Source: Octopus vulgaris
Lineage: Eukaryota
Length of the DNA: 64,000 bases
Reading direction: 5' to 3'
Assembly (NCBI GenBank): GCA_951406725.2
Contig: OX597820.1
Location: forward strand, 70,370,001-70,434,000
Shown here piece by piece: positions 1 through 64,000 of this stretch. Numbering within the stretch: position 1 is the first letter of the stretch; the number at the start of each line of letters is the position of its first letter. A program made the translations under genes and the position numbers. The notes under the pieces are model-generated. The model ran no database searches. It was not told where the DNA came from and was given only the letters and a program-made list of their open reading frames with translations.

Positions 1-23
1 TTAATGATGCAGCACGTCATTCT

Positions 24-703
24 TATCTACTCCAGGCCCGAAATTTTGGGGGAGGGGTCCGGTCGATTTGATCGACCCCAGTGCGTAACTGGTACTTAAT
101 TTATCGACCCCGAAAGGATGAAAGGGAAAGTCGACCTCGGCGGAATTTAGACTCAGAACGTAACGGCAGACGAAAAACCGCTAAGCATTTCGCCTGGCGT
201 GCTAAAGTTTCTTCTTCCTTTACTGCCCACAAGTGGTTAAACATAGAAGGGATAAACGGATAAACAAGGACAGACAAACGGATTAAGTCGATTATATCGA
301 CCCCAGTGCGTAACTGGTACTTAATTTATCGACCCCGAAAGGATGAAAGGCACGGTCGACCTAGGCAGAATTTGAACTCAGAACATAAAGACGGACGAAA
401 TACCTATTACTTTACTACCCACAAGGGGCTAAACACAGAGAGGACAAACAAGGACAGACAAAGAGATTAAGTCGATTATATCGACGCCAGTGCGTAACTG
501 GTACTTAATTTATCGACCCCGAAAGGATGAAAGGCAAAGTCGACCACGGCGGAATTTGAGCTCAGAACGTAGCGGCGGACAAAATACGTTTAAGCATTTC
601 GCCCGGCGTGCTAACGTTTCTGCCAGCTCGCCGCCGTAAAGACGGACAAAATACCGCTAAGCATTTCGCTCGGCATACTAACGTTTCTGCCAGCTCACCG
701 CCT
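24..703 (-). mobile_element. SINE family A multimer (tRNA-like head + Nin/Deu-like core)
   Basis: Three copies of the core GTCGACTTTGCCTTTCATCCTTTCGGGGTCGATAAATTAAGTACCAG (revcomp); head GGCGAGCTGGCAGAAACGTTAGC; B-box-like GAGTTCAAATTC. Confidence 0.9.
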
Positions 704-745
704 CTGCAGCGTGTCATTATTTACACAGGCTTATACTTTCTGAGG

Positions 746-1047
746 AAGGTACATGGCCTAGTGTTTAAAGCAGCAGACTCGCGGTCGAGGAATCGCGGGT
801 TCGAATCTCAGACCGGGCGATGTGTGTGTGTTTATCAAAGAAACACCTAAGCTCCACGTGGCTCCGTCAGAAGGTAATGGCGAACTTGTGCTGATTCTTT
901 CACCACAATTTCTCTCACTCTTTTCTTCCTGTATCTTGCAGCTCACCTGCGACGGACAGGTGTCCCATCCAGGTGCGGAACCTATACGCCAAGGAAACCG
1001 GGAAACCGGGTCTTATGAACCAGGCGTGGCTCGAGAAGGAACAAACA
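746..1047 (+). mobile_element. SINE family C (tRNA-Arg-like head), tail type 1
   Basis: TGGCCTAGTG..GACTCGCGGTC..GGGTTCGAATCTC; 13-bp TSD ATACTTTCTGAGG (733-745, 1048-1060). Confidence 0.88.
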
Positions 1048-1184
1048 ATACTTTCTGAGGGCAGAGAGAGAGCGGGGGATAGAGATCAACATTTGAACAA
1101 TTGGAAACATGAAATTCATAGCTGTGTATAACAATTAACAGGAGGTAGTCAGAGGGAAGTAGTTCACAAAATGATTACTGCCTT

Positions 1185-1247
<63 letters not shown>

Positions 1248-1250
<3 letters not shown>

Positions 1251-2630
1251 TTACAAGCATTTAGTGCATCACTACACGCGTTTCCACAAATCATACGTCT
1301 CTTAAGATCATAGACTTTATTCCTGGGATGATTACAGCGTAGCCAAAATACTGTGGGCATCGGACAGATTATCATCATGGATTTACTTCTTCAGTCAATC
1401 TAACATTAGTGGATGTTTAACTGAGGGTACCCTATCTCTTTTCACAAGTGAGAAGGTTGATTGAGCAATGTGTGTATTTCTATGTGTATTTGGTGGAGAT
1501 GATAGGAAGGTGATGGAAAGAGAGGAACGATTGGTATTTATATAGGGGTGGAGGTATGTGTGTGGTGATGTTAGACTTCTTTTGCTATTCATTTTGTAGA
1601 TGCCACGGATGGCACGTTACTTTAGTATACTCCTTTGTTCTATCTCATTTAATGAATTCTGATGTAAACAGGTTTGTAGGTACAGCCATTACAGCCATCA
1701 TCTTTTAGGGTTTATTGTCTGAAACGATGAATGATACTTTCCTAGGGTGACCTTTGCATTGTTTCTGTTAGTGTAGTGTATAACATCCGAAATATTGGGT
1801 TGTTTTTTTTATTTGTTTGTGTTCCTTCCTTGCTCTATAACATGCTAAGGGCGGTTGATGTTATTCCGTTTCAAAATTCGTTTCTAGAATTTGAAAAAAA
1901 TCATTTTGAAACAGAATAGCATCAACCGCCCTTAGCATATTATAGAATAAGAAAGAGACGCACACAAATAAACATACGAACAAATATTTAGGATGCTATA
2001 CACTACACCAACAGAAACAAAGAAAAGGTCACCCTAGGAAAGTATCATTCATCAATTCAGGCATTAACTCCAACAGCCGATGACTGTAGTAGATGTACCG
2101 GATGACTTGTTTACTTCAGAATTCATTGAAGATAACAATTGCAGCGTGGAAGGTGTTTATAAGCCATTTATGAAACACACAAAACCGTTAGATTCACTTC
2201 AACATTTAAATTTAATTTGTCAAAATATTTTCGTCGCTTTGAGACCACGACCTGTTCAGTCATGCTTTAAATGAAATCGAAGAAAGGATTTTGCTAAAGT
2301 AACGTGACATTCGTGACATCTACAAACTGAATAGCAAAAAAGTCTAACATCAACACACACACCTTCCCATCCTCCCCACCAAACACACGCAGAAATAATA
2401 CCCACATACCTCAATCAACCTTCGCACTGGTCCAAAGAGATAAACGTCCCTCTGTTAAACGTTCATTAATGTTAAATCGCTTGAAGAAATGAATTCATGA
2501 AGAGGATCAACCAGATGCCCATGGATACTACGGACTACATTGTAGTCATCCCAGGAATACAGACTGTGATCTTAAGAGACAAGTAATGTGTGGAAATCCC
2601 TTGTAGCGATGCATTAAATGTTTATAAATT
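1248..2630. repeat. ~1.4-kb imperfect inverted repeat of an unidentified element, with an insertion at ~2140-2270 in the right arm
   Basis: For example GTCTCTTAAGATCA..TTCCTGGGATGA (1297-1331) vs TCATCCCAGGAA..TGATCTTAAGAGAC (2546-2580); centre ~1890. Confidence 0.85.
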
Positions 2631-2933
2631 CCATCCAAAGATTATTGTTATTATTATTAATTTATCCTACATTATATCGGTACAATTTAATGCAATCCCC
2701 TAAAACTGATTCACCAGTCAGCATCATTAGACTGTGGCCAGCATAATAGAAGAAGAGTTTTATTTGCATATTCAAAACGTTTCCAGTAAACTAAATTTAA
2801 AGGATATATACATTTTAATGATTATAAGTGTGTTTATGTATTTCTGTCAAGTTTTTGTTCTTTGTATATACAATATTTATATGAATATATATATATGCAA
2901 TATATGCAATATGTATATATATATATATATTGT

Positions 2934-3290
2934 AGTTTCAGCTCAGAGCTTGGGTATGCTGGGGCACCGCTGTTTTGCTACAGAGTTATTACTAAGAGCC
3001 TCCTCTAATATGTGGCACATGGTAAAGAATGGAGTTTGATGTCACTATCCTCATTTGCACCTCCTGCCGTGAGGTAGACTCATCTGGGACTCTCGACAGG
3101 TAGAGGTCCAATTTTGATTTGAAAACGCATACATCCACTTTGTGCAGGTACCTGAGGCTCCTTGAGAGAATATTAAAAAGCTGTATGCTCCTGAAACCTA
3201 GGCTGTTGCAATAACTGGTTCTGAAGCGCGATGGCATTGCTGGGATTTTTGGCACCATGTAGTGTCGGCCGTCCTGGCATTGGTGTAGCT
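2934..3290 (-). mobile_element. 3' fragment of a CR1-group LINE
   Basis: ORF 2992..3258 FRSIQLFNIL..VFKSKLDLYLSRVPDE..SNSIL; 3' tail GCGGTGCCCCAGCAT...CTGAAAC. Confidence 0.75.
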
Positions 3291-3307
3291 TTCAATATAT
3301 AGTTTAT

Positions 3308-3371
<64 letters not shown>

Positions 3372-4147
3372 ATATATATATACGATTTATATATATACAT
3401 ATATGCACATACACACTTATACGTACACACACACACACACACAAGTGTATATATACACATGTATATATTCACAAATGTGCGTGTGAGGGCGCGTGCGAGA
3501 TTAAAATCTAGGTGGTAGACATGCAAATATGTCAAATCTACCTATATCTCCGCAGACTGGAAAAATGACCAACAACCTTAATAGTGTTTCAACACTGAGG
3601 TTTCATTAAAAGCACTGATATCACTTGATCAATCCAAGAGAAACAAATAGCCAATCCGTTTATATATATATCAAGTTACTCATTTATATATGCGTGCGAG
3701 TTTGTGTGTGTGTGTGTATTACTGTTAGTGTGTGTGTGTGTTAGTGTATGTGTGTGTTCTAGTGCATGTGTGTGTGTGTGTGTTAGTGTGTGTGTATGAG
3801 TGTGTGTGTATGTGTGTGTGTTTCTGAATGAATGTATGTGTGTCTACGCGCGTTTTGTGTCAAATGTGTGTAAAGTCCTATGCAAAGCAGCAGCTCATTT
3901 AAAGAATGTTATAAGAACCTCCGTGAAAAAGAAACTTGCTTAACTCGTATAACTTTTGTACCGTGTTTATAGCCATTCCCCTTCTTTCCCGTTCCAAATT
4001 CTTTTAAAATGGCCTGGGTGTTACGGCACTACCCCGTTTGTCTTTGAATTGCGTTTTGTTTTTTTCTATCTCGTGCATATATTAAAGATGTCAATGATTA
4101 ACGAAAAGATGAAATCAGAATTTGAAGAAAACATACGAAATACAGAC

Positions 4148-42354
<38,207 letters not shown>

Positions 42355-43093
42355 CTGTAAATGAAGTTAGGATCAATTAGCAAAACATACAACTGCGTTG
42401 AATATGCAAATGAAAATTTAAAAGAAAATTTCATTTAAAACTAGTCGGAGAAAAATTGTACGAGATAATAAGGTTTCCTAGCAATCACGATAGAAAGAAA
42501 ATAGCTAAGCTTACTTTCAAAATGTATGATTCACACAAATATATATAGAAAATCTTATTCCAGCAAAATTAGCAATGCGCCAGTAAGGAATCCTCAAGGT
42601 GGTTGCTTGACCTGCTAGAAATAGTAGCGAAGTTTCCCTCAATTCACAATGTATCTTTAAAAAAGATACGTTTTGATAATGCAGTCCTAAAACTTGAAGG
42701 CCACAGATAGAATGATTTCGGTTAAATGTCTATTCAATTAGAGATTAGCTGAAGCTAGGTAACAATTGCCAATAAAATTATTAATTGCATTCTACTCAAG
42801 ATTACTTTTTCCAGTGACTTCAGAAATACTACACGTGTTTGCTGTTTTCAGCCCTTGCTATCTTGAAGTTAACCGTGATAAATCAGAATTAATGCCTTTA
42901 TGTTCCACCCTTGACTATTAGATTTTTAGGGGCTTTTTTTCTGAAATCAAGGATTGCATTATCGAATATGCTTTTAAAACGCAATGCGGGTTGAACCGGG
43001 AAGTATATTAATGTGAAACAACTTCTTACCCACCAAAACATGCCTACACTTCGATGTGGCGCACCGATTCATATACTATTACTTACTCATTCT

Positions 43094-44065
43094 AAGGCGG
43101 CGAGCTGGCTGAAACGTTAGCACGCCGGACGAAATGCATAGTCGTATTTCGTCTGCCGTTACGTTCTGAGTTCAAATTCCGCCGAGGTCGACTTTGCCTT
43201 TCATCCTTTCGGGGTCGATTAAATAAGTACTAGTTACGCACTGGGGTCGATATAATCTACTTAATCCGTTTGTCTGTCCCTGTTTGTCCCCTCTGTGTTT
43301 AGCTCCTTGTGGGTAATAAAGAAATAGGTATTTCACCTGACATTACGTTCTGAGTTCAAATTCCGCCGGGGTCGACTTTGCTTTTCATCCTTTCGGGGTC
43401 GATAAAATTAAGTAACAGTTGCGTTTGGGGTCGATGTGATTGACTGTCTCCCTCCCCATAAAATCCAGGCTTTGTGCCTATAGCAGAAGGGGTTACTTAG
43501 TCATTCTTTTAGGCGTGGGCGTAGCTACGTGGGAAGAAGTTTACTACCAAACGACATGGTTCTGGCTTCGGTCCCACTGGTTGGCAAATTGAAATAAAAG
43601 TCTTCCCTCGTCCAAAGCATTCAGTGAGGGTTTGTTGACGAAAACTAAAAGAAACCCGTCATGTATAAGTGTTTGAAAGGCGGCAAGCTGGCAGAATCGA
43701 TAACACGCCGGACAAAATGCTTGACAGCATTTCGTCCGTCCTTACGTTCTAAATTCAAATTCCGTCGAGGTCGACTTTGCCTTTCTTCCTTCCGGGATCG
43801 ATAAAATAAAACCAGTTTAGTAGAGGTGGGGGTCGATGTAATCGACTATCCCCCTCATCCAAACTTCAAGCCGTGTACTTATAGTATAAAGGATTACTCA
43901 GTCATTCTTAAGACAGTGATCTGGCAGAATCGTTAGCGCTTCACGTTCTGAGTTTAAATGCTGGGGAGGTCAACTTTACCTTTAATTCTTTCAGAGTCGA
44001 TAAAGTATCACCCGAGTACTGGGATCGATGTAAACGACCTATCCCTCCAACTCAAAAATTTCTGA
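43094..44065 (+). mobile_element. Cluster of SINE family A copies with a SINE B head
   Basis: A-heads at ~43094, ~43677 and ~43911; B-head at ~43511; TACT(T/C)A(C/G)TCATTCT recurs at ~43080, ~43495 and ~43895. Confidence 0.85.
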
Positions 44066-45187
44066 TATTGCGGGGGTAGGGTGGGGGTAAAACCAGCATA
44101 TGCTGTCGGTTCCCTCTGCTGATATTAGGGGTTGCATTCTATATCTTGAACCGAGAAAGGGACGGGGTTCGCCTCTTCGAGCTAGGAAATGAATGGAATG
44201 CCTGGTGAGTGTCTTGTTGTGTGCCTACCTCCTCCTAAAAAAATGGGGAATAGGCCCGAGTATATGTACGCATGTATGGCAAGGCTACATTTTAGTGATC
44301 AATCCAAAAGATGTCGAAACATATATGGCTTTGATTCCCAAACTTGCTGGAAAATTTTTTGAAACAGAATTGTTAAAGGCGCAGTCAAGACAGTATGGCG
44401 AGAACTTACGCTTTGCGACCACGAGGTTTCGGGCTTGGTTATACTGCGCGGCATCTTAGGCAGTTGTCTTCTACTTTAGCCCCAGGCCATCCAGTGACTT
44501 ACCCTTTTACACGTTTCAGTCATTTGACTGCGGCCATACTGGATCACCAACTTTAGTTGCAGAAATCGACCCCAGGAACTATTGTTCGCAAGCCTAGTAC
44601 TTATTTTATCGCTGTCTTTTGCCGATCCGCTAAGTTTCGGAGACATAAACACACCAGCATTGGTTGTCAAGCGATGCTGTTTGTCACCCGCCACCGCTTG
44701 CCAACCGGTGTTGGTGTAGTTATGTTCACATAACTTAGTGGTTCGGTAAAATGATCAATAGAATAAGTAACAAATTTTACAAAAAGAAATTATAAGTATG
44801 GTGGTCGATTCGTTAAACCAAAACTTTTCAAAGTCGCACCCCACCATGGCTGCAGTCTAATGGACTGAAACAAGTAAAAAATAAAAGACATATTTTGTAC
44901 TGCATTAACATCAAATAAACAGATACCATCAAATAAACAGATACCAAGTTACATGATAGATTCCTCTTAATTCAAATTTTACCTTACTGAATCGAATAAG
45001 CTTTTATGAAAACAGCTACAGATAATGTCTACCTGCTATAACTGTTCTCAACTGATACATTTGCTATGAACAGTGGTTACATTTTTTGTTCATATTACTG
45101 GCCACTCATAACAGGGCAGCAAGCAGCAATCATCAACAAGACAGGTCTTAGGCAGTGGCTTGGTATGTTGGAGGTTATTAGATGAAA

Positions 45188-45569
45188 GTGGAGGCGCAAT
45201 GGCCCAGTGGTTGGGATCGCGGTCATAGGATCGTGGTTTCGATTCCCAGACCGGGCGTTGTGAGTGTTTATTGGGCGAAAACACCTAAAAAGTTCCACGA
45301 GGCTCCGGCAGGGGGTGGTGATGATCCCTGCTGTACTCTTTCACCACAACTTTCTCTCACTCTTACTTCCTGTTTCTGTTGTACCTGTATTTCAAGGGGC
45401 CGGCCTTGTAACTCTCTGTGTCACGCTGAATATCCCCGAGAACTACGTTAAGGGTGCACGTGTCTGTGGAGTGCTCAGCCACTTACACGTTAATTTCACG
45501 AGCAGGCTGTTCCATTGATTCGGATCAACCGGAACCCTCATCGTCGTAACCGACGGAGTGCTTCCTAAA
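45188..45569 (+). mobile_element. SINE family C head, tail type 2
   Basis: 11-bp TSD ATTAGATGAAA (45177-45187, 45570-45580). Confidence 0.88.
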
Positions 45570-45943
45570 ATTAGATGAAAAGGAATAAAAAAAAAATTCC
45601 TATGTAAACCCGCCCTAGAAAATATAAAACAATCAACGGCGGATGATTTTTAAAAAATTTATGATCAGTTAACTAGCGAACAAGAAAGGAAGAAAGAAAA
45701 AACGAAGGAATAAATGATGAGTGAGTTTTTGTATGATCGTAGTTTGCTAAAACTACTCTTACGTACGACATATATGTTTATTCAAATATTTCTAACAGAA
45801 ATTCTTTTATAACTACAACTACTAACCCTACACCTGAGTTGCAAGTTTTCTATTTTGTGAATCAATTGCGGTTTATAACACTATATGTGTGTGTAATGGT
45901 ATAAACCGCCATTGGTTTATAGAATGGTCATATATATACTCAT

Positions 45944-45980
<37 letters not shown>

Positions 45981-46707
45981 TTGTTCCAGTCATTTGACTG
46001 TGGCCATGCTGGAGCACCGCCTTTTGTCGAGCAAATTGATCCCAGAACTTATTCTTCGTAAGCCCAATACTTATTCTATCGGACTCTTTTGCCGAACCGC
46101 TAAGTAACGGGGACGTAAACACACCAGCATCGGTTGTCAAGCGACGTTGGGGAGGACAAACACAGACGCACACACACACACACAAATATATATATATATA
46201 AATACATATATACGACGGGCTTCTTTCAGTTTCCGTCTACCAAATCCAGATAATGAAAAACATCAATATGTCAGACTGACACACAAACGAGAAGAGCATG
46301 AGGTGGTCGTGAGATGTACTAAAAATAACTGTTAAATAAGCCTTAAATCACGCACCAAAATTTTAATTGTGGGAGTGTTTTGCATAATCGTATGAATTCA
46401 TAAAAAATGTTTGAAAATTCGTAAAAATTGTTTCAAAATTTCAAAAATTAATGAGTTATGAAGGGTTATATGGTGTGGGTGAAGCGGAATTCCGTCCAAC
46501 AGGAAATCTCGCCGCCACAACCGACAGAGTTCCAGTTACATTAGTCAAATAGGGAATAAAACCATTTCCCCTCTAGCAGACAAATAGTTGTTAACGCTGT
46601 TGAGCCTTACGCTCTTCAGACAGGGTAGATCAATACTGTAACCATCTCTCACTCTATTTTGGTTTTATCTCGCTCTTCATTTGCGTCATTTAATGTCTTC
46701 TTACCTA

Positions 46708-46865
46708 CAGGAGTGGCTGTGTGGTAAGCAGCTTGCTTACGAACCACGTGGTTCCGGGTTCAGTCCCACTGCGTGGCACCTTGGGCAAGTGTCTTCTACT
46801 ATAGCCTCGGGCCGACCAAAGCTTTGTGAGTGGATTTAGTAGACGGAAGCTGAAAGAAGCCTGAC

Positions 46866-46923
<58 letters not shown>

Positions 46924-47146
46924 TTATGTATATGTTTGTGTGTCTGTGTTTGTCCCTCCCAACATCGCTTGACAACCGATGCCGGTGTGTTTACGTCCTC
47001 GTCACTTAGCGGTTCGGCAAGAGAGTCGGATAGAATAAGTACTAGGCTTACAAAGAATAAGTCCTGGGGGTCGATTTGCTCGACTAAAGGCGGTGCTCCA
47101 GCATGGCCGCAGTCAAATGACTGAAACAAATAAAAGAATAAAAGAA
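46708..47146 (+). mobile_element. SINE family B, full length
   Basis: Head GGAGTGGCTGTGTGGTAAG..CCGGGTTCAGTCCC..CCTTGGGCAAGTGTCTT; tail ..CAGTCAAATGACTGAAACAAATAAAAGAATAAAAGAA. Confidence 0.92.
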
Positions 47147-47906
47147 CATAGTTTGAATGAGATTCGACAGTTAATTCTAGCTGTACGATCCTCTAAAGGC
47201 TCTCGTCTAGGCCCATATGGGAAAATTTATAAACATATGACACACGAGATTTCCAAATTATTGATCGACTCTGAACCATCACAAGTAATCCAAAAACACT
47301 CAAAGGAAAACTGACACGCTAATTAGACAAACTTCATCGTCGAAAAAAAAAATTAATATCCGTTATTTTGATGGCTTCTACTCAAACATTTTATTCCAAC
47401 GCACACTAATTCAATACCTAGCTATTAATTTAAAACATGAAATCCTTTCTAAAAATTGTTGCATTGAATTCGAATTTTCTGTTAATTAACATTGGGAAAA
47501 TAATCGTTAAAACATGCATGTTTTCATTTATGGAGAAAACATCACACCTGTACAAAAACCTATAATTTTAAATTTAGACTTAAATAGTTATGTCAAAATC
47601 GTGCTTTAACTCACAGCGCGAATAGCGTTGTCAACGAAAGACCCTCTGCAACAACTTGGGAGTATCTATGAGCCAACAAGTTAGATTCTACCCAATCACC
47701 TGACCAGCTAGAAATAGCAACCAAATTCCTTCAAATCACATCCTATTGTGTACTCGTTGTAAATCGTAGTCCCTGATATACACACAAAAAAGACAGCGGG
47801 GTCGGGGGTCATTTTTGGAGTCACTTTGATAATATGTCTACTCAGACAGAATTTACCTGGAATTAAAACTACTAACAACTCAGTAATCAAGAACTTCACT
47901 TTAATT

Positions 47907-48047
47907 ACATTATTTAGATTATATACATTTGATGATATTTGTCCTCATCTTGTTTGTTGTTAACACAAAGTTTCGGCTGATATACCCTCCAGCGGAAATT
48001 TCGAACCTGGGTTCTCATTCCTAAGGTATTTTCCGATGTTGTTATTG

Positions 48048-48087
<40 letters not shown>

Positions 48088-48223
48088 CATTATTATTATT
48101 ATTATTATTATTATTCAGATCCCTGCCTGGAATCGAACTCGGAATCTTGAAGTTAGTAGCCCGCGCTCTTAACCAATACGGGCATACTAACCCCAAGATT
48201 CCGACTTCGATTCCAGGCAATGA

Positions 48224-48276
<53 letters not shown>

Positions 48277-48450
48277 TCGGAAAATACCTTAGGAATGAGA
48301 ACCCAGGTTCGAAATTTCCCCAAGACACCTGATGAAGGCTGGAGGGTATATCAGCCGAATTGTTGTGTTAACAACAAACAAAATGAGGACAAATATCCGT
48401 CAAATGTAAGTAATGTACATAATACCTCATCTCTTAAATATAGAGCTGTA
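47907..48450. mobile_element. Inverted dimer of a tRNA-headed, (AAT)n-containing, hammerhead-bearing retroposon
   Basis: 12-bp TSD TTCACTTTAATT (47895-47906, 48451-48462); arms are reverse complements; B-box GTTCGATTCC; hammerhead core at 48324-48369. Confidence 0.85.
48324..48369 (+). ncRNA. Minimal type-I hammerhead ribozyme motif (one core substitution)
   Basis: GACAC-CTGATGA-A-GGCTG[GAGGGTATAT]CAGCC-GAAT-TG-TT-GTGTT; sister copies keep GAAA (47960-47992 and 16142-16177, minus strand). Confidence 0.7.
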
Positions 48451-48846
48451 TTCACTTTAATTGTTTGTTTTAGGCTTCTCTGCAATTCACCAGTTTTCGA
48501 AACATATTACATTCATTCTTTACAAATTGTGTACATCGTTTTCTATAGAAGAGACTATATCTGTTTGGCTGTTTTATTTTCATGACTTATAGAAAAGAAC
48601 AGATCTTGTATGGTAGCAATTGATCGCCATCAAGACGGTTTTTAAGATTTCTGCTTCAATGAAAACATTTCCCCGATTATCTGTCGGCGATCCTACTTCA
48701 TAACTATTCCACTTCTATTTCCTTAGACATATATACACACACTTAACGTTTTCGATTAAGCATAGTGATACTAATAAATAGTTGTTATGACTCGTCATAC
48801 ATATGCTTCAGAATATAACGTTAGTTGCGTACAGAGCGTAATAGAC

Positions 48847-49415
48847 TTTTCTACTCAAAGCACAAGGCCCGAAATTTGGGGGGAGGGGGGTCAGTCAATT
48901 AGACCGACCCCAGTACGCAACTGGTACTTAATTTATCGACCCCAAAATGACGAAAGGCAAAGTCGACATCGGTGGAATGTGAACTCAGGTGAAATACCTA
49001 TTTCTTTACGACCCACAAACGGCTAAACAAAGAGGGGACAAACAAAGACAGACAAACGGATTAAGTCGATTATATCGACCCCTGTGCGTAACTGGTACTT
49101 AATCTATCGACCCCGAAATGACGAAAGGCAAAGTCAACCTCGACGGAATTTGAACTCAGAACGTAGAGACAGACGAAATACCTATTTCTTTACTACCCAC
49201 AAGGAGCTAAACACAGAGGGGACAAACAAGGACAGACAAATGGATTAATTCGATTACATCGACCCCAGTGCGTGTCTGGTACTTAATTTATCGACCCCGA
49301 AAGGATGAAAGGCAAAGTCGACCTCGGTGGAATTTGAACTCAGAACATAACGGCAGACGAAATACGGCTGCGCATTTCGCCCGGCGTGCTAACGTTTCTG
49401 CCAGCTCGCCGCCTT
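48847..49415 (-). mobile_element. SINE family A trimer
   Basis: Three cores; flanking GTACAGAGC direct repeat. Confidence 0.88.
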
Positions 49416-49638
49416 GTACAGAGCATGATATTAGTTATTGAATGAGAAGAAACAGGAATCAAGAAATGAATTTCTTTAGCTTACCGCTGTTTCAGTTATT
49501 AGAAGGAGTGGACTGCGATATGATAAGTCCTTGTAAATCATCTTATAATAGAAACAGCTGCAAGTTAATAAAGTTGAATGTTGTTCTCATTTAATAATTA
49601 TGTATGTGTGTGTTTGTGTGTGACTATGTGCGTAAAAT

Positions 49639-49967
49639 GTGAAGGCGCGTAATATAGTGGTTAGTACATTCAGTTAATGATCGTTAGGTTGTGAGTTCGA
49701 TTCCCGGCGACGCGTTGCGTTCTTGAGCAAGACACTTTATTTCACGTTGCTCTAGTCCACTCAGCTGGCAAAAATGAGTAGTACCTGTATTTCAAAATAG
49801 GGCCAGCCTTGACACACTCTGTGTCACGCTGAATCTCCTTGCAGACTACGTTAAGGGTACACATGTCTGTGGAATGCTCAGCCACTTGCACGCTAATTTC
49901 ACGAGCAAGCTGTTCCGTTGATCGTACCATATGGGACCCTCGTCGTTGTAACCGACGGAGTGCTCCT
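49639..49967 (+). mobile_element. SINE family D (different head/core), tail type 2
   Basis: 14-bp TSD TATGTGCGTAAAAT (49625-49638, 49968-49981); B-box GAGTTCGATTCC; TCTTGAGCAAGACACTT core. Confidence 0.88.
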
Positions 49968-50190
49968 TATGTGCGTAAAATATTTGTTTTTATGTTACAA
50001 TATACATATAAAAACAATTAAACATTAAACTGAGGGATTTCTTTTAGCAGGATACGTAATTATCAATTTTTACAGTGACTTCGAAGTTTCAGCTTGCTTG
50101 CCGTCATTAAACTGGAAATTTCGAAGCGATTGTCCACCCTTTCGTTGTAAGAATTAATGCGCGTGTGATGTGTAGATTAATGTGTGCGTA

Positions 50191-50406
50191 TGAAAAGCGT
50201 TGAAGAGTTCCTTGTTTTAAGGGTATCGCGAAAGACCTGGTTGGAAGCCCAAACTTCCGAGTTCTTTTACATGGCTTACAAAACCTGAAGGACTGTTGCA
50301 ATAAGTGTGTGAATGTGGGAGGGGAATAAGTTGCAGAAAATCATAATTAACTGATCCTCGTGTATTTTTTTTTTACCCAAGCCAAGAACTTTTCAGCACT
50401 CCTTCG
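50191..50406 (+). mobile_element. Mariner-derived MITE
   Basis: TA-flanked degenerate TIRs (right end revcomp CGAAGGAGTGCTGAAAAGTTCTTGGCTT); interior resembles the transposase C-terminus (WLEAQTSEFFY..NKCVNVGGE). Confidence 0.7.
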
Positions 50407-51586
50407 TATATGTTCAACCACTGTGGAGAACGAAAAGTCTAATGTTTCCAGCTCTTACCCTTTGTGTGAGAGAGAATGAAGAAGGGAGAGAAAATGATGT
50501 GGCTTCAGTAGCAGGCTTCTAAATGAAAAGACTAAGGTGAAACGGTGATGCTTGGAACAAAATATATTGTGCTAATAGAGCGTGTGGAGATGTCAAAGCG
50601 AGCAGCAAATTCATTCTACCAGTGAAGAAGAGATTCAATCAATCCGAATTGAAATGAGCTTTCTATTTGTTTTCGACGACCCATTTCCGCACACAAACTT
50701 GGACAATTGTCTCATACTCCAAAATTTCGGTTGATCTAAGATACTGTGTGATAGAATTGAAAAAGAGACCAGATGACGTGAACTAAGTTCTACTTACAAT
50801 GCATGGATCACTCCGAGTCTCTAGTATAAAGCACTTGTTCAAGACGTCTTGTGATGGAACCGAACAAGTGACTTCATGATGTGAAGCAAACGATCATGCC
50901 AGAATACATGCTAACAAATAAATGAAGATGATCTAGCATCAGGAACATTTATTGATTCCATGAATGATAGTAATTCGTTTCACTTAGGGCCAATAACTTG
51001 GTATCTCTCGATTGTTGACAGACGGTAGTATATACTTTCAACAACAAAAAACAGAAGCAATCGATACCTTCTCCGTTTCTACTATTACCTCTAACAATCA
51101 GAAAGACAGAATTCTGTTACTGGCTGCCATCTATCTGTTCTCAATGTTTAAATTATTTGCTTTTTATTTGTGTTATATTATATTTTGACTTGTGTAGCAC
51201 ACACACCTTTTACTGTGTGCACCACGCAACAGTAATTCCAACAAAGAAAATCTATTCCGTATTATTTCTATTCAATGCATACACATGGACTTTGCTGAAA
51301 ACTTCCACAAGCTATCTACGGAGTATTATTACATAGCAATTGAAGTTTACAACATTATTAGTGGAAAATACAATGGATTCCATTGATTTTTTTTTTCATT
51401 GCAAGTACTGCACTGATTTTTTTTTTTTTTATGAAAAATGAAAAAAAAAAAATTGGTGAAGTTGAAATGCACAATGTCTGTCACTAGAGAATATCTTTCG
51501 TGACAAAATACCCAAGAGAATCAAATGCAAATCAAAACAAGGATGCCGCTCTAACGACGAATTCATACGCGCACGCATGCGCACAA

Positions 51587-51618
<32 letters not shown>

Positions 51619-51910
51619 GCACACATACACAGAGGTACGCACAAACACATACAGAGGTATGTATGTGTGCATATATCTGTCTCTGTCTCTCTCTCAGTCT
51701 CTCTCTGTCTCTCTCTCTCTATATATATATGTGTGTGTGTGTTTATATCTAACATATACATATGAGAGTTATATACATATATATATACAAATGTATATAC
51801 ATATACATATTATGTATATGTATATATATATATGTAAACATGTGTATATATGTACATATATATATATATATATATATGGGTATGTATATATATATATATA
51901 TATGTACATG

Positions 51911-52174
51911 TGGAGACGCAATGGCCCAGTGGTTAGGGCAGCGGACTCGCGGTTTCGATTCCCATCCCTGGCGTTGTGAGTGTTTATTGAGCGAAAACAC
52001 CTAAAGCTCCACGAGGCTTCGCAGGGGAGGGGGCGATCCCACTGTACTCTTTCGCCACAACTTTCTCTCACTCTTTCTTCTGTTGGCCTGCTCGCTTAGC
52101 CAGCGGGGTGGCGTCATTTGAAGGCTAAAACAATGCGAAGCGCATTGTGACCAGCGATGTATAGCAACATCTGA
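51911..52174 (+). mobile_element. SINE family C head, tail type 3
   Basis: Head nearly identical to the 45188 copy up to CTTTCTCTCACTCT, then unrelated sequence. Confidence 0.8.
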
Positions 52175-52234
52175 CATCTATGTATGTATATTTGTGTGCG
52201 TATATATGTACCTATATATGCTTTTATGTGTGTA

Positions 52235-52289
<55 letters not shown>

Positions 52290-52919
52290 CATATATATTT
52301 GTGTGTGTGGGAGTGTGCATAAAATTTGTAATGCTATATATGTATTCCTACAATCATGTATCTATCACAAATAGCTCCTCTAAGGCACCTGGCTATCATA
52401 CCACATAGCAATCCAATATGGAGGAGTGTAATGCAGCTAAAATCCAAGCGAGTAAATCGATGAAATTACTTCATGTGGAGTATATAAATCATAAAACGCC
52501 AGGTGGTATGAGGCGTGGATTCATTCAAATTCATTCAAATTCTTTTTATCTTTAGGATTACGGCTGTTTCGCGGCCTTCATCATATAATAATAATAATTT
52601 TAGTGTCTGCAATAATGTCTGCACTAACATGCATGCTACGCATTCTACAATGCAACTGTACATTTACAAATCAATGCAGATAAATGAGGCTAGGTCATCA
52701 GATAACTATAACATCCTTGTTCCATTCGGCGTATGAATACAAAATGTTCCTTTCTATGGAAGACGATCGCAAGATTTTGGTTTCAGTTCCCAGACTGGGC
52801 GATGCATTGTGTTCTTGAGCAAAACACTTCATCTGCCGTTGCTCTGCAATCACTTTGACACCTGACGCGTGTGTATATAGATACGTAGTATGATGCTTAT
52901 ATTCTCATGCACACACGCA

Positions 52920-52951
<32 letters not shown>

Positions 52952-53700
52952 CGTTAACTACCAGACAGAAGATAGACTGTTTTTACTTCAAACTTTTCCA
53001 ATTTTTAGAAATTGGCGAAATACATCGAAAACGGTAATATTAATATTTTGATTTATATAACCTTTTATTAAATTCCCTCTTAAACTGAAATGTCTTACAC
53101 TTAATTCAGTGCTCTGCCCACCTCAATCTTATACATATATATATATATATATAAGACACTATATATATATGGTGTCTCCAAGTAACCTTCCCTTATATCT
53201 AAGCATCCCCCGACCCTTTCTTGATTTGAGCGCCATATTCACGTCCCACCGACTTGAGCCATTGGTTCCTCTCCTCTTCTATCACAACTTTCGCTTCTTT
53301 CGAACCTCAGTTTACTGATTTATTTCATGCTCCTTACTTTCAACACCCGCACCAATTGAATATATGCGACTCGAACTCATGCACCTGCCCCTTCTAAGAC
53401 TTTAGCTGAACCCCCTAAAGTACCACAAGGCCCAGAGATTGATAGTGATCCTGGCGATAAGTTAGATCTACCACCTAAGAAAAGAAAATCCTTTCTGTAC
53501 ACTTTTCTGTCCACAATATTCAATTACAGGTCCCACGTGCGAATTTTCACTCACGTGTCTTTGATAGAGGGCTTGAACCAGCTTGTAGGGCGTTTGGTTT
53601 ATTATGATGATTGACAAGTATTTTATACTACTTTGTAATAAGAGGTAGTAATTTTTGTTATTGATCATAATTGTTTGTTATCATTATTATTATGATTATG

Positions 53701-53735
<35 letters not shown>

Positions 53736-53736
<1 letters not shown>

Positions 53737-54257
53737 GAGAGAGCCGCGCATGCCATCAAAGTGACACTGGGGTAAAATATACGAAGCTCATTATACCCAT
53801 CTTGACTACTCTTCTGATAAGGGTACACCGGACACATGCATCACAACCATATAGGCGCGACATGGTAATCTTATACCAAGATAAACAGCGCATGGGGCCC
53901 AGTTAGAATTTTCTTCAGGTTGTGTAGCCCATCCTGCTCAAAAGGTCCCTAAATAAGGTTTGTTGAAGGATGATGAACAAACACCTATGTTTCCAGAGGT
54001 GAATTATCCAAACCCCAAAGAATTCCTTTCAACAATTGGCTATGATACTCCCCCACTGCTTCTGCTCGTGATCATAGATACATATATCGTCAGCCACTCA
54101 AGGACATGCTCAACTGGTTAAGGTCAAACAACTAACCAGCAAACCTGCGGTATTAGTAGAATATTTGCTGTAGCCCATCTTTTATACCAAGATAAAACAA
54201 TGTACATGATAACATTTTCAATCAGTTAAGATCAGAAGCCATGAGAGCCACTGCCTG

Positions 54258-54259
<2 letters not shown>
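53736..54259 (+). mobile_element. Family E retroposon inside a (TTA)n tract
   Basis: Aligns end to end with 7385-7935; (TTA)n on both sides. Confidence 0.85.
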
Positions 54260-54313
<54 letters not shown>

Positions 54314-54856
54314 TCAAAAAATTCGTATAGGTCAACTTTGCCTTTCATCCTTCGGGTCGATAAAATGGCTACCACTTGTGTACTGAGGTCGATGTAATCA
54401 AAAGGTCCCCTTCCTCGAACTTGCCAAAATGTATAGACATATATACACGTATCTGAGTACATACATATACAAGTGAGCTTGAACGTTGAAACTTAGTGCA
54501 CACGCACTGCATAATTCAAGGTCAATTTGTGCCAAGAGCTTCACTCTGTGTGCTTTAGCTTCGTTCTGTGGCAACAGTCCGGCTACTTATTGATATATAG
54601 GCACACGGTCACTCACACACAGACATATATATGTATTTGCGTATACATACATACATACATACATACATACATACATACATACATACATACATACATACAT
54701 ACATACATAAAAACATACATACATACATGCCCAAATCTGATCTCCGTGACGTCTGAGTTCAGACCACAGTCCGGAAACTAATAACGCAAACAATTATTGA
54801 CTATGCTTTAAAACAACTCTGCATATTCGTCAAATACAGACACTCACAAAGACTCA

Positions 54857-54905
<49 letters not shown>

Positions 54906-55766
54906 TGGTTTTGTGTGTGAGAGAGAGACGTAGAGGTTAGCAGCGGGACTGGGCGATAGACATGTATATATTTGCAAATGTGTTACTATCTCCGTGAGTA
55001 GTTGTAGGAATTTATTTGTATTTCTATGTGTATGTATTATGTGTGTTTCACAATATACGTTGCTTCTCGAAATCCACTTTCCAGCATGCTCAAAATTTAC
55101 TGAAAGCTTTTATCAATTAATTTCTAACATTATAAACATTACTGGAATAATTTAAACATGAAATATGCAAGACCGATGTTCTCAGTAGACTCTAATTAGA
55201 TTACACACGGGAAATTAATTGCCAACATTTTAATTATTGTCATTCACTTAGAACGGGATAAGTCGAATGTAATATATGTTGGCATCCGTTTTAATCTCCG
55301 TCTTGTCGAGGGTCAACTGGGTTTCAAATCCGTAGGGATTAGGCCTTAGGGACAATAGATAAGCCCGTTGAAATTTATTTTACAATAAATGTCACACATT
55401 CCATTCTAGTAACACGAAACGTTCATTGCTAATATGCAAATAGCATCTGAACACGAATCGCGAAAATACCAACTGGGATGAAGTAAAAATAACAAGCATA
55501 TAAAATCAATAACTTGATAATGCTTGTAAAACCGGGATACATGATACAGGAGAAGATTCGGGGCTACAATAAAAGATACTTTCCGAAGGTACTAAGCAGT
55601 TGAGGTGAACTCGAAATTATGTGATTGCATAACGTACTTCTTAATCACGCAACGAACCTTGCACCTGCTTTGGTTGTCTTTCTTTGAAGGAAAATATGAC
55701 ATCAACTTACTCTATTTCAAGCCGCAAACTTTCAGACAAACATATACGTATATTCTCATGCACACA

Positions 55767-55830
<64 letters not shown>

Positions 55831-55831
<1 letters not shown>

Positions 55832-56130
55832 TAGCAGTATCGCCCGGCGTTGCTCGGGTTTGTAAGGGAAATAATTATATAAGCCTTTTTGGAGAGTTAC
55901 TTCCCTTATATAACCCGAGCAAAAATCATTAAAAATGCGGAAAAATCATAGTAAATTTTTTTTTAATCGTAGACTCATCGTAGACGCGCGCTAATACCCA
56001 GAAGGGCTCGATATGAATGACGACTATAAGATACCCGCTTTTGGTTAAACTGCACCGCAAAATGTGGGAGTAGTTAGGAATCTAAATCGGAGGAGTCTCA
56101 CACACACAACTTCAATTTTATATATAAAGA
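55831..56130 (-). mobile_element. Non-autonomous Helitron (300 bp)
   Basis: Minus strand starts TC(TTTATATATAAA) and ends with hairpin CCCGAGCAACGCCGGG followed by CTAG; inserted between A and T with no TSD. Confidence 0.88.
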
Positions 56131-56667
56131 TATGGTGTATTTAAGTAACTTTCTCTTATATTTAAGCATTCCTCGCCGCCCCTTTCTTGATTTAAGCGTC
56201 ATATTCACTTCCCACGGACTTGGGCCATTGGTTCCTTTCCCCTTCTATCACAACTTTTGCTTCCTTCGAACCTCTGTTTACTGATTTATTTCGTGCTCCT
56301 TTCTTTCTATACGCACTCCAATTCAATGTATGCGACTCGAATGCATGCACCTGCCCCTCCTAAGACTTTAGCTGAACCCATTAAAGTACCACAAGGCCCT
56401 CCAAGTTAGGTCTACCACATAAGAAGAGAAAATCCTTTCCGCACACATTTCCATCCACAATATTCAATTACAGTTCACCTGTGCGAATTTTCACTCACAT
56501 GTCCTTGATAGAGGACATATGCCCAAGGAGCAGCGCTGTGGGTTTGAACCAGCTTGTAGGACGTTTGGCTTATTACCATGATTGCCAAGTATTTCATACT
56601 AGGTTGTAATAAGAGCTAATAATTTTTGTTAATGATCATAATTGTTTGTTATTATTATTATTATTAT

Positions 56668-56795
<128 letters not shown>

Positions 56796-57398
56796 TTTCA
56801 AAGGCAGCGAACTAGCAGAATCGTTAGCATGCTGGGCTCTGTTTCATTTAAATACTTCCTCTTTCAATCATGATAAGCAAAAGTAATTTTTTATGTGAAT
56901 GTTTTCGCAGGATAAGCCGTGAAGGTATGAGAGAGTACTACTGTTGGTATAACTAAAACAGTTTTTGTTGTTGATACTATTACTGAGTGAGGCATTAAAT
57001 TTACTAATGCTGCCTTAAAGGTCACTATTATTTTTTTACAATATGTCTGCATTAGTGACAATTGCTTGCATTTGTGCATTTCTTTTTTCATAGAAACAGT
57101 TTGCCTTTTCCTTTGAGGGGGCAACTCCTACATGTTTTGCTCTGTTGCTAACGTACAATAAGGATACAACACGAATCAAAAATTTTCTAATAAAGTGTCT
57201 TTTATTTCCAGATGTTCAAAGAAATAATTAAATGCCAGTGTTTACAATGGTAGTCAAATTCAATTTGAAAACATCCACATTTAAATCACACTTAACATTC
57301 CAGAACTTCTGAACCAAAGTAAAACACGTTTGACACGTACAGAATTAAATAATAATAATAATAATAAGGATAACAACAACAACAACAATAGTAATAAC

Positions 57399-57430
<32 letters not shown>

Positions 57431-57958
57431 GCATGTCCCTTAGTGGCTGACGATATGTGCATCTCTGTTCACGAGCAGAAGTAGTGGGGGAGCATCATAG
57501 CCACGTGTTGAGAGGGATTCTTTGGGGTTTGAATAATTCACCTCTGGAAACATGGGTGGTTCTTTCAACATCCTTAAATAACCCTTATTCAGGGACCTTT
57601 TGAGCGGGATGGGCTACTCAGCCTGAAGAAAATTCTAACTGGGCCCCCTCCTGCAAGGTCATGTGCTGTTTATCTTGATATGAGATCACCATGTCGCGCA
57701 CATATGGTTGTGATGCATGTGCCTGGTGTACCCTTATCAGACGGGTAGTCATGATGGGTATATTGGGCTTCGTATATTTTACCCCAGTGTCACTTTGATG
57801 GCATGAACTGCTCTCTCACTCAATAATAATAATAATAATAATAATAATTGTGATGCATGTGCCTTGTGTACCCTTAGGCAGGTAGTCATGATGGGTATAC
57901 TAGGCTTCGTATATTTTACCCCAGTGTCACTTTGATGGTATACACTGCTCTCTCATTC
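57431..57958 (-). mobile_element. Family E retroposon (truncated) plus a second short 5' fragment, in (AAT)n
   Basis: Reverse complement of the 7385-7770 segment. Confidence 0.85.
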
Positions 57959-58686
57959 AATGATAATATAAGTAATAATAATAATAATAATAATCATTAT
58001 TATTATCATTCTTTTATTTGTTTCAGTCATTTGACTGCTGCCATGCTGAAGTTCCATCTTTAGTCGAACAAATCGACCCCAGGACTTATTCCTTATAAGC
58101 CTAGTGCTTATTCTATGGGTCTCTTTTGCCGAACTGCTAACTTACGTAGACGTAACCACACCAACATTGGTTGTCAGGTGATGGTGGCTGGGATGGGGGA
58201 CAAACACAGACACACACGCAAATATATATATATATATATACAAACAACGGGCTTCTTTCAGTTTCCATCTACGAAATCCACTCACAAGGCTTTGGTTGGC
58301 TCGAGGCTGTTGTAGAAAAACACTTGCTCAAGATGCCACGCAGTGGAAATGAACCAGGAACCATATGCTTGGGAAACAAACTTCTTACCACACAGACATT
58401 CCTGCACCTGTTACCACCATCATCATCATCATCATTATAATTGTTGCAGATCATTTTAATGTAGCGAGCTAGTAGAATGGATAGAACGCGGATCAAATGC
58501 TTAGCAACATTTCGTCCGTCTCTAAGTTCCGATTTCACCTGGTCGACTTTCCCTTATTCAGGAACCTTTTGAATGCGTTGGACTACTCTACTCGAGTTAA
58601 AGAAAATTCTATCTAAGCTCCACCTGTTTATCTGGATACAAGGTCTCCATGTTGCACACATATGGTTGTGGTGCACGTGTCTGGTA

Positions 58687-61600
58687 ATGTTCGTCCTTCG
58701 GGTTCGAAGATGACCATTGACATCATTTGGTGGAATTGCTGCTTTGAGACCGGAGGTGGCTGGTGAGGCCAATCCGGGCAAGAAAGCCCCTCCCACAGGT
58801 GGGGCAGAAGTGGGTAGGGGCTGTGCTATTGGTGCAGGTGACTCTGGCTTTCCGCATCTGGCGTTTCTGTTCTGCTGACTGAATCCGTCTCTCCTCGGCT
58901 GTCTTTGCTCCTGTGGTGATTGCGCTGCGCCAGGATGAGTGGTCGGCAGCAAGTGTCTCCTAAGTCTCTGTGCTGATGGAGAAGTCTTTGAGAGATACTT
59001 TGAGACTGTCCTTGAAGCGCTTCTTCTGCCCTCCGACTTTGCGTTTGCCCTGGCTGAGTTCACCGCAGAAGAGCTGTTTTGGGATGCGAGTGTCGGACAT
59101 GCGGGAGACGTGGCCTGCCCATCTCAGCTGGGCCTTGCGCATGATCGTGATGGTGCTAGGGAGATCTGCCTGCTTCAGAACTTCCGTGTCTGGGACTTTG
59201 TCCTGCCAGCTGATGTGAAGGAGGTTCCGAAGACACCTGAGGTGGAAGTGGTTTATCTGGCGCTCGTGCCTTCGGTAAGCAGTCCACGTTTCGCAGCCGT
59301 ATAGTAGGGTGGTAAGCACGACTGCCCGGTAGACTTTCAGCTTGGTGTTGAGGCTGATTCCTCTTCGCTCCCAACTTTCTTTCGCAGTCTCCCAAACACG
59401 CTGCTTGCCTTGGAGATTCTGTTGATGATTTCAGCATCTATGTTGGCATTGAAGGAGGGAGTGCTGCCCAGGTAGGTGAAGTTTTCCACCGCTCGTAGGA
59501 TCCGTCCGTTCACCTCTATCTGAGGCTCATGGTATTGTTTGCCGGGGGCTGGCTGAAACATCACTTCGGTTTTCTTGGCACTGATGGTGAGACCGAAGTT
59601 GTCACAGGCTGATGAGAACCTGTCCATCCCGAGCTGCATTTCCTGCTCATCGATTGCGGTAAGGGCGCAGTCGTCAGCAAAGAGAAAGTCTCTGACGACT
59701 GTCTCCCTCACCTTTGTGACGGCCTGCAATCTTCTGGATTTGAAAAATTTCCCGTCCGTCCTGTACTTGATGTTGATACCGGACTTGCAGTCCATGAAGG
59801 CGTCGGACAGCATTGCCGAGAACATGATGCTGAACAGTGTTGGGGCCAGGACACAGCCCTGCCTGACTCCGTTGGTCACCTGGAAGACTTCAGATGAGTT
59901 GCCGTCTTCAAGGACTCTGGCTGTCATTCCGTCGTGGAACTGGCGGACAATTGCAATAAATTTGCTGGCGCAACCAAATTTTCCCATGACCTTCCAGAGT
60001 CCCTCCCGACTGACTGTATCGAAAGCCCTGGTGAGGTCAACAAAGGTCATGCAGAGGTCAAGGTGCTGCTCCATGCATTTCTCCTGGAGCTGGTGGGCGG
60101 TGAATATCATGTCAGTGGTCCCTCGACCCGCGCGGAAGTCACACTGGCTCTCAGGGAGAAGGCCTTGCTCCAAGTGTTCCAGAAGGCGGTCAAGCTGGAC
60201 TCGGGCCAGGTTCTTGCCTGCTATGGACAAGAGGGAGATTCCTCGGTGGTTGTCGCAGGACTGCCGATCTCCTTTCCACTTATAAATGTGGACGATTGTT
60301 GCGCCCCGGAAATCTTGCTGGAGTTGTTCCCTGTCCCACATCGACTGGAACAGGCTAGTGAGCTGACTGATCATGGTTGGGCCGCCCGACTTGAACACCT
60401 CTGCAGAGATGGCGTCAGAGCCTGGAGCTTTGCCGGTGGACAATTTTTTGATGGCTCTGCCCACTTCCTCGACTGCAGAAGGAACAGCCAGCTCGTGGTT
60501 TGTCGGCACCTGGGGGAGTCGTGCGATGGCTTCCTCGTTGATCTGGGCTGGTCGGTTGAGCACGATGTTGAAATGCTCCGCCCATCTCTCCAGGATCAGC
60601 CTCTTGTTAGTCAGGAGTGAGGTTCCATCCGAGCTGAGCAGGGTGGTTGACCCAAAGGAGGACCGGTTCATAGACAGCTTTCAGCGCCTCGTAGAATTTC
60701 TTGGTGTCGTGTTTGTCTGCGTGTCCCTGAATCTCATCCGCCTTGGCGCTTAACCATGCGTCTTGCATGAGACGGAGTTTTGCCTGGACTGTGCTGCGAA
60801 TGCTGTTGAAAGCAGCCTTCTTTGCGTGCAGGTGGTGTCATTTTGGTGGGCCCGCAGCAGACGGCGTTTCTCTTCCAGGAGCTTTTGGATTTCCTGGTCG
60901 TTTTCGTCGAACAAGTCCTGGTGGTTCCTCGTAACTTGGCCTTGAGTTTCAAGGGCGATGGAATGAGCCGTGTCCCTGAATGATTCCCACTGCTCATCGA
61001 TGCTGGACTGGTCATTCCGAATGTCCAACAGCTTGCTGTCCATACGTGACTGGAGATCTTGTGCAGTCAGCTGGTTCTTTAATTTCGTGATGTTAAGCTT
61101 CCTCGTCACTTTTTGACCCTGTGGTCTTCTCTTAGGTTGGATGTAGAAATCCATCCTGGAGATGATGAGGCGATGGTCCGTCCAGCAATCAGCTCCACAC
61201 ATTGCTTTGACCAGTCTTCTGTCCCGCCTGTCTTTCGCCCTGATGATGACGTAATCTATCAGAGCGTGGATGCATCCATGATGTCTTGTTGTGTGTTGGC
61301 AGACGGAACAAGGTGTTGGCGATGGTAAGATCATGAGAGGCGCACGCCCGCAGGAGGAGCTGCCCGTTGTCGTTGCACTTTCCGATTCCTTGCTTTCCCA
61401 GTACGCGATGCCAGGCTTGGTGGTCAGTCCCGACACGGGCGTTAAAGTCCCCAAGGAGGATGAGCTTCTCAGGCTGGGCTGACATGATGAGGGAGTCGAG
61501 TTCCTCATAGAACCTGTCCTTAACTTCTTCAGGGTTGGTCATGGTGGGGGCGTAAGCACTGATGATGGTCGCACTAGTCTTGTTTCCAAGTGGGAGCTGC

Positions 61601-62637
61601 ATCTTCATCAGCCGATCGTTGATACCCTCGGGGGAGCTTTCCAGTTTCCGCACGTGTACTGACTTGATGGCAAAACCAACACCAGCCTCACGACGCTCTT
61701 CGCTGCTGCGGCCACTCAAAAAGAAAGTGTAGCCACCGCCTGTCTCTGTCAGCTGGCCTTTGTCCGCAAGGCGGGTCTCGCTCAGTGCTGCGATATCGAC
61801 ATTGTATCGGCTCAGTTCTCTGCCCACCAGGGCAGTTCGTCTCTCTGGTCTGTCCGCTTTGGTGTTGTCAAGCAGAGTTCCCACGTTCCAAGTTGCGAAA
61901 GTGAGCACCTTTGTTCGTTTTCTTTCTTTTTTTCGACGGCTTGGAAAGGATCCCCGCCAGCCGCGGTTTGCTGACCAGGGTGAGGTGAGGCAGGCTATGT
62001 TTAGGGCAACCTTTTCTAGCCCCGTCCTCATGCTGCGGAGGCGAGCAGAGCGATCCTGAAGAGGGCTGCTCGGTCACTCAGGAGGCTGCCGGACTCCACT
62101 GCTGCCTCAGTTCAGTGAGGGGCGACCACATGTCCTGAGCCGCCTGTGTGTGGGTTCACGACTGCAGCTCCCAGTGTATCCTCACCTGCTACTTCGCCGT
62201 TTCCCCATCGCCACAGGACTTTGTGATGTTGGTGTCATGATATCATGACGTGCGCGTGACTTGGATTATAGTGAGGGTGACTTGCGCAGGAGCAGCCTCA
62301 CTCTCTCGTCCTGGTGCGCCGGATCCAGTGGCAAGACAAAGTCAAGACGGCTGGGGGTAGAGCAGGATGCAGGAGCTGCCGGAAGGTAGCACGCATGGCG
62401 CAATCCAACCGCCTTAGGGGCTCCACTCCGGATTTATGTAGGTTTTTGGATGGCCATTGACTCATGAGAGAGTTCCTCTGCCCTTTGACAGGTTTTGTTT
62501 TTAGTCCTGCTGGGTGTCCAAATCACCCTCCTCACCAAGAAATCTTGGTGGGGTTGCCAGTTTAGTCGCCAACGACCCGACCATGTAACAGGTTGTACTG
62601 GGTTACATGTTACCAGTAGCTCCAAGCGGAGACCTGA
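58687..62637 (-). mobile_element. Near full-length RTE-clade LINE (APE + RT + C-terminal Zn-finger-like motif), inactivated by several frameshifts
   Basis: APE (TWNVGTL..AALSETR..SAYAPT..LGDFNARVG) in ORF 61189..62031; RT (GVRQGCVLAPTLF, FLFADD) in ORF 59337..60671; CPTCGRGFLARIGLTSHLR before the stop at 58723-58725; perfect 13-bp TSD CACGTGTCTGGTA at 58674-58686 and 62638-62650; 3' hairpin CTTCG-AACC-CGAAG. Confidence 0.96.
58723..62031 (-). pseudogene. Disrupted RTE ORF (endonuclease/reverse transcriptase)
   Basis: Consecutive ORF fragments in different frames: 61189..62031, 60750..61508, 60734..61015, 59337..60671, 58960..59319, 58554..59063. Confidence 0.93.
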
Positions 62638-62867
62638 CACGTGTCTGGTATAGCCTTATCAGACGGGTAGTAATGATGGGTATATTGGGTTTCGTACATA
62701 TTGGGTTGCGCACATGCCCCATGAAAAATATAATTTATATTAAATTTTCAAATAAAAATGGAACTTCATATGGTTAAACACACAATTCAATCTAAAGGTT
62801 GCTTCTTCTATTGTAGGTATTTTTCTTATCATAAATTTCTCCAACGCAGGCGCTATCAAATATTTAA

Positions 62868-63079
62868 TAGGCGTAGGAGTAGTTATGTGGTAAGTATAGG
62901 AGTAAGAGCGGCTGTGTGGCAAGTAGCTTGCTTATGAACCACATGCTTCCGGGTTCAGTCCCACTGCATGGCACCTTGGGCAAATGTCTTCTACTATAGC
63001 GTCGGACCGACCAAAGCTTTGTGAGTGGATTTGGTAGACGGAAACTGAAAGAAGCCCGTTGTATATATGTATTTATATC

Positions 63080-63137
<58 letters not shown>

Positions 63138-63350
63138 TGTGTTTGTGTGTCTATGTTTGTCCCCCCAACATCGCTTGACAACCGATGCTGGTGTGTTTAC
63201 GTCCCCGTAACTTAGCGGTTCGGCTAAAGAGCCCGATAGAATAAGTACTAGGCTTACAAAGAATAAGTCCTGGGGTCGATTTGCTCGACTAAATGCGGTG
63301 CTCCAGCATGGCTACAGTCAAATGACTGAAACAAGTAAAAGAGTAAAAGA
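62868..63350 (+). mobile_element. SINE family B, full length (another copy starts at ~63654 and runs off the window)
   Basis: Same head, body and tail as 46708-47146. Confidence 0.92.
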
Positions 63351-63807
63351 CTGGTTCAGTTAATATTTCCTTCTAAAATTACCGTGAATTTCAATGAGCT
63401 TTCGCCTCTTCTTTCCATTCAAAACTTAGTAAAATTAATGAGGAACCTTACTGACACAACAATCGTAACTGCATCAAACAGTCCAGTCGTCCATCACATT
63501 GCACAGTGAAGTAGTCTGTCCATGCAGATATATTCCACCTATTTACCAAAATACGTATTTTGGTGAAAATGCACAAAACTACAAAATTTAATGCAAAAAA
63601 CAAGCCTTCACATTTAAACATCATCAAGATGTAAAGCAGCATCATTTTCTGCATGAGTGGGTATGGGGTAAGAAGCTTGCTTCCCAACCACATGATACCG
63701 GGTTCAGTCCGACTACGTGGCACCTTGCACAAGTGTCTCCTACTATAACCTCAGTCCGACCAAAGCATTGTGAATGGATTTTGTAGACGGAAACTGAAAG
63801 AAGCCCG

Positions 63808-63869
<62 letters not shown>

Positions 63870-64000
63870 TTGCGTGTCTGTGTTTGTTCCTCCACTATCG
63901 CTTGTCAAGGGATGTTAGTGTGTTTGCATTCTCGTAACTTGACGGTTCGGCGAAAGAGACCGATATGATAAGCACTAGGTTTTCAAAGAATAAGTGTTGG

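Follow-up and report, generated by a model that had tools for sequence, protein, structure and literature searches.

An inverted tRNA-headed insert in the octopus genome is a pair of pLTR copies of an autonomous Penelope element, probably templated by RNA begun at the head

Introduction

Among the closest described systems is PAc (Poseidon of Anolis carolinensis), a Penelope-like element (PLE) with one ORF that encodes a reverse transcriptase (RT) and, at its C-terminus, a GIY-YIG domain, a hammerhead ribozyme that lies over the ORF start and requires protein for its cleavage, and two internal RT start sites with a stretch between them that forms the tail, both target strands being cut and extended (PMC11167929). 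More widely, EN+ PLEs (Penelope/Poseidon, Neptune, Naiad) show 5' truncation, partial-tandem pLTRs and an inverted 5'-truncated copy with a tail of 30-40 bp at one end (PMC8557442). Minimal hammerheads, found in PLEs as dual motifs on opposite strands 100-700 bp apart, are marked by an extra base before stem II, a G-C first pair, a palindromic CG and a short stem I (PMC4209133). The promoter of D. virilis Penelope is TATA-less and LINE-like with a DPE, and, together with the RNA start, is placed within the pLTR and upstream of the ORF (PMC2377424). Outside the PLEs, tRNA-derived SINEs are short, high-copy inserts that have a head with A and B boxes and are flanked by target-site duplications (TSDs) (PMC5786205), and non-LTR retrozymes are short non-coding copies with a type-I hammerhead, kin to PLE pLTRs and arranged as tandem ribozyme-bounded monomers (PMC7761336; bioRxiv 10.64898/2026.07.22.740005).

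The octopus insert analysed here, and the family to which it belongs, resemble each of these systems in part. With PAc they share the ORF layout, the placement of the hammerhead, two putative start sites that define a tail and the apparent cutting and extension of both target strands; unlike PAc, for which the accessible part of the report describes no such feature, they have a tRNA-derived head, and the rule of one tail per dimer is counted here in genomic copies (52/59) (PMC11167929). Truncation, partial-tandem pLTRs and inverted copies with a one-ended tail are as in other EN+ PLEs, whereas the accessible text on those elements has no counterpart to the way in which 5' ends accumulate strongly at a tRNA-derived head within the pLTR (PMC8557442). 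The putative hammerhead has the features of the minimal PLE type, for which the accessible text gives no link to tRNA (PMC4209133). The inferred RNA start sits in the pLTR upstream of the ORF as in D. virilis, with tRNA A and B boxes at the position that the LINE-like promoter holds there (PMC2377424). Head, boxes, copy number and TSDs are those of tRNA-derived SINEs, unlike which the head lies inside the autonomous partner and copies have their 3' end at an internal priming site instead of a LINE tail (PMC5786205). From retrozymes, with which the family has the hammerhead, the kinship to pLTRs and the short non-coding copies in common, it differs in that the tandem ribozyme-bounded arrangement is theirs.

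Among the features described here, the inversion of the arms, the tail on one side and the minimal hammerhead are already published hallmarks of PLEs, and arms ending at the first bases of a tRNA head inside a pLTR are what we did not find in print. SINE heads are thought to have been added onto non-coding fragments of LINEs; a tRNA head inside an autonomous element, at the known promoter position of Penelope, contrasts with that view. The schistosome repeat SM-alpha is also said to form short, high-copy inserts with TSDs and to be headed by a tRNA-derived part that bears A and B boxes. No tRNA-headed PLE was found in the literature searched, which included papers on cephalopod repeats and on SINEs; the family may already be present in Repbase, in Dfam or in the octopus consensus library of 2026. 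The accessible text of the retrozyme preprint does not mention tRNA, Pol III or octopus (bioRxiv 10.64898/2026.07.22.740005), and the 2026 octopus repeat annotation, as far as its accessible text and supplement go, does not mention hammerheads, its supplement having no entry for pLTRs or ribozymes.

Our main reading, to which we give a probability of about 0.6, is that the insert is a pLTR pair from an autonomous Penelope with a tRNA-Arg-derived head, likely templated by a head-initiated and probably Pol III-made RNA.

Results and discussion

Anatomy of the insert

The window, by which we mean the whole 64,000-nt stretch analysed (C7:70370001-70434000 of a 2.8-Gb genome), contains a 544-bp insert that lies between 12-bp TSD copies and consists of two head-to-head arms, each ordered head, (AAT)n tract and module, all at the places given by an initial annotation of the sequence (Table 1). 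The right arm is tailed and the left arm tail-less. The shortened right-arm head fits both a start at +29 and a start at +1 with a 27-nt internal deletion. As the annotation had also noted, the window holds no intact ribozyme core: in the right arm GAAA-CG is damaged to GAAT-TG (GAAT at 48357-48360), and the left arm and the copy near 16 kb lack CTGATGA. That last copy, which the annotation had counted as a third one, does carry a module of the same family and is merely a fragment of 90 bp with no head. The stem-II motif occurs three times in the window versus 0 in 100 shuffles.

Table 1. Features of the inverted insert and of the related fragment in the window; family positions count the first base of the tRNA-like head as +1.
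Feature	Positions	Strand	Remarks
Left target-site duplication, 12 bp	47895..47906	+	TTCACTTTAATT, exact direct repeat
Left arm, a pLTR copy without tail that covers about +11 to +244 of the family	47907..48180	-	By alignment; ends at the family's tail-less site
Left module, 5' end of Penelope ORF	47907..48036	-	By alignment; 18-nt deletion takes out the 5' strand of stem I and CTGATGA
Left-arm (AAT)n tract	48039..48115	-	
Left-arm head, tRNA-Arg-derived	48120..48180	-	Lacks the first 10 bases; A box incomplete, B box whole
Right arm	48180-48450	+	
Right-arm head, shortened	48180..48227	+	One change in B box
Right-arm (AAT)n tract	48228..48276	+	
Right-arm Penelope ORF start, ~52 codons	48295..48450	+	Candidate ATG at 48295; 835-aa frame in full-length copies
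Minimal type-I hammerhead motif, right arm	48324..48369	+	Matches features listed in the accessible part of PMC4209133
Right-arm hammerhead stem I	48324-28 / 48365-69	+	
Right-arm hammerhead CTGATGA and extra A	48329-35 (CTGATGA), 48336 (A)	+	
Right-arm hammerhead stem II	48337-41 / 48352-56	+	
Penelope 'tail', ~27 nt, right arm alone	48424..48450	+	By alignment
Right target-site duplication, 12 bp	48451..48462	+	Second copy of TTCACTTTAATT
Separate module fragment, same family, 90 bp, no head or tail	16089..16178	-	

The head derives from a tRNA

The proposed tRNA origin of the head was borne out by comparison with genomic tRNAs, among which its best match is tRNA-Arg(TCG) (44/72 identical without gaps). 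The family head is collinear and gap-free with this gene (L165; 44-45/72), which scored 30, versus a shuffle maximum of 17, and thereby ranked first among 25 distinct genomic tRNAs drawn from only 7 isotypes. In both subfamilies the head has A and B boxes that fit what we take to be their consensus, and the subfamily B head (29 exact matches) is the same head with four changes, three of which lie on degenerate box positions. The cloverleaf fold is lost (z +1.4); ARAGORN finds no tRNA in 16/16 loci, and Rfam gives no tRNA hit in the window (gathering score) or in 5 loci (E<=5), simple-repeat and hairpin noise alone being returned. Head processing of the RNase P/Z type was ruled out, the head having no cloverleaf fold. 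Most of 30 head-anchored loci run on into the module, so that the linkage of head and module is upheld across other copies, and the remainder run into unrelated sequences with no common body.

Head and module form the pLTR of an autonomous Penelope

The first link to an RT was L005, the one locus among the first 30 that is joined to an RT fragment. A genome search with this fragment yielded 9,046 candidates, and in many of the 30 loci fetched a sense-oriented head, (AAT)n tract and module stood ~480-500 nt downstream of the RT match. When loci were chosen by their ORF end, the head followed the ORF stop in 28 of 30 and head remnants did so in the other 2, the head starting about 30 nt beyond the stop; among the 30 hits of a distant-protein search, which partly coincide with loci already collected, it followed the ORF in 22 of the 23 loci that reach the ORF end. 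At the other side, the tail passes directly into the ORF N-terminus in 25/30 N-terminus-anchored loci (BLAST segments), the opening ~55 codons of this Penelope ORF being what makes up the module. Because the head follows the ORF stop, the tail enters the ORF N-terminus and the layout is as in PAc, head and module together are the pLTR of an autonomous EN+ Penelope. The Penelope link suggested earlier therefore stands, and the autonomous element that was predicted to share the 3' part exists, with an RT + GIY-YIG frame of 835 aa.

The majority repeat unit measures 2,652 nt and runs from the head through (AAT)n, the ORF start with the hammerhead, the tail, the rest of the RT + GIY-YIG ORF, the stop and ~30 nt to the head again, with a frame that begins at +116 of the head and spans the ribozyme. 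The frame is open through module and N-terminus in a natural copy (L282) and continuous over 569 aa in another (L182), and in P0003, which is 57% identical, the reading frame of the module is kept, including the residues encoded across the ribozyme. Partial tandems that form pLTRs were seen at L263, L277, L279, L282 and L369. Pfam reports RVT_1 on the element frame with E 2.7e-6 but below the cut-off (27.7 vs 29.6 bits) and gives no GIY-YIG hit on it; homologues of the protein carry PF00078, PF28514, PF26215 and, in some cases, PF01541, and we take the endonuclease to be GIY-YIG from its motif. Domain order and likeness to the PAc layout would place the element in the Penelope/Poseidon clade.

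The 30 loci fetched with the distant protein all belonged to the tRNA-headed Penelope family, no head-less sister family being found among them. A second and older PLE family (L320-L349), presumably Neptune-like, carries a linker rich in Cys ahead of the endonuclease and, in its 3' region, a unit of ~170 bp that is repeated, and the tRNA head has no match in these loci.

Short copies share the sequence of ORF-linked copies

The exact 36-nt core of the hammerhead has 1,427 genomic matches and a control 0, and the core that had been combined from the three damaged copies of the window is the family majority; core and stem II are whole in 28/69 arms that were not chosen by ribozyme. A single module turned up in 187 kb of DNA not picked for this family, from which we roughly estimate a family of the order of ten thousand copies. 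Arms are ~4-5% diverged from the family majority, and short copies are far commoner than long ones, 13 of 149 arms extending past -16 into the UTR or ORF.

This excess of short copies over ORF-linked ones is what a separate tRNA-headed SINE lineage, arising from short masters and borrowing Penelope enzymes, would produce, and such a lineage was part of the 'SINE-retrozyme' proposed at first. The tRNA head, A and B boxes and TSDs of the short copies are consistent with it, as is the existence of deleted forms that might serve as short masters. The head is, however, fixed in the autonomous element, and at each of 249 positions the majority base of 72 short segments is also that of 100 ORF-linked ones, so that no separate SINE lineage is visible. 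Subfamily B likewise comprises short copies and ORF-linked copies of its own (L305, L315, L316, L318) that carry the same variants, and the short copies lack the downstream ORF sequence that PAc needs (PMC11167929). We therefore regard a distinct SINE lineage as quite improbable; the full element probably yields the short copies as by-products, and annotators are likely to file them as SINEs.

The deleted forms, seen in ~10 of the 30 loci L261-L290 (e.g., L264, L269, L272, L280, L289), consist of the pLTR and 160-260 nt of ORF followed by a return into the pLTR, the place of this return being biased by query length, and could have acted as short masters. The (AAT)n tract often contains other repeat insertions (L091, L108/L181, L141, L203, L220) and appears to be an insertion target itself.

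The 5' ends of copies pile up at the head

We mapped arm ends in 90 loci picked by intact core (the first 30 listed and 60 of the next 70, all on contig C1), in which arms, two per locus, are not independent counts. The 5' ends are spread evenly through module and head at ~0.4% per nt, and of the 56 arms that extend as far as the head, 43 terminate at -16..+8, versus ~10% expected from the background rate; a few arm ends are mis-chained by the automatic calls, and mirror junctions blur the end position. At 30 head-anchored loci the sequence continued into the UTR in 6, met a mirror junction at a small palindrome in 8 and joined other sequence in 16, and because of these 16 the palindrome at the head start does not account for most ends. 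In one copy (L270) the sequence begins at -2 and extends into the ORF. The pile-up is most simply read as an RNA 5' end at about -2, which would make the head the likely RNA start of the element.

Some of the arms that begin at the head start (L047, L082, L122 and others) are joined head-to-head to far-truncated partners, a number of them deep in the ORF. Four of 30 N-terminus-anchored copies (L264, L272, L283, L287) begin at +181..+187, beside the predicted ribozyme cut, where about 1 would be expected, a weak hint that cleaved RNA may occasionally be copied.

Which polymerase makes the template

The intact boxes of the head, the place where copies start and the lack of T runs make its use by Pol III probable. 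Transcription would start ~2 nt upstream of the head via the A and B boxes, and read-through of the unit would be possible because the sense strand has no run of four T. Such T>=4 runs are wholly absent from the 2,652-nt majority sense strand, with an expectation of 4.4 under a base shuffle (P(0) = 0.007), 3.0 under a synonymous shuffle (P(0) = 0.028), 2.5 under a dinucleotide model and 1.6 under a Phe-codon null (P(0) = 0.09), the test being one of a single unit. The observed/expected ratio of T runs is 0.17 in family copies, which as copies of one master are not independent, versus 1.21 in the second PLE family, a control from another clade with a noisier majority, and about 1.0 in a LINE of the window. 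Runs of G>=4 are likewise absent from the majority unit. A Pol III terminator right after the tail (T5 in L197) was rejected as a candidate; it is private to a few copies, and the majority has T3.

In its fullest form, which we offer tentatively, a captured tRNA gene would have replaced the Pol II promoter, Pol III terminators would have been purged from the 2.65-kb sense strand, and the full-length RNA and the template of the ~ten thousand SINE-like short copies would both be products of Pol III, the uncapped RNA being translated, perhaps after processing by the ribozyme. The last step argues against Pol III, since an uncapped RNA must take an unusual route to the translation of an 835-aa ORF, as does the LINE-like promoter of D. 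virilis Penelope (PMC2377424), and on present sequence evidence we consider Pol III transcription of the whole coding unit doubtful. If the element is Pol III-driven, it would be an unusual protein-coding retrotransposon under that polymerase, and SINE-like copies could arise from it directly, with no separate SINE gene involved.

The same ends might arise if the tRNA-derived head was inserted into the pLTR long ago and is a passenger there, with a Pol II promoter at or upstream of it; the 5' pile-up would then mark where Pol II starts, where the RT stops or where the palindrome snaps back. The long ORF needs a translatable mRNA, the absence of T runs is of moderate significance only, mirror junctions at the palindrome account for 8/30 head-anchored loci, and the pLTR of D. 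virilis Penelope has an internal LINE-like promoter (PMC2377424), all of which agree with a passenger. A passenger head does not readily explain why 16/30 loci begin there with no mirror junction, why the boxes are retained in both subfamilies despite loss of the cloverleaf, and why T-run depletion is limited to the tRNA-headed Penelope family. Copies of tRNA-type SINEs, moreover, normally begin at such a head-start position, and we judge the passenger explanation unlikely beside our main reading.

Expression data were compared in two organisms, A and B. Three RNA-seq runs of organism B, made from standard libraries and uninformative on the promoter, show equal depth on both strands and no pile-up of molecule starts or ends; equal strand depth without shared ends is expected from passive read-through of embedded copies. 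In RNA-seq runs and contig sets (of unrecorded kind for organism A, and guessed to be RNA for organism B), the genomic end clusters recur as loose ends, and depth falls several hundred-fold past the tail.

How the inverted dimer forms

A head-to-head partner is present in 59/90 loci, and exactly one arm is tailed in 52 of these 59 dimers (p about 7e-10, automatic calls). Exact TSDs of 8-15 bp flank 18/37 parsable dimers versus 0/111 mismatched controls. Across 51 dimers, 27 non-CpG variants are common to both arms, 3.5x the permuted rate (0/2000 permutations), a sharing that gene conversion between arms could also produce. In 28 dimers it is the tail-less arm that extends further 5', and in 19 it is the tailed one. 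A simple fold-back of the first cDNA was rejected, as it fails in 28/47 informative dimers because a folded cDNA cannot gain a tail that it never held.

Two-site priming on one RNA would fit the tail count, the shared variants and the 5' reach, and would agree with the extension of both target strands by PAc as a predicted dimer. By analogy with PAc biochemistry, an RT-endonuclease dimer would nick both target strands ~8-15 bp apart and use one RNA for priming at two internal positions, near +244 and near +270. If the first pLTR is primed, cDNAs of ~250 nt would result that halt early or run off where the RNA begins; if the following pLTR is primed, the copies would contain the ORF. Two cDNAs joined at their growing ends would give mirror-image tailed and tail-less arms, with insert ends that would not be set by the ribozyme. 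Most short copies would be dead ends, because they lack the ORF stretch that PAc requires downstream of the priming site. A tailed and a tail-less arm from a single template are what would be expected of a dimeric RT that primes at PAc's two sites, and the family is a large natural record of the poorly understood integration of Penelope.

The ribozyme and the retrozyme reading

The initial annotation recognised a minimal type-I hammerhead; the family consensus of it is intact, with features that fit the published minimal PLE type. It further took the element to end at the ribozyme and did not hold there, as arms end about 60 or 85 nt beyond the predicted cut. Rfam hammerhead models, which it had recommended as a check, gave no hit in the window (gathering score) or in 5 loci (E<=5). 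The motif lies in coding sequence, and no compensatory stem change distinguishes subfamilies A and B in 10 aligned copies, so that conservation of the ribozyme is not independent evidence. Standard RNA-seq of organism B shows no ends at the predicted cut, such data being unreliable for these ends.

An intact minimal hammerhead in the family, the relation of vertebrate retrozymes to pLTRs (PMC7761336; bioRxiv 10.64898/2026.07.22.740005) and the few tandem or short module repeats that exist (L073, L289) invite the reading that cleavage frees monomers, which are then circularised and reverse-transcribed. Copies are nevertheless single or head-to-head and not ribozyme-bounded tandems, their 3' ends miss the cut by the distances given above, the subfamily A monomer folds no better than shuffles (z -0.8), the stems lack compensatory changes, and the ribozyme is unneeded for PAc insertion (PMC11167929). 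We regard a retrozyme cycle as very improbable. The hammerhead part of the first interpretation is thus retained and the retrozyme part is not: the family has neither a SINE lineage of its own nor ribozyme-bounded tandem monomers, the two features by which a 'SINE-retrozyme' would be known.

Other features of the window

A frame resembling an exon (15223-15603, minus strand) matches the end of the C2 domain of Piccolo/RIM (PDB 1rh8, 1v27; E about 1e-6) with no Pfam hit, and the 16-kb module fragment, just upstream of it, probably lies in an intron of that gene. The LINE used as T-run control is decayed, with endonuclease and RT frames (58960-62073, minus strand; Pfam Exo_endo_phos, RVT_1). The frame at 25759-26139 (plus strand) has no Pfam hit, and we take it from its motifs to resemble the C-terminus of a Tc1/mariner transposase. 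A 480-bp self-complementary element, about 80% palindromic, occupies 1648-2130. A further abundant family of short repeats, in many cases nested or in tandem, occurs at 34-703, 8268-8768, 11949-12557, 16833-17905, 43093-44060 and 48840-49436, one of its clusters beginning about 380 bp to the right of the insert.
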